Sequence record: NC_018087.3
Direction: 5' to 3' (one strand)
Length of the DNA stretch: 64,000 nt
Source of the DNA: Acinetobacter phage ZZ1
Shown here: positions 1-64,000 of the stretch, in pieces
How positions within the stretch are numbered: the first letter of the stretch is position 1
Layout of the letters: each line of letters starts with the position of its first letter
Made by a program: the position numbers and the translations under genes
Notes under the pieces: generated by a model
The model's input: the letters and a program-made list of their open reading frames with translations, nothing else
What the model was told of the DNA's origin: nothing
The model's database searches: none

Positions 1-539
1 GAAGCGCATTCAAATAACTTGCAATATAACCCAATTGGAGACATTTTACCATTTAAAATAGTATATTCAATTTCACCCGCATCATCAGCAGCTTGTAAAT
101 CACGATTTAATGTAAATGTTTTACCAATTCCAGGCGCACCAGAAATAATCAATGAGCGAATTGATTTATTAATAATGCCTTTAGTCATCATATCCATAAC
201 TGAAAAACGCTTATTAATACGAGCACGCATTTCTTCAGCAGTTTCTGATGGTGCAACAGGAGTAGGTGCTGCAACTGCTTTGAAAGTATTTGTCATACGA
301 GCAACAGGTTCAGCATTAACTGCTTGATAAATTTTGTTAAACTGAATTTGTTCGCTTAATTCAAAATTACCTAAATCAACCCAAACGCCTTGCACTTTAC
401 CATCGATTTCAACAAAAAACTTAACATCGCCTTTTGCGTAATGTGGTTTTGTTTCAGGATACCAATTATTAACAACTTCATACGTGCCTGAAACATATTT
501 GCCACGTAAGATGCCGTTTGTAATAGTAACTGTTGCCAT
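1..539 (-). CDS. P-loop NTPase (Walker A ISGAPGIGKT), 5' part of gene; extends beyond window start
   Basis: Minus-strand ORF from ATG at 539 running off the window edge. Translation MATVTITNG...IISGAPGIGKTFTL contains a canonical Walker A. The listed + ORF 19..327 is antisense to it. Confidence 0.55.
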   Translation of the reverse strand, partial: MATVTITNGILRGKYVSGTYEVVNNWYPETKPHYAKGDVKFFVEIDGKVQGVWVDLGNFELSEQIQFNKIYQAVNAEPVARMTNTFKAVAAPTPVAPSETAEEMRARINKRFSVMDMMTKGIINKSIRSLIISGAPGIGKTFTLNRDLQAADDAGEIEYTILNGKMSPIGLYCKLFECA

Positions 540-584
540 GATAATTTACTCAGTGTTTGTTCATTTGATGTAGTTATTATACAG

Positions 585-618
585 AAAAGCCCAGGCAATG
601 TAAACTGCCTGGGCGATA
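585..618 (-). terminator. intrinsic terminator downstream of minus gene 650..943
   Basis: 9-bp GC-rich stem gcccaggca/tgcctgggc followed by a T-run on the minus-strand transcript. Confidence 0.5.
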
Positions 619-649
619 AAAAGTTAAATATTTACGTATATTTTTACCA

Positions 650-943
650 TTACATTGTCCCTAATCCAACAATAATTAATAATGCAGCAACTAAACCTAA
701 CCAATTTATCATTGAACTTAATTTAGTAATTGCAGTGTATTTTGGTGGTGCATAATTTGGATATGTACGTGGCAATTGAAAATATAAATCTGTTTTCAAT
801 CGAGTACAAGGGGCTTCGCCCTGGTGTTTACCCAAATCAATCCAAAGTGTTTGAACCGATCCATTATAACGAATCGATTTGATTTTACCGAATCGACATT
901 TGCGCCATACGAATACGGTTTGGTTTTCTTTAAATTTACTCAT
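650..943 (-). CDS. small tail-anchored membrane protein (C-terminal TM helix)
   Basis: 97-aa ORF with a hydrophobic C-terminus NWLGLVAALLIIVGLGTM. Confidence 0.45.
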   Translation of the reverse strand: MSKFKENQTVFVWRKCRFGKIKSIRYNGSVQTLWIDLGKHQGEAPCTRLKTDLYFQLPRTYPNYAPPKYTAITKLSSMINWLGLVAALLIIVGLGTM

Positions 944-1938
944 TTCAATTTGTACTCCAATTTAATTTGTTCAAGATATACGTCTTCAATAAATTTATCC
1001 CAAAATTTGGTGTCAACTTCTGCGGGCATACCATTTTTAGATGCTTCAATTGCTAAACGATCAACATCTGAAATTGTATCTTCTAAAATTTCAGATACTT
1101 CTTTGAAACTCAATTTACCGAGTTTAATGTCTAAAAGTAATTTTGCATCTTTTAATGGATATTGTAAATCGCCAGTTTTGTATATTTCTTGCAACTGGAA
1201 TCCACCTCGAATCGCATGATGCATAGATTTCCAATCAACACCTTGATTTAATTCAGCTTGACGCGCACGTGCGCCATATTTTTCCCATTGCTTTTTAATT
1301 GCAGATACAAATGATGCAAGTGATACTGTTAATTGATGCTTTGCACCTAATACTTCATAAAATACTTGACCTGTATCTTCATTTGTTACTGTAAAGCAAT
1401 ATTCATTTTGTGGAAGTTTATCAATTACACGATCTAATGTAAAAGACTTCCAACCATACGGCGAAGGTCGATCATATCCAACTTCTTCTTTTGATACAAT
1501 TTCCCATACTTCTCGCAGTGCTGCCATACGAGTGCCTTTAATACCATATTTTGATGCTTGCTTTTTAACATAGCCCAAATACGCTTTCATATCAGTAGTA
1601 TAGAAACGATGACGATTATTATAAATGAAATCCCATGGTTCCATATAGTCATAATCAATAATATGTTGTGTATTAGAATGCAACATATCTAATGCAATTG
1701 TTTCACCTTTAACCGCCATTGCAATAAACTGTTTTAAAGAATACATTTCTTCGTCAACATCATTTGCAGTATTTTTAACATTATCGCCTGCGGTATTATT
1801 TAAATAATGTTCAACAGGATTACCTAAGATCAAGTCTCGAGCACCTGGAATAAAAATACCTTTGATATCTGTATCACTTTCAGGTGTTTGTGTCCCATAT
1901 AAAGCAGAACCAAACACAGTCTTCATAATTAAACGCAT
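940..1938 (-). CDS. Pol-beta superfamily nucleotidyltransferase (GS-x10-SDxD motif)
   Basis: 332-aa ORF. N-terminal FGSALYGTQTPESDTDIKGIF matches the minimal nucleotidyltransferase (NTase) signature hG[GS]x9-13Dh[DE]h, as in OAS, CD-NTase, Cid1 and KNTase-type folds. Confidence 0.55.
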   Translation of the reverse strand: MRLIMKTVFGSALYGTQTPESDTDIKGIFIPGARDLILGNPVEHYLNNTAGDNVKNTANDVDEEMYSLKQFIAMAVKGETIALDMLHSNTQHIIDYDYMEPWDFIYNNRHRFYTTDMKAYLGYVKKQASKYGIKGTRMAALREVWEIVSKEEVGYDRPSPYGWKSFTLDRVIDKLPQNEYCFTVTNEDTGQVFYEVLGAKHQLTVSLASFVSAIKKQWEKYGARARQAELNQGVDWKSMHHAIRGGFQLQEIYKTGDLQYPLKDAKLLLDIKLGKLSFKEVSEILEDTISDVDRLAIEASKNGMPAEVDTKFWDKFIEDVYLEQIKLEYKLK

Positions 1939-2007
1939 ATTATCTTACTCATTAAAAACACAAAAACATGATACTGTAAATTATATTAAATGTACACCCT
2001 ATAAATG

Positions 2008-2038
2008 AAAAAAGAGGAAAATAAATTTCCTCTTTTTA
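2008..2038 (-). terminator. intrinsic terminator (agaggaaa/tttcctct hairpin flanked by A/T runs)
   Basis: inverted repeat with a T-run on the minus transcript, after the 2040..2345 gene. Confidence 0.5.
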
Positions 2039-2039
2039 A

Positions 2040-2345
2040 TTAAATTGAAATACGAATATTAGCTCGCCAAACACCTGAAGAGTATTCAACACGGAATGGC
2101 AATTCATCACTAAACACTAATTCACCCGTAAATGGTCTAGATTTAACAGTTTTAATTGTTTTATCCGGCCAAATAAATTTCGCAACAGGTACTTTAAAAA
2201 ATGAGTCCATTTCAACTTCAGCACGAAATTGTACTCGCTCACCTTCTACCCAATAATAATTGGTGTGTTTTAGATCAATTATTGGTAATTCAGACATTTT
2301 AATCCTTAAATGTAATTTTTGGACAAATTTTAGAGTGCTTTGCAT
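2040..2345 (-). CDS. hypothetical protein
   Basis: 101-aa ORF. Confidence 0.4.
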   Translation of the reverse strand: MQSTLKFVQKLHLRIKMSELPIIDLKHTNYYWVEGERVQFRAEVEMDSFFKVPVAKFIWPDKTIKTVKSRPFTGELVFSDELPFRVEYSSGVWRANIRISI

Positions 2346-2778
2346 GCAAATATTTAATTACAATATTATCAGATTGTTTAATTGTATCTGTAATAGAAGC
2401 ACTACCTTTATTTAGCCACCATTTATGAATAATATGTAATACTAAAAACATACCACATACAATTCCAAAAGCTGCAGCACAAGCAAATGCAATGCCTAAG
2501 GCGCCCAAAATTGCTAAAACCGGATACCAACCCCAATGATTAAGATGTTGAGATTGATCAAAAAATAAATTTAATGCATATTTTTGTTCAAGCCCTGCAG
2601 CCATACCTAAACCTACTGCTGAACATATAAACACACCAAATACAACTAATGCTATAATAACTAGCAATCGCCATGTTAATGCACGAATATATGGACATAA
2701 ATTTTCCGGAACTGGTTTAAATGAAGGCAAAAACGTTTTAATAAGTGAATAATGCCATGATGTTTTACTAATATTCAT
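2299..2778 (-). CDS. membrane protein (two hydrophobic helices)
   Basis: 159-aa ORF with two long hydrophobic segments. Confidence 0.45.
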   Translation of the reverse strand: MNISKTSWHYSLIKTFLPSFKPVPENLCPYIRALTWRLLVIIALVVFGVFICSAVGLGMAAGLEQKYALNLFFDQSQHLNHWGWYPVLAILGALGIAFACAAAFGIVCGMFLVLHIIHKWWLNKGSASITDTIKQSDNIVIKYLHAKHSKICPKITFKD

Positions 2779-2783
2779 AATAA

Positions 2784-3050
2784 TTACCTCAATTGCGAAT
2801 CTTTACATCCGCGTCTATTAACATATGATAACACTTGTTTATCATAAACGGCTTGACAATTTATACAATATTGTACACCTTTTACGGCGAGTCGTCTACC
2901 CAATGGAATCACCGCGTCACAATCTTCGCATAATTCATTTGATTCTCTTTTCGATGCCAACTCTAGTTCAAGACGTGCCCAATCTACTGCATCATCAATA
3001 GTGGCTTGATTAGTTTCAAAAACACCATCATTTGGGCCCCAGCCGTTCAT
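2784..3050 (-). CDS. DksA/TraR-family C4 zinc-finger protein
   Basis: 88 aa with CEDCDAVIP...CINCQ, a four-Cys DksA/TraR-type finger. Confidence 0.6.
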   Translation of the reverse strand: MNGWGPNDGVFETNQATIDDAVDWARLELELASKRESNELCEDCDAVIPLGRRLAVKGVQYCINCQAVYDKQVLSYVNRRGCKDSQLR

Positions 3051-3082
3051 AATAAATTACTCATCACTATAAAGTAAGAATA

Positions 3083-3385
3083 TTATAATGAAGTTTTAAT
3101 TATTTGTACACTCTTTTTAGGTTTAATTTCAACATTTTTCTCCTTTACGTATTGTTTACCTGTATTATACCCAGCCACCGAACAATTTTGGGTACATTCG
3201 TTAGAAGACCATTTTGCTTGCAAAAAAGAATAGAAACGTTCTGATTCTGCTTTGCTAGGTTTTTTAAATTGCGAATAAACTTCTAGGGCACCTTCGACAA
3301 AGTTATTAAACTCTTTGTCATTTGCTTGTGCCGCAGAAGACATTAGACATAGTATAAATGCACACAATAATAAAATAGATTTCAT
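3083..3385 (-). CDS. small secreted protein (signal peptide)
   Basis: N-terminus MKSILLLCAFILCLMSSAAQA. Confidence 0.5.
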   Translation of the reverse strand: MKSILLLCAFILCLMSSAAQANDKEFNNFVEGALEVYSQFKKPSKAESERFYSFLQAKWSSNECTQNCSVAGYNTGKQYVKEKNVEIKPKKSVQIIKTSL

Positions 3386-3681
3386 TGATACTCTCCTCTA
3401 TGAGGGTTCAACTGCAAGCATGTACTCATAAATCTTTGATCAAAATTATTATAAATCCATGCTAATTTTACAACATTATTGCGGTCAACAGTAGATTCAT
3501 AATCCGATCTAATGCCCCGTAAAATTTTACGATTTGGGCAAAGCTGTGAGTTGTATACCCTATAAGAAAACGCTAAAGAGTCCACTTCGCGTTCATATGT
3601 TTTTGTTTTTATTGTAGGAATGTTATAAATCCCAATTCCAATTGCTGTTATTACAACAAGTGATAATGTAATTTTTTTCAT
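3382..3681 (-). CDS. small exported or membrane-anchored protein
   Basis: N-terminus MKKITLSLVVITAIGIGIY. Confidence 0.45.
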   Translation of the reverse strand: MKKITLSLVVITAIGIGIYNIPTIKTKTYEREVDSLAFSYRVYNSQLCPNRKILRGIRSDYESTVDRNNVVKLAWIYNNFDQRFMSTCLQLNPHRGEYQ

Positions 3682-4112
3682 TATTTTTGCTCTGGCAATG
3701 GCCCTGCATTTTCAAATTTATATGTAACATGCTCATTTGCAGTGTCCCAAACTCGAAAAAACATTGGACGTTTACAATCTATGAATAGATTGTCCATCTG
3801 ATCCCTAGATGGGATGTCTATAAGTGAAGTACCTGAAATAGCCCCGGTGGTATTAATACCACATGTACGCATATTAAAAATACCGTAACGTACTACTTGT
3901 CTAACTCCCTTTGAATTGATAAATGATATACCAAAGTTATCACTATCTCTATCATATACAATTTCAGCAAAGGGCATTAATACGGCTGTTGGCTTAGACT
4001 GATCTATTTTTGTGCCATATATTGCATATAATGATGGGGTTAATTGTTCCCAGGCAAAAACGCCTGGGCTTACTAAGAAAAGTAGGCTAAGTAAAACAGC
4101 CTTTATTTTCAT
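3681..4112 (-). CDS. small secreted protein (signal peptide)
   Basis: N-terminus MKIKAVLLSLLFLVSPGVFA. Confidence 0.5.
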   Translation of the reverse strand: MKIKAVLLSLLFLVSPGVFAWEQLTPSLYAIYGTKIDQSKPTAVLMPFAEIVYDRDSDNFGISFINSKGVRQVVRYGIFNMRTCGINTTGAISGTSLIDIPSRDQMDNLFIDCKRPMFFRVWDTANEHVTYKFENAGPLPEQK

Positions 4113-4438
4113 CTGTCTAAAAGTCCTGTAATGTATTTTAACATTAATTGGTTTCTATAAGTATCACAAATTTTTCTGTCTTCTGCATGTTCACAGAAAG
4201 TTTGTAATGTTTTAGCTTTCCGATTAATTAATGTTCCGATTGAAGCCGGGTCTCTTTCATTTAAACCGAGATAATACATCCCATCTAATTGAATTGAGAC
4301 CAGATCTGAACATTCTTTATCAATCGAACAAACCATACTTGCAGCTTTTGATGTTTGTTTATCCGATGCCGTATTTTGAGCATACACAGGCATTGAAATA
4401 ATCATGCAGAACACTGCAATTATGTTGATAAGTTTCAT
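4109..4438 (-). CDS. small secreted protein (signal peptide)
   Basis: N-terminus MKLINIIAVFCMIISMPVYAQN. Confidence 0.5.
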   Translation of the reverse strand: MKLINIIAVFCMIISMPVYAQNTASDKQTSKAASMVCSIDKECSDLVSIQLDGMYYLGLNERDPASIGTLINRKAKTLQTFCEHAEDRKICDTYRNQLMLKYITGLLDR

Positions 4439-4962
4439 TATTCAACCTTTAAAATGTTGTTGTCTTTAAGATAATTTGCTTTCTTGATTACACTACGGGA
4501 ATAACCCGCACCTTTGTGCGTAGCCCAGCCTGCATTATAAGACGCTAAAGCCTTTTCTAAATTGCCATTGTGTGTTTTTAACCAATACTGCATTTCTACT
4601 CTTGCCCAATGGGCCGAGGTATTATGATTTTGGAGTTCTTTCGTGATTTGAGCCCGAGATTTATTTACTCCATCTTTAGCCATTCTAGACTTTACTGTCG
4701 TGACCAAGTTTTGATATTGACCGGCAGCATGTTTGCCTGTTCCGCAGTTGATTCCCGCGCTGGTCTCTTGCCACATAACTGCGGCCATGATGTACCCAAA
4801 ATCAACTCGTGAACCGTTAAATTTTAATGGTTTTGAATGACCATAATGATATGCCTTTTGCATATTTTTAATTTGTTGTGGGCTAAAATCTGGTTTAGCC
4901 GCATGCAACATGGGCGAAATTGCTAATGCTAACATTAGTAAAAAATACTTAAAATACTTCAT
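4438..4962 (-). CDS. lytic transglycosylase-like (SLT family) protein with cleavable signal peptide
   Basis: 174 aa. Signal peptide MKYFKYFLLMLALAISPMLHA. SLT-like motifs W-Q-E-T-S (catalytic Glu-Ser), GQYQN and ASYNAGW. Confidence 0.55.
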   Translation of the reverse strand: MKYFKYFLLMLALAISPMLHAAKPDFSPQQIKNMQKAYHYGHSKPLKFNGSRVDFGYIMAAVMWQETSAGINCGTGKHAAGQYQNLVTTVKSRMAKDGVNKSRAQITKELQNHNTSAHWARVEMQYWLKTHNGNLEKALASYNAGWATHKGAGYSRSVIKKANYLKDNNILKVE

Positions 4963-5075
4963 AGGAATCTCCTGCTCGTTTGAGCTTGTTTCATTTACGC
5001 TATGCGCATCCTTCTTAATGATAGGTTAAATGTATTTAATACAATATAGGGTTAAATATTGTATCACACCATAAT

Positions 5076-5110
5076 AAAAAAGGGAACTAATTTGTTCCCT
5101 TTTTTTCTTT
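5076..5110. terminator. bidirectional intrinsic terminator (agggaac/gttccct hairpin between A- and T-runs)
   Basis: perfect 7-bp stem flanked by AAAAA and TTTTTTT. Confidence 0.5.
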
Positions 5111-5527
5111 TGCCTTTCGGCGTCCTTCCAACATACGAGTGTGCCAAAATTTATAAAATTCTGGGTCTTGCAATTTCTCTTGGAGGACTTGTGACGCTTT
5201 AATATTGCGTTCACGAATTAATTCAGTTGAATTGGTGGCATTTACATAATCGAACCCACCAAGGCCACCTAATTTAATGTTATATGAGTTCGGATTTGAG
5301 ACCAAATCGGCATCGACTAACTCCTTTTCGTGTTCATACATTGCGTCTTGGGTATCGTGATATTTTATAATTTCTTTTGTGAAATTATGAATACCATATT
5401 TTTTAATTGCCCGTTTAATAATTGTACCTGAGCCCATATAACCATCATCTAAATTGGATGTTTTATGAGCCCCGATATAAAAATGACCATTAACGTTGTT
5501 AGTGATCTTGTATGTGTAATAAAACAT
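5087..5527 (-). CDS. GIY-YIG homing endonuclease (Seg-like)
   Basis: N-terminus YYTYKITNNVNGHFYIGAH carries a GIY-YIG motif. 146 aa. T-even phages carry seg genes in this region. Confidence 0.65.
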   Translation of the reverse strand: MFYYTYKITNNVNGHFYIGAHKTSNLDDGYMGSGTIIKRAIKKYGIHNFTKEIIKYHDTQDAMYEHEKELVDADLVSNPNSYNIKLGGLGGFDYVNATNSTELIRERNIKASQVLQEKLQDPEFYKFWHTRMLEGRRKAKEKKGTN

Positions 5528-5577
5528 CTTTCCACTTTACAAAACCTTAATAATAGTATTTATAAAGTGGAATGGTC

Positions 5578-5925
5578 TTATTTCATACGTTTGGTTCCAT
5601 TTTTCTTAATATAATGTATTACTTCAGTTCGATATTTAGATTTAACCCGATCTGTAACGTCTTTGCCATTACTATTAATAATACGCCACATTTCATTTTG
5701 TTTAACATACGCAAACCCAAAACGATTATGCATGGTTTCACGAGAAACAGCTAAAAATAAGCTTACCATATCAAATCCGTATTGAATTGAACTTTGAGGT
5801 GAATCCTCTTGGATTTTAAACCAATATTTTGCCAAGCGAGTTGTACTTCGATTTGAGTCAAAATACGACCAGGCGCAAAGACATAATAAAAGTACAAAAG
5901 CTGAAATTAAAATACATGCTACCAT
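5578..5925 (-). CDS. membrane protein (N-terminal TM)
   Basis: N-terminus MVACILISAFVLLLCLCAWSYF. Confidence 0.4.
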   Translation of the reverse strand: MVACILISAFVLLLCLCAWSYFDSNRSTTRLAKYWFKIQEDSPQSSIQYGFDMVSLFLAVSRETMHNRFGFAYVKQNEMWRIINSNGKDVTDRVKSKYRTEVIHYIKKNGTKRMK

Positions 5926-5926
5926 A

Positions 5927-6187
5927 TCATTCTCCCAATGATGCCAACCATTCTTGATGGTTTATTTCTGATTGAATTGCGATTGCTTCAGATAAAAGTT
6001 CTTTTATTTCATCTACATCCGCATTATCTTCCCCTGTTACCCAAAAAGTACTCACGCAACCAAGTTCTGTGCCAAGTTCTTTTATTACATTAATTACAGT
6101 GCTTACGTTATTATCAAAATATGGAATGAGATAGTTGTAATGATCTGTTGATTCGGTAACTAAATGTATTGCTACAAATAATTTCAT
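5927..6187 (-). CDS. hypothetical protein
   Basis: 86-aa ORF, tightly packed with neighbours. Confidence 0.4.
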   Translation of the reverse strand: MKLFVAIHLVTESTDHYNYLIPYFDNNVSTVINVIKELGTELGCVSTFWVTGEDNADVDEIKELLSEAIAIQSEINHQEWLASLGE

Positions 6188-6648
6188 TAGGTTATCTCCA
6201 TTAATGACAGCATACGATAATCGCGCTGAATGTCAAATAAGAACATACCACTCAATGAACTAATAGTACCATGATGTTCTAAAATACCTATAGATACTTT
6301 TAGATCGCGCAAATTTATATATTTTACTAAGTATCGACCATATGCAATTGATTTCATTGATTCTTTATCAAAACTCTTAGGCATATTAAAAATAGTCTGT
6401 TCACCTAATTCAATGTTAAATTGACAGTTATATTCAGCAATAACTTCTTTAATATACCATCTATATATTTTGAACCCATCTACAACAAATTCAATATCAG
6501 TATTTTTAACTGTAACCTGGGCTGAAACAATTTCATTCGCTTGTTCATGAGTATCATCAAATACAATTTTAAAAGATACTCCTGGTACTTTTAAAAGATT
6601 TGAAATTTTCCACCAATCACTTGGTGATATTGATGTTTTAATAACCAT
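6187..6648 (-). CDS. hypothetical protein
   Basis: 153-aa ORF. Confidence 0.4.
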   Translation of the reverse strand: MVIKTSISPSDWWKISNLLKVPGVSFKIVFDDTHEQANEIVSAQVTVKNTDIEFVVDGFKIYRWYIKEVIAEYNCQFNIELGEQTIFNMPKSFDKESMKSIAYGRYLVKYINLRDLKVSIGILEHHGTISSLSGMFLFDIQRDYRMLSLMEIT

Positions 6649-6835
6649 TCCATAATCCCGATAAGCTTAAACATAAACACGTACAACCTATAATAAATGG
6701 TATCGGTTTAAATTTATATGTCGACTGTGTACAAAAAATATACAAACCGTCAATTATTAAAGATAGGCCTACAAAACAACCTATAATATAACCTAATACA
6801 TTTACATCCATAATTACATCGCCTTTAATGCGCAA
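6638..6835 (-). CDS. small membrane protein
   Basis: 65 aa, two hydrophobic stretches. Confidence 0.35.
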   Translation of the reverse strand: MRIKGDVIMDVNVLGYIIGCFVGLSLIIDGLYIFCTQSTYKFKPIPFIIGCTCLCLSLSGLWNGY

Positions 6836-7437
6836 AAGTCTACAGCTTCAACAAACTCTTTGTCATTTTTAATTTCAATATTTGCTGCAGCACATGCTGG
6901 TAACGCTTTTTGAAATGCAGGATCATCTCTATATGATTTATCTTCGCCGGCAATAGCAGGTAATTCGTTTTCAAAATCATCGACATCATTAAACCCTGCA
7001 ATCTCAGACTCATTTAATTCGAGACCTACATTTTCACGTGGCAATTGAACTCGATCTTTTTCAGGAATAATCGGATAAGGTTTTAATGTTTCATCAACAC
7101 ATTTTTCAACTTTAACTTGATACTCTTGTAATACAGTTGCGCCGTAATCACTAGACATATCAATATTTTTCAGTAAGTTTTCAAATTTAGAATTACATAC
7201 GGCAATAGCTTTAAATGCAATTGAACCATATAATTCTGCGGCTTTATATTCGGCTTCAGTTTCAAGAGAAAAATTTGTATTAACAGTTGTATGCTCTTGA
7301 AGATTTTTTACACCATATTGCATTTCGTTAACAGTAGGAGCTACTGTAGCTTCTTTATGTGTACTACATCCAACTAAGCTTAAAGATGCGATTGAAATAG
7401 CTAAAAGTAATTTGTTCATGATTATCTCACAATACAT
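6814..7437 (-). CDS. lipoprotein (lipobox LVGC)
   Basis: N-terminus MNKLLLAISIASLSLVGCST. Confidence 0.5.
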   Translation of the reverse strand: MYCEIIMNKLLLAISIASLSLVGCSTHKEATVAPTVNEMQYGVKNLQEHTTVNTNFSLETEAEYKAAELYGSIAFKAIAVCNSKFENLLKNIDMSSDYGATVLQEYQVKVEKCVDETLKPYPIIPEKDRVQLPRENVGLELNESEIAGFNDVDDFENELPAIAGEDKSYRDDPAFQKALPACAAANIEIKNDKEFVEAVDFCALKAM

Positions 7438-7544
7438 TTATTCATTCATTGGTGCTATTATATAAGCAAAAAATTAAAAGCGTACATATATCAAATGTAA
7501 ACTTTTGTAACTGAAAAATAATTCAATTATTTTTCAATAAAGGG

Positions 7545-7573
7545 TTTACAAGTCGGTTGAACTGAGCCATAAT
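7545..7573 (+). promoter_or_regulatory. sigma70/T4-early-type promoter (-35 TTTACA, 17-bp spacer, -10 CATAAT)
   Basis: gtttaca-N17-cataat lies 34 bp upstream of the 7607 start. Confidence 0.45.
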
Positions 7574-7606
7574 ACACTCATACCAACACAACATGAGTAA
7601 ATTGAA

Positions 7607-8026
7607 ATGAAAAACTTATTTTTAGTAATGACTGCAAACTTCGAAGTTTCTTATGTATCTACTGCACCGGTTGCAGATAATGGAGCTGAAATTGTTGTAC
7701 GTCAAGATATTCTTAAACATCTTAGTGTTACACAATTGGTTCAAATCGCTAAAAGCATGAACCCTGAATTAAAAGTTAATAATAAACAAGCGCGTGAAAT
7801 CATTCTCACTGCTATTGATGAAGAAATTGTTAAAATCCCAGTTAAATCGACTGAAACTAAAACAGTATCTTCTAAATCAATTTGTTATGCGGCATTTGAT
7901 TTAATCGATATGGATAATAAAGAAGTTGCACGTTCTACTGTTGAAGCTTTGATTACAGAGCACAATATTCCAAAACGTGTTGTTCAATCTTATGCATCAA
8001 ACTATCGTAAAGCTAAACGCGCATAA
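7607..8026 (+). CDS. hypothetical protein (early-type promoter upstream)
   Basis: 139-aa ORF followed by a terminator. Confidence 0.45.
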   Translation: MKNLFLVMTANFEVSYVSTAPVADNGAEIVVRQDILKHLSVTQLVQIAKSMNPELKVNNKQAREIILTAIDEEIVKIPVKSTETKTVSSKSICYAAFDLIDMDNKEVARSTVEALITEHNIPKRVVQSYASNYRKAKRA

Positions 8027-8043
8027 AATTTAAGTATGAAAAA

Positions 8044-8068
8044 ACCCGCAAATTGCGGGTTTTCTTTT
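8044..8068 (+). terminator. intrinsic terminator
   Basis: hairpin acccgca-aat-tgcgggt followed by TTTCTTTT. Confidence 0.55.
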
Positions 8069-8161
8069 ATTTGGCGGAAAGCAGTGTAGTCGAAACACAA
8101 CCGATTTAACGGTCCACTCGGTTAGCAGTCGGTGCCAATGACCTCATTGATTTACTTTCCA

Positions 8162-8392
8162 TTATTGAATTACTGCAGTAGGTGTATAAAAATTAGATAA
8201 TACACTTAAAATCTTATCTAATTCAACTAATGCATGATATCGATTTTTATAAACTGATCTATGTTCGGTACATTCAACTTTGATACCAGTTGAAATATGA
8301 GTAACTCGAACACCTCTATCGGGCGTATTAACCCAATTACTATGTTTGCCTACTCTAAATGTATCAATTCTAATATCAGAAGGTAGTAGCAT
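8162..8392 (-). CDS. class-I release factor domain-3 (GGQ domain) homolog with GGQ replaced by HSN
   Basis: 76 aa MLLPSDIRIDTFRVGKHSNWVNTPDRGVRVTHISTGIKVECTEHRSVYKNRYHALVEL. It aligns with the RF1 block [69 protein letters not shown], ERS and KN are conserved, but the catalytic GGQ is absent. An RBS GAGG sits 8 nt upstream. Confidence 0.6.
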   Translation of the reverse strand: MLLPSDIRIDTFRVGKHSNWVNTPDRGVRVTHISTGIKVECTEHRSVYKNRYHALVELDKILSVLSNFYTPTAVIQ

Positions 8393-8413
8393 TTTAATTT
8401 CCTCATTTAAAAA

Positions 8414-8512
8414 TACGAGCGGGAATCGAACCCGCTAGCGCCGTATGGTCTTACGCGAACCATTCTTTCAATGGAATCGAACCATCTGCAGCCTCCGCCG
8501 GCACCTTCCACC
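8414..8512 (-). ncRNA. aberrant tRNA-like element (possible pseudo-tRNA)
   Basis: Two minus-strand T-arm-like motifs (gcggg-aatcgaa-cccgc and ggaatcgaacc). No consistent acceptor or anticodon stem could be folded by eye. Confidence 0.3.
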
Positions 8513-8518
8513 AAGGTA

Positions 8519-8968
8519 TCAGGTAATAATATAAATTGGTTTTTGTGGTAATATCGTCTCTAAATTATCAATAGTTCGACGAATTTTTGCCATCAAGTTT
8601 TTATCAACAATTGCGTCAGGTCCAACATTAATAAAAACACGTTCGATTGTTTTAAGGGCATCAAATCCACGTAAGGAATTTGCATTTCTATAACCAGTAG
8701 AAAAAATAAAACAATCTTGGCCCAAATCAGATTTAAAATTCCGTGCTGCAGGTAAAGACTGTGCAACATAAAGATCAGTATCTTTATTAAAAATTTCTAA
8801 AATATTTTTAGTACAATTAATAGGTGTGCACACATAAATCATACGATTGTAAATGGCATCTATAGGTTTATACGTTATTGGAGTTGTGGTTGCAGCTTTC
8901 TCTTTTACCTTATGGCATGTAAGATCTAAAAATCGTTGTAACTCATTCATAACATTCCATCCAAACAT
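8519..8968 (-). CDS. hypothetical protein
   Basis: 149-aa ORF between the tRNA cluster terminator and the RF-like gene. Confidence 0.45.
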   Translation of the reverse strand: MFGWNVMNELQRFLDLTCHKVKEKAATTTPITYKPIDAIYNRMIYVCTPINCTKNILEIFNKDTDLYVAQSLPAARNFKSDLGQDCFIFSTGYRNANSLRGFDALKTIERVFINVGPDAIVDKNLMAKIRRTIDNLETILPQKPIYIIT

Positions 8969-8970
8969 AA

Positions 8971-9005
8971 TAAAAAATTGCCCAGGTTGGTAAGTTCAAC
9001 CTGGG
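8971..9005 (-). terminator. intrinsic terminator downstream of tRNA-Trp
   Basis: hairpin ccag(g)ttg-gtaagtt-caactgg followed by a T-run on the minus transcript. Confidence 0.4.
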
Positions 9006-9032
9006 TCTTACAAGTCCCTTTAGGGAACTATT

Positions 9033-9108
9033 TGGCGGCGTCGCCAAGGACTCGAACCCTGGATTGCGGATTTGGAATCCACCGTGTTTCCAACTACACT
9101 AACGACCC
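9033..9108 (-). tRNA. tRNA-Trp (anticodon CCA)
   Basis: Minus-strand cloverleaf. T arm caggg-ttcgagt-ccttg, anticodon stem gtgga/tccgc with loop ttCCAaa, D stem gtgt/acac. One mismatch in the acceptor stem. Confidence 0.6.
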
Positions 9109-9348
9109 TTAAACTGCAAATGTGCCAGCATGAAATAATCTCAAACACAATATAAAACATGTTGTCAACGCAGGAAAGCTTAATGGCATGTCACGATATA
9201 AATTGACAAGTGCATGCAAGCTGTTCTTTTTTAATTATATAGTAAGCACCAACAAATTGTGAAACGGTGGAATGAGTGAGGCAATTTGCTTTACTCAAGT
9301 ACCTATACTTACTATAGTGTATATTCGTCTTACGAGAAATATACAAAT

Positions 9349-9425
9349 TGGTCTCCGTAGAATGATTTGAACATTCGACACCTGCGTCCCAAACGCAGTG
9401 CTCTACCAGACTGAGCTATACGGAG
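9349..9425 (-). tRNA. tRNA-Pro (anticodon UGG)
   Basis: Perfect acceptor ctccgta/tacggag. Anticodon stem ctgcg/cgcag with loop ttTGGga. CCA is encoded. Confidence 0.7.
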
Positions 9426-9431
9426 TTAAAA

Positions 9432-9518
9432 TGGTGTGCCCCCTGGGATTCGAACCCAGATAGCGTTAGCGCCGGAGTTACAGTCCGGTGAGTATGGCCA
9501 ATAACTCGAACGAGACAC
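9432..9518 (-). tRNA. tRNA-Tyr (anticodon GUA), class II
   Basis: T arm ctggg-ttcgaat-cccag. Anticodon stem ccgga/tccgg with loop ctGTAac. Long variable arm. Acceptor pairs with two G-U wobbles. Confidence 0.6.
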
Positions 9519-9638
9519 ATAAATTGCCGTGAAATGTCCTTTTATACTTTCGAGCATTTCACCACTCAATAAGTAAATCTTGAAGCTTTGTTTGTTTTAC
9601 AAGAGGAAACTTCGTCCTGCTTATCAGGCAATTAAATC

Positions 9639-9733
9639 TGGCGGAAGGTGAGGGGGTCGAACCCTCAAGGCGTGTCACCACGCTCGACTGATTTCAAGTC
9701 AGCTGCCGTCGCCAGCTTTCGGCTTGACCTTCC
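9639..9733 (-). tRNA. tRNA-Ser (anticodon UGA), class II
   Basis: Perfect acceptor ggaaggt/accttcc. T arm gaggg/ccctc. Long variable arm gcgtg-tcac-cacgc. Anticodon loop ctTGAaa. Confidence 0.65.
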
Positions 9734-9800
9734 AATAAAATATTGACGACCTAAGAACCTTTACACCAATAATGGAGACTTAGGACCCTTTACATCAATT

Positions 9801-9879
9801 TGGCTCCCACCGTGAGATTCGAACTCACCTAACCTCGGATTAACAGTCCGGTCCATGCACCTAGCTCGGATTCGTGGGA
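9801..9879 (-). tRNA. tRNA-Asn (anticodon GUU)
   Basis: T arm gtgag/ctcac. Anticodon stem tcgga/tccgg with loop ctGTTaa. Acceptor has one mismatch at 7-66. Confidence 0.55.
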
Positions 9880-9886
9880 ATAATTC

Positions 9887-9962
9887 TGGTGCCGACACGA
9901 GGATTTGAACCCCGGACCCTCTGATTACAAAACAGACGCTCTACCAACTGAGCTATGACGGC
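9887..9962 (-). tRNA. tRNA-Thr (anticodon UGU)
   Basis: D stem gctc/gagc with U8 A9. Anticodon loop ttTGTaa. T arm has a G-U pair. Acceptor has one mismatch. Confidence 0.6.
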
Positions 9963-10152
9963 AAATCATTAATCAAATGAACCCGGGATACAATTTGAAT
10001 TTTGCGAGGATAAGTCGCTCATCTACCGGTATCGCCAAGATCATTTGATTAATGATCTTATACATTTATTTATACAACCCAAAAGGGCACCAGTATGACC
10101 ACTTGCCGAGAACACAGTGAGTTAAAACTCTTTATGACAAGATTAATAAAAT

Positions 10153-10220
10153 TTGATCGCTAAAACTTTGAACTTTACGAAATAAAAACTTTAATCTTTG
10201 AGATTTAAACTTTAAGCTTT
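10153..10220. repeat. three direct ~15-nt repeats wAAACTTTrAnCTTT at ~22-bp spacing
   Basis: aaaactttgaacttt, aaaactttaatcttt and taaactttaagcttt lie in the 400-bp non-coding gap between tRNA-Thr and ORF 10365..10934. Confidence 0.5.
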
Positions 10221-10364
10221 CGCAATTTTGGGATAATGTACAGTCTTCGCGCATGGGAATCTGTATCACCATCAAAGTTCTATAACCTTAGAAGTTAGCC
10301 GATTTTAGGATGCATCGGCTAGAACCCTCTACAGTTTTTGATCATACTGATTTTATTTAAAACA

Positions 10365-10934
10365 TTAATCTAAAACAATTAATGGATTATTTTCTGTTAA
10401 AATTGCGTCGAATTCAAGCTCGAAGAAATCTATTGTCTTTTTAATTTCATCGAGTTCTTCTTGTATGTCCAGAATTGTAGGTTTTTCTCGTTTTTCCAAC
10501 AATGTCTTGAACTCGGCGTCATCTGATGGAGTTTTGAGCATCTTAGCATCAAACTCACGTTCAACTTGAACAAACAGTGAACGATTTGCAGCTAAATCTT
10601 TTTGCATTTTAGCATATAAGGCTTTAAGCTGAGGTAAAACATGAGTACGATATGTTAACGCATCATTAATACTCATTTCCATGTTGCCAATTTGAATTGT
10701 ATGTTTTGCATTGGCTCGATTAATTGCACAGCGCAATTTAAATTCTTCAGCTAAGCGATCTTTAAATGATTGAATATTACGACGACTTCCTTCAGAAAAT
10801 TCTTTAACCGGTCGTGCTGTTGAAATTTCAACTCCATTACGGAATACACCAGAAAATGCTGCATCACGAAGATCTGAAGTGAATGATACTTTATTGCGTT
10901 TTAACGTAACTAAACCACGAGCGATTGTAGTCAT
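10365..10934 (-). CDS. hypothetical protein
   Basis: 189-aa ORF inside the tRNA region. Confidence 0.45.
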   Translation of the reverse strand: MTTIARGLVTLKRNKVSFTSDLRDAAFSGVFRNGVEISTARPVKEFSEGSRRNIQSFKDRLAEEFKLRCAINRANAKHTIQIGNMEMSINDALTYRTHVLPQLKALYAKMQKDLAANRSLFVQVEREFDAKMLKTPSDDAEFKTLLEKREKPTILDIQEELDEIKKTIDFFELEFDAILTENNPLIVLD

Positions 10935-11155
10935 AATAAATTCCTCTATTCAAAATAAACTTTATGTGATCATTATATCATTAAATTATGAAAAGCAACT
11001 TAATTACTAATCATGTCCAACTTTTTTATTACATAATATACAAGTAGATTCTTTAGAATAATAACCCATATCATTTAACATTCTAGCTGTATATGAATCA
11101 TTATCTTTAGTTACTTGATAATAATGTTTGCAAAATAACTGTTTGAAGAACTTAA

Positions 11156-11398
11156 TCATTTAAGACGCACCTTGGCTTCAAAAACAAATCTGTATTCATC
11201 ATCCGTCAAAACTTTGGCTCGTTCATAAGAAGTTGCCATTCTTAAAACGGCACCAGTATATGATACAATTGCAAAAACACAATTTTTAGAATCTTTATTG
11301 GCAATTTCACCAACTTTAAATCTAAATTTTTTATACGTATATTTATTATCATACGTACATAAAAATTGTGCTAAATTTTTAGAAAATGTAAATCTCAT
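11156..11398 (-). CDS. hypothetical protein
   Basis: 80-aa ORF. A further ~50-aa minus ORF (11007..11159, TAG stop) overlaps its stop as ATGA. Confidence 0.4.
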   Translation of the reverse strand: MRFTFSKNLAQFLCTYDNKYTYKKFRFKVGEIANKDSKNCVFAIVSYTGAVLRMATSYERAKVLTDDEYRFVFEAKVRLK

Positions 11399-11676
11399 TA
11401 ATTTACCATCTTCATTTAAAATTCCATAAATTGAACGGCTTGATGTTTTATCAATGCACTTGCGACAAATCTATTTATTCATGGTAAACCTCATCAATTA
11501 AGGGTTAAAAGAAATAAAGGAGGTTTTTCATTCAAGGACCTCATACCTTTGCCAATGAGAGGGCATGCTAAGCAGTGGTCACATCTCAGGCTATGAATTT
11601 GGTGGATACCGGGAGTGCTTGCACCTCCAATCAACTACGTTGTCCGCTGCTTTACTATTTAAGCTAACAGTACCCA

Positions 11677-11753
11677 TGGAGACGCCGGATGGATTCGAAC
11701 CCTCATCGACGCGGATTTGCAATCCGCCGCATAACCAATTCTGCCACGACGTC
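11677..11753 (-). tRNA. tRNA-Cys (anticodon GCA)
   Basis: Anticodon stem gcgga/tccgc with loop ttGCAaa. Acceptor gacgtcg pairs with one G-U. One mismatch each in the T and D stems. Confidence 0.55.
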
Positions 11754-11944
11754 ATAAAATTTATTAAATGCAAGCAACTTCCTCAGTTTCCCCTGGCTAC
11801 CACACCAGTGCATTAAAGTTTCATTTATCTAGCATGACAGTCCCTGCAGTGACCAACATATTCAATAAAATTATTCAAAACTACATTTTCGGGAGCGACC
11901 CTATTCACTTCGTTTTTATATGCTATACTTGCTCTAATAAATCT

Positions 11945-12021
<77 letters not shown>

Positions 12022-12026
12022 AAAAA

Positions 12027-12102
12027 TGGTCCGCCTGACAGGATTCGAACCTGTGTGAGTCGCAATAGAACTACGATGCCTAATCCATTCGGCCACAGAC
12101 GG
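12027..12102 (-). tRNA. tRNA-Arg (anticodon UCU)
   Basis: T arm acagg/cctgt. Anticodon stem tcgta/tgcga with loop gtTCTat. Confidence 0.6.
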
Positions 12103-12195
12103 ATGTTTGGTGGAAAAGACAAGAATTGCACTTGCATATCCAGGAGTTATTAAGTTCCCGGGCGTTCACTTTGTTTCGCCACTTTCCCATAAATT

Positions 12196-12269
12196 TGGTC
12201 GTTCAGGACGGATTCGAACCGTCACACAGAGTTTTAGGGACTCCTGGTCTACCGTTAACCTACTGAACG
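12196..12269 (-). tRNA. tRNA with anticodon CUA (candidate amber suppressor; C at position 33)
   Basis: Sense strand cgttcag-ta-ggtt-aacggta-gacc-a-ggagt-ccCTAaa-actct-gtgt-gacgg-ttcgaat-ccgtc-ctgaacg-a-cca. Perfect acceptor and T stems. The 7-nt anticodon loop ccctaaa places CUA at positions 34-36. Confidence 0.5.
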
Positions 12270-12465
12270 AAACCCGCTAAAATAAAGCGGGAGTTGATCA
12301 AGTTACGCATTATCAAGAGGCTATTGATCCATGAAAATAAAATTACTTGACCATCCTGGCAGATTTGTTGGAATTCCACCAACTATCTCCATCATATCTA
12401 AGATGGCATTCTAATCTTGAACTATAATCCACTAGGTCAAAGTAACTTTTAAATGATAACGAATA

Positions 12466-12557
12466 TTGATGGGACTCGAACCACATATCAACCGGGTTTA
12501 ACAGGCCGGTTATGCTCCAGTATCAGGCGCAAGCTTAACCAATTAGCTACTAATTCA
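12466..12557 (-). ncRNA. aberrant tRNA-like element (good D and T arms, disrupted anticodon and acceptor)
   Basis: D arm agct-aattggtta-agct. T arm with a bulged U (atg(t)gg-ttcgagt-cccat). No clean anticodon stem. An extra hairpin aaccgg-N10-ccggtt is present. Confidence 0.3.
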
Positions 12558-12566
12558 TTATCATTT

Positions 12567-12599
12567 AAAAGTTACCTCTTAATTGAGGTAACTGAGGTA
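12567..12599 (-). terminator. hairpin terminator downstream of gene 12602..12859
   Basis: 9-bp stem agttacctc/gaggtaact with loop ttaatt. Confidence 0.4.
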
Positions 12600-12601
12600 A
12601 T

Positions 12602-12859
12602 TTAAGCAGTTGCTTCAACTAAACCTAATTTAACAGCGTTTTCATAATCTACCATTTCAATTGCATCCATGATAGTGTCAAAATCTTCATTGACAGCAGT
12701 TTGAATAATATCGCCATTACGTGCTTCAAATGTTACCGCTACTACACCGTTTTCATATTGAACTAGGCCGCGGATTTTAGCTGCATCAAGAGCAAAACGT
12801 GCAATATTAGTAGCTTGTGGTACGTCTTTACGAACAGATAAAGAAATGCGAGTTGCCAT
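12602..12859 (-). CDS. hypothetical protein
   Basis: 85-aa ORF. Confidence 0.45.
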   Translation of the reverse strand: MATRISLSVRKDVPQATNIARFALDAAKIRGLVQYENGVVAVTFEARNGDIIQTAVNEDFDTIMDAIEMVDYENAVKLGLVEATA

Positions 12860-12894
12860 GATGTTTTCCTTTAAGGTTTAATTTACAAAAATAT

Positions 12895-13116
12895 TTATAC
12901 AGCAGTTTTTCTATTTTGACGAAAATCAATAATAGAAGAAATAAATGCAAAAATCATTGAGATGCCAATAAATTTCAATGAAGTAAATCCCATTGTTTTA
13001 ATTTCAGCATTTGTCATAAAAATACCAAAAATAGCCGTTGCTAATGCAACTAACATACCTACAGCAAAAATGCTATAACCTACTTTGTTAAAGAACTCTA
13101 CAGATTTGGTTTTCAT
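12895..13116 (-). CDS. small membrane protein
   Basis: 73 aa with two hydrophobic helices. Confidence 0.4.
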   Translation of the reverse strand: MKTKSVEFFNKVGYSIFAVGMLVALATAIFGIFMTNAEIKTMGFTSLKFIGISMIFAFISSIIDFRQNRKTAV

Positions 13117-13204
13117 AACAATTTACTCAATGTTTGTTAACTTGATAAAATCATAATATCACACTTTTTTGAAAAGCGTTAATACTTTTTTTAAAAATTT
13201 TAAA

Positions 13205-13660
13205 TTATTTTTCAGGAGACCAATCTAAATCTAAATCCTCAACATATTCATGCGTGGCGCCGATTGAAATTTTAAACTCCAATTTAGGCTTTGCCATCGC
13301 CCCAATATCATATGCTAATGTAATATGAGGTTGATAATCCGGAAAATCATAAGTTGCACCCAATGCTTGTGCATATGCAAAACGAGAGTGCAAATAAGGT
13401 GAATCTAGTAATAACACAAGGGCTCGTTTGCCGTTATGTTCAAATATTTCAAAGTCTTTAGCATATGCAATAATACCAAGATTGTCCATTGGTTTAAATG
13501 GAACAAACACACGAGAATAGCATATTGTAGAATGTAATTTATCGCGAGGTGTTGCATCAAATAACTTTAATTTATCTTGTAAATCGCATAAAGCATCTAA
13601 TGTGTCATTACTAAATTTGACCGCAGCATATGTACCACGGTCAAGTTGACTAAATTTCAT
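13205..13660 (-). CDS. 57B: 2H phosphoesterase-family protein (two H-x-T/S motifs), at the T4 57B position
   Basis: KLHSTICYS and QPHITLAYD motifs lie ~70 aa apart in a 151-aa protein. Synteny places it immediately upstream of 57A and gene 1. Confidence 0.5.
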   Translation of the reverse strand: MKFSQLDRGTYAAVKFSNDTLDALCDLQDKLKLFDATPRDKLHSTICYSRVFVPFKPMDNLGIIAYAKDFEIFEHNGKRALVLLLDSPYLHSRFAYAQALGATYDFPDYQPHITLAYDIGAMAKPKLEFKISIGATHEYVEDLDLDWSPEK

Positions 13661-13959
13661 TATTCTTGAACTAAGTTTACATCAACTTCTTCAGGAATGC
13701 CTTCTACTGCACCTTCCAAAGCAAGATTTTCGTTATCAGCTACAAGAGCTTTAACAGTTTCAACAACATCAGCTAATGTAACATGACCTTCTTCATTGCC
13801 TTGAATTTGTGCAATATTAACAATTTCTTGAATTGTACCAGAAAGTTCTTGTACTTGGCCCTGCGCTTGACGTAAAAGTTCATTTACATCAAATAATTGT
13901 GCCTTTAAAAGAATAACTTGTTGTTCTGCAGTTGGTTGTTGCTGTGCTTGTTGAGTCAT
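13660..13959 (-). CDS. 57A: gp57A-like tail-fiber assembly chaperone (coiled coil)
   Basis: 99 aa, Gln/Glu-rich heptad sequence, positioned upstream of gene 1. Confidence 0.5.
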   Translation of the reverse strand: MTQQAQQQPTAEQQVILLKAQLFDVNELLRQAQGQVQELSGTIQEIVNIAQIQGNEEGHVTLADVVETVKALVADNENLALEGAVEGIPEEVDVNLVQE

Positions 13960-13973
13960 TTTATTACCTCTAA

Positions 13974-14675
13974 TTAAATGTGTGCCAAAACGGCTTTTGT
14001 TAAATCTTCAATAGTACCATTATTTTTGATAACAGGTTCATGTGGAAGTTTATTAATTCCAGCTTCAGAAACATGTTCATCTTGATCTGTATTTAGTGTA
14101 TCACGTTCAATATGAAGAATTATTGCACCTAGATTACGAACTAAATTTGCTTCATGAGGATGACGAATATCAGTAATGATAAAAACATCTTTACCTTTAA
14201 CAAGCTGATCAAAATAAGCTTGCATCATACATCTTGACCAAAATTCACGATCAATTAATGATACAACAACATCAGTACCTAATGTTTGCATTAATCTACG
14301 AATAGACCAACTTTTACGATTACCCATTATTAATGTTGCTATTTCATTATCAATACGGGATGTCTCGCGGGTTGGAATATGCAAATTATATGTCTTGACT
14401 AAAAATTCAAGAGACTTAATAATAAGATTGTGTACATCATCATTTGAAAGTAAAAGAGGACTTTCACGATCAAAATCAGTCTCACCATTAAAGTCTGCGA
14501 ATGTTAATTTTACACCACTTTTTTCGAAAAGCGCCAATTTTTCATAAGAAATATCAAGAGCTTCTTTAATAGGATAGGCTAATGCATATTTAATTGCATT
14601 GCGATGTTCACAAATAATATCGGCCGTAGTATCTTTGCCTGAACGTTTCTTTCCGGAGATAGTTACAATACGCAT
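13974..14675 (-). CDS. 1: deoxynucleoside monophosphate kinase gp1
   Basis: P-loop GKKRSGKDT at the N-terminus. 233 aa versus 241 aa in T4. Synteny supports the call. Confidence 0.7.
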   Translation of the reverse strand: MRIVTISGKKRSGKDTTADIICEHRNAIKYALAYPIKEALDISYEKLALFEKSGVKLTFADFNGETDFDRESPLLLSNDDVHNLIIKSLEFLVKTYNLHIPTRETSRIDNEIATLIMGNRKSWSIRRLMQTLGTDVVVSLIDREFWSRCMMQAYFDQLVKGKDVFIITDIRHPHEANLVRNLGAIILHIERDTLNTDQDEHVSEAGINKLPHEPVIKNNGTIEDLTKAVLAHI

Positions 14676-14700
14676 TTCATATTATCCTCACAAGTGTATA

Positions 14701-15267
14701 TTATTTCGGAGATTTCCCCTTAATTAATTTATCAGAGATGCTTTCTCTTGTCTCTATAATAACACCGTTTTTTTCAATAGCGAAATGACTATAGTGAAAA
14801 GTGACATTTAGGTTAATAGCTGGGTCGCCGTCATCAGTGAATGAATATTCAAGATCACCCATCATAGATGGCCATGCATTATAATAATGTACAGACATTA
14901 CAGTTTTTGTCTTATCATTATTAAGAATGTGTAATGTAATAAATGGCGGTAGAACACCTGGTTCCCATCCATTACTTTCTTGGGTCATATAATTATTTAA
15001 AGCCAACATCCACTTATAAATGTCGAGCCATGCATCTAAATTTTCATCTACTAATACACGACAAACTAAAGGTTCAAATTCAAATGTTGAACCGGGTCTG
15101 TTGGCTCGGCCAACGCCGCGAGGGCCTAATGATGTATTAGTTACTGGAATTGAGATACCTGGAATTAAAGCTGTTTGTACATTTAATTTAAAAGCTTCTG
15201 TAATATTTGCATCAGGAACATCCAATGCAAAGTTAGTTATATTAGTTTGATTAAAAAACGCGCTCAA
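14701..15267 (-). CDS. 3: gp3 tail completion / sheath stabiliser (TTG start)
   Basis: 188 aa. Synteny 1-3-2-4. RBS AGGAG lies upstream of the TTG start. Confidence 0.6.
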   Translation of the reverse strand: MSAFFNQTNITNFALDVPDANITEAFKLNVQTALIPGISIPVTNTSLGPRGVGRANRPGSTFEFEPLVCRVLVDENLDAWLDIYKWMLALNNYMTQESNGWEPGVLPPFITLHILNNDKTKTVMSVHYYNAWPSMMGDLEYSFTDDGDPAINLNVTFHYSHFAIEKNGVIIETRESISDKLIKGKSPK

Positions 15268-15346
15268 GAGGGGCTCCTGGTTAAAAAATAACCATTTGAA
15301 ACTGTATTTCTAACGCTTTACAAATTTCAAATGGTATAATGGGTTT

Positions 15347-15369
15347 ATCCCCTATCCCCTACCCCCTAT
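15347..15369. repeat. (ATCCCCT)x3 C-rich tandem repeat in the gp2-gp3 intergenic region
   Basis: tatcccctatcccctaccccctatg reads GGGGGTAGGGGATAGGGGATA on the minus strand, the transcribed strand. Confidence 0.6.
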
Positions 15370-15436
15370 GCTTTTCGGTCGGGAGAGATATAGGAGCTTT
15401 ATCTAATGTATCTAATATATTTTAATAATTAATATA

Positions 15437-16285
15437 TTATGATCTATTCGACCATACTCTTTGAGAGCTGAATCGTTTACCTTTCGACATAAATTGTTGA
15501 AGTGGCATTAATACTACATTAGCCCAATCGGTTGTTTTAATTTCAACAAATCGACCTTTTACATGTGAAGGCAAATATGCCTTAATCATTTTATCTGCGC
15601 CATTAAAACCTTTTACTTTAGACCAGTCAATCTTTAATTTTGTACTATTGGTTAAAGTTGATGTACTTGAATACTGTTTAAGTAAATCTTCTAAAAATTG
15701 TTGTCGAGCTTTTGGTGGAATATAATGTAAGTTTAAACCATGAAATAAAGTCGTTCCAGCTACTGATGATTTTGATGTACCTAGAAAAATAATTAAAGGA
15801 TACTTATCCCAATACGGCAACGTTTCTTTATGTTTAGCATCATAAATGAAAGCATAAATTTTACCAGGTTGTGGCTTGACCACTTGGTGTCCGCGGACAC
15901 CTTTACTTAATGTTTCTTTAAACCATTTTTCAGATTTATTGTTAATGGCCGCGCCGGCATCAGCAATTCTTGTTCGTAACGATTGTCTAAAGCTATTAAT
16001 AATAACTGCTTCACGTTCTCTTTTAGTTAGTTTATTTGATGGTTTAGATTTAGCTTGCTCGGCTTCCCATGCTAACTCTATTTGATTTTTATATCTAAGC
16101 ATACTACGAGTAAATGTATTATAAGTAATACCTCGTTCTTCGGCAAACTTTTTAGCAGTTGAGCCTTTTGCTTTTGCTTTATACCAATCTACGCCAATAT
16201 TAACCCAAGCTTGTTCTTGCCTAGTTATTTTAGGCTGAAACTTACTTTTTGCTGGTGCAGCTTCTTCTATTTGAAATATTGACAT
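15437..16285 (-). CDS. 2: gp2 DNA end protector
   Basis: 282 aa versus 274 aa in T4. Synteny supports the call. Confidence 0.6.
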
Positions 16286-16297
16286 ATCTAAACAACC

Positions 16298-16747
16298 TTA
16301 AATTTTCATGCCCATCTTACGTAGACCAACTTCAGTTAAAACTCTAAAGGTCACACCTCTTTTTTCAGCCAATTGCTGTGCGGCCTCCCATTTATTGCAG
16401 TTCACATTCCAAGTATAAATTTCTTTTTGAAATCTTTTCTTAGCTGCTGTTGTGAGTTGCGCAGGTGGAACAGGTTCCACTGTTTCCTTTTTTGGCTTAA
16501 CTTCAACAAAAAATTCTTTTCCGCCTTCAATTTTAAACCAAAAGTCCATAAAATATCGTCTTTTACGACCATCCATTTGTGAAAAATAAGGTATTACAAC
16601 CTCTTCACTACTCCATGCAATAACTTTATCATTATTGTCTAGCCAGTCCATATAGAACTTTTCCCATGTAGATCGATATTGAATTTTATCAATTTTACCT
16701 CGATATTTATTTTTATTTTTTGGTATAAATCGGCCAGAATATGCCAT
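16298..16747 (-). CDS. 4: gp4 head completion protein
   Basis: 149 aa versus 150 aa in T4. Synteny supports the call. Confidence 0.6.
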   Translation of the reverse strand: MAYSGRFIPKNKNKYRGKIDKIQYRSTWEKFYMDWLDNNDKVIAWSSEEVVIPYFSQMDGRKRRYFMDFWFKIEGGKEFFVEVKPKKETVEPVPPAQLTTAAKKRFQKEIYTWNVNCNKWEAAQQLAEKRGVTFRVLTEVGLRKMGMKI

Positions 16748-16764
16748 ACTTTGTACCTCATTAT

Positions 16765-16772
16765 TATAAATA
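16765..16772 (+). promoter_or_regulatory. late promoter TATAAATA for gene 53
   Basis: exact TATAAATA 35 bp upstream of the gp53 ATG. Confidence 0.55.
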
Positions 16773-16788
16773 CATATATTAAATTATT

Positions 16789-16796
16789 TATAAATG
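16789..16796 (-). promoter_or_regulatory. late promoter TATAAATA (minus strand) for gene 4
   Basis: plus-strand TATTTATA, 42 bp upstream of the gp4 start, divergent from the gp53 promoter. Confidence 0.5.
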
Positions 16797-16806
16797 GGAG
16801 AACACT

Positions 16807-17400
16807 ATGATTAATTCATTTTATGACCCAGTTGCATACTCGGCCAAAACGGTTAATGTGAATGCTCCTGAACGTCTAATGACAAATATATTTAAAACTT
16901 ATACTTCATATTTTAAAAAAGTTGCAGCAAATTATAATTTGATTACATACTATATTCAAGGGGCTCCTCGCCCAGAAGCATTATCGTATGAACTTTATAA
17001 TAATACCCAATTATATTGGGCTTTAACTATGGCCAATGATGTTTATGACCCATTTCACGATTGGATTAAATCTCAAGAAGCCTGTTATCAATCAGTTGCA
17101 CAAATTTATGATAATCCTGAAAGTGTTATTGTTTATCATGTTGATATAAAAGGTGAGCGATATTATAATTTAATACAATATGATGATGAACCTGGCGTTT
17201 GGTACGATAAGGGTGATAAGAATAGAAGTTATCCACAATATAAGGGTGCATTAGCTGCAGTTAATGCGTATGAAGACGCGTTATCAGAAAATGAGAAAAA
17301 ACGAGAAATTAAAATTATTGCACCAACAGATATAGATAATTTTATTTCAGATTTAATTAAAGAAATGGAGCGTAATTTGCATGAGACTACAGTCGGATGA
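16807..17400 (+). CDS. 53: gp53 baseplate wedge protein
   Basis: 197 aa versus 196 aa in T4. Synteny supports the call. Confidence 0.65.
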   Translation: MINSFYDPVAYSAKTVNVNAPERLMTNIFKTYTSYFKKVAANYNLITYYIQGAPRPEALSYELYNNTQLYWALTMANDVYDPFHDWIKSQEACYQSVAQIYDNPESVIVYHVDIKGERYYNLIQYDDEPGVWYDKGDKNRSYPQYKGALAAVNAYEDALSENEKKREIKIIAPTDIDNFISDLIKEMERNLHETTVG

Positions 17401-19162
17401 TATTAAATGGTGGGTTGGTGTTGTTGAAGACCGAATGGATCCATTACAACAAGGTCGAGTTAGAGTTCGTGTAGTAGGTGCTCATCCATTTAGCCGTATT
17501 CAAGGCCCATTTTCAGGACTTCCTGTTGAAGACCTACCTTGGATGAGTGTTTTATTACCTGTCACAACACCAGCTGTCGCAGGGGTTTCTGGGGCTGTTA
17601 CCGGTTTATTACCAGGTTCAGGTGTATTTGGTATTTGGCTGGATAAGTATAAAACTAATGGTCTTGTATTAGGTTCATATTCTGGTAATCAAGCCAATAT
17701 TCCAAATTCCGAAGAAGGCTTTAGTGATCCGTCTGGTCAATATCCTGATTATGCCGGGCCTGATAGTTCTGCTCTTAATGCTGGTGGTGCATATGGTGAT
17801 AGTGCTGGGGCAAACGCTTCTCAAAATGCAAATACATCAAAAGGTCTTTGGCCGGGAGGCGCTGATATTTCTGGGCCGGATGATGATCCAAATTTCACTA
17901 TTGAAAAAATGTTACGCGGCGATGAAGGGGTTAAAAATACTGTTTATTGGGATCATTTGGGTTACCCTACTGTAGGTATTGGCCATTTAATTCTATATCG
18001 TAAAACCCGCGATATGAATACAATTTTAAAACAATTATCTGCAGATTTAGGTCATTCTGTTGGGGCTACTATTTCACAAGCCGATATCTCAAAACTGTTT
18101 ATTTCCGATTTAGGAAAGACTCAAGCTGAAATTAAAAAGAACCGTGTTACCGGCCCAGTCTATGCTAAATGTAACCGTTCTAGACAAATGGCTTTAGAAA
18201 ATATGGCATTCCAAATGGGAACAGGTGGATTAGCTAAGTTTAAAAATTCTTTAGCATTAATGGCGGCGGAAAAATGGGATGAAGCCGCAAAGCAGCTTAA
18301 AAATTCTTTATGGGCCAGACAAACTCCAGGCCGAGCCAACCGTGTTTGTATGGTAATTAAGAATGGCAATTTAGGTGCATATGGTGTTATACCTAAATCT
18401 AATACTCCTAATCCTAGTCCAAATGCAAAATTTAGTATGGGCTTTGTATCATCGGATAACAGTTTTGACCCATATGATCCAAATGATACTGAAATCGTAC
18501 CTGATTTTTCTGACTTAAAAGTTGGGGATGGTATTGAAGAAGATTTAAGTTTACCTTTTGTTCGTGAACCTTCTGCTACTCTTTTTGAAGAACCTGATAG
18601 TTCATATATGGGCTCATATCCATATGTACAAGCTTTAACTACAGAAGGCGGCCATTCACAAGAATTTGATAATACACCGGGTCAAGAACGATATCGATTA
18701 AGACATCCATCCGGTTCTTATGTTGAAGTTGCACCCGATGGTCGAAAAACAGACAAAGCCACAGGTGATTATTATTCATTAACTGAAGGTGATAGATGTG
18801 AATTAACATCAGGCGAACGTAAAGTTAATGTGGGTGGTACGGAAACATATATTAATTTTGCTGATGTAATTAAACAAGTTGAAGGAACTGTTAAAACTAC
18901 AATATCTGGTGATAACGAAATAACTATTGCAGGCGGTGAAACTAAGAAAATTACTGGTGATGGCACTATTGAAGTTGGTGGAAATGTTAAAATTATTGTG
19001 ACAGGTAATGCCAATATTGAAGTAAATGGTAATACAGACCTAAAAGTTGGTGGAAGTATGACTGCCAATATTTCTGGAAATTATACTATGAATGTTGGCG
19101 GTACCTATAACATAACTTCAGGTTCTGTTACTTGGAATACTCCTAAATTCGATTTGGTGTAA
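17381..19162 (+). CDS. 5: gp5 baseplate hub / cell-puncturing device with lysozyme domain
   Basis: N-terminus WWVGVVEDRMDPLQQGRVRVRVVGAH is T4 gp5-like. Lysozyme motif YWDHLGYPTVGIGHL. C-terminal VxGxxxV beta-helix repeats. Confidence 0.85.
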   Translation: MRLQSDDIKWWVGVVEDRMDPLQQGRVRVRVVGAHPFSRIQGPFSGLPVEDLPWMSVLLPVTTPAVAGVSGAVTGLLPGSGVFGIWLDKYKTNGLVLGSYSGNQANIPNSEEGFSDPSGQYPDYAGPDSSALNAGGAYGDSAGANASQNANTSKGLWPGGADISGPDDDPNFTIEKMLRGDEGVKNTVYWDHLGYPTVGIGHLILYRKTRDMNTILKQLSADLGHSVGATISQADISKLFISDLGKTQAEIKKNRVTGPVYAKCNRSRQMALENMAFQMGTGGLAKFKNSLALMAAEKWDEAAKQLKNSLWARQTPGRANRVCMVIKNGNLGAYGVIPKSNTPNPSPNAKFSMGFVSSDNSFDPYDPNDTEIVPDFSDLKVGDGIEEDLSLPFVREPSATLFEEPDSSYMGSYPYVQALTTEGGHSQEFDNTPGQERYRLRHPSGSYVEVAPDGRKTDKATGDYYSLTEGDRCELTSGERKVNVGGTETYINFADVIKQVEGTVKTTISGDNEITIAGGETKKITGDGTIEVGGNVKIIVTGNANIEVNGNTDLKVGGSMTANISGNYTMNVGGTYNITSGSVTWNTPKFDLV

Positions 19163-19164
19163 TT

Positions 19165-19620
19165 ATGTCAGATATTTTACCTATCAATTCTTTATTACCT
19201 ACAATTATGGAGGGTGCAAATGCATCCTTCACTTTTACACCTTCATTAGCTGCGACAGAAAAATTAATCAGTTTAAAAATTATTCAAAATGATTTTCCAT
19301 CATATATTAATGTTTCTGGTCCAACATTTGCTGGCAGGTTCGTAGGTTTATTTAAATTACAACCCGGGGCTTTAAAATATCGGAAGGGTCTTATTTATGG
19401 TGAAACTGATTCATTTGATAAGCTTCCGCCAAAAGGTCAAGCTCAATTATATTCATATACTGCGCCAACTGTTATGAAGAAAGACTTTCACCTTAAAGTT
19501 GAATTAAAATATTCAACAGAAGGCAATACAGAACTAAATATAACTAAAGACTATATTCAGCCTATACAGGGCGATTGGAATACATTTAGAGAACAATTTA
19601 TTAACTATGTGAGGTCTTGA
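19165..19620 (+). CDS. gp5.1-like hypothetical protein
   Basis: 151-aa ORF between gp5 and the PAAR protein. Confidence 0.45.
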   Translation: MSDILPINSLLPTIMEGANASFTFTPSLAATEKLISLKIIQNDFPSYINVSGPTFAGRFVGLFKLQPGALKYRKGLIYGETDSFDKLPPKGQAQLYSYTAPTVMKKDFHLKVELKYSTEGNTELNITKDYIQPIQGDWNTFREQFINYVRS

Positions 19621-19621
19621 A

Positions 19622-19897
19622 ATGCCAGCAGTATCTTTTAACGGTGCAATGACTACAGGGCATGGACCGTATCCACCGACTCCAATTAGATCGACACAAA
19701 CTAAGATGTTTGTAAATGGTCAAGCCGTTTTAGTAAATGGCGATCGGGCGGATCCACATGGTCATACTGGTATAGCCACTTGTATAGCAACTACTACAAA
19801 ATTATTCATTCAAGGAAAAGCAGCAGTGCGTATTGCTGATATGCTTACCGATGGTGATACTGTCGCACAAGGCAGTCCAAAATTATTTTCAAATTAA
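19622..19897 (+). CDS. 5.4: gp5.4 PAAR-repeat spike tip protein
   Basis: 91 aa, Gly/His-rich PAAR-like, at the T4 5.4 position. Confidence 0.6.
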   Translation: MPAVSFNGAMTTGHGPYPPTPIRSTQTKMFVNGQAVLVNGDRADPHGHTGIATCIATTTKLFIQGKAAVRIADMLTDGDTVAQGSPKLFSN

Positions 19898-19906
19898 GAG
19901 GCACAT

Positions 19907-21862
19907 ATGGCAGATAATCTACCAAAATATGCACACGGACAATTACAAAGAACAGTGAATGCTATTCCAGAGGTTTTTGTCGGTGCAACATTCCAAGAAA
20001 TAAAAACTGCATTAATTAACTGGTTGTCAGGTCAAAAAGAATTTTTGGATTATGATTTTTCAGGTTCACGTATTAATATATTGCTTGATTTATTAGCATA
20101 TAACACATTATACATTCAACAATTTTCTAATACTGCAATATATGAATCATTCTTAAGAACGGCAAATTTACGAAGTTCTGTTGTACAAGCAGCCCAAGAC
20201 AATTCATACCTACCAAGTGGTATGACAGCAGCATCAAATACCATTCAATTAAGAGTATCGAATTCAGTAAACCCGACTAATGTAAAAATTCCAAGAGGTA
20301 CAAAATTCCTGGCTTATGCTCGTGAAACTTCGGCTGACCCGTATCCATTTGTTGTTACTGAAGATGTAGTTGCGGTTCGAGACTTAGAGAATGAATATTG
20401 GCCAATTGTTAATCTAGCTCAAGGTCGAGTAGTGCGTACAGAATTGGTATTTGATCCTACTGAACCTATTATAATTAGAGATGAATATATTGATCGTAAT
20501 CATGTTCGAGTATTTGTAGATGGTGCGGAATGGACAAACTGGACGCATAATTCAATGGTGAAGGCTGGTTCAACATCAACGATTTATTATATTCGTGAAA
20601 CTGTTGATGGATTTACTGAAATTTATTTTGGTGAAGGGGAACAATCAATTTCAACAACAAATGGTGCATTATTTGCCAATTATATTGGTGGATTAAAACC
20701 TGTTAAAAATGCATCAATTGCAATCGAGTATATTCGTACCGATGGAGCAAAAGCTAATGGTGCTCGCGATTTTACATATGCAGATACTTTGCAATATATC
20801 ACTATTAATGAAGTAATTGAAAACTTTAATAATGATCCTGATTATGTTGGTGCTGATGGCGGTGGTGATCCTGAAGATAAAGAACGTATTCGAGAAATGG
20901 CTGCAATTAAACGCGAGGCCCAAATGCGATGTGTTACAGCTTCGGATTATGATGCATTTGTTTCTGAGCGATTTGGTTCAATAACACAGGCTGTACAGAC
21001 ATTTACAGATTCCGATAAACCAGGTTATGCTTTTATTGCAATTAAACCAAAATCTGGTTTATACTTAACAGCGGTTCAACGAGAAGATATTCAAAATTAT
21101 CTAAAAGAATATAATCTTGCGCCGATTACACCGTCTGTAATTTCACCAAACTATCTATTCATTAAACATAATATTCGTGTAACTTATGCTATTAATAAAT
21201 TACAAGAATCTGAGCAATGGTTAGAATCTAAAATTATTGATCAAATCGATCGATATTATATTGAAGATGTTGAACTGTTTAATAAGTCATTTGCTAAATC
21301 AAAAATGTTAACATTTATTGATAATGCAGATCATTCTATTATTGGCTCGAGCGCATCTATTGAATTAGTACGTGAAATTCAAAATTTCTTTGTAACTCCT
21401 GAATCTGGAATTAAATACTATAATACAGTTAAAGCCAGAAGTATTACATCTAATGAATTTCCATTTATCCCAGAAGATGCCGCTGCCGATGATTACATGG
21501 TAAAATTAGTATCAACAGATTCAGATTCTAATAATACGGGTAAAATTTTAATTGGGCCATTTATTCCTGGTGATATACCAGCCCATATTACACCTTATGC
21601 AGGTAATGATTTTAATAGATCACCTATTGGTGCACAAACTATGTATTATCAAGTGGGTGAAATTAATTACTTAACTGATTACATTTATTGGAATCTTGCT
21701 GCAATGGATGTAACTTCGGATAGATTCGAAGTACAACAGATTGAATTATCAGCAACACCTGAAACTGATAACATTTTTACAAAAGATGGTTCATTAATTG
21801 TATTTGAAAATGACTTACGTCCACAGTATACAAATATTATTTTAGAGGCAGTAACGCAATGA
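19907..21862 (+). CDS. 6: gp6 baseplate wedge
   Basis: 651 aa versus 660 aa in T4. Synteny supports the call. Confidence 0.75.
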   Translation: MADNLPKYAHGQLQRTVNAIPEVFVGATFQEIKTALINWLSGQKEFLDYDFSGSRINILLDLLAYNTLYIQQFSNTAIYESFLRTANLRSSVVQAAQDNSYLPSGMTAASNTIQLRVSNSVNPTNVKIPRGTKFLAYARETSADPYPFVVTEDVVAVRDLENEYWPIVNLAQGRVVRTELVFDPTEPIIIRDEYIDRNHVRVFVDGAEWTNWTHNSMVKAGSTSTIYYIRETVDGFTEIYFGEGEQSISTTNGALFANYIGGLKPVKNASIAIEYIRTDGAKANGARDFTYADTLQYITINEVIENFNNDPDYVGADGGGDPEDKERIREMAAIKREAQMRCVTASDYDAFVSERFGSITQAVQTFTDSDKPGYAFIAIKPKSGLYLTAVQREDIQNYLKEYNLAPITPSVISPNYLFIKHNIRVTYAINKLQESEQWLESKIIDQIDRYYIEDVELFNKSFAKSKMLTFIDNADHSIIGSSASIELVREIQNFFVTPESGIKYYNTVKARSITSNEFPFIPEDAAADDYMVKLVSTDSDSNNTGKILIGPFIPGDIPAHITPYAGNDFNRSPIGAQTMYYQVGEINYLTDYIYWNLAAMDVTSDRFEVQQIELSATPETDNIFTKDGSLIVFENDLRPQYTNIILEAVTQ

Positions 21863-24800
21863 CAGTAAAAGCACCTACAGTAACAAGTTTAACAGTTAGT
21901 AAACTATCTGCAAATAGTTTACAACTTACTTGGGACGATGTGGGTGAGAACTTTTATTATTTGGTAGAAATGACTAAAACAAGAGACCTTGGTGAAGCCA
22001 CCTGGGTCTCATTAGGATATACTGCAGATAATTTATGGTTTTCATCCGATTTAGAAGCATCAACATTTTATAAATTTAGAGTTGCGGTAACATCAGCCGG
22101 ATTTGAACAGTCTGATTGGATTGAAACCGAAGAATTTGAAACATTTGATCAAAATGCATATTCATTTGAATTAATGAATGAATTAACTTTAAATAAAAAA
22201 TTCATCGATGAAAAATTTATTAAAGGTAATAATGATTATGTAAATTTTAGTACCGATGTTGTTTGGGCTGCCCTAACAAATGAATCATTTGTATATTCTG
22301 ATGCATATTCTCATATTTCTCAAATTTCAAACTTTATTATTAAAGAAAATGAATACCATGAAATTCAAGGCGATATCACACCAATTTGTCGTGATATAGA
22401 TCGCATGTATCTAATGGAAGATGAAGGTATTTTGTACTTATTTGAACGTTGGCAAGCTCTTGTTAAGGTTTCAAATGATAGAGGACAAACTTGGAAAGCG
22501 GTTCAATTAATGAATGACCGGGTCGGCTGGCCATTATCAAAAACTGTATTTTATCAAACATCAACAACAAATTATGTATTGGGCTGGGACAAAGTGTTCT
22601 ACGGTAGAAAATCAACTGATGTACGTTGGTCTTCTGATGAAGTTAGAATGTCTTCTGATGATATCACTTTTGCAAAAATTGGTGATACATTACAATTAGG
22701 TTTTGATGTTAATATTTTTGGCACATATGCGTCATTACCGGGCGATGTGGCCAAAATTGCAGAAGCTATTACATGTAATGATGATTACATTTATGTCGTT
22801 GCTCGAGATAAAGTTCGTTTTGCAAAAGCAAAAAATGCACCGATTGATACTGACGAACAGTCTCCAACATATAAAGAAAAGTTGTTTGAAAAAGAATCAC
22901 ATTCAATCACTGGAAATCCAAAAGTTGTAACTTGGAAAATGGATTGTGTTGATGGTAAAATTTTTGCTCTTGTTGTTGGTGAAATGGCACAAGAAAAACA
23001 GGACCCTCGCAAATTCCCAATTCTAGATTCAAAAGATAAAGGCGTTTATATTTTAGAAGACCATGATACTGGTAAATGGACTCGTATTTTTGGTAACACA
23101 GAAGAAGAACGTCGCCGTATTGAAGTTGGTTATACCAACATGAGTTGTGATGACCGAGAACTTTTTATATCATCAAGCAATTGGCATGCCCTACCTGAAG
23201 ATATTGTTCCTGATACCGAATTGCCTGAAAAATATCCAAATGAAGTTGTAACTGCAGTTAAACAGTTATATCCAGATCAGTGGATTCATGATAAACATTA
23301 TTTGATGATGTCATTTAGGGCTAATGGTCATGACGGGTGGGATAAATGGGCCCCGGGGCGTATGCGTTATTATGCAGAACCGTTCTTCTCAAAATGTACC
23401 AATTCTGGCACAAGATGTTGGGTTAATAATTCAAATAAAGTTGTTATGGTGTATTCTGATGTAGAACATTCATACGCAATTGACCCATATACACAATCAT
23501 CGCCAAACCGATTTATGAAAGAAGTTTGGGACAAAGGCGATTGTACTGTAATTAGCCCGAATATTGAGTTTAAAAACTTTACACAATATGCAAATGGTAT
23601 TGTTTTTTATAGATACTCTGGTGAATTAATTGGGTATTATGAATTTAATTATCGTGTAAAAGATAATGTTAGAATCGTATGGAAACCTTCTAATATATTC
23701 TTAAAGGCCTTTTTACGTCAACAAACTAGAGAAGAGCCTTGGGCGCCTGATGATAATAATGGATATAATAATCCAGATTTACGTCCGTTTTTGACAAAGA
23801 TGATTCCCGATAGCTATTTGTTAGAAGATAGTAATTTTGAAAAATTCTGTCAATATTATCTTCAGTATCTTTCGGATGGCTATGGTACCCCATATAATAA
23901 TCTGGTTAATCTTATTAGAGACAAATACCCAAAAGAAAAACATTCTTGGGAGTATATGTGGAGCGAAATTTATAAACGCAATATTTACTTAAGTAAAGAA
24001 AAACGTGATCTTGTTGCAAGATTCTTTGAAACTCGTAAAAATGATTTTTATTCAACTAAAGGTATAGAAGCTTCATATAAATTTTTATTTAAAGTTTTAT
24101 ACAATGAAGATGTTGAGATTGATATTGAATCTGCAAACGGACTAGAATATGATATTATTGTAGAATCTGATAATATCACAGAAGACTTGGCTGGACGCAC
24201 TGTTTATACTGCAACAGGTCGGTCTAATGTTACTTATATTGAGCGTCATTATAATAAAGGCAAATTACAGTGGAAATTAACTATCCATAATTTAATGGGT
24301 AGATTTATTAATGGCCAAGAAATCTTATCAGAACGCACCAATTTTAAAGGTATGATTGTACAAGGTGTTCGAGGTAAAGATATGTCATCTAATACAATTG
24401 ACTATATTAATCGAGGTCGAGCGTATTATGTAATGAAGATTAAATCTGCATTACCTTCATCCCGATATAGAGATGATGTTTTACGTTTCGTGCATCCAGT
24501 TGGATTTGGTTTTATTGGTATTACTTTAATTACAATGTTTATTAATGCCGGATTAAGCATGAAACATGTTGAAACTGTCATAAATACATTGAAGAATTAT
24601 AGATGGGATTCTGGACTACCTTCATATTGGCCAGATCGGGTTGCTAAATTTGGCCCAGATGGCAAAATTGATCATGACGCTGTAACAGGTGAACCTTTAT
24701 ATAACCCACATCCAAATGCGGGCCAAAAATTTCCATTGCGTCCAACATATATGGCAGATAATCCGGGTTTATATTATGGTGTAAATGCCGATGACCGTCG

Positions 24801-24939
24801 TGTGCCAATGAGTCCATTATTTGATCAGTCTGCTGTAACTTTTGCGCGATATCGCGATCTTGTTAATAAACGACTAAAAGACGATATTGGTAATCCTCGT
24901 GATCCTAAAGAACCAACACAGGTAAAAGTTAATGAATGA
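21859..24939 (+). CDS. 7: gp7 baseplate wedge
   Basis: 1026 aa. N-terminus MTVKAPTVTSLTVSKLSAN is T4 gp7-like. Confidence 0.8.
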   Translation: MTVKAPTVTSLTVSKLSANSLQLTWDDVGENFYYLVEMTKTRDLGEATWVSLGYTADNLWFSSDLEASTFYKFRVAVTSAGFEQSDWIETEEFETFDQNAYSFELMNELTLNKKFIDEKFIKGNNDYVNFSTDVVWAALTNESFVYSDAYSHISQISNFIIKENEYHEIQGDITPICRDIDRMYLMEDEGILYLFERWQALVKVSNDRGQTWKAVQLMNDRVGWPLSKTVFYQTSTTNYVLGWDKVFYGRKSTDVRWSSDEVRMSSDDITFAKIGDTLQLGFDVNIFGTYASLPGDVAKIAEAITCNDDYIYVVARDKVRFAKAKNAPIDTDEQSPTYKEKLFEKESHSITGNPKVVTWKMDCVDGKIFALVVGEMAQEKQDPRKFPILDSKDKGVYILEDHDTGKWTRIFGNTEEERRRIEVGYTNMSCDDRELFISSSNWHALPEDIVPDTELPEKYPNEVVTAVKQLYPDQWIHDKHYLMMSFRANGHDGWDKWAPGRMRYYAEPFFSKCTNSGTRCWVNNSNKVVMVYSDVEHSYAIDPYTQSSPNRFMKEVWDKGDCTVISPNIEFKNFTQYANGIVFYRYSGELIGYYEFNYRVKDNVRIVWKPSNIFLKAFLRQQTREEPWAPDDNNGYNNPDLRPFLTKMIPDSYLLEDSNFEKFCQYYLQYLSDGYGTPYNNLVNLIRDKYPKEKHSWEYMWSEIYKRNIYLSKEKRDLVARFFETRKNDFYSTKGIEASYKFLFKVLYNEDVEIDIESANGLEYDIIVESDNITEDLAGRTVYTATGRSNVTYIERHYNKGKLQWKLTIHNLMGRFINGQEILSERTNFKGMIVQGVRGKDMSSNTIDYINRGRAYYVMKIKSALPSSRYRDDVLRFVHPVGFGFIGITLITMFINAGLSMKHVETVINTLKNYRWDSGLPSYWPDRVAKFGPDGKIDHDAVTGEPLYNPHPNAGQKFPLRPTYMADNPGLYYGVNADDRRVPMSPLFDQSAVTFARYRDLVNKRLKDDIGNPRDPKEPTQVKVNE

Positions 24940-25936
24940 TAGTTCAATGATTTATCGAGCGATAATCACATCAAAGTTTCGCACAGAAAAAATGCTCAAC
25001 TTTTATAATTTGATCGGCGACAATGCCGATCAAAATACAATTTATTTGACATTTGGCCGAGATACGGCTTGGTCTGAAATGGAAAATGAACCTGGTTTTG
25101 CCCCTCCATATCCAGTTGATAGCCCACAAGGTGTTCAAGATGTTTGGACTAATATGTTAGGCGCGGTTAAAATTAAACAGTCTTATCTTGATGCCGTAAT
25201 CCCAAGAAAAGACTGGGGTGATTCACGTTACCCGAATCCTCGCACATTCCATGTTGGTGATATTGTTGTAACTAATACTATGCCAAATAATAGAGCACCT
25301 GGTGCCGAAGGTTGGCTAGTATATAAAGTAGTCGATGTTCCTTCAACAGGTACATGTTCGATCTCGACTATTACCAATAAGCCTGAATGTAATAAACTAG
25401 GAGGTAAGTGGACGCCTTCGATTGAATCATTTAATATACCTTCTGGGCGGGGCGATACGGAAGGCCTAGTTGATACTGGGGATGGATATCTTTGGGAATA
25501 TCTTTATGAGATTCCACCTGATGTGTCTATTAATAGATGTACAAATGAATATATTGTTGTGCCCTGGCCTGATGAAATAAAAGCCGACCCTGTTAGATGG
25601 GGGTATCAGCATAATTTATCTTGGCAACAAAATGATTACGGATTAGTCTTTAGAATGAAGACTGTAATTATGCGATTTAAAGCATACTTAGATTCTGTAT
25701 ATTTTCCAGAAGCATCTATTTTGGGTAACAAAGGGTTTAGACAAATTTCTATGATTATGAATCCCCTTGAAGCCAAGCCAAAACCTACGGCGCCTAATGT
25801 CAAGGCAATAAAAGATCATTATTCACAAAGCGGTTTAGACCGACATTCAGGTGAAATGATTTATATAGAAAATAGACAACCTATTATTCGGTCCATGGAC
25901 CAAACAGAGGAAGTCGCAATATTTTTCGAGTTTTAA
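24932..25936 (+). CDS. 8: gp8 baseplate wedge
   Basis: 334 aa. MNDSSMIYRAIITSKFRTEKMLNFYN is nearly identical to the T4 gp8 N-terminus. Confidence 0.85.
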   Translation: MNDSSMIYRAIITSKFRTEKMLNFYNLIGDNADQNTIYLTFGRDTAWSEMENEPGFAPPYPVDSPQGVQDVWTNMLGAVKIKQSYLDAVIPRKDWGDSRYPNPRTFHVGDIVVTNTMPNNRAPGAEGWLVYKVVDVPSTGTCSISTITNKPECNKLGGKWTPSIESFNIPSGRGDTEGLVDTGDGYLWEYLYEIPPDVSINRCTNEYIVVPWPDEIKADPVRWGYQHNLSWQQNDYGLVFRMKTVIMRFKAYLDSVYFPEASILGNKGFRQISMIMNPLEAKPKPTAPNVKAIKDHYSQSGLDRHSGEMIYIENRQPIIRSMDQTEEVAIFFEF

Positions 25937-25938
25937 TT

Positions 25939-25965
25939 AAGGGGCCTTTGTGCCCCTTAAATTTT
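25939..25965 (+). terminator. intrinsic terminator after gene 8
   Basis: hairpin aaggggc-ctttgt-gcccctt followed by AAATTTT. Confidence 0.5.
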
Positions 25966-25966
25966 A

Positions 25967-25974
25967 TATAAATA
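25967..25974 (+). promoter_or_regulatory. late promoter TATAAATA for gene 9
   Basis: exact TATAAATA 24 bp upstream of the gp9 ATG. Confidence 0.55.
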
Positions 25975-25997
25975 CTAAAAATATAAGGGGACGTAAT

Positions 25998-26876
25998 ATG
26001 TTCAATCAAGAGCCAAAAACTAAAATTGACACTGGCGAGCAAGGTAACGCCTCGACTGGTGATATTCTATACGATGGTGGTAATAAAATTAATTCAAACA
26101 TGGATGCAATTTATAACATGTTTGGAGACCAACGCTTTTATAATCAAGGTGCAGCCGAAGGCAATCAAACAATTCATGCTACAGGCTATTATCAAAAAGT
26201 AGGGGCATTCGATTTTCCAACTCCTGCACCTTTAGGAACAATGTGGGATGTAGATTGTTCAAATGGATCGGTCGCTGTAACAGTTCAGCCTGGTAAAGTC
26301 GGTGAATGTATTGTAGTAGTAAACTCATTAGGTAATTGTAGCACATCTACCCCTATTGTAGTTAGATTGACCGGTGCTGGTTCATTTGTGGGCATTGGAC
26401 GAGATTTGGTAATTACAAGACCATTTTGTCGTGTTGAATGTTGGTGTATTGGTATTGATGCATCTGGAACTCCGATTTGGAATTTTTCACAATCATCAAT
26501 GTTTGGGTCTACAGAAGTACCGATTGAAAAAACAATTAAATTAGATGTAACAAAACCTAATGTTATACCAATTGCCCATGTAGATGAATATACTGCCATT
26601 AAGTTATTAATTAATGTGTCTGATACGGCTAATACTCAATTAAGACAGTCTGAAGCCTTATTATTAATTGAATCTCGTCCTGGTGTTCAAAATGTACATC
26701 ATACCGAATATGCTGTAATACGAGCAGGTCAAACGGTAACTGATCCAGACAACTTAGTAAATATTAAGTATGAAGTCGGTACGGGTTCAATAGTAAACCT
26801 AGTGGCCACAACAAGTAAAGTAAATATGCGAATTGCTGTTAAAAGTATCGCAACACAAAAAATTGGGTCAGCATAA
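25998..26876 (+). CDS. 9: gp9 baseplate wedge / long tail fibre socket
   Basis: Start moved to the internal ATG. MFNQEPKTKIDTGEQGNASTGDILYDGGNKINSN matches the T4 gp9 N-terminus. RBS AAGGGG. Confidence 0.8.
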   Translation: MFNQEPKTKIDTGEQGNASTGDILYDGGNKINSNMDAIYNMFGDQRFYNQGAAEGNQTIHATGYYQKVGAFDFPTPAPLGTMWDVDCSNGSVAVTVQPGKVGECIVVVNSLGNCSTSTPIVVRLTGAGSFVGIGRDLVITRPFCRVECWCIGIDASGTPIWNFSQSSMFGSTEVPIEKTIKLDVTKPNVIPIAHVDEYTAIKLLINVSDTANTQLRQSEALLLIESRPGVQNVHHTEYAVIRAGQTVTDPDNLVNIKYEVGTGSIVNLVATTSKVNMRIAVKSIATQKIGSA

Positions 26877-28687
26877 TGAAAGAAAATTTAAAAATTGGTA
26901 ATGTTGTTGATGACGGCACTGGCGATTACCTTCGCGAAGGCGGTATTAAAATTAATAATAATTTTAATGATTTATACGGTGAATTAGGAGATGGTTCAAA
27001 TCCCCACCCTGCTGGCGCCTGGCAAACTATTAAATCATCAGCATCAAATATATTAGCTGCAAAATTTGGTAAATCATATGCTATTGATACAAATGCAGCA
27101 AGGGTTACAGTTAATTTACCGAAAGGTACAGTTAATGATTATAATAAAGTTATTCGTTTGCGGGATACTTTTGGTACTTGGCAAGCAAACAGTGTAACAG
27201 TTGTACCTGCATCAGGCGATACCTTAAAAGGATCAAGCGATTCACAAGTTTTTGCTACAAATTTAACGGATTTGGAATTGGTGTATTGTGCGCCAGGCCG
27301 TTGGGAATTCTTAGCAAATAAATTACTTAATAAAATTTCAAACGGTGATATTGCAACCGTTATGAAAAAAGAATTTTTATGCACAGAAGGCCAAACTGAT
27401 TTCATTAATATTTTTGGTGATGCGGATTTTAATTTAGTTAATACACATGTATATCATAGAGGTAACTTACTTTACTATGGCGCTAAATTTTCTGCAGATT
27501 CCGATTATGGCTCACCTGGTACAGGAAATACTATTGTGCCATTGGATGGTAAAAGTATTCGATTAAGACAGCCAGCTCGTAAGGGTGACAGCTTAATGAT
27601 CGTCACCTATGTTGATGGTATTGCACAATGGCGTTCTACATATAATCGCTTAGATATTCAGCTATTGGACCAAAAATTAACTGATTTAAAATCTGTTAAC
27701 GGCGCCCAACTTGTAACCGACCTGGCAACTTTAAATACTATTACTCCAGAACAAATGGGATATACCTTAACATCAAATAGCGGATTAATAAATCCTTCTA
27801 CTTTTGAAGTGTATTTAAATGGTGTTATTTTAAATATGGCAGGCAAGGCCGGTACACCATTATTCATTTGTGATGGCGCTAAAGCGGATAATCAATCGGA
27901 TTGTGTTGCATTAGGCGGAGTTTGGAAATTATCAAATACAGATTATGCTTATACCTTAAATGATAATGGCGCAATTGAAAGTATTGAGTTTGGTCGAACT
28001 TTTGAACATGGTGATATTTTAACAATTAAATGGTTTAATAATGATATCGGTACTACTTTAGAGATGGACGATATTATTAATGAAGCTGATAAACACTATA
28101 TTCAACATGGCACTACTTTTAATTTAAATGGTAATATCCGTATTACTGATTTTGATAAACCACAATGGCCAAATATCGAAGCTGTAGGCCAGGAAAAAAG
28201 ATTAGTTCAAACCCCTATTGATCTATTTGAATTGGTATATCCAGTCGGAACAATTTATGAAAATGCAGTGAATCCAAATAATCCTGCAACATATATGGGT
28301 TTTGGTGTTTGGAAACTTTGGGGTCAAAAACAAGTTTTATTTGGTTGGACCAATGACCAGCAAGATACTCAGTTTGGTTTAAATAATAACGACATTGATG
28401 CGAATGGTAATCCAACGGCTACTGCCGGAGGTACGGGTGGCGTACGAGCAATAACATTAGAAAATAATGATTTGCCAGCTACTGTAACCACAGAAAAAGC
28501 ATTAGTTGCGGATGATAATGGTAATATTATCATTGGTGGTTGTCAATTTGATCCTGATGATGGTGGTCCTGCATATAACAAATATAGAGAGGATGTGCTT
28601 AAAACAAATCCAACACACACTCCGCCAAACTCTATTGATATTTTACCGCCATATATTACTGTTTATCGTTGGATGAGGATTGCATAA
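26876..28687 (+). CDS. 10: gp10 baseplate wedge
   Basis: 603 aa versus 602 aa in T4. Confidence 0.75.
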   Translation: MKENLKIGNVVDDGTGDYLREGGIKINNNFNDLYGELGDGSNPHPAGAWQTIKSSASNILAAKFGKSYAIDTNAARVTVNLPKGTVNDYNKVIRLRDTFGTWQANSVTVVPASGDTLKGSSDSQVFATNLTDLELVYCAPGRWEFLANKLLNKISNGDIATVMKKEFLCTEGQTDFINIFGDADFNLVNTHVYHRGNLLYYGAKFSADSDYGSPGTGNTIVPLDGKSIRLRQPARKGDSLMIVTYVDGIAQWRSTYNRLDIQLLDQKLTDLKSVNGAQLVTDLATLNTITPEQMGYTLTSNSGLINPSTFEVYLNGVILNMAGKAGTPLFICDGAKADNQSDCVALGGVWKLSNTDYAYTLNDNGAIESIEFGRTFEHGDILTIKWFNNDIGTTLEMDDIINEADKHYIQHGTTFNLNGNIRITDFDKPQWPNIEAVGQEKRLVQTPIDLFELVYPVGTIYENAVNPNNPATYMGFGVWKLWGQKQVLFGWTNDQQDTQFGLNNNDIDANGNPTATAGGTGGVRAITLENNDLPATVTTEKALVADDNGNIIIGGCQFDPDDGGPAYNKYREDVLKTNPTHTPPNSIDILPPYITVYRWMRIA

Positions 28688-29343
28688 TGAGCAAAAATTT
28701 TCAATTAGCCCAGAACTTTTCTCGTGAAGCATCACATCATGAGTTTGATGTTAAAAAGGGTAGCATTATTGTAGGCAATAATCAGCCAATCGGTTCCCCT
28801 TCAATTAGTCAAAGTCAAAAGGGAATTAAAGTGCCTAATGTAGAAGATGCGATTAATGATGTCGCATCTTTAACAATTTTACCTTTAAATACTATTATTA
28901 TTAATGATGATGGTAATAGCCCACAAGGTATTTCTCAGATTGATGAATTTAAGTTTATTGGCTCGATTAAAGACCCATCAAAACAAACGGGTGATGAAGT
29001 AAAATTTGATTTCTATGGGTTCGTAGTACCTGTAAAAATTGGAGATAACGCAGAAGAAGTTGCAGCCAAAGTTAAACTTGAATTAGATTTGGCTAAATCG
29101 GCAGGTATAGTTTTCAATAGAGTAGAAAATGGTGCCACTTTAGATATTCTTCAATTGACTTATAATGATGTTCAAAGCCATGAATTAGATGATTTAGTAC
29201 AATATACAATGCGAGTTACTCAAAATACTGTATCTCCGGCTAGAGGTGGCTACGGTATATGGAATCGAATTGGAACTCAAACTATAACTTTAGACGGTAC
29301 TACAAAACCTACAATTTTATATTATTTTAAACGAGAGGGTTAA
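28687..29343 (+). CDS. 11: gp11 baseplate wedge / short tail fibre attachment
   Basis: 218 aa versus 219 aa in T4. The ATG overlaps the gp10 TAA as TAATG. Confidence 0.7.
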   Translation: MSKNFQLAQNFSREASHHEFDVKKGSIIVGNNQPIGSPSISQSQKGIKVPNVEDAINDVASLTILPLNTIIINDDGNSPQGISQIDEFKFIGSIKDPSKQTGDEVKFDFYGFVVPVKIGDNAEEVAAKVKLELDLAKSAGIVFNRVENGATLDILQLTYNDVQSHELDDLVQYTMRVTQNTVSPARGGYGIWNRIGTQTITLDGTTKPTILYYFKREG

Positions 29344-29344
29344 G

Positions 29345-30877
29345 ATGGCTGAGACTCCATTAAATAATACATTTAAGCATATTTCGGATGAATCTCGATA
29401 TACATATTTTGACCCAACTGGTACTTTATTTCCGGCTACAGTCAAAACTGTTCAAGAAGCTTTAGCTTTAACATCGCCGACTACATATGCTACTACAACG
29501 CAAGCTGGTACTATTCAGCTTGCAACACAAGCTGAAGTAACTGCAGGTGTTAATAATACAAAAGCAGTTACACCGGCTACATTAGCAGAACGTTTGAAAT
29601 ATCCTGATGCTACTACAACTGTTAAAGGTATTGTATTTTTGGCAAGTAATGCGGAAGCCCAAGCCGGTACAGTAGCAACAAATAAAGTGGTTAATCCTGC
29701 TGCATTAAAATATACTCTTGATTGGTGGTGGGCAAATAAACGCGCCACAGAAACTGCCAATGGTGTGCTTAAATTATCTACGCAAGCTGCGGCACAAGCT
29801 GGAGTAGATGATACTACTGCAATGACTCCATTAAAAGTCAAACAAGCAATTAATTCGGCTACAAGTAATTTACCTGTTCCGGTTAAAGCTACAGAAAGTG
29901 TGCAAGGTTTAGTAACATTAGCAACAGTTGCACAAGTCACGCAGGGGACATTGCGTGAAGGGTATGCCATTTCACCATATACCTTGATGCAATTAAAAGG
30001 TAATTTAACTCGATATGGTATTACTCGTGGTGCAACATTAGCGGAAGCTAATGCAGGAACAGCCGATGACTTATATATTTCGGCAAAAGGATTTAAAACT
30101 TATAATGCTAATGATACAAATTTTGGTACAGTTAAGACTACTACTACTGTAAGCCCGACCGCTCAAGCAGGTACAGTTTTAGCATCTAATGCTTCAGTTT
30201 TAGGAACTAATTTAACAACACAACAAACTGTAACTGGTCCAGTTAATTTTAATGGGATAATGAAAAAAGGTAATGTTGATGTTGCTACAACAAAAAATAT
30301 TACTGATGCAACACCAATTGGTGTTATCCAAATGTGGTTAGGTGACCAAGCACCAACCGGTGGGCTATGGGCATTGTGTGATGGCGGTGCAGAGTCTAAA
30401 GCAGCTAGACCTGATTTATTTGCTGTAATTGGTTATAAATTTGGTGGTTCGGGTGATACATTCTATCGCCCAGATATGAGAGGTCTTTATGCTCGTGGTG
30501 CTGGTCGTGGTAAAGACATCATTGCAAACACCGGGTATGATGAGTTCAATAAACCTCTATTAGGTAATGGTGTAGATGGCGGTGTTGTTGGTCAAGTTCA
30601 AAAGCAACAAATTCGCGAACATAAACACATCGTTTCTTGGGGCGAGACTCGTCAAGAGACACCTAACTTCCCATTTGGTGGCACACAGTTAAGTAAATAT
30701 TGGGGGACCGCTGGTCGGGAAGATCATGATAATGGTTGGATGTTCTCTAACGATGGAACAGAATTTGAACCTGCATCAGTGCGGACCGAATATTCTACTG
30801 TCAACTCTAAAGAGTTAATTGGAACAGAGACACGCCCTTGGAGTATGTCTGTAAATTATATTATTAAGGTGGCTTAA
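29345..30877 (+). CDS. 12: gp12 short tail fibre
   Basis: 510 aa. Ala/Thr/Gly-rich repeats. C-terminal HxH region. Confidence 0.75.
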   Translation: MAETPLNNTFKHISDESRYTYFDPTGTLFPATVKTVQEALALTSPTTYATTTQAGTIQLATQAEVTAGVNNTKAVTPATLAERLKYPDATTTVKGIVFLASNAEAQAGTVATNKVVNPAALKYTLDWWWANKRATETANGVLKLSTQAAAQAGVDDTTAMTPLKVKQAINSATSNLPVPVKATESVQGLVTLATVAQVTQGTLREGYAISPYTLMQLKGNLTRYGITRGATLAEANAGTADDLYISAKGFKTYNANDTNFGTVKTTTTVSPTAQAGTVLASNASVLGTNLTTQQTVTGPVNFNGIMKKGNVDVATTKNITDATPIGVIQMWLGDQAPTGGLWALCDGGAESKAARPDLFAVIGYKFGGSGDTFYRPDMRGLYARGAGRGKDIIANTGYDEFNKPLLGNGVDGGVVGQVQKQQIREHKHIVSWGETRQETPNFPFGGTQLSKYWGTAGREDHDNGWMFSNDGTEFEPASVRTEYSTVNSKELIGTETRPWSMSVNYIIKVA

Positions 30878-32682
30878 TGACAACTAAAGTAGATTTTTTA
30901 CCATATGTAGATGGTATTCCAACAGACGGCCAACACCGTCTTAGTTGGATTCGTAATGGCGACCTTTTAAATGGTTCTGATACAAAATATGGCAATGAAG
31001 GCAATCTAAATGCCTTCGGTGTTGAATTGCAAAAAAATATCGTTTTCTTAGCGGAAAATATTGATGTTTTAGAATCAAATGCTAATATTACACAAGAAGA
31101 ACTTGAAAAAATAAAAGAAATTTTAGGTGAAGTTGGTACAGGTTCTATCGTCGAAAAGGTTAATGCAAATACAGAGAACATTGAATTAATTAATAAAACT
31201 GTTGAAACATTAACAACATCTTTTAATGAAAGTAAATTAATATTAAATCAAGCTGTAACCGATATTGGTATTAGAACTGAATTAAATGGACCTAATAATA
31301 TTTTTACAGATTTAGGTTTTATTAAATCTAGAATTGGTAATAATGAAAATGAGGATATTAGCGGATTACCGAGTGATGGCAATCCCGCCTCTGGAATTAT
31401 CTTAAAAATATTAGATCAAGGAAAACAAATTAATAAAAACTTATCGGATTTAGAAGAATTAAATACAAAGTTTAATGATTCAGATATTAGTGGGTTATCC
31501 CAAAATATTGATAAGTTACGGTTAGAACTTGGTCAATCTCCTGAGCCTAATACTCCGACAGTATATGCTAGACTGAATACATTAGAATCATCAGATAGAA
31601 GTGTTAAAGAACATTTAGATGAGATTGATAATAAAATCGGTTCTGGTAATATATCTGAAAAAGTTGAAATTAATACTGGTATTAAAAAATCAATTGAAGA
31701 TTTAAAACAAAACCAAGATACTCTTTTGACAGATTTGGCTAAAACTAATGAAAGTTTAGAAAATGTAGCAACCAAATCTAATACTAATGAAACAAATATT
31801 GGCACATTAAATGATACTGTAGGTATTAATAATGATAGCCCAAATACTTTGTTACAGAGAACCGCTAATCTTGAAACTGTGCAACAAAATCAAACCACGA
31901 CAATTCAAGATATGGAAGTAATTTTGGGTACAAGCACGACTGGTTTACAAGGTGATGTGCAAAATCTGAAAAAAGCTTTAGATGGTGACAGCTCAGCTAG
32001 TGATCCTGTTGCACAGGCCGGGCTTAAGGCTATTAGTTCCGCTTTAATTGATAAAACAAACGCTTTACAAGAAACTCAAGATCGTATTGTGGCCGCTGGT
32101 GCATTTTCGTCTAAAAGCTTTGTTCTTTTAGGGGATGCAACTACAAATGTGGTCGCCAGTGATATTGCGAAAGTTTCACTTGTGCGAGCTTTACCTCTAA
32201 TGACAAAGGGCGTAAATGGTGCAAACTCAATTTCAATTTTACCGGATTATGTATCTGCAAAATCTGCTGATGTGATTTTAGTTAATATTGGTACTTATGA
32301 TTACTTATTTGATCGGGAATTGGGTACATTGGCTGATGCTAAAGATGGAACAGAAGCTGATACTTTCTATGCAGATGTATATAAATTATTCGCAGATTTA
32401 ACAGCTGGCACTTCCCGTGTTTTAACCTGTACTGGATTTAGATCAAAGGGGTTTAAAGATTCAGTTGTTTCTTATCCAAATAATAATGGTGTAAATACTT
32501 CATATGATAAGTATGTTTTAGCCGTAACAGAAGTTGCCGATATTTTTGGCATTCCAGTTATTCCAACACACCATGAATTAGGTATTAGCGCTAAAAATAT
32601 TGATTTATTCGCAAATTCCGATGGCTTAACAAAATTGGGGATTGATAGATTCTCTATTTTAGTGGCCCAATCATTACGATAA
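30877..32682 (+). CDS. wac: fibritin (wac) with a long C-terminal non-foldon domain
   Basis: 601 aa. Long coiled-coil segments. ~200-aa C-terminal globular region. Confidence 0.65.
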   Translation: MTTKVDFLPYVDGIPTDGQHRLSWIRNGDLLNGSDTKYGNEGNLNAFGVELQKNIVFLAENIDVLESNANITQEELEKIKEILGEVGTGSIVEKVNANTENIELINKTVETLTTSFNESKLILNQAVTDIGIRTELNGPNNIFTDLGFIKSRIGNNENEDISGLPSDGNPASGIILKILDQGKQINKNLSDLEELNTKFNDSDISGLSQNIDKLRLELGQSPEPNTPTVYARLNTLESSDRSVKEHLDEIDNKIGSGNISEKVEINTGIKKSIEDLKQNQDTLLTDLAKTNESLENVATKSNTNETNIGTLNDTVGINNDSPNTLLQRTANLETVQQNQTTTIQDMEVILGTSTTGLQGDVQNLKKALDGDSSASDPVAQAGLKAISSALIDKTNALQETQDRIVAAGAFSSKSFVLLGDATTNVVASDIAKVSLVRALPLMTKGVNGANSISILPDYVSAKSADVILVNIGTYDYLFDRELGTLADAKDGTEADTFYADVYKLFADLTAGTSRVLTCTGFRSKGFKDSVVSYPNNNGVNTSYDKYVLAVTEVADIFGIPVIPTHHELGISAKNIDLFANSDGLTKLGIDRFSILVAQSLR

Positions 32683-32697
32683 AATAAGGGGCGAAAG
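32676..32697 (+). terminator. intrinsic terminator after wac
   Basis: ggggc-GAAA-gcccc hairpin followed by TTTTT. Confidence 0.55.
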
Positions 32698-32715
32698 CCC
32701 CTTTTTGAGGTTTAT

Positions 32716-33597
32716 ATGTTTACACAACCAAAAACGCCAAAACAATTAAAAGATGATATATTAATGAGATTGGGTGCGCCTATTATTCAAGTAGAAGTCA
32801 CCGAAGCACAAATATATCAATGTATTCAAAGAGCCCTAGAATTATACGGGGAGTATCACTATAATGGATTAAACAAAACATATATTGCTATTCACATTGG
32901 AGATGATGATCAATATAAAAATGGTGTTTTCGATTTAAGTGATGAAAATATTTTTGCGGTGTCACAAATTATTCGAGGCAACACAGGATTATTACTAACT
33001 TTAGATGGTAGTGCAACCTATTCGTGGGCATCTGATTTTATTTTAGGAATGGCCGGAGTTAACGGTTGTAATTCTGGTACTCGAGCATTTGGCCCTAATG
33101 GATTTGGGGCAAACTTGAGTTACTACACGACTATTATGCAGTATTGGTCAATATTACAAAATATGTTTAACCCTATTCCTGATTTTTGGTTTAATGACGA
33201 TACTGGCCAATTAAAGCTATCTGGTAATTTTAAAAAGGGTGATTTAATTTTCTTAGAGGTGTGGGTTAAATCATTTGTTGATACAAATTATGCCGTAGGC
33301 TCATATGCAGGTTCTGACCGATATAATAATGCGAATTATAATGTGACTGGATATATTGCAGGTGAATCTCAAGGTACAAAACAAGGTGCCTTTAATAATC
33401 GTTGGGTAAAAGATTATGCAACAGTATTAGTTAAAGAATTAAATGGACAAATTTTAGCTAAACATCAAGGAATGCAGCTAGCCGGTGGTACTACAGTAGA
33501 TGGAGTCAGATTAATTGAGGAAGCTCGGTTAGAAAAAGAGCGATTAATTGATGAATTAGACTCATTGGCAGCACCACCTGGAATTTTAATGGGATAA
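32716..33597 (+). CDS. 13: gp13 neck protein
   Basis: 293 aa versus 309 aa in T4. Synteny supports the call. Confidence 0.7.
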
Positions 33598-33601
33598 AAA
33601 T

Positions 33602-34375
33602 ATGACTACATTTGATAACCGATTATTCGCTAAATTAGAAAATGGTACTGGTTATAACCAAACTAATGAGGAGTCTGTTTTAAATCCATATGTAAATTTT
33701 TATCAATTCGAAAATGTTCAAACTTTACAAGATGCTCTTGTCGCAGAAAGTATTCAAATGAGAGGCGTTGAATGTTACTATATGCCAAGCCATTTTGTCA
33801 ATAAAGATGAATTATTTGGTGAAGATGTTCAACGTAAGTTTGATAAGGCATGGAAATTTGCAGCATATCTTGATTCGTTTGAAGGATATTCTGGCGCAAA
33901 CACATTCTTTAGCAAATTTGGTATGCAAGTTGAAGATGAAATAACTTTGACTGTAAATCCAAATTTATTTAAATATCAAGTGAATAATCAAGAACCTAAA
34001 GAGGGTGACTTAATTTATTTTAAGATGGACAATTCCTTGTTCGAAATAACATGGGTAGAACCATATAACCCATTTTATCAAGTTGGTACTAATGCAATGC
34101 GTCGCATTACAGCGCAAAAATTCATTTATTCTGGTGAAGAAGTTAAACCCGTATTACAAAGAAATCCAGGTATACATATTCCAGAATTTGATGAACTTGA
34201 TCTTGAACCGGTTAATGCATTAAATGATGTTCATGATATTAAAACACCTCAATACGTTGAAGTAGATCAAATTAATAAAGAAGGTGAAGAAGTTATAGAA
34301 CCTTATGTAGTTATTAACAATAGGGGTATTATGGGCGATGGGTCACCTTTTGATGACGACTTTTTAGACGACTGA
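33602..34375 (+). CDS. 14: gp14 neck protein
   Basis: 257 aa versus 256 aa in T4. Confidence 0.7.
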
Positions 34376-34410
34376 TAAATATAATTATAGTTTAATTATA
34401 AGGATTTGTA

Positions 34411-35016
34411 GTGGATATCAATATTGAAAACATTTTAAAAACATGGTTGCCTGAAGATATTTGTCAGGAATATATTGATATCTTACACAGACCTATAGTA
34501 GGCAAAACAGAAAAACATCATATCTTACCTAGATCTCTTTTTCCTGAACATATTAAAAATCCTAATAATTTAATTGAATTATCAATTTATGATCATCTTG
34601 AAGCACACGAATGTTTAGCAAAAACAAATGAACATAAAATGATTTTAGCTTTTAATTTTATGTTTACAGCTAATTATAGAAGATATTCTACTTTAACTGA
34701 AGATCAAAAATTAAAAGTAAAGGTAAAAAGAACTAAAGTACGACTTGCAATGTCTGATGTTAAATCAGAACAGGGAAAACTGTACATTGGAGAAAAAAAT
34801 CCTTTTTATGGAAAAACTCATTCTGATGAGACAAAAGCGATAATAAGCTCGCATCATAAAGGCAAAAAATTATCTGCCGATCATATTGCAATTCTTGTTG
34901 CTTGTCATAAAGGTAAACCAAAGCGCAAAGTTAAATGTCCTCATTGTGGTCAATTAATTGCAATACATGCTAAAAACCGACGACACTTTGATAATTGTGC
35001 ATATAAGGAGAATTAA
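34411..35016 (+). CDS. HNH homing endonuclease inserted between genes 14 and 15
   Basis: HHILPRSLFPEH...NLIELSIYDHLEAHE is an HNH motif. C-terminal CPHCG...C zinc ribbon. Confidence 0.7.
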   Translation: MDINIENILKTWLPEDICQEYIDILHRPIVGKTEKHHILPRSLFPEHIKNPNNLIELSIYDHLEAHECLAKTNEHKMILAFNFMFTANYRRYSTLTEDQKLKVKVKRTKVRLAMSDVKSEQGKLYIGEKNPFYGKTHSDETKAIISSHHKGKKLSADHIAILVACHKGKPKRKVKCPHCGQLIAIHAKNRRHFDNCAYKEN

Positions 35017-35017
35017 A

Positions 35018-35840
35018 ATTTTTGGTCACTGGTACAACTCCTCTCTCCGTCGCTATTGTGTTTTAATGGGTGATTTATTCTCTCATGTACAAAGTAATGC
35101 GTCGGAGAGAAGGTGATAAAATAGAATTAATTAAAGTCCCTATTACATTTGCTTCAAAAGAACGCTTTATTATGAAACTAGATGCAAAAACATCAGTTAA
35201 TAATGGAGATGGTTCTATGGCAAAAGTGGAAACAATTTTGCCAAGAATGTGCTTAAGCTTGGTAGATTTAGTATATAACCCAACATATAAAACAAATATA
35301 ACAAACAGAACTATCAGGAATCCTGCGAGTAAAACCTCATTAATTTCGCAATATAATCCGGTTCCGGTTAAAATGATTTTTGAGTTAAGTGTTTACACTC
35401 GACATCAGGATGATATGTTTCAAATTATTGAACAAATATGGCCATATTTTCAACCACATTTTTCAACCCAAATGAAAGAATTGCATGGCAATGATATTAC
35501 ATTTGATAGAAATATCAGAGTTACAATGCAGTCGGTGGCCTTAGATAATCAATTAGAAACAGACAAAACTACACGACGCCGATTGGAAACTGCTTTTATA
35601 TTTGAAGTTAATGGGTGGTTATACCCACCTGTTGCTGAAATTGCTGGTGAAATTCGTACAATTTATATTGATCTTTTTGCAAATGAAAAAGAGTTAAATG
35701 CCTCAGGACGCTTTGAATCGGTTGACACTCAAGTATCGCCAGAAGATATAGATTATAATGATTGGGACGGTAATCTTATACAGTCAGTTTCGGCCAATGT
35801 TCCTATTCCTGTTGCACCTGAACCACCTCACCCAAGGTAG
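35018..35840 (+). CDS. 15: gp15 tail sheath stabiliser/terminator. Apparent ATT start and a +1 frameshift near 35090-35096.
   Basis: Frame 2 from 35018 (ATT, RBS AAGGAG 7 nt upstream) encodes [25 protein letters not shown]. This matches T4 gp15 MFGYFYNSSFRRYATLMGDLFSNIQ and then hits a stop. Frame 0 (track ORF 35070..35840) continues [20 protein letters not shown], matching the T4 run ending in VPITYASKE. Confidence 0.6.
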
Positions 35841-35845
35841 ATGTT

Positions 35846-36330
35846 ATGAGTAATACCCAAAATTTTTTAGATCAAATTATGGACTTCACCGACCTACCCG
35901 GGGTTGGCGGTGAAGAACTGGTTGTTTATAAACCATTGGAATTAACTGATGTTGAATCTAATCCTCAAGATCGAACTATTGATTTAAATGAAGATTATGC
36001 CAAAGTTCGCAAAACATTAGATCATCAACAACAAATGCTTTTTGATGCAGCCAAAGTTATGCTGGAAACGGCAAAAAATGCAGATTCTCCTAGACATATG
36101 GAAGTATTTGCAACCTTGATGGGTCAAATGACTACAACATCAAAAGAAATTCTTAAACTTCATAAAGAAATGAAAGACATTACAAGTGAAAATGTCTCAA
36201 CCCAAAACCCAGGGGATAATTCTGGTGTAAATATACAAAACGCGCAAGTATTTGTCGGGGGTCCTACTGAACTTATGGATAAACTCGGTGATGCTTTTGA
36301 AACTAAAAACCTTAATGTGGTAGACGAACA

Positions 36331-36334
<4 letters not shown>
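35846..36334 (+). CDS. 16: gp16 terminase small subunit
   Basis: 162 aa versus 164 aa in T4. Confidence 0.7.
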
Positions 36335-38620
<2,286 letters not shown>

Positions 38621-38646
38621 TTGAAAAAGAAATAACAGGAGTCGAA

Positions 38647-40626
38647 ATGGCTTTATTATCTCCAGGTATTGAGTTAAAAGAAAATACCACTCAAAGCACA
38701 GTTGTGCAAAATGCAACAGGCCGTGCCGCAATGGCAGGTAAATTTCAGTGGGGCCCAGCTTTCCAGGTAATTCAAGTTACAAATGAAGTTGAACTTGTTG
38801 ATTTATTTGGTCAGCCTGATAATGCAACCGCTGATTATTTTATGAGCGCTGCAAACTTTTTACAATATGGTAATGACTTGCGTTTAGTCCGTGTTGTAAA
38901 TGAAGACTCGGCCAAAAACTCTAGCCCTATTGCAGGTCATTTAAAAACAACTATTACTGCGTCAGGTAGTAACTATGCTGTAAATGACAAAGTTATTATT
39001 AAGTACAATACAACAACTATTGAAGATGCTGGCGTTGTAACTGCGGTTGATAAAGACGGCAAAATCTTAAAAATCTTTGTACCTTCTGAAAAAATCATTG
39101 CATATGCAAAATCAATCGGTCAATATCCTGCATTAAGTGATTCATGGACTGCAGAAGTTGTTTCAGTTGCCTCTGGTATTTCTGGTGCAATTAATGTGGA
39201 TTCTATTGAAACTGATTCTGGTATCTTATTAACTGATCCAGAAAATGCAGACGAAAAAATTACATCAGTTGCATTCCAAGCTAAACTTGCTGCGTATGCT
39301 ATGCCTGGTGTTGTTGCATTATATCCAGGTTCAACTGGCGATCAATTAGAAGTAGAAATTGTATCTAAAGAAACTTATGATAAAGGTACTGCAGTCCCTT
39401 TAACCATTTATCCTAATGGTGGTTCACGTACATCTTTAGCTAAAGCAATTTTCGGTTATGGCCCACAAAATGATAATGAATATGCATTTATTGTTCGTCG
39501 TAATGGTGAAGTTGTAGAATCATATGTTCTTTCAACTGAGCGCGGTGCAAAAGATATGTATGGAAGCAATATTTTCTTAGATGATTATTTTGCACGGGGT
39601 TCAAGTAACTATATTTTTGCAACAGCACAAGGATTCCCTAAAGGTTTTTCAGGTATCATTCGTTTATCTGGTGGTATTTCAGCTAATGATGCAGTTACAG
39701 CTGGCGATCTTATGCAAGGTTGGGATAAATTTGCAGATTCAGAAGCACTACATGTCAATTTAATGATTGCCGGTTCTTGTGCGGGTGAAGATGCAGAAGT
39801 TGCATCAACCGTTCAAAAACATGTTGTTGCTCTTGCTGATGAACGTATGGATTGTTTGGCCCTTATCAGCCCACCCCGTGAAACTATTGTAAATATCGGC
39901 TTAACTCGCGCTGTTGATAATTTGATTGCATGGCGTGAAGGTACTGGTGCATACGAAGCGGCTAATATGAATATTAGTTCAACTTATGCATTTATCGATG
40001 GTAACTACAAATACCAATATGACAAATATAATGATGTAAACCGTTGGGTTCCATTGGCTGCTGATATTGCAGGTCTTTGTGCCCGCACTGATGATATCTC
40101 TCAACCTTGGATGTCACCAGCCGGTTATGTCCGTGGTCAAATTCTTAATTGCATTAAACTTGCTATTGAGCCTCGTAAAGCACAGCGTGATAGATTATAT
40201 CAAGATTCTATTAACCCAGTTATTGGTGCTCAAGGCGGCGATGGTTTCTTACTTTTTGGTGATAAAACAGCAACTAAAGTTCCATCTCCATTTGACCGTG
40301 TAAACGTACGCCGTTTATTCAATATGCTTAAAAAGAATATTGGTGACGCATCTAAATTCCGTTTATTCGAAATTAATGACGCATTTACTCGTAGTTCATT
40401 CCGGATGGAAACAACTGCGTACTTAGCGGGTATTAAATCGCTTGGTGGTGTATACGATTTCCGAGTAGTATGTGATGAGACAAATAATACTCCGGCGGTT
40501 ATTGATCGCAATGAATTTGTTGCTACATTCTATATTAAACCGGCGCGTGCAATTAACTTCATTCAATTGAACTTTGTTGCTACTGCAACAGGTGCTGATT
40601 TTGATGAAATCATTGGTCGTCAATAA
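38647..40626 (+). CDS. 18: gp18 tail sheath
   Basis: 659 aa, equal to T4. Confidence 0.85.
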   Translation: MALLSPGIELKENTTQSTVVQNATGRAAMAGKFQWGPAFQVIQVTNEVELVDLFGQPDNATADYFMSAANFLQYGNDLRLVRVVNEDSAKNSSPIAGHLKTTITASGSNYAVNDKVIIKYNTTTIEDAGVVTAVDKDGKILKIFVPSEKIIAYAKSIGQYPALSDSWTAEVVSVASGISGAINVDSIETDSGILLTDPENADEKITSVAFQAKLAAYAMPGVVALYPGSTGDQLEVEIVSKETYDKGTAVPLTIYPNGGSRTSLAKAIFGYGPQNDNEYAFIVRRNGEVVESYVLSTERGAKDMYGSNIFLDDYFARGSSNYIFATAQGFPKGFSGIIRLSGGISANDAVTAGDLMQGWDKFADSEALHVNLMIAGSCAGEDAEVASTVQKHVVALADERMDCLALISPPRETIVNIGLTRAVDNLIAWREGTGAYEAANMNISSTYAFIDGNYKYQYDKYNDVNRWVPLAADIAGLCARTDDISQPWMSPAGYVRGQILNCIKLAIEPRKAQRDRLYQDSINPVIGAQGGDGFLLFGDKTATKVPSPFDRVNVRRLFNMLKKNIGDASKFRLFEINDAFTRSSFRMETTAYLAGIKSLGGVYDFRVVCDETNNTPAVIDRNEFVATFYIKPARAINFIQLNFVATATGADFDEIIGRQ

Positions 40627-40667
40627 TAAAATGGGCCTTCGGGCCCTAATAAATTAAGGATAAAATA

Positions 40668-41159
40668 ATGGAAATTACTGATATTCTCCGAGCATTTGAA
40701 TCAGGCGACTTTGCCCGTCCTAACCTGTTTCAATTAGAAATTCCTTATTTAGGTAAGAATTTCACATTTAAAGCAAAAGCTACAGCAATGCCACCAGGCC
40801 AAGTCGATAAAATTGCTATTGGCTTTATGAACCGTAAATTTAATATCGGTGGTGATCGTACATTTGACGATTGGAGTTGTACAATTTACAATGATGACGC
40901 ACATGATACTCGTCAACAAATTTTAGATTGGCAAGCATTAGTCCATGGCCAAGGTGCTGAAATTACAGGTTCTACTCCCGCTGAGTATAAGAAAACTGCT
41001 ATTATTCGTCAATATGGCCGTGATGGTAAAACTATTACCAAAGAACATACCATTTATGGATTATGGCCGACTTTGGTTGGTGAAGTGGCACTAGACTGGG
41101 ATACAAATTCGGAAGTAGAAACATTTGAGTGTACATTTGCACTTGATTACTGGATTTAA
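40668..41159 (+). CDS. 19: gp19 tail tube
   Basis: 163 aa, equal to T4. Confidence 0.85.
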   Translation: MEITDILRAFESGDFARPNLFQLEIPYLGKNFTFKAKATAMPPGQVDKIAIGFMNRKFNIGGDRTFDDWSCTIYNDDAHDTRQQILDWQALVHGQGAEITGSTPAEYKKTAIIRQYGRDGKTITKEHTIYGLWPTLVGEVALDWDTNSEVETFECTFALDYWI

Positions 41160-41167
41160 TTTGCGAA

Positions 41168-41205
41168 ATCCGATTGATATAAATAATTCTATATCAATCG
41201 GATTC
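41168..41205. repeat. 13-bp perfect inverted repeat with an embedded TATAAATA late promoter (41178..41185)
   Basis: tccgattgatata-AATAATTC-tatatcaatcgga lies between genes 19 and 20. Confidence 0.55.
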
Positions 41206-41217
41206 AGTCTGTAGGAG

Positions 41218-42780
41218 ATGAGTATGCTAGCGGATAGTGATTTGAAAATGTTCGCATTCTGGCACAAAGTTGACGACACAGAATACGACAAAATTATTAA
41301 CGATAAAGCAGAATCTATTACTGCCCCAAAGTTTGATGACGGTGCGACAGAAGTTGATTCGCAAGATATTGCATATAATGGTGTATTCCAAAAACTTTAT
41401 GGTAGTCAGGACCCAACGGCAACATCCACACGCGAATTAATCAATACTTATCGCAGTTTATTAAATAATTATGAAGTTGATAATGCTGTACAAGAAATTG
41501 TTTCAGATGCAATTGTATATGAAGAGGGTTTTGATGTAGTTTCAATTGATTTGGATCAAACCGCTTTTACCGAAAATATTAGAAATTTAATTTCAGATGA
41601 ATTTAATTCTGTTTTAAATATGTTAAATTTTCAACGCAAAGGTTCTGATCATTTTAAACGTTGGTACGTCGATTCTCGTGTATTTTTTCATAAAATTATC
41701 AACCCAAATAGGCCAAAAGATGGAATTATTGAACTTCGTCGATTAGATCCACGTAATGTTCAATTCGTCCGTGAACTTGACACCAAAATGGAAAATGGTG
41801 TTAAAGTTGTAAAAGGTTATCGCGAATATTTTTTATATGATACAGAATTAGAATCATATCAATGCGGTCATCAACATTTTGCAGCTGGTACAAAAATTAA
41901 AATTCCATATTCTGCTATGGTTTATGCCCATTCGGGATTAGTAGACTGTTGTGGTAAAAATATTATCGGATATTTACATAGAGCAGTAAAACCGGCAAAT
42001 CAATTAAAATTGCTTGAAGACGCAATGATGATTTACCGTATTACACGTGCTCCAGACCGTCGTGTTTTTTATATTGATACCGGTAATATGCCTGCTCGTA
42101 AAGCTGCACAACATATGCAGCATATTATGAATTCACATAGAAATAGAATTTCATATGATGCAAGAACGGGTAAAGTAAAAAATCAAGCCAATATGATGGC
42201 CTTAACTGAGGATTATTGGCTACAACGACGTGATGGTAAAGCTGTCACAGAAGTTGAAACATTACCAGGTATGACCGGAATGAATGAAATGGATGACATT
42301 TTATATTTCCGTAAAGCACTTTATATGGCGCTTAGAGTACCATTATCACGTATTCCTGATGAACAAACACAAAATGTGTTTGATATGTCAACGGCTATTT
42401 CAAGAGATGAATTATCATTTGATAAGTTTATTTCGGAATTACAACATAAATTTGAGGAAATTTTCCTCAGTCCGTTAAAAAGTAATCTTTTACTTAAACG
42501 CGTAATTACAGAAGATGAGTGGGAAGCAGAACTAAATAATATTAAGATTGTGTTCCACAAAAATTCATACTTTTCAGAAATGAAAACGATTGAAATAACG
42601 GAACGCCGCGTTAATGTTTTAAGTTTAATGGAACCTTATATTGGAAAGTATATTTCTAACCATACTGCCATGAAAGACTTCTTGCAAATGTCAGACGAAG
42701 ACATCGCAGCCGAACGAAAGCTCATTGATGAAGAGCTATCAGACAAAATATTTAACCCACCAGAACCAGAGGAAATCTAA
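41218..42780 (+). CDS. 20: gp20 portal vertex protein
   Basis: 520 aa versus 524 aa in T4. Confidence 0.85.
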
Positions 42781-43031
42781 TGAGCGATATTATCCAAGCC
42801 ATTAATTCCAACGACCTTGTAAAATTTAAGCGATGCTTTGCTGAAGCTATGAAGGAAAAAGTTGGAAAAATCTTAAAAGAAGAACAACTTGCTATTGCCA
42901 AAAGCATCATGGTTGAAGGCGAATATGTTGTTGAATCAGAAGAAGACGCTATCGAAGATGAAGACGATGGCTCTAATGATGCAGACAATGATGATAAAAA
43001 GAAAAAGAATCATAAAAAAGACGAGGACTAA
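42780..43031 (+). CDS. 67: gp67 prohead core protein
   Basis: 83 aa with an acidic C-terminal tail. Confidence 0.65.
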
Positions 43032-43033
43032 AA

Positions 43034-43459
43034 ATGCAACTTATTGTTGAGAACGAATTAGTTTTTGATGATGTAGTTAATTTTTTGCCAGAAGCTGAAC
43101 AACGATTTAAGGATTTATCTGCTGTATTTTCACATGAAGAAATTCAACGTATCGTCGAAAATATGGTAGATAAAACACCTATTATGGCAATTGCATTAGG
43201 TTCACTTGTTGAATCTATGCCATTAAATGAATTTATGGTTAAGCATGTTAGTTCTAAAGGTGAATTAACTCGCACCAAAGACCGTAAAACTCGTCAGCGT
43301 CTTGCATTTCAAACTACAGGTTTATCTAAATCAGCTCGCCGCCAAATCGCTCGCAAAGCTGTTAAAACCAAAAAAGCTAATCCAAATGATCAAATTCGTG
43401 CCCAAAAGAAAATTAAAAAGGCAAAACTTAAACGTAAATCAATGTATGGATTAGACTAA
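43034..43459 (+). CDS. 68: gp68 prohead core protein
   Basis: 141 aa, equal to T4. Confidence 0.65.
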
Positions 43460-44103
43460 TGACCGAAGAAATGCTACTTATTGAGCATTGGGGTCAACCA
43501 GCAACCGTTAATGATGTTACACCGACGATGATTAGCGAATCAGCTAATGGTAAATTAAAACCGGGATTATATATCGAAGGTGTATTTCTTCAAGCAGAAG
43601 TAGTTAATAGAAATAAGCGTCTTTATCCAAAACGTATTCTTGAAACTGCTGTTGATAAGTACATTAAAGAACAGGTTGTTACAATGCAGGCTTTGGGTGA
43701 ATTAAATCATCCTGCTCGAGCCCATGTTGATCCAATGCAAGCTGCCATTATCATTGAAGATATGTGGTGGGAAGGTAATAATGTTATGGGCCGCGCTCGT
43801 ATTATTGAGGGTGATAATGGTCCAGGTGATAAACTTGCTGCAAATATTAGAGCAGGCTGGATTCCAGGAGTATCTAGTCGAGGTTTAGGGTCAATTAAAA
43901 GTTCCGGCCGAGGTTATAATATTGTACAAGAAGGTTTCCGTTTAACAGTGGGTGTAGATGCTGTTTGGGGCCCAAGTGCACCTGATGCCTTTGTTACACC
44001 AAAACAAATTACTGAGAGTGTAGAACCAGCTGAAGAACCGGTTAAAAGTTCAAGTGCTGATTCAGCTTTTAAAACCTTAATTGGCAACTTAAAAGCATTA
44101 TAA
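43459..44103 (+). CDS. 21: gp21 prohead core protease
   Basis: 214 aa versus 212 aa in T4. Confidence 0.8.
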   Translation: MTEEMLLIEHWGQPATVNDVTPTMISESANGKLKPGLYIEGVFLQAEVVNRNKRLYPKRILETAVDKYIKEQVVTMQALGELNHPARAHVDPMQAAIIIEDMWWEGNNVMGRARIIEGDNGPGDKLAANIRAGWIPGVSSRGLGSIKSSGRGYNIVQEGFRLTVGVDAVWGPSAPDAFVTPKQITESVEPAEEPVKSSSADSAFKTLIGNLKAL

Positions 44104-44106
44104 ATA
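44099..44106 (+). promoter_or_regulatory. late promoter TATAAATA for gene 22
   Basis: exact TATAAATA 27 bp upstream of the gp22 ATG. Confidence 0.55.
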
Positions 44107-44132
44107 AAAGTATATTAAAACAGGACACCAAA

Positions 44133-44969
44133 ATGCTGAAAGAACAATTACTCAATGAAGCGAAAACTATTACCGCTTCTGTAGAATTAGACGGTATTTT
44201 TGAATCAGTTGAACTTTCACCAGAAACTCAAGAAAGCTTCAAAACAGTATTCGAACAAGCCGTTAAGAAAAACGCTGTTGATTTGGCTGAAAAGCATATT
44301 TTAGATATTGCTGAAAAAGCTGAAGAAAAATTAGAAGAAGCTACTTTAGCTGCAACTACTAAGCTTGAAGAAAAAATGTTAGCAATCGCAGACAAATTCT
44401 TTGAACATACTGCTGCAGATTGGCTCGCTGAAAATAAAGTCGAAGTCCATCGTGGAATCAAAGCTGATTTATTTGAATCTATGTTTGGTGGTTTAAAAGC
44501 ATTGTTTGTTGAGCATAATGTTGAACTTCCTGCAGAATCTGTTGATGTTGTTGCAGAAATGGAAGAAGAACTCCAAGAAACAAAAAATGAAACTTCTAAA
44601 TTATTTGATACTTTAACAGAAACACAAAGTGAATTAAGTGAATTAAAACGCACAGTCGCTGTTGATAAAGCGGTTGCGGATTTAACAGAATCACAAAAAG
44701 AAAAAGTTCATAACTTAATTGAAGGTTTAGATTATAGCGATACTTTTGATGTTAAGTTGAATGCAATTGTTGAAATGGCTAAGGGCTCAAAAGAAGCACC
44801 AGTTCTTTCAGAATCAACTCAAAATGAGCCAGTTGCAAATGAACTAAATAAAGTTAATGATGCTGATGCTGCTGGACTTAATTTTGTCGTAGAAGCACAT
44901 GAACCAGCTGAAGAAGCTAAACCAACAACTAATATGAACCGCTACGTTTCTGCGGCGCAAAAGCTTTAA
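44133..44969 (+). CDS. 22: gp22 prohead scaffold core protein
   Basis: 278 aa, Glu/Ala-rich, helical. Confidence 0.75.
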   Translation: MLKEQLLNEAKTITASVELDGIFESVELSPETQESFKTVFEQAVKKNAVDLAEKHILDIAEKAEEKLEEATLAATTKLEEKMLAIADKFFEHTAADWLAENKVEVHRGIKADLFESMFGGLKALFVEHNVELPAESVDVVAEMEEELQETKNETSKLFDTLTETQSELSELKRTVAVDKAVADLTESQKEKVHNLIEGLDYSDTFDVKLNAIVEMAKGSKEAPVLSESTQNEPVANELNKVNDADAAGLNFVVEAHEPAEEAKPTTNMNRYVSAAQKL

Positions 44970-44994
44970 TAAAATTTTTATAGGTACATAACAC

Positions 44995-46575
44995 ATGACT
45001 ACTAAACAAAAATCACAATCTGATCTTATGGTTGAAAACTGGACTCCACTTATTGAAGCTGAAGGCCTTCCAGAAATTTCAAAAGACAAATATAAAATTA
45101 TGGCCCGCATTTTCGAAAATCAAGAAAAAGATTTCGAAACTGGTATTGAATATCGTGACCCAGAAATTGCTAAAGCATTTAGTGGCTTCTTAGCTGAAGC
45201 TGAAGTTGGCGGTGACCATGGTTACGACGCAACAAATATTGCAGCTGGTCAAACTTCTGGTGCAGTGACGCAAATTGCTCCTGCTGTTATGGGTATGGTT
45301 CGTCGTTCACTTCCAAATTTAATCGCATTTGATATTGCTGGTGTTCAACCACTTGACAAACCTACTGGCCAATTCTTTGCAGTTCGTTCTGTTTATGGTG
45401 CTGACCCTCTTGCAGCTGGTGCTAAAGAAGCATTACACCCAATGTTCTCACCTGACACAATGCATTCTGGTCAAGGTGCGGCTGAAGCATTTGAAAACGT
45501 TAAAGCTGGTGATTCATTAGCAATTGGTGACATTAAACGTCATGACTTTGCAGATACTGGCCGTGTTTATATCCAAGCGGTTAAAGCTGTAACTGTTGAC
45601 GCTGGTGCAACTGATGCAGAAAAACTTGATATCGAAGTTAAAAAATTGATGGAAGCTGGTTCTGTTGCTGAAATCGGTGAAGGTATGGCTACTTCTGTTG
45701 CTGAACTTCAAGAAGGTTTCAATGGTTCAACAGGTAATCCTTGGAATGAAATGTCATTCCGTATTGACAAACAATCAGTTGAAGTTAAATCACGTCAATT
45801 AAAAGCACAATACACAATTGAACTTGCTCAAGACTTAAAAGCTGTTCATGGTATGGATGCTGATGCTGAATTAGCTGGTTTACTTGCTACTGAAATTATG
45901 CTTGAAATCAACCGTGAAATCGTTGACTGGATTAACTTCTCTGCTCAAATCGGTAAAACTGGTTGGACACAAGCTCCTGGTTCTAAAGCTGGTGTGTTTG
46001 ATTTCCAAGACCCAGTAGATGTTAAAGGCGCTCGTTGGGCTGGTGAAGCTTACAAAGCACTCTTAATCCAAATCGATAAAGAAGCTTCTGAAATTGCACG
46101 TCAAACAGGTCGTGGTATTGGTAACTTTATCATTGCATCTCGTAACGTTGTAATGGCTCTTGCTCAAGTTGATACTAATGTAACTCCAGCTGCTCAAGGT
46201 CTTGCAAAAGGTCTTAACTACGATACAACTAAAGCAACATTTGCTGGTGTATTAGGTGGCCGTTATAAAGTTTATATCGATCAATATGCTCGCCAAGACT
46301 ACTTCACAGTAGGTTTCAAAGGCGGTAGTGAAATGGATGCTGGTATCTACTACATGCCATATGTTCCATTAACACCATTACGCGGTGCTGATCCTAAGAA
46401 CTTCCAACCTGTGATGGGCTTCAAAACTCGTTATGCAGTTGGTGTGAACCCGTTCGCAAACTCTGCTGAACAAGCTCCTGCTGGTAATAAGCGTATTAGC
46501 AATGGTATGCCTACTATCGAAAATTCTGCAGGTAAAAATGCATACTTCCGTAAGGTATATGTTAAAGGAATTTAA
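44995..46575 (+). CDS. 23: gp23 major capsid protein
   Basis: 526 aa versus 521 aa in T4. Confidence 0.9.
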   Translation: MTTKQKSQSDLMVENWTPLIEAEGLPEISKDKYKIMARIFENQEKDFETGIEYRDPEIAKAFSGFLAEAEVGGDHGYDATNIAAGQTSGAVTQIAPAVMGMVRRSLPNLIAFDIAGVQPLDKPTGQFFAVRSVYGADPLAAGAKEALHPMFSPDTMHSGQGAAEAFENVKAGDSLAIGDIKRHDFADTGRVYIQAVKAVTVDAGATDAEKLDIEVKKLMEAGSVAEIGEGMATSVAELQEGFNGSTGNPWNEMSFRIDKQSVEVKSRQLKAQYTIELAQDLKAVHGMDADAELAGLLATEIMLEINREIVDWINFSAQIGKTGWTQAPGSKAGVFDFQDPVDVKGARWAGEAYKALLIQIDKEASEIARQTGRGIGNFIIASRNVVMALAQVDTNVTPAAQGLAKGLNYDTTKATFAGVLGGRYKVYIDQYARQDYFTVGFKGGSEMDAGIYYMPYVPLTPLRGADPKNFQPVMGFKTRYAVGVNPFANSAEQAPAGNKRISNGMPTIENSAGKNAYFRKVYVKGI

Positions 46576-46599
46576 TCGATACGATTAACCTGAAATTAA

Positions 46600-46627
46600 A
46601 AAGGAGCCATGCGGCTCCTTTTATTTT
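46600..46627 (+). terminator. intrinsic terminator after gene 23
   Basis: aggagcc-atgc-ggctcct hairpin followed by TTTATTTT. Confidence 0.6.
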
Positions 46628-46668
46628 ATGTAATATCTAAATATGTTATATAACCTAGGAATAATAAA

Positions 46669-47940
46669 ATGAAACGTATTGACCAACTAATTACAGAGTC
46701 AACAAATACTCAAGCGGATAGTTTGGCTAGACCTGCATTATTATCATTAACACGTGCAACAACAAAATTAATTTATCAAGATTTAGTGGCTTCTCAGCCG
46801 ACAGATCAACCATTGGCAGCATTATACGGTATCAAATATCTAAACCCTAACAAAGAATTAACTTTTCTTACAGGGGCAACTTATGGTGGTCAATATGGCG
46901 TTGGTGATCGCGAATCTATGCCTATTTTATCAAATGCCAATAAAGATTCATTTAAAAAAGGTGATTTATTTATCTTTCAAAATGTAGTTTTTAAAGTTCT
47001 TAAAGATGCCCCATTTGATGGAACAACTGAAACCGAATTATTTGATATTGTATCAGAAGCTAATGCTGCCTCAACAGTTCGTATGGCACCAGAAGCTGCG
47101 GATGTTATGAAATTTGAAACTCATAATGCAGAAATTGCTGAAGCTGGATTTGTTGTAAACAAATGGCAAGCAGAAGTAAAAAGCCGCAAACTAAAGACAG
47201 AATTAACTGTTGAGCTTATCCAGGACATGGAAGCAAATGGATTTAATGCACCAGAAATGATTGAAGATATTCTTGCTACTCAAATGGCAGAAGAAGTTAA
47301 TAAAGATGTAATGCAATCATTAGTTACAGTTTCAAAACGATTTAAAGTTGCAGGCGTTTCGGATAAAGGTGTTTTAGACTTATCGACAGTAGGTAGTTCT
47401 GTTGAACAAGCTCGAAATTTATATCGTTATATCTGTGAAATGAATGCATCTATTCAACGTCAAACATCGTATTCTGCAACATATGTTGTTGCCACGTCTC
47501 GTGTTGCGGCTTTATTAGCTTCATCAGGTTGGATGAATCAACAAGATGACCAACCCGATGCAGCATATGGTACATTATTAAACGGATTACATGTATATTG
47601 TGACAATAATAGTCCAGTAGAATATGTTATTGTTGGTGTTAAAGATACTTATGGTTCTGACGAAATGATCGGTTCATTATTTTATGCACCTTATACCGAA
47701 GGTCTTAGTCCTGAAGCCGACCCGACAGACCATGTAGGGGCATATACTGTTATTAATGACGCATCATCATTACAACCAAAAATTGCATTATTATTACGAT
47801 ATGCACTTTGTGTAAATCCGTATACAATGGGATTAGATGATTCTGAAGCACGAGTTATTGACGCTTCAGATATGGATCAATTTGCAGGTCAAAGTGATAT
47901 GTCTGTATTACTTGGTGTTAAATTGCCAAAACTTGTGTAA
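46669..47940 (+). CDS. 24: gp24 capsid vertex protein
   Basis: 423 aa versus 427 aa in T4. Confidence 0.85.
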   Translation: MKRIDQLITESTNTQADSLARPALLSLTRATTKLIYQDLVASQPTDQPLAALYGIKYLNPNKELTFLTGATYGGQYGVGDRESMPILSNANKDSFKKGDLFIFQNVVFKVLKDAPFDGTTETELFDIVSEANAASTVRMAPEAADVMKFETHNAEIAEAGFVVNKWQAEVKSRKLKTELTVELIQDMEANGFNAPEMIEDILATQMAEEVNKDVMQSLVTVSKRFKVAGVSDKGVLDLSTVGSSVEQARNLYRYICEMNASIQRQTSYSATYVVATSRVAALLASSGWMNQQDDQPDAAYGTLLNGLHVYCDNNSPVEYVIVGVKDTYGSDEMIGSLFYAPYTEGLSPEADPTDHVGAYTVINDASSLQPKIALLLRYALCVNPYTMGLDDSEARVIDASDMDQFAGQSDMSVLLGVKLPKLV

Positions 47941-47974
47941 TAAATCGGGGCTTTAGCCCCAAAAAGGAAATTAA

Positions 47975-48295
47975 ATGCGCTTTACTATAAATTTTACTAT
48001 TAAACCAGATTTCAAATTTAATGATTTAATTTTGAAATCTTTTAAAGATCGTGATTCTACTGAATCAATTAAAGAATATAAAGAGTTTTTACATTTAACA
48101 TATGGTTATGAAGAAGAAAATTTACATGAAACTTTTTTGGGAATGAATTGGTTTCCATATAAAGCTATATTAACACTTATAGAAAGTGCTGCCAAGGCAA
48201 CTGAGTATAAGGATATCACTGGATTAGTATTATATCCACGCGGGGTTAATGACAATGCTGGTTCTTTTAGAATCACTAGGTTTATTCCTATTTAA
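47975..48295 (+). CDS. hypothetical protein
   Basis: 106-aa ORF. Overlaps the next ORF by 47 nt in another frame. Confidence 0.35.
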   Translation: MRFTINFTIKPDFKFNDLILKSFKDRDSTESIKEYKEFLHLTYGYEEENLHETFLGMNWFPYKAILTLIESAAKATEYKDITGLVLYPRGVNDNAGSFRITRFIPI

Positions 48296-48608
48296 TAGCG
48301 GAATGTTCAAAGCCGTGTATGAACGCGATGGTTGGGGTTCCGGTATTAATATATTATATGAGAATTTTGAAATTATAAAAGAAAAACCTTCTATAGAATT
48401 TTATCAAGAAATTATGTCGTTATTAATAGTAAAACCCAATATCCCTGATACATTTGAACGTATCCTACCGCCAATTGAACAACATGCTGAAAAATTTAAT
48501 AGTATTTTAAATTCTGTAAAATATGAGTTAAGGCAACAAGCAAAAAATCAAGAATCTATAAATGGTATTTCCATTCTTTTAAATGGGGGTATCAGAATTA
48601 ATTACTGA
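48249..48608 (+). CDS. hypothetical protein
   Basis: 119-aa ORF. Confidence 0.35.
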   Translation: MTMLVLLESLGLFLFNSGMFKAVYERDGWGSGINILYENFEIIKEKPSIEFYQEIMSLLIVKPNIPDTFERILPPIEQHAEKFNSILNSVKYELRQQAKNQESINGISILLNGGIRINY

Positions 48609-48721
48609 TGAAATTGTAGCATGGTTACAATTATCAGGGTTTAATACAGCAATAAAAGCACCAAGAGAAGCTTCTCTTGGTGACCAGTATTGGTCAATCA
48701 ATTTTTAAAACCTTTAAGGTC

Positions 48722-48750
48722 AAAAAAGCCGCTCAATTGAGCGGCTTTTT
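48722..48750. terminator. bidirectional intrinsic terminator
   Basis: gccgctc-aatt-gagcggc hairpin between an A6 run and a T5 run. Convergent genes on either side. Confidence 0.6.
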
Positions 48751-48751
48751 A

Positions 48752-49870
48752 TTAATAAATGATACCAACTTCAAATGCAGATCGATGAATAATTCGACCA
48801 TTACGAGATTCTTGAACATCAACTTCAGGGAAGTCTTCTAACATTTTTGCAAGAACCGCTAAATGGCAGTAATAGGGCGAATCCTCTTTTGTAGCGGATT
48901 TCCAATCTTTACCTTCTTTGGTTAATTTTTCGATGGCATCCATTACCCACCATCCAGTCCAAATATACGCAGAATTACGTTGTGGCAAAGGATGAACATA
49001 TACTAATGGGCATTCTTCAGGAACTTCAATTGTTTTAACTGAAATAGCCAATTCATTAGAAGTTACGGTAACAGAATCATAATCAGTAGCAGAAACAGCA
49101 ACAGTTAATTTTACAGTTTCAGTGCCAGCTTCCGTAGGTGTTTTTGTTAAAGTATTTCCCGTAGAATTATCAGACCATTTATACTCAACAGTTGCACCTT
49201 CTGGTATCCCATTCACTGCAGATGTTATTGTATATGATTCGCCTAATTTAATAACTGGCGTTTCAGTTGCAATAACAACCGTTGGAGACATAGTTTTATT
49301 TTTAATAGTAATTTGAACAGCATTTGATGTAGCTATGCCATCTTGATAGTTTGGTGCTTTAACGGTAACTTTACAAGTATATGATGTTTGGCTATTTTTA
49401 GCAGCTATAAGTGCAATACTTTTGGTTTTATTTGTGCTAGCACTACCCCAATCATAATCAATAGTAGCACCTTCTGGCGCCCCAGTAACTTCACATGTTA
49501 AAGTATATTGATCGCCAATTGTAACGAGTTCTTTATCCGTAGTAAGAAGAACTGTTAAATTCATAACGTTGTCTTCAACAGTTAAAGTAACAGTGTCTTC
49601 GGCTATTGAATCTTCAGTATCTTGAGCCTTTGTTGTTGCTATTACCTTAACAGAATATGTTCCTGCTTTTGCGGGCTTATACGTCATTGTTGATGCGGTT
49701 GAATCTTGTGCAGCACCATCTACAGTCCAAACATATGTTGTAATAGCATCAGGAATTTCTTCGGTACCACTGACTGTTGCAGTGAATAACTGCGATTTTC
49801 CTGTTGCAATTGATGCAGCGACTGGCGTAATTTTTACTGTTGTTGCCATTATTCTAGGCTCCGTTGTCAT
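48752..49870 (-). CDS. hoc: Hoc-like capsid decoration protein with three Ig-like domains
   Basis: 372 aa versus 376 aa in T4. Three ~90-aa beta-rich repeats (TYSVKVIATT..., SYTCKVTVKA..., ETVKLTVAVS...) and a distinct C-terminal domain. Confidence 0.65.
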   Translation of the reverse strand: MTTEPRIMATTVKITPVAASIATGKSQLFTATVSGTEEIPDAITTYVWTVDGAAQDSTASTMTYKPAKAGTYSVKVIATTKAQDTEDSIAEDTVTLTVEDNVMNLTVLLTTDKELVTIGDQYTLTCEVTGAPEGATIDYDWGSASTNKTKSIALIAAKNSQTSYTCKVTVKAPNYQDGIATSNAVQITIKNKTMSPTVVIATETPVIKLGESYTITSAVNGIPEGATVEYKWSDNSTGNTLTKTPTEAGTETVKLTVAVSATDYDSVTVTSNELAISVKTIEVPEECPLVYVHPLPQRNSAYIWTGWWVMDAIEKLTKEGKDWKSATKEDSPYYCHLAVLAKMLEDFPEVDVQESRNGRIIHRSAFEVGIIY

Positions 49871-49926
49871 TGTGAATGATTTTTCTAATGTTAGTTCTTG
49901 ATTGACGTAATCAGGATGAGATAATT

Positions 49927-50157
49927 TTATACACCTTTAATTGTGTGTTTACCAGGATGAGTAGCCGGTATAGCTAATTCATTTTCTTTAATAGATTCAA
50001 CAATATTATTATCCAAATACCATATAGGCTTATGGATAGTTAATTCATCGGAATTTTCTATTAAATCAAGTCCAGTTATATTATGTACAGCAGTTAATAA
50101 CTCACCCCAAGGCGATAACTTTATCATTAAGATATACTGGAACTTCCGGTATATCAT
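49927..50157 (-). CDS. hypothetical protein
   Basis: 76-aa ORF. Confidence 0.35.
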   Translation of the reverse strand: MIYRKFQYILMIKLSPWGELLTAVHNITGLDLIENSDELTIHKPIWYLDNNIVESIKENELAIPATHPGKHTIKGV

Positions 50158-50228
50158 GCACTATGATTTTACTAAATGCCATTATAACCTCTTATAATGT
50201 GAAATTGGGACCGAGAAGGTCCCATTTG

Positions 50229-50942
50229 TTATGATAACACAACAAAACTTGAATTTCGTGTTTCACGAATACGGACATAACCGTCGCGTTTAATATAATA
50301 AATTAAACTATATATTGTGTCATACCCATATGCATGAGGGAATGACGTTGGATTTGACATCCAATTTGGGTTTTGAACGATCCAATCATAAATCCAAAAC
50401 GGTAAAGTCACATACGAATGTTGACCATGACCAAGCATTAATAATGTTGGAGAAAAGTTTTTAGGTAATGAATCTAAAACACTTTTGCGTTCTTCAAGAG
50501 CATCAGTTAATTTTTCAGTAAAATCTTCAGGTAATGAAGATTGATCAAGAGATGTCATTTGGGGTTGATTAAAAGCTTCTGCTAAATCTTCATGTGTTAA
50601 ACCTTTATCTGGTTTAATCTCTGACTGGTTTTCAATAACTTTAATATCTTCAACAATTGGGGAATCAACTAAAAGTTCAGGTTCTTCTTTAAACTCGCCC
50701 TGTAATGTACCATCAACACTGGCTTGAATCATATCTGCAATTGATATACCTTCATTATCTTCAGGCATTGGCTCATTTGCTAGTTCTTCTAATTGAGCTT
50801 CAATATCAGCAACCATCTTATCAAAAGATTGGTTTTTCTTAACAGTAATATTAAAGGTTTTAGCATATTCAACTAAAGCTACTTTTGATGCTTTTAAATC
50901 TTCAATTTCACGCAATTCATTAATATAATTAACATCTATCAT
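50229..50942 (-). CDS. hypothetical protein (at the T4 inh position)
   Basis: 237-aa acidic protein between hoc and uvsW. Confidence 0.4.
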   Translation of the reverse strand: MIDVNYINELREIEDLKASKVALVEYAKTFNITVKKNQSFDKMVADIEAQLEELANEPMPEDNEGISIADMIQASVDGTLQGEFKEEPELLVDSPIVEDIKVIENQSEIKPDKGLTHEDLAEAFNQPQMTSLDQSSLPEDFTEKLTDALEERKSVLDSLPKNFSPTLLMLGHGQHSYVTLPFWIYDWIVQNPNWMSNPTSFPHAYGYDTIYSLIYYIKRDGYVRIRETRNSSFVVLS

Positions 50943-51011
50943 AAGATTTCCTCTATGAGTTTTATTTTATTTAGCTAAATACATTTATACTTTTATAATG
51001 AGCAATGTGCC

Positions 51012-52514
51012 ATGACTGATATTAAAATTGAATTTTACAATTATAGTCATGTGAGAATTATTGCTAAACAATCGATTTTTAGAGAGCTTCGCGATTATTT
51101 TTCATACTTCGCAGACGGATACCAATTTCATCCAAAATATGTATATGGTGATTGGGACGGAAAAATTAAGCTAATGGAACCAAATGGTTTATTGCCTTTT
51201 GGCCTCGTTAATCAAGTGGTAAAATTCTCACAAAATAATATGATGACTATCAGCATCCATCCGGATGTATCACATATAAATGATCTAGATAAAGAAGTAT
51301 TTATGAATTGGATAGATTCTAAAAAATATTTTTCTGGGCCGGATGAAATTTATCCACATTGGTATCAAATTGAAGCTGTTTACCAATCATTGGTTAATAA
51401 AAGACGTATTTTAAATTTACCTACTTCTGCTGGTAAATCACTTATTCAGGCATTATTGACAAAATATACTTTAGAACACTCCGATCGATCTGTATTAATT
51501 ATTGTACCTACGACCGCATTAGTAACTCAAATGAAAGATGATTTTGTAGATTATCGTTTATTTGAACCAGAAGAAATTGCAGAAGTGCGTTCAGGTTCAA
51601 AAATGAAACATCAACGAGTTGTTGTATCGACTTGGCAAAGTGCTGTTAAAAAACCTGCAGATTGGTTTAATCAATTTGGGATGCTATTACTTGATGAAAT
51701 GCATTTAGCAATTGGAACATCAATTTCTTCTATTATTAAAAAATTAGCATATTGCGAATATAAAATCGGCCTATCAGGTTCATTGCGTGATGGCAAAGCT
51801 AATTTAATGCAATATGTTGGTTTATTTGGAGAAATTTATTGCCCGGTTACTACTAAACAATTAATGGATACGGGACAAGTCTCACAACTTAAAATCAATG
51901 CGTTATTCTTAAAATATCCTGAACGGTTTTCAAATGCTATTGCTTCTTTAGATTATAAAGAGGAAATTAAAGTCATTACAAATTCGGCTAGACGCACACA
52001 GTGGGTGGCCGGCCTTTCTACAAAATTGGCAAGTAGAAATGAAAATGTATTTGTAATGTTTAAGCATGTTGAACATGGTAAACGAATTTATGATGAAATT
52101 AAATCATTAGGCTATGAACATGTTTATTATGTATCTGGTGAAATTTCAACAGAGCAAAGGACATTTTTTAAAAAATTAGCGGAAGAAAATGCAGGTGTAA
52201 TTATTGTTGCATCATATGGTGTATTTTCAACAGGAATTTCAGTTAAAAATTTGCATCATGTAATTTTTGCACATCCCGTAAAATCTAAAGTAATTGTTCT
52301 TCAAACTGTTGGACGGGTACTAAGAAAACACAAGTCTAAGTCTCTTGCACAGATTTGGGACTTGATCGATGATTCATCCATGACTGTTGAGAGTCATGGA
52401 ATGAAGAGACGTAAAAACGTCAACTATGCATTAAAACATGGCATTGAGAGAATTGAGAGATATGGTATCGAACAATTTGATTATGTCATGAAAAATGTGA
52501 ACTTTCTTGAATAA
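51012..52514 (+). CDS. uvsW: UvsW DNA helicase
   Basis: 500 aa versus 503 aa in T4. Walker A LPTSAGKS. DEMH DEAD-like box. Helicase C motifs. Confidence 0.85.
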   Translation: MTDIKIEFYNYSHVRIIAKQSIFRELRDYFSYFADGYQFHPKYVYGDWDGKIKLMEPNGLLPFGLVNQVVKFSQNNMMTISIHPDVSHINDLDKEVFMNWIDSKKYFSGPDEIYPHWYQIEAVYQSLVNKRRILNLPTSAGKSLIQALLTKYTLEHSDRSVLIIVPTTALVTQMKDDFVDYRLFEPEEIAEVRSGSKMKHQRVVVSTWQSAVKKPADWFNQFGMLLLDEMHLAIGTSISSIIKKLAYCEYKIGLSGSLRDGKANLMQYVGLFGEIYCPVTTKQLMDTGQVSQLKINALFLKYPERFSNAIASLDYKEEIKVITNSARRTQWVAGLSTKLASRNENVFVMFKHVEHGKRIYDEIKSLGYEHVYYVSGEISTEQRTFFKKLAEENAGVIIVASYGVFSTGISVKNLHHVIFAHPVKSKVIVLQTVGRVLRKHKSKSLAQIWDLIDDSSMTVESHGMKRRKNVNYALKHGIERIERYGIEQFDYVMKNVNFLE

Positions 52515-52515
52515 C

Positions 52516-52546
52516 AAAAAGGAGCCGTTAGGCTCCTTTTTTATAC
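52516..52546. terminator. bidirectional intrinsic terminator after uvsW
   Basis: ggagcc-gtta-ggctcc hairpin between an A5 run and a T6 run. Confidence 0.55.
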
Positions 52547-52861
52547 ATATTCCTTTTCATCAACATAAAATTCAATGTATTTTTCAACATCTTTAGAAGT
52601 TGCATATGCTATTACAACACCGTGCTTAAAGTCAAGTTCTTTGACTAAAAGACGTTCATGCCAAGGATCAACGGCCCAACCAAATGGAAATTTACGATAT
52701 GGACAAACAAAGTGAACATTACGTTCTTCAATTCCGTTAAACATTAAACCGGGTGAACCAACAAATTGAACAACCCAACGTTCAGACGTATTACGTACTG
52801 TTGGTACGTCACATGTTAATTTTGTAGTTTCTGCACGAAATGAATTAACTTTGTTTGTCAT
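52541..52861 (-). CDS. hypothetical protein
   Basis: 106-aa ORF. Confidence 0.4.
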   Translation of the reverse strand: MTNKVNSFRAETTKLTCDVPTVRNTSERWVVQFVGSPGLMFNGIEERNVHFVCPYRKFPFGWAVDPWHERLLVKELDFKHGVVIAYATSKDVEKYIEFYVDEKEYV

Positions 52862-52884
52862 ATCAATTTTCTCACTTTTAAAAT

Positions 52885-53175
52885 TTAGGAAAGTTGTTCA
52901 TCACATTCTTCGCAGACTGTCATTTCTGCAATTTGATTGTGAACACGTGTATCAGGAGAGCACCAACAATCACAGTTTTCACACAAGAATGTGTATGTTT
53001 CTAAGGTGTCATTGTAAATTACAGAGTCTCGTAAATCTGTATCAAGCCCTAACTCTGTCAAAACACGTTTATGTGTTCGACCAAAGTCATCACTACAACC
53101 TTCAAGTTCATCACGAATTTGTTCAAATTGTTCTTCAGTTGGTTGAATTAGATTTTCCATCATGTGCCTCATCAA
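52885..53175 (-). CDS. small Cys-rich protein (CENCDCWC...CEEC). Likely true start at the second ATG pair.
   Basis: 96-aa ORF. RBS GAGG sits before the internal MMENLIQ start. Confidence 0.4.
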   Translation of the reverse strand: MMRHMMENLIQPTEEQFEQIRDELEGCSDDFGRTHKRVLTELGLDTDLRDSVIYNDTLETYTFLCENCDCWCSPDTRVHNQIAEMTVCEECDEQLS

Positions 53176-53362
53176 TAGCTTCTAATAAAGTGCTCAACTT
53201 ATTTGTGCTTAAAGTTGTATGGCCATTTAATGACGGATGACCTTCATATGTTACCATTTTAGATGTGCACCCACATGCGCATGGTGTAAGAAGAGTTAGA
53301 ATTTGATATCCGCGGTAAAACAATTCACCTGTCGGTGAAACTTTCATTGTAACTGTACGCAT
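53135..53362 (-). CDS. small Cys-rich protein (CACGC motif)
   Basis: 75-aa ORF overlapping its downstream neighbour. Confidence 0.4.
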   Translation of the reverse strand: MRTVTMKVSPTGELFYRGYQILTLLTPCACGCTSKMVTYEGHPSLNGHTTLSTNKLSTLLEAIDEAHDGKSNSTN

Positions 53363-53433
53363 TTTAACTCCGGTACATTTAGTCGATAGAAGAATAATAT
53401 CATCATTTAATTAAGATGTAAACCTTCAAATAT

Positions 53434-53468
53434 GAAAAAGCCACAATTAAGTGGCTTTCTTTTTAACA
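53434..53468. terminator. bidirectional intrinsic terminator
   Basis: agccac-aattaa-gtggct hairpin between an A5 run and TTCTTTTT. Confidence 0.5.
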
Positions 53469-53626
53469 TCTGTATTTTTACAGCATGGTACGAAATGTGA
53501 AATGTATACACCCTGATCATGACAAGGACAATCACAGTGTTTAAGTTCTTCTTGAATACGGGCATTGCGCTTTTTGAAAAATACAGGCGCAATTATTGAT
53601 AAGATTTGAACTACTGGAATAGCCAT
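53447..53626 (-). CDS. small Cys-rich protein (CDCPCH...CC), 59 aa; not in ORF track
   Basis: Manual translation MAIPVVQILSIIAPVFFKKRNARIQEELKHCDCPCHDQGVYISHFVPCCKNTDVKKKAT. RBS GGAG upstream. Its start overlaps the upstream stop as TAATG. Confidence 0.45.
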   Translation of the reverse strand: MAIPVVQILSIIAPVFFKKRNARIQEELKHCDCPCHDQGVYISHFVPCCKNTDVKKKAT

Positions 53627-53796
53627 TATAATAACAACTCCGTTTCAGCTAAAATATTATCTTGCTCGCTTTCAGAAAAAGGCATTTCAGTTACATGTTG
53701 ATAACAATGGCCAGGATGAACCGGACCATACTCGGTTTCAATTACTAATGCATCGTCAATTGGGGCCTTACACACGGCACAAATACGTTGCTCCAT
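53626..53796 (-). CDS. small zinc-ribbon-like protein (CAVC...HPGHC), 56 aa; not in ORF track
   Basis: Manual translation MEQRICAVCKAPIDDALVIETEYGPVHPGHCYQHVTEMPFSESEQDNILAETELLL. RBS TAGGAG upstream. Confidence 0.45.
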   Translation of the reverse strand: MEQRICAVCKAPIDDALVIETEYGPVHPGHCYQHVTEMPFSESEQDNILAETELLL

Positions 53797-53847
53797 ATTA
53801 TTCTCCTAATTAAGCACCGATGGTGCTGTGGCTACGCCACAAAATAT

Positions 53848-53855
53848 TATTTATA
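53848..53855 (-). promoter_or_regulatory. late promoter TATAAATA (minus strand) for the small Cys-rich gene cluster
   Basis: plus-strand TATTTATA lies 52 bp upstream of the 53796 start. Confidence 0.4.
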
Positions 53856-54018
53856 AAATTATTTCCTTTATATATTAGATAAATTAGATACGCTTCTATA
53901 TTCTATCCCCTAGATATATCCCAATGGCGCAGCCCGCATTATACAAGTATGTTATCATAAAATAAAAGAAAAGCAAATTAATGCTATATAAATAGCATTC
54001 TGACTGATCGGAAATTGA

Positions 54019-54414
54019 TCAACGTCCAGCGCCAGATAATTGTAATTTCAATTGTTCTAGTGTATCAGGATTATCTAGGATACTGAATAAGACTGTTACG
54101 ATAATCGCATTGGCATCATATTGTGCTTGCACATCAACTGAAAGTCTAACAACCCTTGGTTCATATCGTCTAATTGCCGATGTAATACTTTTTTCAATAG
54201 TATTGGCTGTTAAAGGTGTCATATTTTCAAATAAGCTATCACCAATATCACATCCGAATTCTGGATCAAATGGTTTCGATCCTTTAGGTGTAGTAATAAT
54301 TCCAACTAAAGAATTTTTAACCGCTCGGGCCCCGACTGAAGATGACATGTCTCTATTCCATGCCATCTTCATATCGGGTGATATGTCTTTATACATATCA
54401 TTAATATTTTGCAT
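54019..54414 (-). CDS. 25: gp25 baseplate wedge (GPW/gp25 family)
   Basis: 131 aa versus 132 aa in T4. Synteny 25-26 on the opposite strand to 51-27. Confidence 0.75.
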   Translation of the reverse strand: MQNINDMYKDISPDMKMAWNRDMSSSVGARAVKNSLVGIITTPKGSKPFDPEFGCDIGDSLFENMTPLTANTIEKSITSAIRRYEPRVVRLSVDVQAQYDANAIIVTVLFSILDNPDTLEQLKLQLSGAGR

Positions 54415-55058
54415 TATAAAATCTCCATAAAGCTCTTAAACCCTTTTATAATATGAACATGTGATTTGCCACATGATTTACATTTAATTGGTACGGGTAA
54501 AACCGGTTTTGGTGTCAATAAAATATTTTTAATTTTTTGAAGATGATCTTCTGTTAATAATTCATATAAATCATTTAATTCAGTGTCATTTAAATCTTCA
54601 ATATTAATACGTTCTGTACCAATATAAATTGCCTCTATGCATTCAACAATCATTTTGGTAATATTATCATCAGCCCAAAGCTTTGGCCAACGTAGTTTTA
54701 ATTTAAATTTATCGATTGGATATAATTCTTCAATTGATACATCATTATAATCAATATAAGTATGGCTAACATTTAATTTAACACTTTGTGTATGTCCACA
54801 TTCGCATGTATAATCTTGCTGAACAATATCTTCATGTTCTGATGCTGCTATTAACATAATCAAAATTAATTCGGCTTGATGTTTTTCATTGTGCGTATAC
54901 GATGTATTGTTCATTAAAATATCGGAATATGCTTTTTTCAATAATTCGGAATCTGCATTTAGTTTTGCCAAATTTAATGCAGTATGTTCTCTCAATGTAT
55001 AAGTTTTAGCGTTAACAGATTCGGTATCAAGATTGATCGATAATTTTTTTTCAAACAT
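54414..55058 (-). CDS. 26: gp26 baseplate hub
   Basis: 214 aa versus 208 aa in T4. Confidence 0.65.
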   Translation of the reverse strand: MFEKKLSINLDTESVNAKTYTLREHTALNLAKLNADSELLKKAYSDILMNNTSYTHNEKHQAELILIMLIAASEHEDIVQQDYTCECGHTQSVKLNVSHTYIDYNDVSIEELYPIDKFKLKLRWPKLWADDNITKMIVECIEAIYIGTERINIEDLNDTELNDLYELLTEDHLQKIKNILLTPKPVLPVPIKCKSCGKSHVHIIKGFKSFMEIL

Positions 55059-55092
55059 GGTAATGTTCTGCCTATAAATGGGTATATATCTC

Positions 55093-55104
55093 TATTTATA
55101 AATA
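55093..55104. promoter_or_regulatory. overlapping divergent late promoters: TATTTATA for gene 26 (minus) and TATAAATA for gene 51 (plus)
   Basis: tatttataaata lies between the divergent gp26 and gp51 starts. Confidence 0.5.
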
Positions 55105-55125
55105 TTTTAATAAACGGAGACCTCT

Positions 55126-55880
55126 ATGGCTAATATTATTAGATGTAAATTACCAGACGGCGTTCATCGTTTCAAACCATTTACTGTTGCTGATTACCGT
55201 GACTTTTTACTGGTTAGAAATGATATGGTCAGTAAAGACGAAGAAGAACAAGAAGTTTTGGTGAATGAGCTTGCTGCAGATTATTTTGGTGAATACCCAG
55301 AATCATGGCAGCATTATTTTTTTTTCAAGCCTTTACGGGATCAATTGGTAAAACTAAAATTCCAATTGTATTTGAATGTCCTGTATGCGGCAAAAAAACA
55401 AAGCGATTATTTAATTTGTCTCAGGGACCTTTAGATAACCCTAAAGTACAGTTAAATGACGATACTTATATTTCATTTAAATTTCCAGAAAATTTAGAAG
55501 ACGAACCAAGTCAATTGATATTAAAAAATGTAGATAAAATTGAATATCAAGGTTCTACTTATAATTGGATGGAATTATCGAAAGAAACACAAGATGCAAT
55601 AATTTCAATGATTAATTTTGAAAAGTTTGAAGCTATTGTTAAAATGTTAAAGCCCCTGCATTTTGAAATGAAATTAAAGTGCTGTGAAGAACATACCTTG
55701 GTTTATGATGATTTATGTTCTATTTTTAAATTATTAATAAATCCTGACGAAGTATTTCCATTTTATGAAATTAATCATATCTTAATTAAAAATAATTATG
55801 ATATTAATTCAATTATGGCAATGCTTCCAGCAGAACGTTCAATTGCTTTATCTTTGATTGAAAAGGATAATAAAAAATGA
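55126..55880 (+). CDS. 51: gp51 baseplate hub assembly protein, interrupted by a frameshift in a T9 run (55317..55325)
   Basis: Frame 1 ORF 55126..55434 and frame 0 ORF 55305..55880 overlap at a T9 run. Joined length is ~251 aa versus 249 aa for T4 gp51. The downstream part contains CPVCGKK. Confidence 0.6.
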
Positions 55881-57466
55881 CAGTGCAACAAAAACCAGGA
55901 TATCCTAACGTTAGTATTAAGTTGTATGAAGATTATGATGCTTGGACGGATAATCGATTTGTAGAATTGGCTGCAACATTTACAACATTAACAATGCGTG
56001 ATGGTCTATACGGAAGAAACGAAGGTATCTTGCAATTTTATGATAATAAAAATATGCATATGAAAATGGATGGAGATCAAATTGTTCAGATTTCATTATC
56101 TAATGCAAATTCTAAAGATGTAGTAACTCGATTATATGGTGTTAAAGATAGTTCTGTTTCTGTTGATTCTAAAGGCGATAATATTATTGCGTTTAATTTA
56201 GCACCCTTACATGTTGTTGAAAATGTGTTATTTAGCAGAGCATTTTTTGCTAATGCTACTGAAACTATTCAAACTATGATCGATTCAATTTATCAGAAAC
56301 GTGCCGAGATTAAGCCTAAAGTAGAAGGTATTAACATTTATGTACCTCGTGTTGCTTGGGTTAATGGTATTACTGAATATATGGATTATGTTCGTGAAAT
56401 TGGTATTTCTGTTGATTCGGAAACACATGCCTTTGTTTGGGAAGATATTTCTGGTATTAATATTACTGATTATAAATTTTTAATTGATCAAAAACCTCGC
56501 GTTATGGTTGTCGGGGATCAAAAACAAGTCGGTTCTTATGTTCAGCATATGGAATATGGTCTGGCTTATGATTTTACATGGTTAACTAAAACAAATCGCA
56601 ATATACGCAACCCTTTAACTGATGTTACAATATATTCACATTCATTTAATGATAAAGAAATTCAGCGTATTTCAATTGGAGAAGGTACAAATACTGTTGT
56701 TGTATCTCGTTCTGGTGGATATTCTGAAATGACATATCGTAATGGATATGAAGAGGCCTTTAGATTATTAACAATGGCCCAATATGATGGTTATGCTACA
56801 TGCAAATTAGTTGGTGATTTTACTTTAACGCCTGGTGTCAAATTGAATTTCGGCGATCGTAAAAATCAATTCGCTACTGATTTTTATATTGATGAAGTCG
56901 TACATGTTATTACAAATAATTCATCAGAGACACATTTATACATGTTTACTAATGGTAAAGACTTAGTTCCTGTTGAAATTGAAAAAATTAAAAATGAAAT
57001 CGAAACTATCACACCGCCTTCAGATACAACACAACCAGAAGCGATGGGTGATAAGAAAGGTGCTCAATGGGATTTAGATAAATTGGCCGAAGTTGTCACA
57101 AGAAATGCTCAAGGACGTAAAGCTACTGGTAAATGTGCATTGTATGTTCGTAAGGCATTACAGGCAGCACAATTGCAAAGTTTCTTTGCCGGTGGTTTAG
57201 GAAATGCAAATGAAATGGCTAAACCTCTTGAAAATATGGGCTGGATTGCTGTTGGTCAAAATGTTAAAAACGTTAAAAAAGGCGATATTTCAATATTCAT
57301 GAAAACTAATACCCCATTAGGTTCACAGTATGGACATATTGCGATCTTTAATGGAAGTCAATGGGTGTCAGATTTTATTCAAAATAGTGTACAACCTAAT
57401 TCAAAAGATAACTTAACTTATACAGTTTATAGAGCACGTTATGGTTATAGTGCGGGAGGTAATTAA
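55877..57466 (+). CDS. 27: gp27 baseplate hub with C-terminal CHAP (Cys/His amidohydrolase-peptidase) domain
   Basis: 529 aa versus 391 aa in T4. The ~135-aa C-terminal extension TGKCALYVRKAL...GDISIF...YGHIAIFNG matches the CHAP/NlpC-P60 Cys...GD...GH pattern. Confidence 0.65.
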   Translation: MTVQQKPGYPNVSIKLYEDYDAWTDNRFVELAATFTTLTMRDGLYGRNEGILQFYDNKNMHMKMDGDQIVQISLSNANSKDVVTRLYGVKDSSVSVDSKGDNIIAFNLAPLHVVENVLFSRAFFANATETIQTMIDSIYQKRAEIKPKVEGINIYVPRVAWVNGITEYMDYVREIGISVDSETHAFVWEDISGINITDYKFLIDQKPRVMVVGDQKQVGSYVQHMEYGLAYDFTWLTKTNRNIRNPLTDVTIYSHSFNDKEIQRISIGEGTNTVVVSRSGGYSEMTYRNGYEEAFRLLTMAQYDGYATCKLVGDFTLTPGVKLNFGDRKNQFATDFYIDEVVHVITNNSSETHLYMFTNGKDLVPVEIEKIKNEIETITPPSDTTQPEAMGDKKGAQWDLDKLAEVVTRNAQGRKATGKCALYVRKALQAAQLQSFFAGGLGNANEMAKPLENMGWIAVGQNVKNVKKGDISIFMKTNTPLGSQYGHIAIFNGSQWVSDFIQNSVQPNSKDNLTYTVYRARYGYSAGGN

Positions 57467-58026
57467 TGCAAGGTATTCATTTAAATATTGTACCGGAAAC
57501 TAAACAGCTAAATGTAAACGGTAAAACTATTAAAGTCCCAAAGCTGGGACTTAAGCATAGATTACTTTTAAAGCCAAATGAAAATCATGAAGAGTCAATG
57601 AAAACATTATTAGCTTCTATTGCTCCTAATTTATCCATGGCAGAGCGTGATCTATTAACTATACATTTACTAGCGTATAATGGTAAGATTCCAAATACGG
57701 TCATTAAGGACGGTCATACGTATTCTATTGAAGATGTGTATATATGCCAGAAATTAAAATTCACATATGGTGATTACGAGTTCAAATTTAGATCACCTAC
57801 ATTTGAACTTTTGAAAGGTCCGGCCGATATACTGCTAAGTCAATGTTGTGTATATGTTAAAAAGAATGATGAAAAAATACAAGTGCCTGATTTTATGGAT
57901 TTGCCTCCATTTGTCATTAATTGGGTGGAACAAATTACAAAAACGATTGCTATTGATGGTCCAAACGGACCAATTAAAGGCCTTTATGAATTAGTGGAGT
58001 TATTCGATGGACCAACCAGCTCGTAA
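57466..58026 (+). CDS. 28: gp28 baseplate hub distal subunit
   Basis: 186 aa versus 177 aa in T4. Confidence 0.65.
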   Translation: MQGIHLNIVPETKQLNVNGKTIKVPKLGLKHRLLLKPNENHEESMKTLLASIAPNLSMAERDLLTIHLLAYNGKIPNTVIKDGHTYSIEDVYICQKLKFTYGDYEFKFRSPTFELLKGPADILLSQCCVYVKKNDEKIQVPDFMDLPPFVINWVEQITKTIAIDGPNGPIKGLYELVELFDGPTSS

Positions 58027-59764
58027 TATTAATAGCTTGCGTAGACAGGCTATTCCTGCCGCAAATGATGAAAACTTATCAGAAACTAGTTCATTACGTC
58101 GCGAAGTGCTTTTGGCCAATCAGACTAAAGCACAACAAATGCAAGCTGAAGCCGCAAATGATGAGGTAACAGAGTCTGAACGCCAAACGGAAGCATCTGA
58201 AACCCAAGTTAAACAAAATATTGATCAAATTGTAAATCAAAAAACTCAAATTGATCAAGGTGCTATAGGTAATTTATCATTATCAGAGATTTCATCTAAT
58301 ACGGGTGAAATGAATATTAAATTAGCCGCTTTAAGCGAACGACTTAAAGAAAAATATGAGGCTGCTAATGATGCTACTGTTGATTTACCGGTTAAGGCCG
58401 AAGAACCTACTACATCAGAAAGTTTAAGTAGTAGAATTTCACCCGAAGACACAAATAACAATGTTATTCCTTCAGTAGTAGCCGATGACCCAAAGCCATC
58501 AAAAGATCTTTTAGAAAGTACCAATGAAGTTAAAGGTGCACCCTCATTAGGGCCGGCTGCAATGATTGTCTCAGGACTTCAAACTTTAACAGGTGCAGTT
58601 AAAACAGGCTTTGCTAAATCCAAATCTGTTAGTGATAAAATTGCGGGTATGCTTTTTAAATATACTGTAACTCAAGCCGTCAATGCTGCTAAAATTGCTT
58701 TGGCTGTATTTGGAATTATCTTAGCGTTAGATTTACTTAAAATGGCATGGAATGCCTGGGGCGAAAAAATAATGGCTAAGTTTGAAGAATGGACTCAAAC
58801 GTTTTCTAAATGGTGGGATAATTTTAAAGAATGGTCTACATATTTTTCTGATATGAAATATGCCTTTGAGGGTATGCAAGGCGATTTAATGGGTATCAGA
58901 AATGCTTGGGAATCTGGCGATTGGCCTGCATTAGCTTCTGCAATTGGCACTGCTTTTGTGGATGGGATAAAAACTTTAAGTGGTATTATGGATCGAGTGA
59001 TAACAAAATTAATCGCTACAATTTTGAATAAACTTGGGTTTAAAGACACTGCAAAATCTATCGAAGCTGAAGGCTTGCAAAGATATCAGAATATGACTAA
59101 TAATAAGTTAGACCCTGAAAATCAGCAAAAACTGGCAGAAGAACAACTTAAACGTGAAAAGAAAGACGGTCTTACTTCTACTCAAAGAGGCGTAACATCA
59201 TTTTTACCAGATTCATGGCGAGAGAAACTCGGTTTTATTACTAAAAATGAGCATTCTCAAATTGAAGCTGAAAAGAAAGACCAGAAGGCTCGACAATCTC
59301 TTAGTAAAGATGATCAAGTTAAAGTGGTTGCTGCTAGTAATGAAGCCAGAGAAGCTGTGGCTAGATTAGAAAATATTGCAGTCAATGCTGATCCAAATAA
59401 TAAAGGCCAAATGGCTACTTTGGATAAATACAGAAAAGAAGCTCAAAATTATATAAATAATCCTGCTTTGTCAAAATCACCTAATGTTAAAGCTGAATTA
59501 CAAAATCAATTAGATCGTTTGACACCAAAACAATCTGTCAAAAATACAGTAACGCCTGAAACATCAACTGCGAGCAAAGACGTTCAAACAGCAAAAAATA
59601 TTCAAATTGCAGAAGCCCAAAAGGCTAAAACAAATGCTGTTCAGAACAATAATACAGCAAATGTTCAGAACAATATTGTTAAATCTAGTCGACAATATAA
59701 TGTTCAAGCCCCTATTACAGGTACTGCGGCACCAGGTATTTTTAAGGCAACAGGTGTAAATTAA
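58007..59764 (+). CDS. 29: gp29 baseplate hub / tail length tape measure
   Basis: 585 aa versus 590 aa in T4. Low-complexity helical Q/A/K/E-rich sequence. Confidence 0.75.
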   Translation: MDQPARNINSLRRQAIPAANDENLSETSSLRREVLLANQTKAQQMQAEAANDEVTESERQTEASETQVKQNIDQIVNQKTQIDQGAIGNLSLSEISSNTGEMNIKLAALSERLKEKYEAANDATVDLPVKAEEPTTSESLSSRISPEDTNNNVIPSVVADDPKPSKDLLESTNEVKGAPSLGPAAMIVSGLQTLTGAVKTGFAKSKSVSDKIAGMLFKYTVTQAVNAAKIALAVFGIILALDLLKMAWNAWGEKIMAKFEEWTQTFSKWWDNFKEWSTYFSDMKYAFEGMQGDLMGIRNAWESGDWPALASAIGTAFVDGIKTLSGIMDRVITKLIATILNKLGFKDTAKSIEAEGLQRYQNMTNNKLDPENQQKLAEEQLKREKKDGLTSTQRGVTSFLPDSWREKLGFITKNEHSQIEAEKKDQKARQSLSKDDQVKVVAASNEAREAVARLENIAVNADPNNKGQMATLDKYRKEAQNYINNPALSKSPNVKAELQNQLDRLTPKQSVKNTVTPETSTASKDVQTAKNIQIAEAQKAKTNAVQNNNTANVQNNIVKSSRQYNVQAPITGTAAPGIFKATGVN

Positions 59765-59774
59765 GGTTAATTAT

Positions 59775-60857
59775 ATGCAAGTTAAAGAGTTAACAAGTGA
59801 CTTTATGGCCAAAGCCGGTAGTATTATTTCTGCCGGGCAAAGTCAAAAGTCGAAAGAAACAAAAACTAAAATTATGACCGCTCAGTTTCCAGCTGAGCGT
59901 GCTGCTAGTGTTGATACAACAAATGCTGCGGAAGTAGGACAAAATTATCAAAATGGCTTACTTTTTACTGCATACGAGTACACATCTAGAACAACACCTG
60001 ATTTAAGATCAATGCGACAACGTGTTCAAAAATCATACAAAGTTTTAGAAAGTACTCAAAAAATACTTTCTGCTGTTGCGGGAGTATCTGGCCAAACTGA
60101 AGGCCGTTCTACAAGTAAAGCACCAGTTGCAAATATTTTAATGCCTAGATCAAAAACAGATTCAGATAATACATCTCATAAATTTAATGATGTTGGAGAA
60201 TCTTTAATCACTCGTGGTAACGGTTCACCGACAGGTATTTTATCTAATATGGCATCAACTGCTGTATTTGGTGCAATTGAATCTGCAACACAAGGCGCAA
60301 TGGCTGATCATGGTGAACAAATCTATAACACATCAAGATCAATGTATGCAGGCGCTGAAAATCGTACTAAAACATATTCTTGGGATTTAACACCAAGAAC
60401 ACCAGAAGATTTAAGCCAAATTTTAAAGATTTATGAAATTTTTAATTATCTGTCATATGGTATGACCGGCAATTCGGCTTTTGCAAAATCAATTAAAGAT
60501 GAAATTGATAATTGGTATAAGAAGACATTTATTAAGCCAATTAATGATGCGACCGGAACAACAACACAGTCAACCGTAATGGAATCAGTTACAAGCTTTT
60601 TATCCAATGTAATTGTTGTTTCAAATCCAACAGTATGGTTTATTCAAAATTTTGGTACGCAATCAAAATATGATGGTCTTGCCGATATTTTTGGACCAGC
60701 CCAGATTTCTAATATTAGATTTGAAAAGACATCTGATGGTAATTTTAATGGGTTGGCCATTGCACCAAATATGCCTTCAACTTTTGTGTTGGAAGTTACA
60801 TTTCGTGAAATTCTTACTCTTAATAGAGCATCATTATATGGTGAGGACGTATTATGA
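59775..60857 (+). CDS. 48: gp48 baseplate-tail tube junction protein
   Basis: 360 aa versus 364 aa in T4. Confidence 0.7.
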   Translation: MQVKELTSDFMAKAGSIISAGQSQKSKETKTKIMTAQFPAERAASVDTTNAAEVGQNYQNGLLFTAYEYTSRTTPDLRSMRQRVQKSYKVLESTQKILSAVAGVSGQTEGRSTSKAPVANILMPRSKTDSDNTSHKFNDVGESLITRGNGSPTGILSNMASTAVFGAIESATQGAMADHGEQIYNTSRSMYAGAENRTKTYSWDLTPRTPEDLSQILKIYEIFNYLSYGMTGNSAFAKSIKDEIDNWYKKTFIKPINDATGTTTQSTVMESVTSFLSNVIVVSNPTVWFIQNFGTQSKYDGLADIFGPAQISNIRFEKTSDGNFNGLAIAPNMPSTFVLEVTFREILTLNRASLYGEDVL

Positions 60858-61744
60858 AAAATACTGCTATTGCATTTACACTTGATGAATTCAATAATCA
60901 AATTGGTAATTTTGATTTTCAACGTACCAATATGTTTTCTATGCATTTTGCAACTCGTCCAGCATCAAAGTCACAAGAATATCTAGGTACAATTTCACAA
61001 AAATCAAATGATAGCATTATGTCTACTCTTGAGGCTATGGGAGTTACAAACGATAGTATCCAAAATGCAATTGCATCTATAATTACAATAGGTACTCAAA
61101 AGATTGTAAGAAAATCTGGTGTAACTAAAATACTTATGGGTGCAATGACTAATCGTGTTGTTCAGTCTCTTTTAGGTGAATTAAAAGTTGGAACATATTT
61201 GCTTGATTACTTTGATCAAGCATTTCCAACATCAGGTTTAATGGTTCAATCTTGTAAAATACCTGATAACCATTTAAATTATGAAATGGACCGTCAGCAT
61301 AATGCACCCAATATCAAAATTACAGGTCGTGATTTTGAGCCTCTTGTTATAACTTTCCGTATGGATGCGACTGCATCCAACCATCGAGCAATGAATGATT
61401 GGGTAAATGCAGTTGAGGACCCTATTACTGGCCTTAGAGCTTTACCTATTGATGTAGAAGCAGATATCCAGATCAATCTACATAATAGAAAAGGATATCC
61501 TCACACGGCATATATGTTTTCTGGGTGTATTCCAATGATTGTAGGAGGTCCGCAAGTATCATATGAAGATAATAATCAAATTACAACATTTGACGTTACT
61601 TTTGCTTATAGATCAATGCAAGCAGGTGCAGTAGGATTAGAAGCTGCAAGAGCATGGATGGAAGACACAACTATTGATATTTCAAAAGGTCAAGTGAGCC
61701 CCAATATGAATGCAATCCCGCCACAGCAATCAAGATTGCGTTAA
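60854..61744 (+). CDS. 54: gp54 baseplate tail tube initiator
   Basis: 296 aa versus 320 aa in T4. Confidence 0.7.
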   Translation: MKNTAIAFTLDEFNNQIGNFDFQRTNMFSMHFATRPASKSQEYLGTISQKSNDSIMSTLEAMGVTNDSIQNAIASIITIGTQKIVRKSGVTKILMGAMTNRVVQSLLGELKVGTYLLDYFDQAFPTSGLMVQSCKIPDNHLNYEMDRQHNAPNIKITGRDFEPLVITFRMDATASNHRAMNDWVNAVEDPITGLRALPIDVEADIQINLHNRKGYPHTAYMFSGCIPMIVGGPQVSYEDNNQITTFDVTFAYRSMQAGAVGLEAARAWMEDTTIDISKGQVSPNMNAIPPQQSRLR

Positions 61745-61769
61745 ATAAATTTAAATTGGAGAATATAAA

Positions 61770-63857
61770 ATGTTTGATCTTTTAACAGAAACTCAATTAA
61801 ATGAAATTTTTGATGCGGATACACCAGGTGTCGTGTATCCTGTTGAAAATCTAACACCTAATGCAAAAGTACCACAAATGTTACATATGAAAGTACCGGG
61901 CACTAATGATTTAATTATTAGATTGACTCATTTGGATACAATAGGTACTCGTGTAAAAGCTGTGCAGCCAAATGATAAAACAGTTCAAGTCTTTTTAATG
62001 TCATTATCAGATAAGGGCAATATTACTGATTTTAGAGGTGGTTTAGGTACTGATCCAGTTGGTGCAATTAATACAATGTTTGCAACTGTAATGGATATTT
62101 CTAAAAAATATCACTTCGAATCGGTTTTATTCAGATTCACTAGAACAAAAATGAAAGGTAAATCTGAACAGGCTAAACGTGTTTTATCTCGTTTAATTAA
62201 GCAAAGATCAGGAGGACGATATACTACTTTAGAAGAAGTAACTCGATCGGAATCCAAAAAGTTTGATTTCGCTTTGGCTATAAAGAAAAATTCTGATTTA
62301 TTAGATGATATTGCTTCTTCTGCTAAGGGATATCAAAAAGTTGAAACTAAAGCCGGTATTACATATATTAATGACAACACTGGTAATCAAGTAACTAAAG
62401 CTGAAGTTGTCGCTGATGTATTAACATCCCAATCTGCTAAAATTACAGATCAACAAATTGCAGCAAAATCTAAAATTTCCAGACGAGCAGCATTTGATGC
62501 AATGTATAATGTCGGAACAGAATTTTCAGCTAAACGTAATGAAACTAATGAAGCGACATTCCAAGAGTTAAAAAATACTGTTCCTATTACGCCTGCAACT
62601 CGTCCGGAATCAATAGTTTTTAGACATATTGCAAATAAAATTAAATATAAAAGTTATGCAGATTCTTTGCGTAATTGGAACCCAAAAGAAGTTAAGTACG
62701 GTCCTGGTAATTTAAATGCAGAAACATTCTTAAGCATGATGGCCGATGTTTTTAAAACCACACCTGCGAACATTTTTAAATTGTTTCAAGAACATGTCGA
62801 TGCATTTGCTGATATTGTTGAGCAGACGGACCCACGAGATACAAATGCAACTGTCGTTAAAATTGCAAATTATTTTTCATCTGGTAGATTTGCAGAATTA
62901 GATTTTGATGATAGACAAACATTAATCAAAGGCGCTGTATACACTTTTATTCATTACATTTCAAATGATATAAGAGAAGCTTATAGTGATTATACAATAG
63001 GTGAAATTTCAGCAGAAACCAAATATACTGATGAAGATATTAAAGCTATTCAGTCATATACTGGCAATCGATATGTAGAAATGAACGACTTTTTGACTGG
63101 CAGTCGTCCAAATATTAGTCCTGCGACATTGGCTGAAATTAAAACATTAGATAATATTTTTGTGAATAAAGGTGATACTTTACCAAAAGGCACTAAAGTT
63201 TACCGCGGGATGTCAATGAAGGTTCCGCAACTTAAAACGGTTGTAGAATCAAAAATTATGTATTTTGCTAATATTGTATCCACATCATTACTGCCTGTAA
63301 TTTATAACGGGGCCTTTGCTGCAGTACATCCTACAATTGATAATGCGTCTACTGACATTACAAATTTAGATACAATTGAAGATGTATTGGGTTCAAAATT
63401 GTATACTCCAGACGATGCATATGATTATAAACGTCATGGCGAAATTGGTAAAACTATTTCATTAGGTATGGTTATTTCAGGTGTTGATAAAATTAACTGT
63501 ATTGTTCCCGGGAATGTTTCATCATATTCTCACGAGTGCGAAGTTATGTTACCTCGCGGTACAGCAATGCGAATTATAAAGTTTATGGCGCCACCTGAAG
63601 ATTCTGATGGTTGGGCTGCAACCGGTCTTATGTACTTAGATATAATTGAGCCTGATCAACTTACAGAATCAATGGAATTTATTGATGGAGATAAATTCTT
63701 AGCCGAAGGCGTTTTAGAACCTATCTCATTTAGTAATATGTTTAATACTAGACATAAAATATTAACCGAGTCATTAACACCAGATAATGAAATGTCTAAA
63801 GATTTATTATTAAGCTGTATTAATATGAATCAAGTTCCAGATAGATTTATGCGTTAA
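61770..63857 (+). CDS. alt: Alt-like ADP-ribosyltransferase
   Basis: 695 aa versus 682 aa in T4. R-S-E triad candidates YRG, VSTSL and HECEV near the C-terminus. Confidence 0.65.
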   Translation: MFDLLTETQLNEIFDADTPGVVYPVENLTPNAKVPQMLHMKVPGTNDLIIRLTHLDTIGTRVKAVQPNDKTVQVFLMSLSDKGNITDFRGGLGTDPVGAINTMFATVMDISKKYHFESVLFRFTRTKMKGKSEQAKRVLSRLIKQRSGGRYTTLEEVTRSESKKFDFALAIKKNSDLLDDIASSAKGYQKVETKAGITYINDNTGNQVTKAEVVADVLTSQSAKITDQQIAAKSKISRRAAFDAMYNVGTEFSAKRNETNEATFQELKNTVPITPATRPESIVFRHIANKIKYKSYADSLRNWNPKEVKYGPGNLNAETFLSMMADVFKTTPANIFKLFQEHVDAFADIVEQTDPRDTNATVVKIANYFSSGRFAELDFDDRQTLIKGAVYTFIHYISNDIREAYSDYTIGEISAETKYTDEDIKAIQSYTGNRYVEMNDFLTGSRPNISPATLAEIKTLDNIFVNKGDTLPKGTKVYRGMSMKVPQLKTVVESKIMYFANIVSTSLLPVIYNGAFAAVHPTIDNASTDITNLDTIEDVLGSKLYTPDDAYDYKRHGEIGKTISLGMVISGVDKINCIVPGNVSSYSHECEVMLPRGTAMRIIKFMAPPEDSDGWAATGLMYLDIIEPDQLTESMEFIDGDKFLAEGVLEPISFSNMFNTRHKILTESLTPDNEMSKDLLLSCINMNQVPDRFMR

Positions 63858-63888
63858 AAGAAAGGGCCCTTCATGGGCCCTTTCTTTA
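63858..63888 (+). terminator. intrinsic terminator after alt
   Basis: agggccc-ttcat-gggccct hairpin followed by TTCTTT. Confidence 0.55.
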
Positions 63889-63892
63889 TAAA
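63885..63892 (+). promoter_or_regulatory. late promoter TATAAATA for the second alt-like gene
   Basis: exact TATAAATA 25 bp upstream of the 63917 ATG. Confidence 0.5.
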
Positions 63893-63916
63893 TAGAATAT
63901 AGCTAGGAGAAATAAC

Positions 63917-64000
63917 ATGTTATTAGAAAATATGACAATTGATCAATTAAACGAAGTTTTTGACGCCGATAATTTGGGTACAATTTATCCCGTTCAAGAT
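63917..64000 (+). CDS. second Alt-like ADP-ribosyltransferase paralog (5' end only)
   Basis: MLLENMTIDQLNEVFDADNLGTIYPVQD parallels the Alt N-terminus MFDLLTETQLNEIFDADTPGVVYPVENL. Confidence 0.55.
   Translation, partial: MLLENMTIDQLNEVFDADNLGTIYPVQD

What the first reader, a model, noticed from the sequence alone, without database searches (positions are those of the whole stretch)
8162..8392. Standalone release-factor GGQ-domain homolog that has lost GGQ, adjacent to the tRNA cluster
The 76-aa product aligns with the peptidyl-tRNA-hydrolase domain of class-I release factors. The block DIRIDTFR...VNT...VRVTHISTGIKVECTEHRS..KN corresponds to the RF1 block [46 protein letters not shown]. The catalytic SGAGGQ is replaced by VGKHSN. 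It has its own RBS, lacks the codon-recognition domains, and lies beside a tRNA block that contains a CUA-anticodon tRNA. This could be a GGQ-less decoy that interferes with termination or ribosome rescue. It could also be a decayed fragment of an acquired RF gene.
Basis: partly seen in the sequence, partly recalled or inferred. Interest (0 to 1): 0.85.

Follow-up and report, generated by a model that had tools for sequence, protein, structure and literature searches.

The report
Phage release-factor domain without catalytic GGQ
A T4-like Acinetobacter phage carries, inside its tRNA gene cluster, a conserved 76-residue copy of the release-factor domain that normally cuts finished proteins off the ribosome, but with the cutting motif replaced, so it probably binds rather than cuts; its real job has never been tested.

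Summary
ORF 8162-8392 (-) encodes a 76-aa protein that passes the Pfam RF-1 threshold, matches RF1 residues ~218-274 and is predicted to fold like RF domain 3. H17-S18-N19 sits where GGQ should be. It is not a decayed fragment. The window is about 99.6% identical to phage vB_AbaSt_W16, and the protein is identical to that of ZZ1. Orthologs 38-54% identical occur in every Acinetobacter T4-like lineage sampled. All lie in or next to the tRNA cluster, all lack GGQ, and close pairs give dN/dS of 0.07-0.13. About 40 further GGQ-less short RF-domain proteins occur on unrelated phage contigs, without nearby tRNAs. Their loop is not random: a Ser-x-Trp motif recurs where Gly-Gln-His would be (15 of 44 loops; 0 of 108 GGQ-bearing sequences). 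A sister group of 68-76-aa phage proteins keeps GGQ. GenBank and PHROGs already name the gene "RF-1 domain release factor / peptidyl-tRNA hydrolase", which is probably functionally wrong. The most likely role is a non-catalytic mimic that docks where RF domain 3 docks, at the 50S A-site/peptidyl-transferase centre. This is inferred, not shown. An anti-defence or other binding role remains a serious rival. The link to the amber-suppressor tRNA is clade-specific.

The parts
8162..8392 (-). CDS of the 76-aa standalone RF domain-3 protein without GGQ (stop codon included)
   Evidence: ORF listed. Pfam RF-1 above threshold. PHROG 20323 full length, E=1e-37. 100% identical to the Acinetobacter phage ZZ1 protein. 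Model and fold matches.
8401..8404 (-). Shine-Dalgarno GAGG, 8 nt upstream of the ATG
   Evidence: Read directly from the sequence.
8333..8344 (-). Codons for H17-S18-N19-W20. HSN lies where GGQ is in RF1. S-x-W is the recurrent replacement motif.
   Evidence: HMMER alignment to RF1. Position-based count of loops relative to the RVTH strand.
8297..8308 (-). Codons for R29-V30-T31-H32, the most conserved strand of the domain (RVTH)
   Evidence: Invariant or near-invariant across 30 short phage homologs and canonical RFs.
8165..8191 (-). Codons for the C-terminal tail FYTPTAVIQ, a motif specific to the Acinetobacter-phage clade ([FY]Y-x-[PAH]-[TS]-x-x-[YIL]-[QS]-end)
   Evidence: Alignments. pLDDT is lower here (mean 68 for residues 71-76).
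8072..8160 (-). tRNA-Ser-like gene with a long variable arm and encoded CCA, starting 1 nt after the stop codon. It falls below the default tRNA-caller thresholds.
   Evidence: Closely similar, with few mismatches, to the tRNA-Ser(GCU) of phage Minot, and identical in phage W16 (1 mismatch in contig L007). ARAGORN calls it only at relaxed score. Cloverleaf-like fold. Not found by Rfam at E<=1.
8041..8063 (.). G+C-rich hairpin with T runs on both sides. It is a likely two-way terminator that closes the tRNA/mini-RF transcription unit and the convergent gene 7607-8026 (+).
   Evidence: Terminator scan.
8405..8515 (-). Decayed tRNA-like stretch with two T-arm-like hairpins (GGTTCGATTCC twice), directly upstream of the RBS
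   Evidence: Sequence and fold. Only a very weak ARAGORN call. In relatives a real tRNA ends about 20 nt before the start codon.
9037..12269 (-). tRNA cluster on the same strand: Trp, Pro, Ser, Thr, Cys, Met, Arg, a CUA-anticodon tRNA at 12196-12269, and an odd tRNA-like gene at 12111-12188
   Evidence: ARAGORN. Rfam.

Best explanation
Shown: the gene encodes a conserved, selected, standalone copy of class-I release-factor domain 3 (the peptidyl-tRNA-hydrolase fold). It has lost the GGQ catalytic motif and all codon-reading and RF3-interacting domains. It lies in the same orientation inside the phage tRNA cluster, ending at a shared terminator. Inferred: it is a pseudo-enzyme that still docks where RF domain 3 docks, in the A-site cleft of the 50S subunit at the peptidyl-transferase centre, next to the CCA end of the P-site tRNA. 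Its altered loop (Ser-x-Trp in place of Gly-Gln-His) would provide an aromatic contact instead of the catalytic glutamine. Because it cannot hydrolyse, it would compete with host factors that must insert a GGQ loop there (RF1, RF2, ArfA-RF2, ArfB). That would delay peptide release or rescue during infection. In the Acinetobacter phages this could favour decoding by phage tRNAs, including the amber suppressor.
Against: No experiment or structure exists for any member. The isolated GGQ domain of E. coli ArfB shows no ribosome binding in sucrose gradients (PMC3950681), and this protein has no basic tail or codon-reading domain to anchor it. The retained conserved residues may be purely structural (a cross-strand D10-R29-E40 ladder and the hydrophobic core) and so say nothing about the partner. 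About half of the GGQ-less loops have no Trp and vary in length. TAG is already rare as a stop in this window (2 of 65 long ORFs), so a need to weaken RF1 is not evident. Relatives outside the Acinetobacter clade are not near tRNA genes.
Confidence: 0.4

Rival explanations
1. It is an anti-defence or host-takeover binder whose target is not the ribosome. The small RF/dsRBD-like fold would have been co-opted as a sponge for a nucleotide signal, or as a decoy or inhibitor of a host protein. The variable loop, the Trp and the clade-specific C-terminal tail would form the binding surface.
Confidence: 0.25
2. It is a tRNA-directed factor. It would bind the acceptor/CCA end of free or precursor tRNAs, using the surface that faces A76 in release factors. 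That would protect or help mature the phage tRNAs with which it is co-transcribed.
For: In every Acinetobacter T4-like lineage examined the gene lies within or at the edge of the tRNA cluster. In three of them it starts about 20 nt after a tRNA 3' end. In this window a tRNA-like gene starts 1 nt after its stop codon. An RF-1-domain gene is the core gene of one class of mycobacterial tRNA arrays (PMC5966550). The protein is mildly basic by my residue count (10 K/R against 7 D/E).
Against: GGQ-less relatives in Pseudomonas and in several metagenomic phages have no tRNA gene within 3-6 kb. No release-factor domain is known to bind tRNA off the ribosome. Gene order in tRNA clusters of T4-like phages is shuffled by homing endonucleases, so linkage may be historical.
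Confidence: 0.15
3. It is a decoy for PrmC (HemK), the methyltransferase that methylates the GGQ glutamine. Under-methylated host RF1/RF2 would then terminate less efficiently.
For: PrmC binds RF domain 3. The RF1 chain of the PrmC complex (2b3t_B) is among the sequence hits at E=4.5e-11. Loss of methylation lowers termination activity 3- to 4-fold (PMC3152332).
Against: [quoted passage not shown] Its active site grips the Gln side chain (PMC3152332). This protein has neither the other domains nor the Gln. Already methylated RFs would persist through a short lytic cycle (my inference).
Confidence: 0.05
4. It is still an active peptidyl-tRNA hydrolase that uses other residues (for example N19 in place of Q), as the database names 'release factor' and 'peptidyl-tRNA hydrolase' imply.
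For: Asn aligns with the catalytic Gln in this one protein. Related phage proteins of the same size keep GGQ and are presumably active.
Against: The two glycines are also gone and the loop is one residue shorter. The residue at the Gln position is not conserved among orthologs: N, R, A, S, G or T. From established knowledge, GGQ is universally required in RF1, RF2, ArfB, ICT1 and PrfH.
Confidence: 0.05
5. It is a decaying remnant of a captured release-factor gene with no function.
For: It covers only about 60 residues of a roughly 360-residue factor and lacks the catalytic motif. It is flanked by decayed tRNA-like sequence.
Against: It has an intact ORF with an RBS. Length, position and core residues are the same across lineages only 38-54% identical. 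dN/dS is 0.07-0.13 in close pairs. A derived motif is shared across lineages. The fold is predicted with confidence.
Confidence: 0.03

Closest known systems
Domain 3 (GGQ / peptidyl-tRNA-hydrolase domain) of bacterial class-I release factor RF1 (and RF2)
   Different: There is no GGQ, and the loop is one residue shorter with S-x-W. Domains 1, 2 and 4 are absent, helix alpha7 is truncated and there is no switch loop. It therefore cannot read stop codons, cannot be positioned by the decoding centre and cannot catalyse release.
ArfB (YaeJ) / ICT1 / C12orf65: standalone GGQ-domain rescue factors
   Different: They keep GGQ and carry a basic C-terminal tail or a partner protein that anchors them to the ribosome. 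No ArfB model matches at E<=10 for the window protein, nor at E<=0.001 for any of the 29 GGQ-less proteins. The inserted alpha-i helix is absent.
mS35 (MRPS35), the glutamine-less bacterial-type RF domain built into mitochondrial ribosomes
   Different: mS35 is eukaryotic, much larger with flanking helical domains, a permanent small-subunit protein, and probably derived from ICT1. There is no specific sequence similarity.
Dom34/Pelota and glutamine-less baeRF-1 families (archaeo-eukaryotic RF superfamily)
   Same: The logic is the same: a release-factor homolog that has lost the catalytic glutamine and shows an unconstrained catalytic-loop length. Such proteins are proposed or shown to enter the A site without hydrolysing (PMC6514570).
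   Different: The fold is unrelated (RNase-H-like). These are cellular proteins, usually with additional RNA-binding domains and a GTPase partner.
Short phage GGQ-domain proteins that keep GGQ (68-76 aa; e.g. P0110, L043, L045, L051)
   Same: They have the same size, the same domain-only architecture and a phage origin. They are 24-32% identical to the window protein, and GGQ-less P0089 and P0092 align best with them.
   Different: They retain an invariant GGQ and have a different C-terminal motif (GGLTSPHYRG). They too are uncharacterised.
Acb4 (PF13876) viral cyclic-nucleotide sponge
   Different: There is no sequence match. It is not among the top structural hits. Oligomerisation and ligand binding are untested here.

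Membership tests
Pfam RF-1 domain (PF00472) | Score above the curated gathering threshold | tested here: met
   40.5 bits against a cut-off of 35, E=3e-10, profile positions 9-69 of 116.
Pfam RF-1 domain (PF00472) | Three-stranded sheet plus helix fold of RF domain 3 | tested here: met
Class-I release factors RF1 / RF2 (TIGR00019, TIGR00020) | Full-length architecture with domains 1, 2/4 (PxT or SPF codon-reading motif) and 3 | tested here: not met
   Only 76 aa. It scores 49 and 43 bits against cut-offs of 423 and 370, and only model positions ~221-283 are matched.
Class-I release factors, ArfB, PrfH, ICT1 (all active GGQ-domain proteins) | Gly-Gly-Gln catalytic motif in the loop between strands 1 and 2 | tested here: not met
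   H17-S18-N19 aligns with GGQ. No GGQ is present in any Acinetobacter-phage ortholog examined.
Class-I release factors, ArfB, PrfH, ICT1 (all active GGQ-domain proteins) | Peptidyl-tRNA hydrolysis on the ribosome | not testable with these tools
   This needs a release assay.
ArfB / YaeJ | GGQ domain followed by a linker and a basic C-terminal helix that binds the empty mRNA channel | tested here: not met
   No ArfB model matched the window protein at E<=10. The protein ends 11 residues after helix 47-65, with the tail FYTPTAVIQ.
PrfH | GGQ domain plus a reduced codon-recognition-like domain, encoded next to RtcB | tested here: not met
   35.7 bits against a cut-off of 166.65. No such domain is present, and no RtcB-type ligase gene was recognised among the neighbours checked or in the relative's annotation.
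PHROG 20323 ('RF-1 domain peptide chain release factor') | Full-length profile match | tested here: met
   E=1.1e-37, residues 1-72 on profile positions 1-73 of 73.
Acb4 sponge family (PF13876) | Profile match to PF13876 | tested here: not met
   RF-1 is the only Pfam family reported at E<=10.
Acb4 sponge family (PF13876) | Tetramer that binds 3'3'-cGAMP | not testable with these tools
   Only monomer prediction was available, and there is no ligand assay.
Known anti-phage defence components (PADLOC-DB) | Match to any model | tested here: not met
   No hit for this protein or for five relatives at E<=1.

The most novel reading that the evidence does not exclude
Phages of several unrelated lineages encode a dedicated 'pseudo-release factor'. 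It is an RF domain 3 in which GGQ-H has been replaced by a Ser-x-Trp loop that plugs the peptidyl-transferase centre without hydrolysing. It would block host termination and/or ribosome-rescue factors. In Acinetobacter T4-like phages it would be expressed from the tRNA operon, together with an amber-suppressor tRNA, to reprogram how stop codons and stalled ribosomes are handled during infection.
Probability: 0.2. Interest if true: 0.85.

Novelty: new variant of a known kind. Interest (0 to 1): 0.55.

Why it matters
If the protein does occupy the 50S A-site or peptidyl-transferase centre, it would be a virus-encoded protein inhibitor of peptide release or ribosome rescue. It would also be a natural minimal ligand for that site, which is useful for structural work and for genetic-code engineering with suppressor tRNAs. 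If it turns out to be an anti-defence binder instead, it would show a translation-factor domain recruited for immune evasion. Either way there is a practical consequence. The database names 'peptide chain release factor' and 'peptidyl-tRNA hydrolase', attached to this gene in dozens of therapeutic-candidate A. baumannii phages, are very likely wrong about activity. The family also splits cleanly into GGQ-bearing and Ser-x-Trp forms, which can be tested side by side.

Tried and rejected
- **Exhaustive profile search.** I searched the 29 GGQ-less proteins against 1.84 billion representatives. It returned 13,735 hits at E<=0.001, but canonical RF fragments swamped the top 150. Only three new GGQ-less proteins appeared (P0123, a tandem duplicate; P0124; P0206), so the family size could not be estimated.
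- **Related-locus search.** The search for related loci with the broad alignment A4 failed for lack of a conserved stretch. The narrower A2 worked, but most of its 39 loci carried GGQ-bearing RF, PrfH-like or other RF-domain genes on viral contigs.
- **Single-sequence word-index searches.** These found almost nothing.
- **Fusion proteins.** Pfam on ten proteins that carry the domain gave no informative partner domain. The only other family found was DUF7167.
- **Neighbouring genes.** PHROG and Pfam on five neighbours gave four families of unknown function and one 'tail fiber' PHROG label; Pfam found nothing.
- **Defence models.** PADLOC gave no match.
- **Literature.** Seven full-text searches found no functional or structural study of a phage GGQ-less RF domain. 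The survey of release-factor evolution (PMC6514570) never mentions phages.
- **Pseudomonas phage Y1.** Its hit is a full-length RF2 in an unverified record, probably host DNA, and I discarded it.
- **Unused job.** I considered using the second structure-prediction job on a tandem or fused relative to look for domain-domain packing. I did not run it, because the tool returns no inter-domain error estimate and the most useful sequence (P0123) was probably not admissible.
- **Tree.** The neighbour-joining tree of about 60 core residues is too poorly resolved to say how many times GGQ was lost.

Full report
**1. What is at the coordinates**

The window carries an ORF at 8162..8392 on the minus strand: 76 codons, ATG start, TAA stop. 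A GAGG Shine-Dalgarno lies 8 nt upstream of the start.

The product passes the curated Pfam threshold for the RF-1 domain: 40.5 bits against 35, E=3e-10, profile positions 9-69 of 116. The NCBIfam models for RF1, RF2 and PrfH give only partial matches, far below their full-length cut-offs.

Against PDB sequences, residues 3-58 align with E. coli RF1 residues 218-274 at E about 2e-11. In that alignment H17-S18-N19 lies opposite G-G-Q, and the loop is one residue shorter.

**2. Genomic setting**

The window is about 99.6% identical to Acinetobacter phage vB_AbaSt_W16 and 98% to Henu6 over the 3 kb tested. The protein is identical to that of phage ZZ1. These are T4-like phages.

All tRNAs called in the window lie at 9037..12269 on the same strand. 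They include a well-formed CUA-anticodon tRNA with encoded CCA at 12196..12269.

The gene is inside this cluster rather than beside it. One nucleotide after its stop codon begins an 89-nt tRNA-Ser-like sequence with a long variable arm and CCA. That sequence is closely similar to the tRNA-Ser(GCU) of phage Minot, identical in W16, and differs at one base in metagenomic contig L007. The default tRNA finders miss it, and ARAGORN calls it only at a relaxed score.

A two-way terminator hairpin follows at 8041-8063. Upstream, between the RBS and a 149-aa ORF of unknown function, lies decayed tRNA-like sequence with two T-arm motifs.

A 2H-phosphoesterase gene of the gp57B/Acb1 type lies 4.8 kb upstream on the same strand.

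**3. Conservation**

tblastn against 50,697 phage records finds the protein in 65 Acinetobacter phage records. I examined representatives of five lineages:
- Lazarusvirus (Berthold, Kimel)
- Hadassahvirus (Minot, AbTZA1/PhT2)
- AB1I1M-1
- Acajnonavirus (Acj9, contig L008)
- a ZZ1-like metagenomic contig (L007)

All are 76-85 aa and 38-54% identical to the window protein. All lie within or at the edge of the tRNA cluster. In three of them the gene starts about 20 nt after a tRNA 3' end. None has GGQ.

Nei-Gojobori estimates give dN/dS of 0.07 and 0.13 for the two close pairs, and 0.48 for window against L007. The gene is short, so these rest on few sites, but they agree with the long-range conservation. 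The 'decayed fragment' reading is rejected.

**4. A wider family, and a derived motif**

A profile of six phage proteins recovered 255 short RF-1-domain proteins from 5.8 billion. About 30 of the best 120 lack GGQ and are 60-130 aa long.

Their contigs are phage-like. They carry, for example, rIIB, TerD/TerC, HNH endonucleases, or an Acb2/Tad1-hairpin gene about 290 nt upstream with no called gene between. There are no tRNA genes within 6 kb.

Pseudomonas phages of the Septimatrevirus genus carry a 164-170-aa version as their first gene. Vibrio phages carry a 119-aa version. IMG/VR adds N- or C-terminal fusions to unknown domains.

Across 30 short homologs the invariant or near-invariant residues are V28, R29, T31, H32, G36, N50 and A54. 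These are the scaffold motifs shared with all GGQ-domain proteins. The loop between strands 1 and 2 varies in length and sequence.

The loop is not random, however. I counted the residue 8 positions before the [VC]R[VLI]TH strand, which is a position-based count and does not depend on loop alignment. That residue is Trp in 15 of 44 distinct GGQ-less loops, with four more at +/-1 and three Phe. In 108 GGQ-bearing sequences it is His 70 times, Ser 18 times and never Trp.

The recurrent form is [G/A/H]-S-x-W-[V/I/L/F] in place of G-G-Q-H-V. It occurs in at least seven lineages: the Acinetobacter T4-likes, the Pseudomonas siphoviruses and several metagenomic phages. These sequences are related, so the count is not a probability. 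Even so, the pattern suggests a new, shared use of the loop tip.

A related group of 68-76-aa phage proteins keeps an invariant GGQ while flanking residues vary. Two Trp-type proteins (P0089, P0092) align best with that group. A neighbour-joining tree on about 60 residues is too weak to count how many times GGQ was lost.

All 29 GGQ-less proteins tested matched the prfA model, 28 matched prfB and 26 matched prfH. No ArfB model appeared at E<=0.001.

**5. How it most likely works**

The following steps are shown by the analyses above:
- It has the RF domain-3 fold.
- It lacks the catalytic motif and the anchoring domains.
- It is conserved and under selection.
- It lies in the same orientation as the tRNA genes and ends at the terminator that closes the cluster.

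The following steps are inferred. The only partner common to all proteins with this domain is the A-site side of the 50S peptidyl-transferase centre, next to the CCA end of the P-site tRNA. The existence of domain-only phage proteins with a conserved GGQ argues that such proteins do reach that site. A derived aromatic loop tip conserved across phages of different hosts fits a target that is itself conserved, such as rRNA or tRNA.

I therefore favour a non-catalytic mimic that competes with RF1, RF2, ArfA-RF2 or ArfB. My confidence in this mechanism is 0.4.

The main objection is experimental: the isolated GGQ domain of ArfB does not bind ribosomes (PMC3950681). The conserved residues may also be purely structural.

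The rivals, in order of weight:
- **Anti-defence or other binder, 0.25.** Support comes from the accessory-region context, the neighbour of the Acb2/Tad1 type on two near-identical contigs, and the published resemblance of the Acb4 sponge to release factors (PMC11722364). Against it, there is no Acb4 or PADLOC match.
- **tRNA-end binder, 0.15.** Support comes from the tRNA-cluster linkage here and in mycobacterial tRNA arrays (PMC5966550). Against it, relatives in other phages have no nearby tRNAs.
- **PrmC decoy, 0.05.** This is weakened because PrmC needs the closed full-length factor and grips the glutamine (PMC3152332).
- **Residual hydrolase, 0.05.**
- **Dead remnant, 0.03.**

The proposed tie to the amber suppressor is weak. 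The co-occurrence holds only in the Acinetobacter clade. TAG ends just 2 of 65 long ORFs in this window.

**6. Comparison with what is known, and novelty**

By sequence and fold it is a member of the Pfam RF-1 domain family and of PHROG 20323. It is not a member of RF1, RF2, ArfB or PrfH, because their defining features (GGQ, extra domains, basic tail) were tested and not met.

In function its closest analogues are other glutamine-less release-factor homologs. These are mS35 in mitoribosomes (same fold), and Dom34 and the baeRF-1 families (different fold, same logic) (PMC6514570).

GenBank and PHROGs already label the gene 'RF-1 domain peptide chain release factor' or 'putative peptidyl-tRNA hydrolase'. 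Its existence is therefore not new.

I did not find the following in the searchable literature:
- any note that the phage proteins lack GGQ;
- the Ser-x-Trp replacement motif;
- the split between GGQ-bearing and GGQ-less phage mini-domains;
- any functional test.

I rate it a new variant of a known kind, with interest 0.55.

Noticed in passing
window 8072-8160 (-): An 89-nt tRNA-Ser-like gene (long variable arm, encoded CCA) starts 1 nt after the mini-RF stop codon. Default ARAGORN and Rfam both miss it. It is closely similar to a called tRNA-Ser(GCU) in phage Minot. If RNase P cuts at its 5' end, the mini-RF mRNA would end 1 nt past its own stop codon.
   Followed up: partly
window 8405-8515 (-): A stretch with two T-arm-like hairpins (GGTTCGATTCC twice) looks like the remains of one or two tRNA genes. 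The second hairpin (8418-8436), followed by a T run, also scores as a terminator just before the mini-RF RBS.
   Followed up: partly
window 12111-12188 (-): A tRNA-like gene next to the CUA tRNA passes the Rfam tRNA threshold (34.4 bits against 29) but has a 10-nt anticodon loop (ACUUAAUAAC). ARAGORN does not call it. Its decoding identity is unclear.
   Followed up: partly
window 12196-12269 (-), and the equivalent tRNAs in L001, L002, L005, L006 and L008: A CUA-anticodon (amber-suppressor-type) tRNA is found in most Acinetobacter T4-like lineages examined, although the anticodon-stem and acceptor sequences differ between them. TAG ends only 2 of 65 long ORFs in the window. Which amino acid it carries, and what it is for, was not determined.
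   Followed up: partly
window 13205-13660 (-): A 151-aa ORF carries two H-x-T motifs (LHSTICY, PHITLAY) typical of 2H phosphoesterases. It corresponds to T4 gp57B/Acb1 (anti-CBASS nuclease) and lies at the head of the tRNA region. W16 annotates it as 'RNA ligase'.
   Followed up: no
window 10365-10934 (-), 11156-11398 (-) and 8519-8968 (-): Three protein genes of unknown function (189, 80 and 149 aa) are interspersed with the tRNAs. Genes of the same length as the 189-aa and 80-aa ones sit in the tRNA regions of other Acinetobacter T4-like genera. The 189-aa one carries a doubtful 'tail fiber' PHROG label.
   Followed up: partly
P0123 (129 aa, metagenomic): This protein is a tandem duplication of two GGQ-less RF domain-3 units. 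It hints that these domains may work as dimers.
   Followed up: no
L004:14-508 (Pseudomonas phage TehO gene 1) and P0009 / P0124: In Septimatrevirus phages the GGQ-less domain is followed by a basic, aromatic-rich segment (PKAKPRIYWTYYPKSRRGYWRVSAMPKPWKP) and a helical region. The segment could be an RNA-binding tail.
   Followed up: no
L054 (Pseudomonas phage Y1, OQ572403.1, 64219-72377): This 'UNVERIFIED' phage record contains a full-length, high-GC RF2-like gene. It looks like host DNA in the assembly rather than a phage gene.
   Followed up: no

Follow-up and report, generated by a model that had tools for sequence, protein, structure and literature searches.

Why lytic phages that use the standard genetic code carry suppressor tRNAs is an open puzzle, and the leading idea is that such genes represent a first step towards stop-codon recoding. 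A path that leads from low GC content through rare TAG stops and a suppressor tRNA to recoding has been proposed for phages (bioRxiv 10.1101/2021.08.26.457843). The recoded or near-recoded crAss-like, Lak and Agate phages described in the same work resemble Acinetobacter phage ZZ1 in being lytic, in infecting a standard-code host, in carrying a CUA tRNA, in their low GC content, in having TAG as the rarest stop and in encoding no matching synthetase, for which reason a host enzyme must charge the CUA tRNA. In contrast to these phages, the ZZ1 group has no in-frame TAG and gains no coding density when TAG is read as sense, and the RF-like gene of ZZ1 is a GGQ-less fragment of 76 aa instead of a full RF2.

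Bacterial suppressors provide a second point of reference. In supE (tRNA-Gln CUA) and su7 (tRNA-Trp CUA) of E. coli, the CUA anticodon is followed by A37, as it is in ZZ1, and the ZZ1 tRNA further resembles the supE type in its Gln-like length of 74 nt, its 7-nt D-loop (A-R-C-G-G-U-A), G10 and G2-C71, while its D-arm is identical to that of the alphaproteobacterial type of tRNA-Gln(CUG). It differs from supE and su7 in having C1-G72 and A73 rather than U1-A72 or A1-U72 and G73, in its U-A pair at 3-70 and in C33; moreover, it is a phage gene kept by selection and no mutated version of a sense tRNA from the host, and its acceptor stem is like that of a phage tRNA-Ile(GAU). Among phages, CUA tRNAs labelled 'tRNA-Pyl' were listed for 44 of 55 cluster-bearing mycobacteriophages (Morgado & Vicente 2019, PMC6409571). 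Like the ZZ1 gene, these were found by ARAGORN within tRNA clusters, are often mislabelled as Pyl and were reported without functional study (PMC6409571), but they belong to another host and another phage family, and homology by sequence is not demonstrated; the ZZ1 case goes beyond them in its subfamily-wide conservation at one genomic position and in its C33 variant. Finally, the Candida tRNA-Ser(CAG), with G33, is a rare elongator tRNA without U33 that alters the meaning of a codon (PMC5041475). Although it is eukaryotic, acts in a sense-to-sense reassignment and has G33 and not C33, it may serve as a natural analogue for the tuning of an ambiguous decoder through position 33.

The window analysed here is a stretch of 64,000 nt that corresponds to nt 64001-128000 of the ZZ1 genome, and the tRNA coordinates of the ZZ1 genome paper equal window positions plus 64000. 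That paper (2014) listed eight tRNA genes (e.g., Trp at 73037-73108), already including 'ZZ1t008 Sup (CTA) 76196-76269, 74 bp', named 'Pyl (CTA)' of phage Acj9 as the sole homologue, and passed over function and C33 without comment (PMC4177764). The gene itself is thus already published as an annotated, predicted suppressor tRNA. What we add is descriptive, with no new mechanism demonstrated: its subfamily-wide conservation and covariation, three tRNA bodies at one position, the C33 of the ZZ1 lineage, and the findings that the phage is not recoded and that TAG stops are not conserved. The gene and its parts are as follows.

12196..12269, minus strand: CUA tRNA gene, 74 nt (ZZ1t008 'Sup (CTA)'), from ARAGORN, Rfam RF00005, MFE fold, covariation and PMC4177764 Table 2
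12237-12235, minus strand: anticodon CUA
12238, minus strand: C33
12239, minus strand: C32
Further parts of the same gene: A37, A38, the pair C1-G72, discriminator A73 and an encoded 3' CCA

ARAGORN called a 74-nt tRNA with anticodon cta at 12196-12269 on the minus strand, a strand that the preliminary description of the window had left unsaid. The Rfam tRNA model RF00005 matched 12199-12269 over its full length (model positions 1-71) with 59.6 bits, where the gathering score is 29 (E = 2.3e-10, computed for the 64-kb window), without flagging any non-canonical pair. The RNA reads CGUUCAG-UA-GGUU-AACGGUA-GACC-A-GGAGU-CCCUAAA-ACUCU-GUGU-GACGG-UUCGAAU-CCGUC-CUGAACG-A-CCA, and the cloverleaf was both its MFE and its centroid fold, with stems of 7 bp (acceptor), 4 bp (D), 5 bp (anticodon) and 5 bp (T). 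These calls and folds bear out the cloverleaf with 7-bp acceptor and 5-bp T stems proposed in the preliminary description. The same holds for the loop C-C-C-U-A-A-A with CUA at 34-36, which ARAGORN and Rfam placed in the same register, as a canonical 7-mer (C32-C33-C34-U35-A36-A37-A38), and for the C at position 33, which is read directly in the sequence at 12238. Neither program proposed another register, an 8-nt loop or a pseudogene, the outcomes that by the preliminary description would have counted against it. The conserved tRNA nucleotides U8, A14, G18G19 and the T-loop UUCGAAU are all intact. The element at 12196-12269 is a genuine tRNA gene whose anticodon pairs with the UAG stop codon.

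ARAGORN names this gene 'tRNA-Pyl' because its anticodon is CUA, and in GenBank the homologues in related phages appear as tRNA-Pyl, tRNA-TERM or tRNA-Sup-CTA. We regard it as extremely unlikely that the ZZ1 element is a pyrrolysine tRNA, or that it decodes a TAG-recoded (code 15) phage gene set. The label given by ARAGORN and by many GenBank records speaks for such an identity, as does the low GC content of the window (34.7%), but the label mirrors the CUA anticodon only, and the standard cloverleaf of the ZZ1 tRNA lacks the hallmarks of tRNA-Pyl. Those hallmarks are a 6-bp anticodon stem, a 3-nt variable loop, acceptor and D stems separated by a single nucleotide, a small D-loop that lacks G18G19, an unusual T-loop and G73, with pylS as part of the system. 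The ZZ1 tRNA instead has a 5-bp anticodon stem, a 4-nt variable loop, U8 and A9 as the linker from the acceptor stem to the D stem, a 7-nt D-loop containing GG, the T-loop UUCGAAU and A73.

Stop-codon usage also speaks against a recoded gene set. Two versions of simple ORF-based gene calls gave TAG at the end of 3 of 84 and 4 of 87 ORFs in the window (TAA 62-64, TGA 19, TAG 3-4). Acinetobacter phage Henu6 (Zedzedvirus zz1), 98.6% identical to ZZ1 across the tRNA region, was taken as the whole-genome proxy for ZZ1 in these counts; there TAG was the rarest stop (11 of 248 genes, 4.4%; TAA 170, TGA 67), and no gene needs read-through. TAG is therefore rare among the phage's stops, as the preliminary description had it; gp15 and one small ORF, which it gave as the users of TAG, both end in this codon, but its list was incomplete, since it missed a Seg/GIY-YIG-like ORF.

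35085-35840: gp15, next in-frame stop after 2 codons
11007-11159: 50-aa ORF, next in-frame stop after 0 codons
5087-5527: Seg/GIY-YIG-like ORF, next in-frame stop after 16 codons

We found no gene with an in-frame TAG in the Henu6 genome or among the window ORFs. Reading TAG as sense changed the coding density of Henu6 from 92.80% to 92.86% and the gene count from 248 to 249, and the apparent 'extensions' within the window were out-of-frame upstream runs with multiple TAGs or overlaps with tRNA genes, so recoding was rejected: the phage uses the standard genetic code. Candidates for programmed read-through fared no better. The 50-aa ORF is in frame with a downstream 189-aa ORF, but its TAG is followed by TAA and further stops; in gp15 just the two codons follow; and at a junction of Henu6 that lies outside the window (88922-89212 to 88412-88912) the two ORFs are in frame, but the TAG is part of a TAGGAG Shine-Dalgarno sequence and its position is probably a coincidence. 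Nearby in-frame stops that could act as a backup were more common in Henu6 behind TAG than behind other stops, but not significantly so (7 of 11 TAG-ended genes versus 90 of 237 others, P = 0.084).

We then compared Henu6 with phage KARL-1 (stops: TAA 151, TGA 79, TAG 17). KARL-1 had been considered as a suppressor-free control and was rejected in that role when its own CUA tRNA was found. Among 173 reciprocal-best orthologue pairs there was no TAG/TAG pair: TAG was kept in both phages in 0 of the 10 pairs that involve it, compared with 31 of 74 for TGA (Fisher's test, P = 0.007). Hence no site of read-through is conserved between the two phages, and TAG stops are replaced quickly. This turnover would fit a situation in which TAG is a poor stop in these phages, in a comparison where numbers are small and both genomes carry a suppressor. 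With a standard code, TAG at the end of about 4% of genes, no in-frame TAG inside a gene and no TAG stop conserved between genera, the tRNA is not part of a recoding programme of the phage. By analogy, the state of ZZ1 matches the stage of the proposed path at which a suppressor has been acquired and the code is unchanged.

The gene is widespread among relatives of ZZ1. Homologues with the same body, though diverged (type A), are present in Acj9 and in Hadassahvirus phages (AbTZA1, Maestro, Morttis, AB-Navy71, PhT2-v2, Bhz15, Minot, Mokit, Melin and BRC001). In an alignment of the five distinct type-A sequences (the ZZ1 type, AbTZA1, Minot, Bhz15 and Acj9), standard pairs filled 96.2% of the pair cells and 10 of the 21 stem pairs had changed on both sides, a number reached by 0 of 500 shuffles; the signal collapsed in controls with slid partners. 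CUA, A37, A38, C1-G72 and A73 were invariant in this set. The compensatory changes across genera show that selection maintains the gene. At the same genomic position, KARL-1 (Lazarusvirus) carries a CUA tRNA found by ARAGORN with a second body (A1-U72), and about 39 further Lazarusvirus records match it with 95.8% identity or more. In PhT2 and AB1I1M-1 there is a third body, whose first pair is G1-C72 and whose acceptor stem has a bulge. KARL-1, PhT2 and AB1I1M-1 have in common the anticodon arm GAGAC-CUCUAAA-GUCUU, with the loop CUCUAAA, and A73, so that the loop C-(U/C)-CUA-A-A and A73 are constant across all bodies. In total, a CUA tRNA occupies this position in about 60 database records, GenBank/RefSeq duplicates included, from at least four genera.

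The tRNA is nevertheless dispensable: in fHyAci03 it has been lost, the 5' half of the suppressor being fused to the 3' half of tRNA-Met. In phage 133 the scan covered the tRNA region and turned up no CUA tRNA there. A pattern scan of IMG/VR returned, as CUA tRNAs, only the copies of Acj9 and AbTZA1, plus unrelated tRNA-Gln(CUG) genes. The metagenome scan for homologues gave 5 chance matches and 0 tRNAs, and the genome scan gave alphaproteobacterial tRNA-Gln genes and one tRNA-Trp, with 0 matches in Acinetobacter and 0 CUA tRNAs.

Position 33 separates ZZ1 from the rest of the family. C33 occurs only in the three ZZ1-type isolates, and U33 was present in every other family member read, so C33 is derived and specific to the ZZ1 lineage; because ZZ1, Henu6 and W16 are independent isolates and have exactly the same CUA tRNA sequence, C33 is not a sequencing error. 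Of the two loop features of an amber suppressor, U33 for the U-turn and a purine at 37, the ZZ1 tRNA has A37, and C in place of U33. The near-invariance of U33 in elongator tRNAs has cited exceptions in eukaryotic initiator tRNAs (C33) and in the CUG-decoding tRNA-Ser of Candida (G33) (PMC5041475, PMC11122139). A departure from so constant a feature could cripple decoding.

One alternative, which we judge unlikely, is that the family may once have decoded UAG, that the change from U33 to C33 inactivated or nearly inactivated the gene in Zedzedvirus, and that the ZZ1 copy is now a decaying or neutral passenger in a tRNA region that is carried along, for example by homing endonucleases. The restriction of this change in a near-invariant nucleotide to three isolates would suit such decay, as would the loss of the tRNA in fHyAci03, the polymorphic region with its many Seg-like homing endonucleases and the fact that no phage codon needs a CUA tRNA. 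However, in the ZZ1 lineage the anticodon-stem pairs 28-42 and 31-39 have been replaced by compensatory substitution, and G27-U43 stands where the relatives have an A-G mismatch; together with the perfect cloverleaf, these changes argue that the ZZ1 RNA is still under structural selection. All nucleotides of the tertiary interactions and the CCA are intact as well. In addition, a yeast amber suppressor with U33 substituted, which is said to have been described by Bare et al. in Nature in 1983, reportedly still suppressed in vitro. C33 probably weakens decoding by the ZZ1 tRNA without abolishing it.

The amino acid that the tRNA would carry can be approached through its identity elements. In E. 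coli, GlnRS recognizes a weak U1-A72 pair, G73, G2-C71, G3-C70, G10 and U35; the U35 of a CUA anticodon attracts GlnRS, and U35 together with A73 attracts LysRS. The ZZ1 tRNA has G10, G2-C71 and U35 of the GlnRS set and differs from it at 1-72 (C-G), 73 (A) and 3-70 (U-A). The 1-72 pair differs from one body to the next (C-G, A-U and G-C), whereas A73 and the anticodon loop are constant, a pattern that would suit LysRS (U35 and A73) at least as well as GlnRS. By analogy with these rules, a host synthetase would charge the tRNA, probably with Gln or Lys. As to descent from a tRNA-Gln or tRNA-Leu, which the preliminary description proposed to examine by alignment, the features point in different directions: the D-arm is of the Gln type, but the acceptor stem is closer to the phage tRNA-Ile. 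The origin of the body was compared with tRNAs of related Acinetobacter phages, which formed the isotype comparison set in place of T4 tRNAs. Identities reached only 62-73%, with Ile(GAU), Gln and Thr all near the top. The nearest Acinetobacter-phage tRNA by overall identity was Ile(GAU), whose acceptor stem (CGUCGA...UCGACG-A) almost equals that of the Hadassahvirus suppressor, and the 74-nt tRNA-Gln(UUG) of phage 133 agrees with the CUA tRNA in its anticodon stem and in part of its acceptor stem. In D-arm (UAGGUUAACGGUAGACC) and 74-nt architecture, the CUA tRNA is matched by tRNA-Gln(CUG) genes on contigs of IMG/VR and in genomes of Hyphomicrobiaceae and Paracoccaceae; a single tRNA-Trp, from Terriglobia, fits this pattern too.

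The CUA tRNA heads a minus-strand run in which it is followed by a tRNA-like element and by tRNAs for Arg, Met and Cys, and further structured elements lie upstream of it.

12425..12585 (approximate), minus strand: structured RNA upstream of the CUA tRNA, from a four-phage alignment and consensus fold
12273..12291, minus strand: GC-rich hairpin CCCGCU-UUAUUUU-AGCGGG followed by UUU, a terminator-like match
12111..12188, minus strand: tRNA-like element between the CUA tRNA and tRNA-Arg, Rfam tRNA 34.4 bits
12027-12102, minus strand: tRNA-Arg(UCU), ARAGORN and Rfam
11945-12021, minus strand: tRNA-Met(CAU), ARAGORN and Rfam
11677-11753, minus strand: tRNA-Cys(GCA), ARAGORN and Rfam

Judging by spacing and strand, the CUA tRNA is probably co-transcribed with the tRNAs for Arg, Met and Cys. 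No clear promoter was found directly upstream of it, where only 9-of-12 sigma-70-like matches occur. About 630 nt upstream of the CUA tRNA, in front of an 85-aa ORF, there is a late-promoter motif of the T4 type (TATAAATA); the high AT content of the genome makes several chance occurrences of this motif likely. The tRNA region is polymorphic and contains many Seg-like homing endonucleases, and in Henu6 one of these is inserted between tRNA-Met and tRNA-Arg.

The element at 12111-12188 received no ARAGORN call; its anticodon loop comprises 10 nt (ACUUAAUAAC), its T-loop is atypical and its CCA is encoded. It is absent from Henu6, where tRNA-Arg comes 6 nt after the CUA tRNA. Probably it represents either a degenerate tRNA or a small RNA that does not decode. 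The hairpin at 12273-12291 lies 3 nt upstream of the 5' end of the CUA tRNA and is identical in Henu6; AbTZA1, Acj9 and KARL-1 are without it, and there the CUA tRNA directly follows a long hairpin. It could belong to a leader, serve in processing or weakly terminate transcription that comes from upstream. The structured RNA at 12425-12585 consists of an outer stem of about 24 bp and, within it, a body that resembles a tRNA. This body has a D-arm, an arm like that of an anticodon, a T-arm and a long variable arm, and 9 pairs of the RNA showed compensatory changes in the alignment and consensus fold of four phages. All type-A relatives have this RNA upstream of their CUA tRNA, and in AbTZA1 and Acj9 it abuts the tRNA; KARL-1 has kept the outer hairpin, and the insert is missing.

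Such surroundings bear on a possible role other than decoding. The tRNA might act as a decoy or replacement substrate for a tRNA-targeting defence nuclease of the host, or might serve in the regulation or processing of the tRNA operon, with CUA either incidental or chosen as matching no sense codon. Phage tRNAs are known to counter anticodon nucleases through changes in the anticodon loop (PMC10264068), C33 is a change of this kind, the neighbours include the non-canonical tRNA-like RNAs at 12111-12188 and 12425-12585, and no codon of the phage requires the tRNA. We nevertheless hold a non-decoding role to be very unlikely: CUA, A37 and A38 are invariant over at least three bodies while the stems diverge freely, as expected under selection for codon reading; the acceptor stem, A73, CCA and T-loop are kept in a form suited to charging and to EF-Tu binding; and no defence system known to target a CUA tRNA was found.

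A GGQ-less RF-like gene had also been placed in the same region as the tRNA, and this gene proved to be real, at a distance of 3.8 kb.

8162..8392, minus strand: RF1 domain 3-like fragment of 76 aa without GGQ, from tblastn, Pfam RF-1 and PDB matches

It was found by tblastn with the 'RF-1 domain' proteins of AbTZA1 and Acj9, and the 76-aa ORF matched Pfam RF-1 at 3e-10. Its best PDB matches were to domain 3 of RF1, where GKHSNW stands opposite, and in place of, GAGGQH. The gene is present throughout the Acinetobacter T4-like phages and also occurs in Pseudomonas and Xanthomonas phages of about 43 kb, a type not expected to carry tRNA genes. An obligatory pairing of the RF-like gene with the CUA tRNA was rejected on the basis of these ~43-kb phages; their co-occurrence therefore holds within the Acinetobacter clade only, where it is confounded by shared ancestry. 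A joint role of the two genes in weakening termination is possible as a matter of speculation.

Taken together, we think it likely that the gene encodes a selected, host-charged UAG-decoding tRNA that acts on UAG stops of the host or on chance amber mutations, and not on programmed phage codons, with the ZZ1 copy probably weakened by C33. The tRNA would be transcribed along with the neighbouring minus-strand phage tRNAs, processed to a 74-nt molecule ending in its own encoded CCA, and charged by a host aminoacyl-tRNA synthetase, for which identity rules make Gln or Lys the likeliest amino acids. Once charged, it would compete with RF1 at UAG and cause partial read-through, and the change from U33 to C33 in the ZZ1 lineage would make decoding weaker while leaving it at work. 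The effect would fall on host mRNAs ending in UAG, or would consist in rescuing amber mutations that arise by chance; on the phage itself there is hardly any effect, as its code, the scarcity of TAG, the lack of in-frame TAG and the lack of TAG stops conserved between genera show.

A more far-reaching form of this reading, which we consider rather improbable, holds that UAG decoding is a conserved, selected trait throughout Twarogvirinae, the subfamily of T4-like Acinetobacter phages, that the tRNA and a GGQ-less RF1 mimic together weaken RF1-dependent termination at UAG, and that C33 is adaptive, through attenuation or nuclease evasion. If true, such a module would damage the protein output or the defence of the host, or would cushion the phage against its own amber mutations. 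ZZ1 and related phages are in culture, infect a pathogen that is open to genetic work (A. baumannii) and are candidates for phage therapy, where a functional suppressor tRNA would matter for annotation and for the safety description. Their natural variants, namely U33 versus C33, the three tRNA bodies and the loss in fHyAci03, form a test set that could show whether UAG is suppressed, which amino acid is inserted, and what the effects are on the host and on the phage.

The surroundings of the ZZ1 CUA tRNA gene, whose anticodon is that for UAG, were found to contain three further elements:

12425-12585, minus strand: conserved structured RNA, with a ~24-bp outer stem (GAGGUAACUUUU...AAAAGUUACUUU) around a tRNA-like body
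12111-12188, minus strand: tRNA-like element (Rfam tRNA, 34.4 bits)
12892-12899, minus strand: T4-type late-promoter consensus, TATAAATA

The structured RNA lies 5' of the CUA tRNA and encloses a four-way, tRNA-like body with a long variable arm, and comparison of ZZ1, AbTZA1, Minot and Acj9 revealed 9 covarying pairs. The CUA tRNA directly follows this type of RNA in AbTZA1 and Acj9, and the same outer hairpin, without the tRNA-like insert, is present in KARL-1, fHyAci03 and AB1I1M-1. An Rfam search with the 12425-12585 RNA returned no match, and ARAGORN called only the Acj9 copy, as a 93-nt tRNA-Tyr(GUA). In the element at 12111-12188, where ARAGORN called no tRNA, the anticodon loop is 10 nt long (ACUUAAUAAC), the T-loop (UGCAAUU) is atypical and a CCA is encoded. 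Henu6, although nearly identical elsewhere, lacks this element, and in AbTZA1 and fHyAci03 it has a longer relative, whose T-arm is GGAGGUGCAAGCACUCC. The promoter motif is situated upstream of the tRNA run and on its strand, 33 nt 5' of the ATG of an 85-aa ORF (12602-12859).

Among the relatives, we found that fHyAci03 has naturally lost the CUA tRNA: at about 211-290 of its stretch (L044, NC_049438.1 76992-77432), the 5' half (ACTCGTGTAGCTCAATGGTAGAGCAG) is joined to the 3' part of the adjacent tRNA-Met, a fusion labelled in RefSeq as 'tRNA-Met, possible truncation'. ARAGORN detected CUA ('Pyl'), Met, Cys, Leu, Thr, Ser and Trp tRNAs in KARL-1, and therefore the KARL-1 tRNA published as 'Phe' is probably the CUA tRNA; the GenBank record has no tRNA annotated at this site. 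Five IMG/VR viral contigs, each also carrying a large tRNA cluster, share a conserved tRNA reported by ARAGORN as 'anticodon taaa', which could be an ochre-type or quadruplet decoder; one of them (L021) also encodes a 91-nt CUA tRNA.

KARL-1, MH713599.1 107422-107496: CUA tRNA (ARAGORN)
L007 1768-1841, L018 2031-2104, L020 3023-3096, L021 11258-11331 and L024 902-975: 74-nt tRNA with the 8-nt anticodon loop GUUAAAAG

Also noted were a release factor-like gene and a candidate UAG read-through fusion:

8162-8392, minus strand: RF1 domain 3 fragment, 76 aa, GGQ motif absent

In the alignment, GKHSNW of this product stands opposite GAGGQH of RF1. Homologues, variously labelled RF-1 domain protein, peptidyl-tRNA hydrolase or prfB, were found in ~65 Acinetobacter phage records, as well as in phages of ~43 kb that infect Pseudomonas (73, TehO) or Xanthomonas. 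The sole candidate read-through fusion in the Henu6 genome (MK240351.1 88412-89212, outside the window) comprises a TAG-ended 96-aa ORF in frame with the next ORF of 166 aa, with no stops between them (junction TAG GAG AAG GTT ATG). Because this TAG overlaps a Shine-Dalgarno sequence (TAGGAG), the in-frame junction is probably a coincidence.

Two other genes were identified in or near the tRNA region:

13205-13660, minus strand: 151-aa ORF strongly matching Acb1, an anti-CBASS protein (Pfam PF23474, 1.1e-49)
Henu6 (L001) 4827-5489: gene for a Seg-like homing endonuclease of the GIY-YIG type, flanked by tRNA-Met and tRNA-Arg

Counterparts of the first are labelled 'RNA ligase' or 57B in relatives. 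Where Henu6 carries the endonuclease gene, the window has a gap of only 5 nt between tRNA-Met and tRNA-Arg (12021-12027); thus, the tRNA region is a hotspot for endonuclease-associated polymorphism.

Follow-up and report, generated by a model that had tools for sequence, protein, structure and literature searches.

In Escherichia coli, AUU supports initiation at roughly 1-2% (0.02-3%) of the level of AUG in reporter assays, and the confirmed natural cases are infC, which encodes IF3, and pcnB. [quoted passage not shown] Orthologues of pcnB have been described as alternating AUU with AUG, GUG and UUG, and we see the same alternation among orthologues of gene 15. Unlike infC and pcnB, however, gene 15 is a phage structural gene whose AUU start is predicted from sequence, and its AUU is associated with a mobile element, not with regulation. 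Nor is there any sign for gene 15 of the IF3-linked autoregulation of infC.

The mobile element in question also has described counterparts. In the mobA - gene 60 cassette of T4, mobA reportedly travels with an adjacent sequence change, such that the neighbouring essential gene needs an unusual mode of translation, a change believed to protect against the endonuclease. The ZZ1 locus likewise joins a Mob gene to an adjacent change affecting translation of its neighbour, though in gene 60 ribosomes bypass 50 nt within the gene, whereas in gene 15 one base of the initiation codon is altered. The nicking target of MobE, a homing endonuclease of T4, maps to the 5′ end of nrdB, the next gene downstream, and local polymorphisms are believed to shield the donor genome (Wilson & Edgell 2009, PMC2790892). 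As with T4 MobE, a MobE-like endonuclease gene in ZZ1 is inserted between two conserved genes, and its product has a NUMOD3 domain and putative HNH residues; where genomes with Mob are compared with genomes lacking it, the differences are concentrated in gene 15 at nt 3, or else within nt 6-15. The ZZ1 gene differs from T4 mobE in lying between genes 14 and 15 rather than between nrdA and nrdB, in having a homing activity that is predicted from sequence, and in that the edge of the cassette falls on a start codon, so that the polymorphism alters the initiation codon of a tail gene.

The downstream gene product, gp15, has been characterized structurally in T4 (PDB 4HUD, 3J2M; PF16724), and repaired ZZ1 gp15 is colinear with it, as described below. 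T4 gene 15 starts with ATG and is not known to have a Mob gene at its 14/15 site. In T4, gp15 counts as essential for completion of the tail, and six copies of gp15 are needed per virion.

A split gene 15 and its surplus A

We analysed a window of 64,000 nt, comprising bases 64001-128000 of NC_018087.2 (genome coordinate = window coordinate + 64000); all features below lie on the + strand. The coordinates of CDS173-177 in the ZZ1 supplementary table equal those of the window open reading frames (ORFs) plus 64000. In the deposited sequence gene 15 falls into a 5′ segment in frame 2 (35018..35092, codons 1-25, with residue 1 being M or I) and a 3′ segment in frame 0 (35094..35840, stop codon at 35838-35840), and frame 2 is closed by a TGA at 35114-35116. 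An earlier note on this DNA had proposed that the conserved gp15 N-terminus is encoded in frame 2 from an ATT, that this frame ends early and that the conserved continuation is in frame 0, all of which is borne out by translation from 35018 onward. It had further claimed that dropping one A restores a protein of T4 length. Removing one A of 35091-35093 indeed yields a computed protein of 273 aa, whose residues 1-273 align end to end with the T4 gp15 chain 1-271 (E 1e-96), a colinearity that holds only after this deletion, the deposited ORF being split. The repaired protein matches Pfam PF16724 (E 4.2e-94; 314.7 bits, cut-off 25), and its residues 2-25 form the best-conserved block of the protein (0.915 versus 0.766 overall). 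The order of genes 13-14-(Mob)-15-16-17 is preserved around it, as judged from ORF order and from the annotations of phages Henu6, W16 and Acj9. Gene 15 of ZZ1 is most likely one continuous gene of 273 codons, encoding the tail terminator or sheath stabiliser, and the TGA at 35114-35116 is a product of the surplus A rather than a true gene end. We consider it likely, taking the parts together, that this continuous gene starts at AUU, that the surplus A is an error of the record, and that the ATT derives from a Mob cassette.

The run of three A (35091..35093) contains one more than in every relative. Henu6 and W16, sister phages 99% identical to ZZ1, read CAAG where the ZZ1 record reads CAAAG, and Acj9, AB1I1M-1, Lazarus and all other inspected gp15 loci encode an uninterrupted HVQV(M/A)R. 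Across the ~44 kb compared with both sisters, this is the sole 1-nt coding indel private to the window. The remaining three private 1-nt indels all lie between annotated CDSs, a location in which errors would also pass unnoticed. This census gave no indication of generally error-ridden coding sequence over those ~44 kb, and because the indel at 35091 is the only private one in coding sequence, reading it as an error rests on context and not on a measured error rate. According to the ZZ1 paper, the first assembly contained 'many split genes' that arose from assembly errors and were mended by PCR and sequencing; the phage is viable, with a burst size of ~200. The published CDS176 (251 aa, 99085-99840, window 35085-35840) starts at ATG 35085 and lies within the 3′ segment. 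A split in gp15 would have escaped notice at that stage, as the 251-aa ORF covered 99% of Acj9 gp15, which is itself annotated too short.

These observations make a residual assembly or sequence error the most likely origin of the surplus A. A genuine mutation confined to the ZZ1 stock that was sequenced, whether in a subpopulation or recently arisen, ranks below an error of the record and seems unlikely. It would leave a truncated or reinitiated gp15 made from GTG 35070, ATG 35085 or ATG 35097; the first two of these are indeed present in frame 0, the indel is the only coding one private to the window, and runs of three A are atypical sites of Illumina error. The product from 35085 would, however, be without residues 1-24, which fall within the best-conserved block, whereas ZZ1 is viable and productive, and its authors admit to assembly errors. 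Far less probable still is that the A is genuine and that full-length gp15 arises through programmed +1 frameshifting or transcriptional slippage at CAA-A, the recoding that the earlier note had offered beside a homopolymer error combined with a real non-canonical initiator. The latter pairing fits our data, and a programmed frameshift is not supported. The deposited sequence does require a +1 shift for full-length gp15, which is its sole likeness to prfB-type frameshifting, and gp15 is regarded as essential in T4, while ZZ1 is viable with its burst of ~200. But the shift is missing in both 99%-identical sisters and in all other inspected gp15 genes, and the assembly behind the record was error-prone by its authors' own account. 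Judged by general knowledge of prfB-type and slippage sites, CAA-AGU offers neither an A-site stop nor a hungry or rare codon, nor a shift-prone codon in the P site. Inspection of GUA CAA AGU found no stop and no SD-like stimulator 3 nt upstream, so that the in-frame stop at the shift codon, the upstream SD stimulator and the conservation among relatives that characterize prfB are all lacking. Moreover, tRNA-Gln re-pairs poorly on AAA, and three A are far too short for slippage by the polymerase. We rejected programmed frameshifting for its want of conservation in relatives and of a recognisable signal at the site. As a likely sequence error, the frameshift by itself is ordinary.

A MobE-like endonuclease gene between genes 14 and 15

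Upstream of gene 15 lies an intact gene of 201 aa with a GTG start (34411..35016), which NUMOD3 and homology to RB43 MobE identify as a predicted free-standing MobE-like HNH homing endonuclease gene. Its left neighbour is gene 14, encoding a neck protein (33602..34375; gp14 in Henu6, W16 and Acj9, CDS174 in the ZZ1 table). The earlier note had overlooked the endonuclease gene, which ends at 35016 and is linked to the ATT. Its product, hereafter Mob, is 57% identical to RB43 MobE and matches Pfam NUMOD3 (E 1.7e-8); the Pfam search returned no HNH domain at E <= 0.001. Residues H36, H37, N53, H62 and H66, along with C176-P-H-C179, are invariant in an alignment of Mob homologues, and we read the first five as a putative HNH motif. 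The zinc-finger / NUMOD3 DNA-binding tail expected of a MobE-like endonuclease is likewise predicted in ZZ1 Mob. The last Mob codons, AAG GAG AAT TAA, double as the SD and spacer of gene 15.

Mob homologues occupy the 14/15 site in many T4-like phages; we found them in ZZ1, Acj9, the RB43 group, phiR1-RT, KpV477, Merci, F48, LC53, KIT01 and MY742, but not in close relatives such as L017, L018, L025 and L031. The gene is broken in both sisters of ZZ1, by an added A that creates a TAA in Henu6 and by a 12-bp deletion that creates a TAA in W16. A scan of IMG/VR for Mob homologues recovered mostly distant endonucleases that do not adjoin gp15. The ATT of gene 15 tracks the MobE-like gene at the 14/15 site. 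The association is not absolute, and we rejected a strict rule by which every genome with Mob has ATT: KIT01 and vB_EcoM_005 possess Mob and start gene 15 with ATG.

ATT at the start position of gene 15

The candidate AUU initiation codon of ZZ1 (ATT, 35018..35020) aligns with Met1 of T4 gp15. It is preceded, over a 7-nt spacer, by the SD sequence TAAGGAG (35004..35010; anti-SD duplex -9.3 kcal/mol), in agreement with the earlier note, which had placed the ATT 7 nt after a strong AAGGAG (35005-35010). The mean anti-SD duplex energy is -9.4 kcal/mol for ATT-type genes versus -7.7 kcal/mol for ATG-type genes, and the distance from SD to ATT is 3-8 nt, depending on the lineage. The earlier note had also proposed alignment with related gp15 genes as a check; in this alignment relatives carry ATT at the homologous codon and none carries the extra A. 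Henu6 and W16 have the identical ATT, and so, at the corresponding codon, do Acj9, the AbTZA1/Maestro group, the RB43 group, phiR1-RT, KpV477, Merci, F48, LC53 and phiP4-3. In all, we read it directly in 13 sequences from about nine genera, lineages that are phylogenetically non-independent. The other gp15 loci (n = 28) have ATG, GTG or TTG at this codon. In pattern scans of IMG/VR, RB43 and phiP4-3 were the only further gp15 cases, and a scan of one metagenome contributed one more (L158); the remaining matches were unrelated genes or chance.

Among the 13 ATT-type sequences the ATT is invariant, while the third positions of 14 of the 15 neighbouring codons vary. Over codons 2-16, the variable columns number 7, 4 and 14 at the first, second and third codon positions, and pairwise codon differences are synonymous in 618 cases and non-synonymous in 117. 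Codons 2-16 of gp15 are under protein-level constraint. By comparison with these relatives, the ATT of ZZ1 is real and conserved and not a sequence error.

The surroundings of the ATT differ in how far they constrain the choice of start codon. Genomes of the RB43 type read Mob-TAG AAA ATT here, and those of the Tevenvirinae type (Jiaodavirus, Marfavirus, Tegunavirus and Winklervirus) read Mob-TAA TGG GGG TGG TTT ATT. Both place an in-frame stop 2-5 codons before the ATT, with no canonical start between that stop and codon 2. In ZZ1, Henu6, W16, Acj9 and AbTZA1, an in-frame canonical ATG or TTG exists 10-20 codons upstream, so that an ATT start is not forced by these genomes alone. The earlier note was mistaken on this point, having stated that no in-frame ATG, GTG or TTG accompanies the ATT: the ZZ1 frame is open upstream and includes TTG 34958 and ATG 34967. 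In AbTZA1 and Maestro, which have no Mob gene, the ATT is preceded by a hairpin and an SD.

These upstream codons have been used in annotation, with gp15 of W16 started at TTG 34958 and that of Henu6 at ATG 34967. Such a start would give gp15 an N-terminal extension of 17-20 residues beginning MLKTDD... (34967..35017 for the Henu6 choice, in-frame product MLKTDDTLIIVHIRRIK), and peptides from MLKTDDTLIIVHIR belong to that reading. There is a small chance that it is correct: the frame is open from 34958 with canonical codons, and Acj9 has an equivalent ATG and AbTZA1 a TTG. No SD precedes ATG 34967 or TTG 34958, however, and the TTG of AbTZA1 sits within a hairpin loop. Between the window and Acj9 the extension frame shows 2 synonymous and 4 non-synonymous differences, as against 3 and 1 in the overlapping Mob frame, a non-coding pattern of change for the extension in the gp15 frame. 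T4 gp15 has no counterpart of it, and ATT genomes of the RB43 and Tevenvirinae types could not encode it, as they have a stop 2-5 codons upstream. We rejected the upstream start, and with it 34967..35017 as gp15 coding sequence, on the missing SD, the substitution pattern and this impossibility. A slightly slimmer prospect is that translational coupling alone brings the ATT into use, with ribosomes that finish the Mob ORF reinitiating at the nearby ATT, which would make expression of gene 15 depend on a selfish gene. The Mob stop does precede the ATT closely, by 1 nt in ZZ1, 3 nt in the RB43 type and 12 nt in the Tevenvirinae type. But the truncated Mob ORFs of Henu6 and W16 end >200 nt upstream of the ATT, the Acj9 Mob stop lies downstream of it, and the AbTZA1 group and phiP4-3 retain the ATT without any Mob gene; obligatory coupling was rejected on the truncated and missing Mob genes. 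A fusion of Mob and gp15 by read-through needs both in the same frame, which holds in the RB43 and Tevenvirinae types only; it is impossible in ZZ1 and Acj9 and so not general. Scarcely more credible than programmed frameshifting, finally, is initiation of ATT-type gp15 at the internal Met17 or Leu16, with codons 1-16 as an untranslated leader, although it is the start annotated in the majority of GenBank records, including those of Acj9, Lazarus, Maestro, AbTZA1, phiR1-RT, KpV477, LC53, Miller, EC-F2, Merci and F48. In these same genomes codons 2-16 are strongly constrained, with the excess of synonymous differences given above, and they belong to the best-conserved block of the gp15 family. 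No SD lies ahead of Met17, and a strong one stands 3-8 nt before the ATT. The protein-level constraint on codons 2-16 led us to reject the internal start.

Initiation at the ATT itself thus remains our preferred reading. Gene 15 of ZZ1 very probably starts at this rare codon, and we infer that AUU is the codon actually used. The strong TAAGGAG 7 nt upstream would set the ribosome on AUU 35018-35020, and the initiator tRNA would read it as Met. Synthesis of gp15 from such a start would be low, suited to the six copies per virion. In the literature searched we found no proteomic or ribosome-profiling data on gp15 initiation, and no paper describing an ATT start for gene 15 or a Mob gene at the 14/15 site.

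The cassette boundary and gp15 annotation

The near-isogenic phages F48, with Mob, and L018, without it, place the edge of the homology between them at the gene 15 start codon: they differ at 3 of 370 nt from there on, and the first difference is nt 3 of the start codon, G to T. In about 14 Marfavirus records without Mob, the match to F48 begins only at the A of the start codon. phiR1-RT, KpV477, Merci, F48 and LC53 share the same 24 nt before the ATT, whereas their codons 2-16 are lineage-specific. Between KIT01 and L025, 5 of 12 differences fall at nt 6-15 of gene 15. The differences in both pairs would fit target-site polymorphisms of carrier genomes close to the insertion.

From this pattern we infer that a mobile cassette has the ATT as its right-hand end. 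The Mob cassette would insert between genes 14 and 15 and in doing so put its own SD and ATT in place of the original ribosome-binding site and ATG of gene 15. The ATT would then remain as a scar after decay of Mob, as in Henu6 and W16, or after its deletion, as in the AbTZA1 group and phiP4-3. More speculatively, the G-to-T change may shield a genome that carries Mob from cleavage by it. It is possible, though we hold this only tentatively, that a Mob cassette found across at least nine T4-like genera has as its last base this G-to-T change in the gene 15 start codon, which would confer self-resistance, force the use of AUU and persist after loss of Mob as a scar, perhaps also as resistance to re-invasion. 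If this is true, it is a selfish element that decides which codon initiates a core structural gene.

If borne out, the AUU start of gene 15 would place a conserved initiator of this kind in a structural gene of phages beside infC and pcnB, the very few cases confirmed in bacteria. The locus is also a clear case from nature in which the boundary of a homing-endonuclease cassette coincides with a start codon. Pairs of near-isogenic phages with and without Mob exist, such as F48 and the Potts1-like Marfaviruses, and make targeting of the ATG allele directly testable.

The ATT start has left its mark on the databases. None of the 15 deposited ATT-type annotations inspected (16 with the ZZ1 table) starts gp15 at the ATT, as gene callers do not allow this codon. 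For ZZ1, the misplaced start allowed a one-base fault in a type-species reference sequence to stay hidden. In the ATT-type records inspected, the annotated gp15 has either lost 15-28 codons at its start or gained 17-20 in excess.

A split gene 15 and the surplus adenosine

Gene 15 of ZZ1, which encodes the tail terminator protein gp15, is divided between two reading frames in the window. A Shine-Dalgarno (SD) sequence, TAAGGAG (35004-35010, + strand), is followed after a 7-nt spacer by an ATT codon (35018-35020, + strand). Translated from this ATT, frame 2 encodes 25 gp15 residues and then SNASERR before a TGA (35114-35116), and the remainder of gp15 lies in frame 0, open to a stop at 35838-35840. 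Removing one A from the run at 35091-35093 fuses both parts into a 273-aa protein that matches Pfam PF16724 and whose residues 1-273 align with residues 1-271 of T4 gp15 (E 1e-96). ZZ1 gene 15 is an ordinary gp15 orthologue. An earlier note had described the AAGGAG, spacer and ATT, the frame 2 N-terminus, the frame 0 continuation and the T4-length product of a single-A deletion, all of which are borne out here. It was wrong in stating that the ATT has no in-frame ATG, GTG or TTG: the same frame is open upstream, with a TTG at 34958 and an ATG at 34967.

The two closest genomes, Henu6 and vB_AbaSt_W16 (99.9% and 99.1% identical to the window over the gene 15 region), read CAAG where the window has CAAAG, and a continuous HVQV(M/A)R is encoded in Acj9, AB1I1M-1, Lazarus and 28 further gp15 loci. 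In the alignment with related genomes that the earlier note had proposed, the extra A is absent from all of them and the ATT is kept in both sister phages. Across the approximately 44 kb compared with both sisters, four net 1-nt indels are private to the window (9632, 10952, 13191 and 35091), of which only that at 35091 hits a coding region. The other three are homopolymer length differences relative to Henu6 and W16 (-T, -A and +T, respectively) located between annotated CDSs, and could be further leftover errors of the ZZ1 record or genuine polymorphisms.

The ZZ1 genome paper (PMC4177764) describes a first assembly with 'many split genes' arising from assembly errors, repaired via PCR and sequencing. 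In its CDS table, CDS173-177 are offset from the ORFs of the window by exactly 64000, which places the window at bases 64001-128000 of NC_018087.2; the MobE-like CDS175 is at 98411-99016 and 'gp15', CDS176, at 99085-99840 (genome coordinates), starting with ATG and coding for 251 aa (PMC4177764). This published gp15 is a short form beginning at the frame-0 ATG at window position 35085. A split of gp15 would escape notice because its 5′ piece lacks an ATG and because the 251-aa remainder spans 99% of the Acj9 gp15 entry, itself annotated too short.

We consider the surplus A very probably a fault of the record, and the frameshift most likely an artefact. Were it instead a private mutation of the sequenced ZZ1 stock, which we regard as improbable, a product begun at 35085 would miss residues 1-24, where conservation within the family is highest (a column mean of 0.915 vs 0.766 overall), and ZZ1 is nonetheless a productive phage. 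Recoding past the surplus A is a still more distant prospect, as the site GUA CAA AGU has none of the features that mark known +1 shift sites, and Henu6, W16 and all other gp15 loci compared are in frame with no extra A. A run of three A is also too short for polymerase slippage. The earlier note had left the choice between recoding and a sequence error combined with a real non-canonical initiator; the latter is favored, and recoding finds neither conservation nor a shift signal.

ATT as the probable start codon of gene 15

The ATT is not a sequencing error, because it is unchanged in Henu6 and W16. It also occupies the homologous codon in Acj9; in the Hadassahvirus group, where it was read directly in AbTZA1 and Maestro and deduced for 11 further records from 98-100% identity over 100 nt spanning the codon; in RB43, Miller, EC-F2 and two RB43-like metagenomic contigs; in phiR1-RT, KpV477, Merci, F48 and LC53; and in Proteus phage phiP4-3. 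The remaining gp15 genes carry ATG, GTG (AB1I1M-1) or TTG (Lazarusvirus and others) at this codon.

Several sequence features indicate that the ATT is the start codon used for gene 15. Both the RB43-type context, TAG AAA ATT, and the Tevenvirinae-type context, TAA TGG GGG TGG TTT ATT, contain no canonical start from the in-frame stop to codon 2. Among the 13 ATT-type sequences read, variation in codons 2-16 affects 14 of the 15 third positions, 7 first positions and 4 second positions, with 618 synonymous vs 117 non-synonymous pairwise codon differences, and from this pattern we infer that these codons are translated. A strong SD precedes the ATT by 3-8 nt in every ATT-type case, with a mean SD:anti-SD energy of -9.4 kcal/mol, vs -7.7 for ATG-type genes. 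The real non-canonical initiator suggested earlier thus appears supported by conservation, codon constraint, the SD and the stop-bounded contexts in relatives. An upstream extension of gp15 was rejected: between ZZ1 and Acj9, it carries 2 synonymous and 4 non-synonymous changes in the gp15 frame and 3 synonymous and 1 non-synonymous in the frame of the overlapping homing endonuclease gene (Mob), so that the changes fit the latter and not gp15 coding.

In E. coli, AUU initiates at approximately 1-2% of the AUG level (0.02-3% over the constructs tested), and infC and pcnB are the only genes with a confirmed AUU start. Low output from AUU would suit gp15, which we take to be a hexamer present in six copies per virion.

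In all 15 deposited ATT-type annotations inspected (16 with the published ZZ1 table), gp15 is annotated off the ATT, which gives these observations practical value for annotation. It begins at an internal Met17 or Leu16 in Acj9, Maestro, AbTZA1, phiR1-RT, KpV477, LC53, Miller, EC-F2, Merci and F48, at a later internal codon in RB43 and ZZ1, and at an upstream ATG or TTG in Henu6 and W16; phiP4-3 gp15 is left without annotation. Lazarus and KARL-1 have TTG, a standard start, at codon 1, yet their gp15 annotations, too, begin internally.

A probable homing endonuclease cassette bounded by the start codon

Directly upstream of gene 15 lies a 201-codon ORF for a MobE-like HNH homing endonuclease (34411-35016, + strand), absent from the earlier note. 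A MobE-like gene stands between gene 14, for a neck protein, and gene 15 in ZZ1, Acj9, the RB43 group, phiR1-RT, KpV477, Merci, F48, LC53, KIT01/vB_EcoM_005 and MY742. The Mob proteins are colinear with that of ZZ1 and 45-57% identical to it, with C-termini reading ...NC..KE(N/D)-stop, except that RB43 differs and Acj9 reads on. In ZZ1, the final Mob codons, AAG GAG AAT TAA, also serve gene 15 as its SD and spacer. Every Mob-containing lineage with its junction read (all of the above but MY742) has the ATT, except the KIT01/vB_EcoM_005 type, in which the gene 15 ATG overlaps the Mob stop as TAATG (985-1000 in the KIT01 stretch L142; 2085 in the vB_EcoM_005 stretch L060); the lineages are phylogenetically non-independent and the association is descriptive.

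The insert boundary is precise. Over 370 nt of gene 15, F48, with Mob, is separated from a Marfavirus-like metagenomic contig without it (L018) by three differences, at nt 3 (ATT in F48, ATG in the contig), 174 and 177, and in approximately 14 Mob-less Marfavirus records the match to F48 begins at the A of the start codon. Five phages from four genera share the same 24 nt before the ATT, and codons 2-16 are lineage-specific. We infer with fair security a mobile cassette with the ATT as its right end. Between KIT01 (Mob present, ATG) and a Mob-less relative (L025), 5 of 12 differences cluster at nt 6-15, including W5F; vB_EcoM_005 carries the five clustered substitutions too, and they may be another route to an altered endonuclease target. 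Speculatively, carrier genomes might owe protection from cleavage to the G-to-T change or to the cluster at nt 6-15.

These genomes show the element at successive stages of its life cycle: Mob is intact in ZZ1, disrupted in Henu6 (a +A frameshift) and W16 (a 12-bp deletion), and gone, with SD, spacer and ATT staying behind, in the AbTZA1 group, phiP4-3 and vB_SdyM_006. The extra A in Henu6 changes CCT TTT TAT to CCT TTT TAA (L001, ~2010) and the W16 deletion creates CTG TAA (L002, ~1985), both corresponding to window 34784-34808; these are two independent inactivations in sister phages. The AbTZA1 group, which has no Mob, shares AAGGAGAATCAAAATT with Acj9, and phiP4-3 and vB_SdyM_006 have kept TGGGGGTGGGTT directly in front of the ATT. 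We read ATT-bearing genomes without Mob as scars.

A close precedent is T4 MobE, which nicks the 5′ end of its downstream gene; polymorphisms close by are believed to shield the donor genome (PMC2790892). Initiation at AUU is already known, as are free-standing Mob cassettes that come with protective polymorphisms; we found no description in the literature of gene 15 starting at a conserved AUU, or of a cassette whose boundary coincides with a start codon, so that a weak codon is imposed on a core gene. Nearest in spirit is the T4 mobA-gene 60 bypass cassette, a known Mob-associated system. The homing hypothesis is open to direct test. Weak gene 15 starts, TTG or GTG right behind a strong SD, are found in Mob-less phages too: Lazarus (L005, 1501), KARL-1 (L044, 401), AB1I1M-1 (L004, 1501) and the stretches L022-L024 (1501).

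Other sequence observations

In IMG/VR contigs (L034, L035 at 4563, L036 and L038), a radical-SAM gene is preceded by a AAGGAGAATTAAA-ATT-TTYGG string, as at gene 15. No canonical in-frame start occurs from the upstream stop to the ATT in L035, L036 and L038; in L034 (ATT at position 40, - strand) the stretch ends within this region. Judging by its ...FFTLQGEGPYAG...CNLDCSFC... sequence, the gene looks QueE-like, and it may be a further phage gene that starts at ATT. After CSFC, the L035 copy seems to contain an intein-like insertion.

W16 exceeds the window by approximately 640 nt in the interval from the gp3 gene to the DNA end protector gene, and the blastn alignment is broken there (window 15431-15475 vs 15207-15891 in the W16 stretch L041). 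A 146-aa ORF between the small and large terminase genes (36331-36771), annotated as 'similar to gp17' in Acj9 and as a putative DNA packaging protein in Lazarus, keeps its position across the Acinetobacter T4-like phages examined. Finally, the window differs from both sister genomes at a perfect hairpin, gttacctc-ttaatt-gaggtaac, where the loop (12579-12585) aligns with compensating 2-nt indels.

Follow-up and report, generated by a model that had tools for sequence, protein, structure and literature searches.

A frameshift within gene 51 in the deposited genome of Acinetobacter phage ZZ1 and its probable origin as a residual sequence error

Gene 51 as deposited

The DNA analysed here, referred to below as the window, is a stretch of 64,000 nucleotides that corresponds to positions 64001..128000 of the Acinetobacter phage ZZ1 genome (NC_018087.3), and the coordinates in the supplementary table of the ZZ1 genome paper (PMC4177764) agree with those of the window once 64,000 is subtracted. 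Gene 51 sits in the hub cluster between gene 27 and the divergent gene 26, and the relatives are annotated alike. The gp25 and gp26 homologues occupy 54019..55058 on the minus strand, and the homologues of gp27 and gp28 are found at 55877..57466 and 57466..58026, respectively. The gp26 protein (54414..55058, minus strand) also belongs to the T4_baseplate family (E=4.4e-44), and is a paralogue of gp51. Direct reading of the sequence upstream of gene 51 identifies a putative late promoter on the plus strand (TATAAATA, 55097..55104), called from its match to the T4 late promoter consensus, and a GGAG Shine-Dalgarno sequence (55116..55119, plus strand) placed 6 nt before an ATG codon at 55126.

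The reading frame that starts at this ATG is gp51-like as far as the residues WQHY, after which 35 unrelated codons lead to a stop at 55434, so that the product has 102 aa (MANIIRCKLPDGVHRFKPF...ESWQHYFFF before the unrelated tail). The N-terminal part of gp51 (55126..55325, plus strand) comprises 66-67 codons that end in a run of T's, matches positions 1-72 of the Pfam profile T4_baseplate (E=1.7e-15), and is identical to the protein of phage W16 up to WQHY. A second open reading frame of 191 aa (55305..55880, plus strand) lies in the -1 frame, is gp51-like from QAFTGSIGK on, and reads ...FFFQAFTGSIGKTKIP... to its end. The C-terminal part of gp51 (55326..55880, plus strand) runs in this frame through a TGA stop, matches profile positions 69-219 (E=6.6e-34), and has the same residues as the W16 protein from QAFTG onward to its last position. 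Only this C-terminal frame is annotated as the gene 51 product in the ZZ1 record, under the name "baseplate hub assembly catalyst" (AHI44677.1/YP_009001469.1, exact-sequence match). No Shine-Dalgarno sequence or other ribosome-binding site was seen when the sequence upstream of its internal ATG at 55305 was read directly.

Within 55300..55330, the raw sequence is ...tgg cag cat tat ttt ttt ttc aag..., and the T9 run (plus strand) spans 55317..55325 and is followed by a C at 55326. As deposited, the site is TATTTTTTTTTCAAG, and gene 51 is 755 nt long. Comparison with intact relatives, which carry A-T7-A plus one more base at this position, places the -1 change of frame between 55318 and 55325, i.e., within the run. 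The raw sequence, the list of reading frames and their translations agree in this respect, and confirm the claim of an earlier note on this DNA that gp51 is split by a frameshift at a T9 tract. That note had located the junction string tttttttttc at 55317..55325; the nine T's are indeed there, and the string including the C extends to 55326. One added base produces a 756-nt gene that encodes 251 aa plus a stop, equal in length to the gene in the relatives, and a -1 shift or one additional U on the T9 run yields exactly the same 251-aa gp51. The earlier comparison of about 251 aa in ZZ1 with 249 aa in T4 also holds, the T4 match being 747 nt or about 249 codons. The T9 tract is the only homopolymer of at least nine nucleotides in the window. 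From composition alone, we estimate that about one such run would be expected, but its exact coincidence with the break in the frame is not due to chance. An RNA hairpin, probably fortuitous, is predicted at 55329..55391 (plus strand), 3 nt after the run, with a minimum free energy of -19.2 kcal/mol (z=-2.98).

In the supplementary table of the genome paper, the gp51 homologue is listed as CDS203 at 119305..119880 with 191 aa, and its ribosome-binding site is given as TTAATAAACGGAGACCTCTATG (PMC4177764). This string precedes the ATG at window position 55126 (genome position 119126) and not the listed start of CDS203, and the published annotation is internally inconsistent in that it combines truncated coordinates with the ribosome-binding site of the 55126 start.

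The downstream gp27 homologue (55877..57466, plus strand) encodes 529 aa, of which about 130 aa extend the baseplate hub protein at its C-terminus; T4 gp27 has 391 aa. In this extension, a weak CHAP match to residues 416-491 (24.3 bits, just below the cut-off of 26) and a match to Tae4 amidase suggest, at the level of sequence, a cell-wall peptidase fused to the hub protein. Acj9 gp27 is listed with a length of 528 aa in the ZZ1 supplementary table (PMC4177764).

Gene 51 in near-identical and wider relatives

A megablast search retrieved phages W16 (vB_AbaSt_W16) and Henu6 at 99% identity or more, and 25 Acinetobacter T4-like phages at about 72% identity, and the gene is continuous in all of them. 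The same intact 251-aa gp51 is present in two independent assemblies, Logan SRR33991142 and the ENA metagenome scaffold ERZ28646472. These four near-identical genomes are 98-100% identical to ZZ1 over gene 51, and all four contain a single continuous frame of about 250 codons, which is lacking in ZZ1 as deposited. At the site of the split, W16, Henu6, Logan and the ENA scaffold read TAT ATT TTT TTA CAA GCC (Y I F L Q A; TATATTTTTTTACAAG), as compared with TAT TTT TTT TTC AAG CC in ZZ1. Within the 755-nt gene, ZZ1 differs from W16 and from the ENA scaffold only by one missing A and one A>T substitution, located 8 nt apart, while the region around gene 51 otherwise differs by about 1% between ZZ1 and W16. 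The T9 run and the frameshift in ZZ1 result from exactly these two private differences. The run is found in none of the near-identical relatives, and the homologous 64 kb of W16 and Henu6 contain no run longer than eight nucleotides. The earlier note had named T10 or T8 as the resequencing result that would mark an assembly error; the relatives point instead to A-T7-A within a gene of 756 nt, which makes a simple homopolymer undercall, i.e., T10 read as T9, less probable than it had seemed at first.

In gene 51, 13 substitutions separate the Logan variant from W16, and all are synonymous (13/13); the gene can therefore be taken to be under purifying selection in this lineage. When repaired, the 251-aa ZZ1 protein matches the Pfam family T4_baseplate (PF12322) over residues 1-202 in one stretch with 187.7 bits (gathering cut-off 24.5), and it is 46% identical to T4 gp51 over the whole length. 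The junction lies inside this single domain, of which profile positions 1-72 are matched by the first fragment and 69-219 by the second. With the repaired protein as query, tblastn matched 1378 phage records, and in 1373 of these at least 80% of the query is matched at a single place; gp51 is in one piece in all 60 matches listed.

Searches for the split form itself were negative. No other contig with the gene called as exactly the 191-aa product is on record, and the 102-aa product was not found in the protein collection by exact look-up. The pattern TGGCAGCATTA N0-3 T7 N0-3 CAAGCCTTTACGGG, which admits the site with any state of its flanks, gave 0 matches in viral and metagenome contig collections; these lack this lineage and are therefore uninformative on this point.

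Other private differences in the window

When the complete window was aligned with its 64-kb counterparts in W16 and Henu6, seven unpaired one-base indels were seen in which ZZ1 alone differs from both relatives. Four are intergenic (9632, 10952, 13191 and 48752), and the remaining three are in coding sequence, where each breaks a conserved gene, namely those for gp15, Hoc and gp51. The gp15 homologue (35018..35840), whose T4 counterpart is an essential tail protein, contains an additional A at 35091 that is private to ZZ1 (CAAAG, compared with CAAG in W16 and Henu6). This parts the conserved N-terminus from the remainder of the tail sheath stabilizer, and in the ZZ1 record the annotation is limited to the 251 aa that follow. 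The gp15 indel is probably another residual error. In the hoc homologue (48752..50157, minus strand), a private one-base deletion at 49931 (TAT-AC, compared with TATAAC) splits a Hoc-like head decoration protein of 468 aa into frames of 76 and 372 aa, and the pieces are listed in the ZZ1 table as CDS193 ("unknown") and CDS192 (PMC4177764). For both gp15 and hoc, the ZZ1 pieces from the two frames line up with the uninterrupted proteins of W16 and Henu6 with perfect continuity across the indel, and the sites, being runs of two or three A's, cannot reasonably be expected to support slippage. According to the ZZ1 authors, errors of assembly had left "many split genes", and these were amended "by PCR + sequencing", which resulted in a genome of 166,687 bp (PMC4177764). 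The gp51, gp15 and hoc splits look like errors that were missed by this correction.

Some further features of the window are noted for their own sake. The conserved N-terminus of the gp15 homologue (K-I-F-G-H-W...; region 35007..35026) has ATT at 35018..35020 with GGAG 7 nt upstream, at a position equivalent to the ATG of T4 gp15, and the gene may start at a non-canonical AUU, as judged from sequence; in W16 and Henu6, annotators chose an upstream TTG or ATG. A Mob-like homing endonuclease gene (34411..35016, plus strand) is intact in ZZ1 and encodes 201 aa, but has a 12-nt deletion in W16 and a one-base insertion in Henu6 (window positions 34784 and 34808), which fits ongoing decay of this selfish gene in the relatives. 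The phage tRNA cluster includes a tRNA with anticodon CTA (12196..12269, minus strand), which ARAGORN labels tRNA-Pyl. It would read the amber stop UAG, W16 also has one (L005 12472..12545), and it could be a phage-encoded suppressor tRNA. Two GC-rich hairpins (12570..12595 and 52520..52540) have identical stems in ZZ1 and both relatives, but their loops are reverse-complemented; one reads ACCTC-TTAATT-GAGGT as compared with ACCTC-AATTAA-GAGGT, and the other GGAGCC-GTTA-GGCTCC as compared with GGAGCC-TAAC-GGCTCC. Hairpin-loop inversion or an assembly effect could account for these differences.

Origin of the split and comparison with known systems

Based on these observations, we infer that the gp51 split is a residual sequence error in the ZZ1 record, and neither a real mutation nor a real feature of the phage, with a probability of roughly 0.85. 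This reading is favoured because, of five near-identical genomes, only that of ZZ1 shows the T9 run and the shifted frame, because its record holds two other private ORF-breaking indels at non-slippery sites, and because the authors themselves reported split genes caused by assembly errors. A difference confined to a single record that has further private indels and a documented quality problem is what would be expected of an artefact. Gene 51 of ZZ1 would then be an ordinary single ORF of 251 codons, with its own late-promoter-like TATAAATA and the GGAG sequence before the ATG at 55126. Its true sequence would be TAT ATT TTT TTA CAA (Y I F L Q), which is what all close relatives have, and the error would be local to 55317..55325, where it would have been recorded as TAT TTT TTT TT- CAA, with A-T7-A turned into T9, one base lost, and the ORF artificially split. 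The long homopolymer is probably itself part of the artefact. Of the alternatives that the earlier note had left side by side, the one-base indel error is favoured, and transcriptional slippage or programmed -1 frameshifting finds no support. Some points speak against an error. PCR and Sanger sequencing were used to verify part of the revised ZZ1 record, possibly including the gp51 site. A substitution combined with a deletion is no simple homopolymer miscount, and is unusual for Illumina. If real, the T9 run would be prone to slippage, with a predicted hairpin downstream, and some full-length gp51 could be made.

Were the T9 run a real and recent change private to the laboratory stock of ZZ1, full-length gp51 could still arise through slippage, as an adventitious rescue and not an evolved signal, either by RNA polymerase adding one U on the U9 tract or by ribosomes slipping -1 on U UUU UUU. 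The gp51 protein is thought to act catalytically in T4, such that little of it may suffice, and either route would give exactly the 251-aa protein. Nine A's or T's is the length at which slippage turns efficient in many bacteria (PMC1088944), and the uninterrupted T9 run at the junction (55317..55325) reaches this threshold. The heptamer U UUU UUU at 55317..55323 (0-frame codons uaU UUU UUU) fits the X XXY YYZ pattern of -1 frameshift sites, and the hairpin follows 3 nt after the run. A private mutation would, however, require two changes, the A>T substitution and the loss of an A, in a gene with no other difference from that of W16, and the orthologues conserve neither the run nor a disrupted frame, since they have A-T7-A and a continuous frame. 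Furthermore, the gp15 and hoc frameshifts, which are likewise private and lie where no slippage can occur, indicate a record-wide quality problem, in line with the assembly errors reported by the authors (PMC4177764), and the hairpin sequence is shared by unshifted relatives and missing in a more distant one. We consider a real T9 run with slippage rescue unlikely. If it did occur, the shifted product would carry the junction peptide YFFFQAFTGSIGK (...HYFFFQAFTGSIGK), the 0-frame product would end in ...HYFFFKPLR, and, should rescue be required, replacement of T9 by TTCTTTTTC should abolish both rescue and plaque formation. An essential baseplate-assembly gene would then be kept working only through slippage on U9, perhaps helped by the hairpin, as a very recent "saviour" recoding in a T4-like phage. 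Such a natural slippage-rescued essential phage gene would represent a modest gain, given that the phenomenon is already well documented in bacteria.

An inactivating mutation that is real but tolerated appears very improbable. It would imply that the 191-aa fragment suffices or that gp51 is dispensable in the host, perhaps with gp26 as a backup, and the annotation of the 191-aa ORF as the gene and the membership of gp26 in the T4_baseplate family agree with this. The internal ATG at 55305 lacks a ribosome-binding site, however, conservation between T4 and ZZ1 includes the N-terminal 67 residues, selection on gene 51 is purifying as seen from the Logan variant, and gene 51 is essential in T4. 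To an evolved programmed -1 frameshift or slippage event, by which the 102-aa protein and full-length gp51 would be made in a fixed ratio in analogy to the G/GT chaperones, we assign almost no likelihood. The layout is formally similar to that of G/GT, with a common N-terminus, a -1 shift and a longer product, both a slippery heptamer and a predicted downstream hairpin are present at the junction, and the name "tape measure protein assembly chaperone" has been given to gp51 homologues by some annotators. Programmed recoding is, however, defined by conservation of the two-frame arrangement, and neither this arrangement nor the slippery site was found in any relative compared; the gene is continuous in the four genomes that are 98-100% identical, in the 25 Acinetobacter T4-like phages and in about 1370 other records. 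The 35-codon tail of the 0-frame exists only through the shift, and no Shine-Dalgarno-like element was seen upstream of the T-run when the sequence was read directly. A G/GT-like chaperone frameshift was rejected on the grounds of absent conservation and of a break that bisects one Pfam domain. A stimulatory RNA structure is expected 5-9 nt downstream and should be specific to the frameshift site. The hairpin was likewise rejected as evidence of programming: its sequence is shared without change by W16, Henu6 and the ENA scaffold, all of which are unshifted, and the equivalent region of a 72%-identical relative has no stable fold (z=+0.42). Its signal also disappears in a 161-nt context (z=-0.54).

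With a residual error as the preferred explanation, the main value of the analysis is for curation. In the ZZ1 reference record, the exemplar of Zedzedvirus zz1, gp51 is annotated in a truncated form of 191 aa, and the split gp51, gp15 and hoc genes should not be taken as biology, nor be copied into the annotations of related phages.

Among known systems, residual indel errors in deposited phage genomes (PMC4177764) resemble the present case in being private to one record and situated in a T-rich, low-complexity stretch, in being accompanied here by the private gp15 and hoc breaks, and in belonging to an error class that the authors reported for this very genome. They differ in that the change in ZZ1 gp51 is a substitution plus a deletion and not a pure length miscount, in a record that had already been corrected once. 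Transcriptional slippage on 9A/9T runs is known to restore disrupted ORFs (Baranov et al. 2005, PMC1088944), as in Citrobacter rodentium tssM (PMC4256274), and as in those cases nine T's are located exactly at a one-base disruption, where one added U restores the full ORF. Unlike those, the ZZ1 run is known from the deposited string alone, and is not conserved in orthologues. The programmed -1 frameshifts of dnaX and lambda G/GT share with ZZ1 an X XXY YYZ heptamer followed by a predicted hairpin, but the gp51 relatives have no slippery site or change of frame. Similar to lambda G/GT, ZZ1 gene 51 belongs to a tail-assembly cluster, with the tape measure gene (29) lying downstream; the shift in G/GT, however, appends a second domain, and the shift in gp51 splits a single one. 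Compared with T4 gp51, the baseplate hub assembly catalyst of family PF12322, whose ORF is continuous in T4 as in about 1370 other records, the ZZ1 gene as recorded is broken by one missing base, but otherwise corresponds in its Pfam domain, in the 46% sequence identity, in the length of the repaired protein (251 aa, about 249 aa in T4), and in a gene order with 25 and 26 on the minus strand followed by 51, 27 and 28 on the plus strand.
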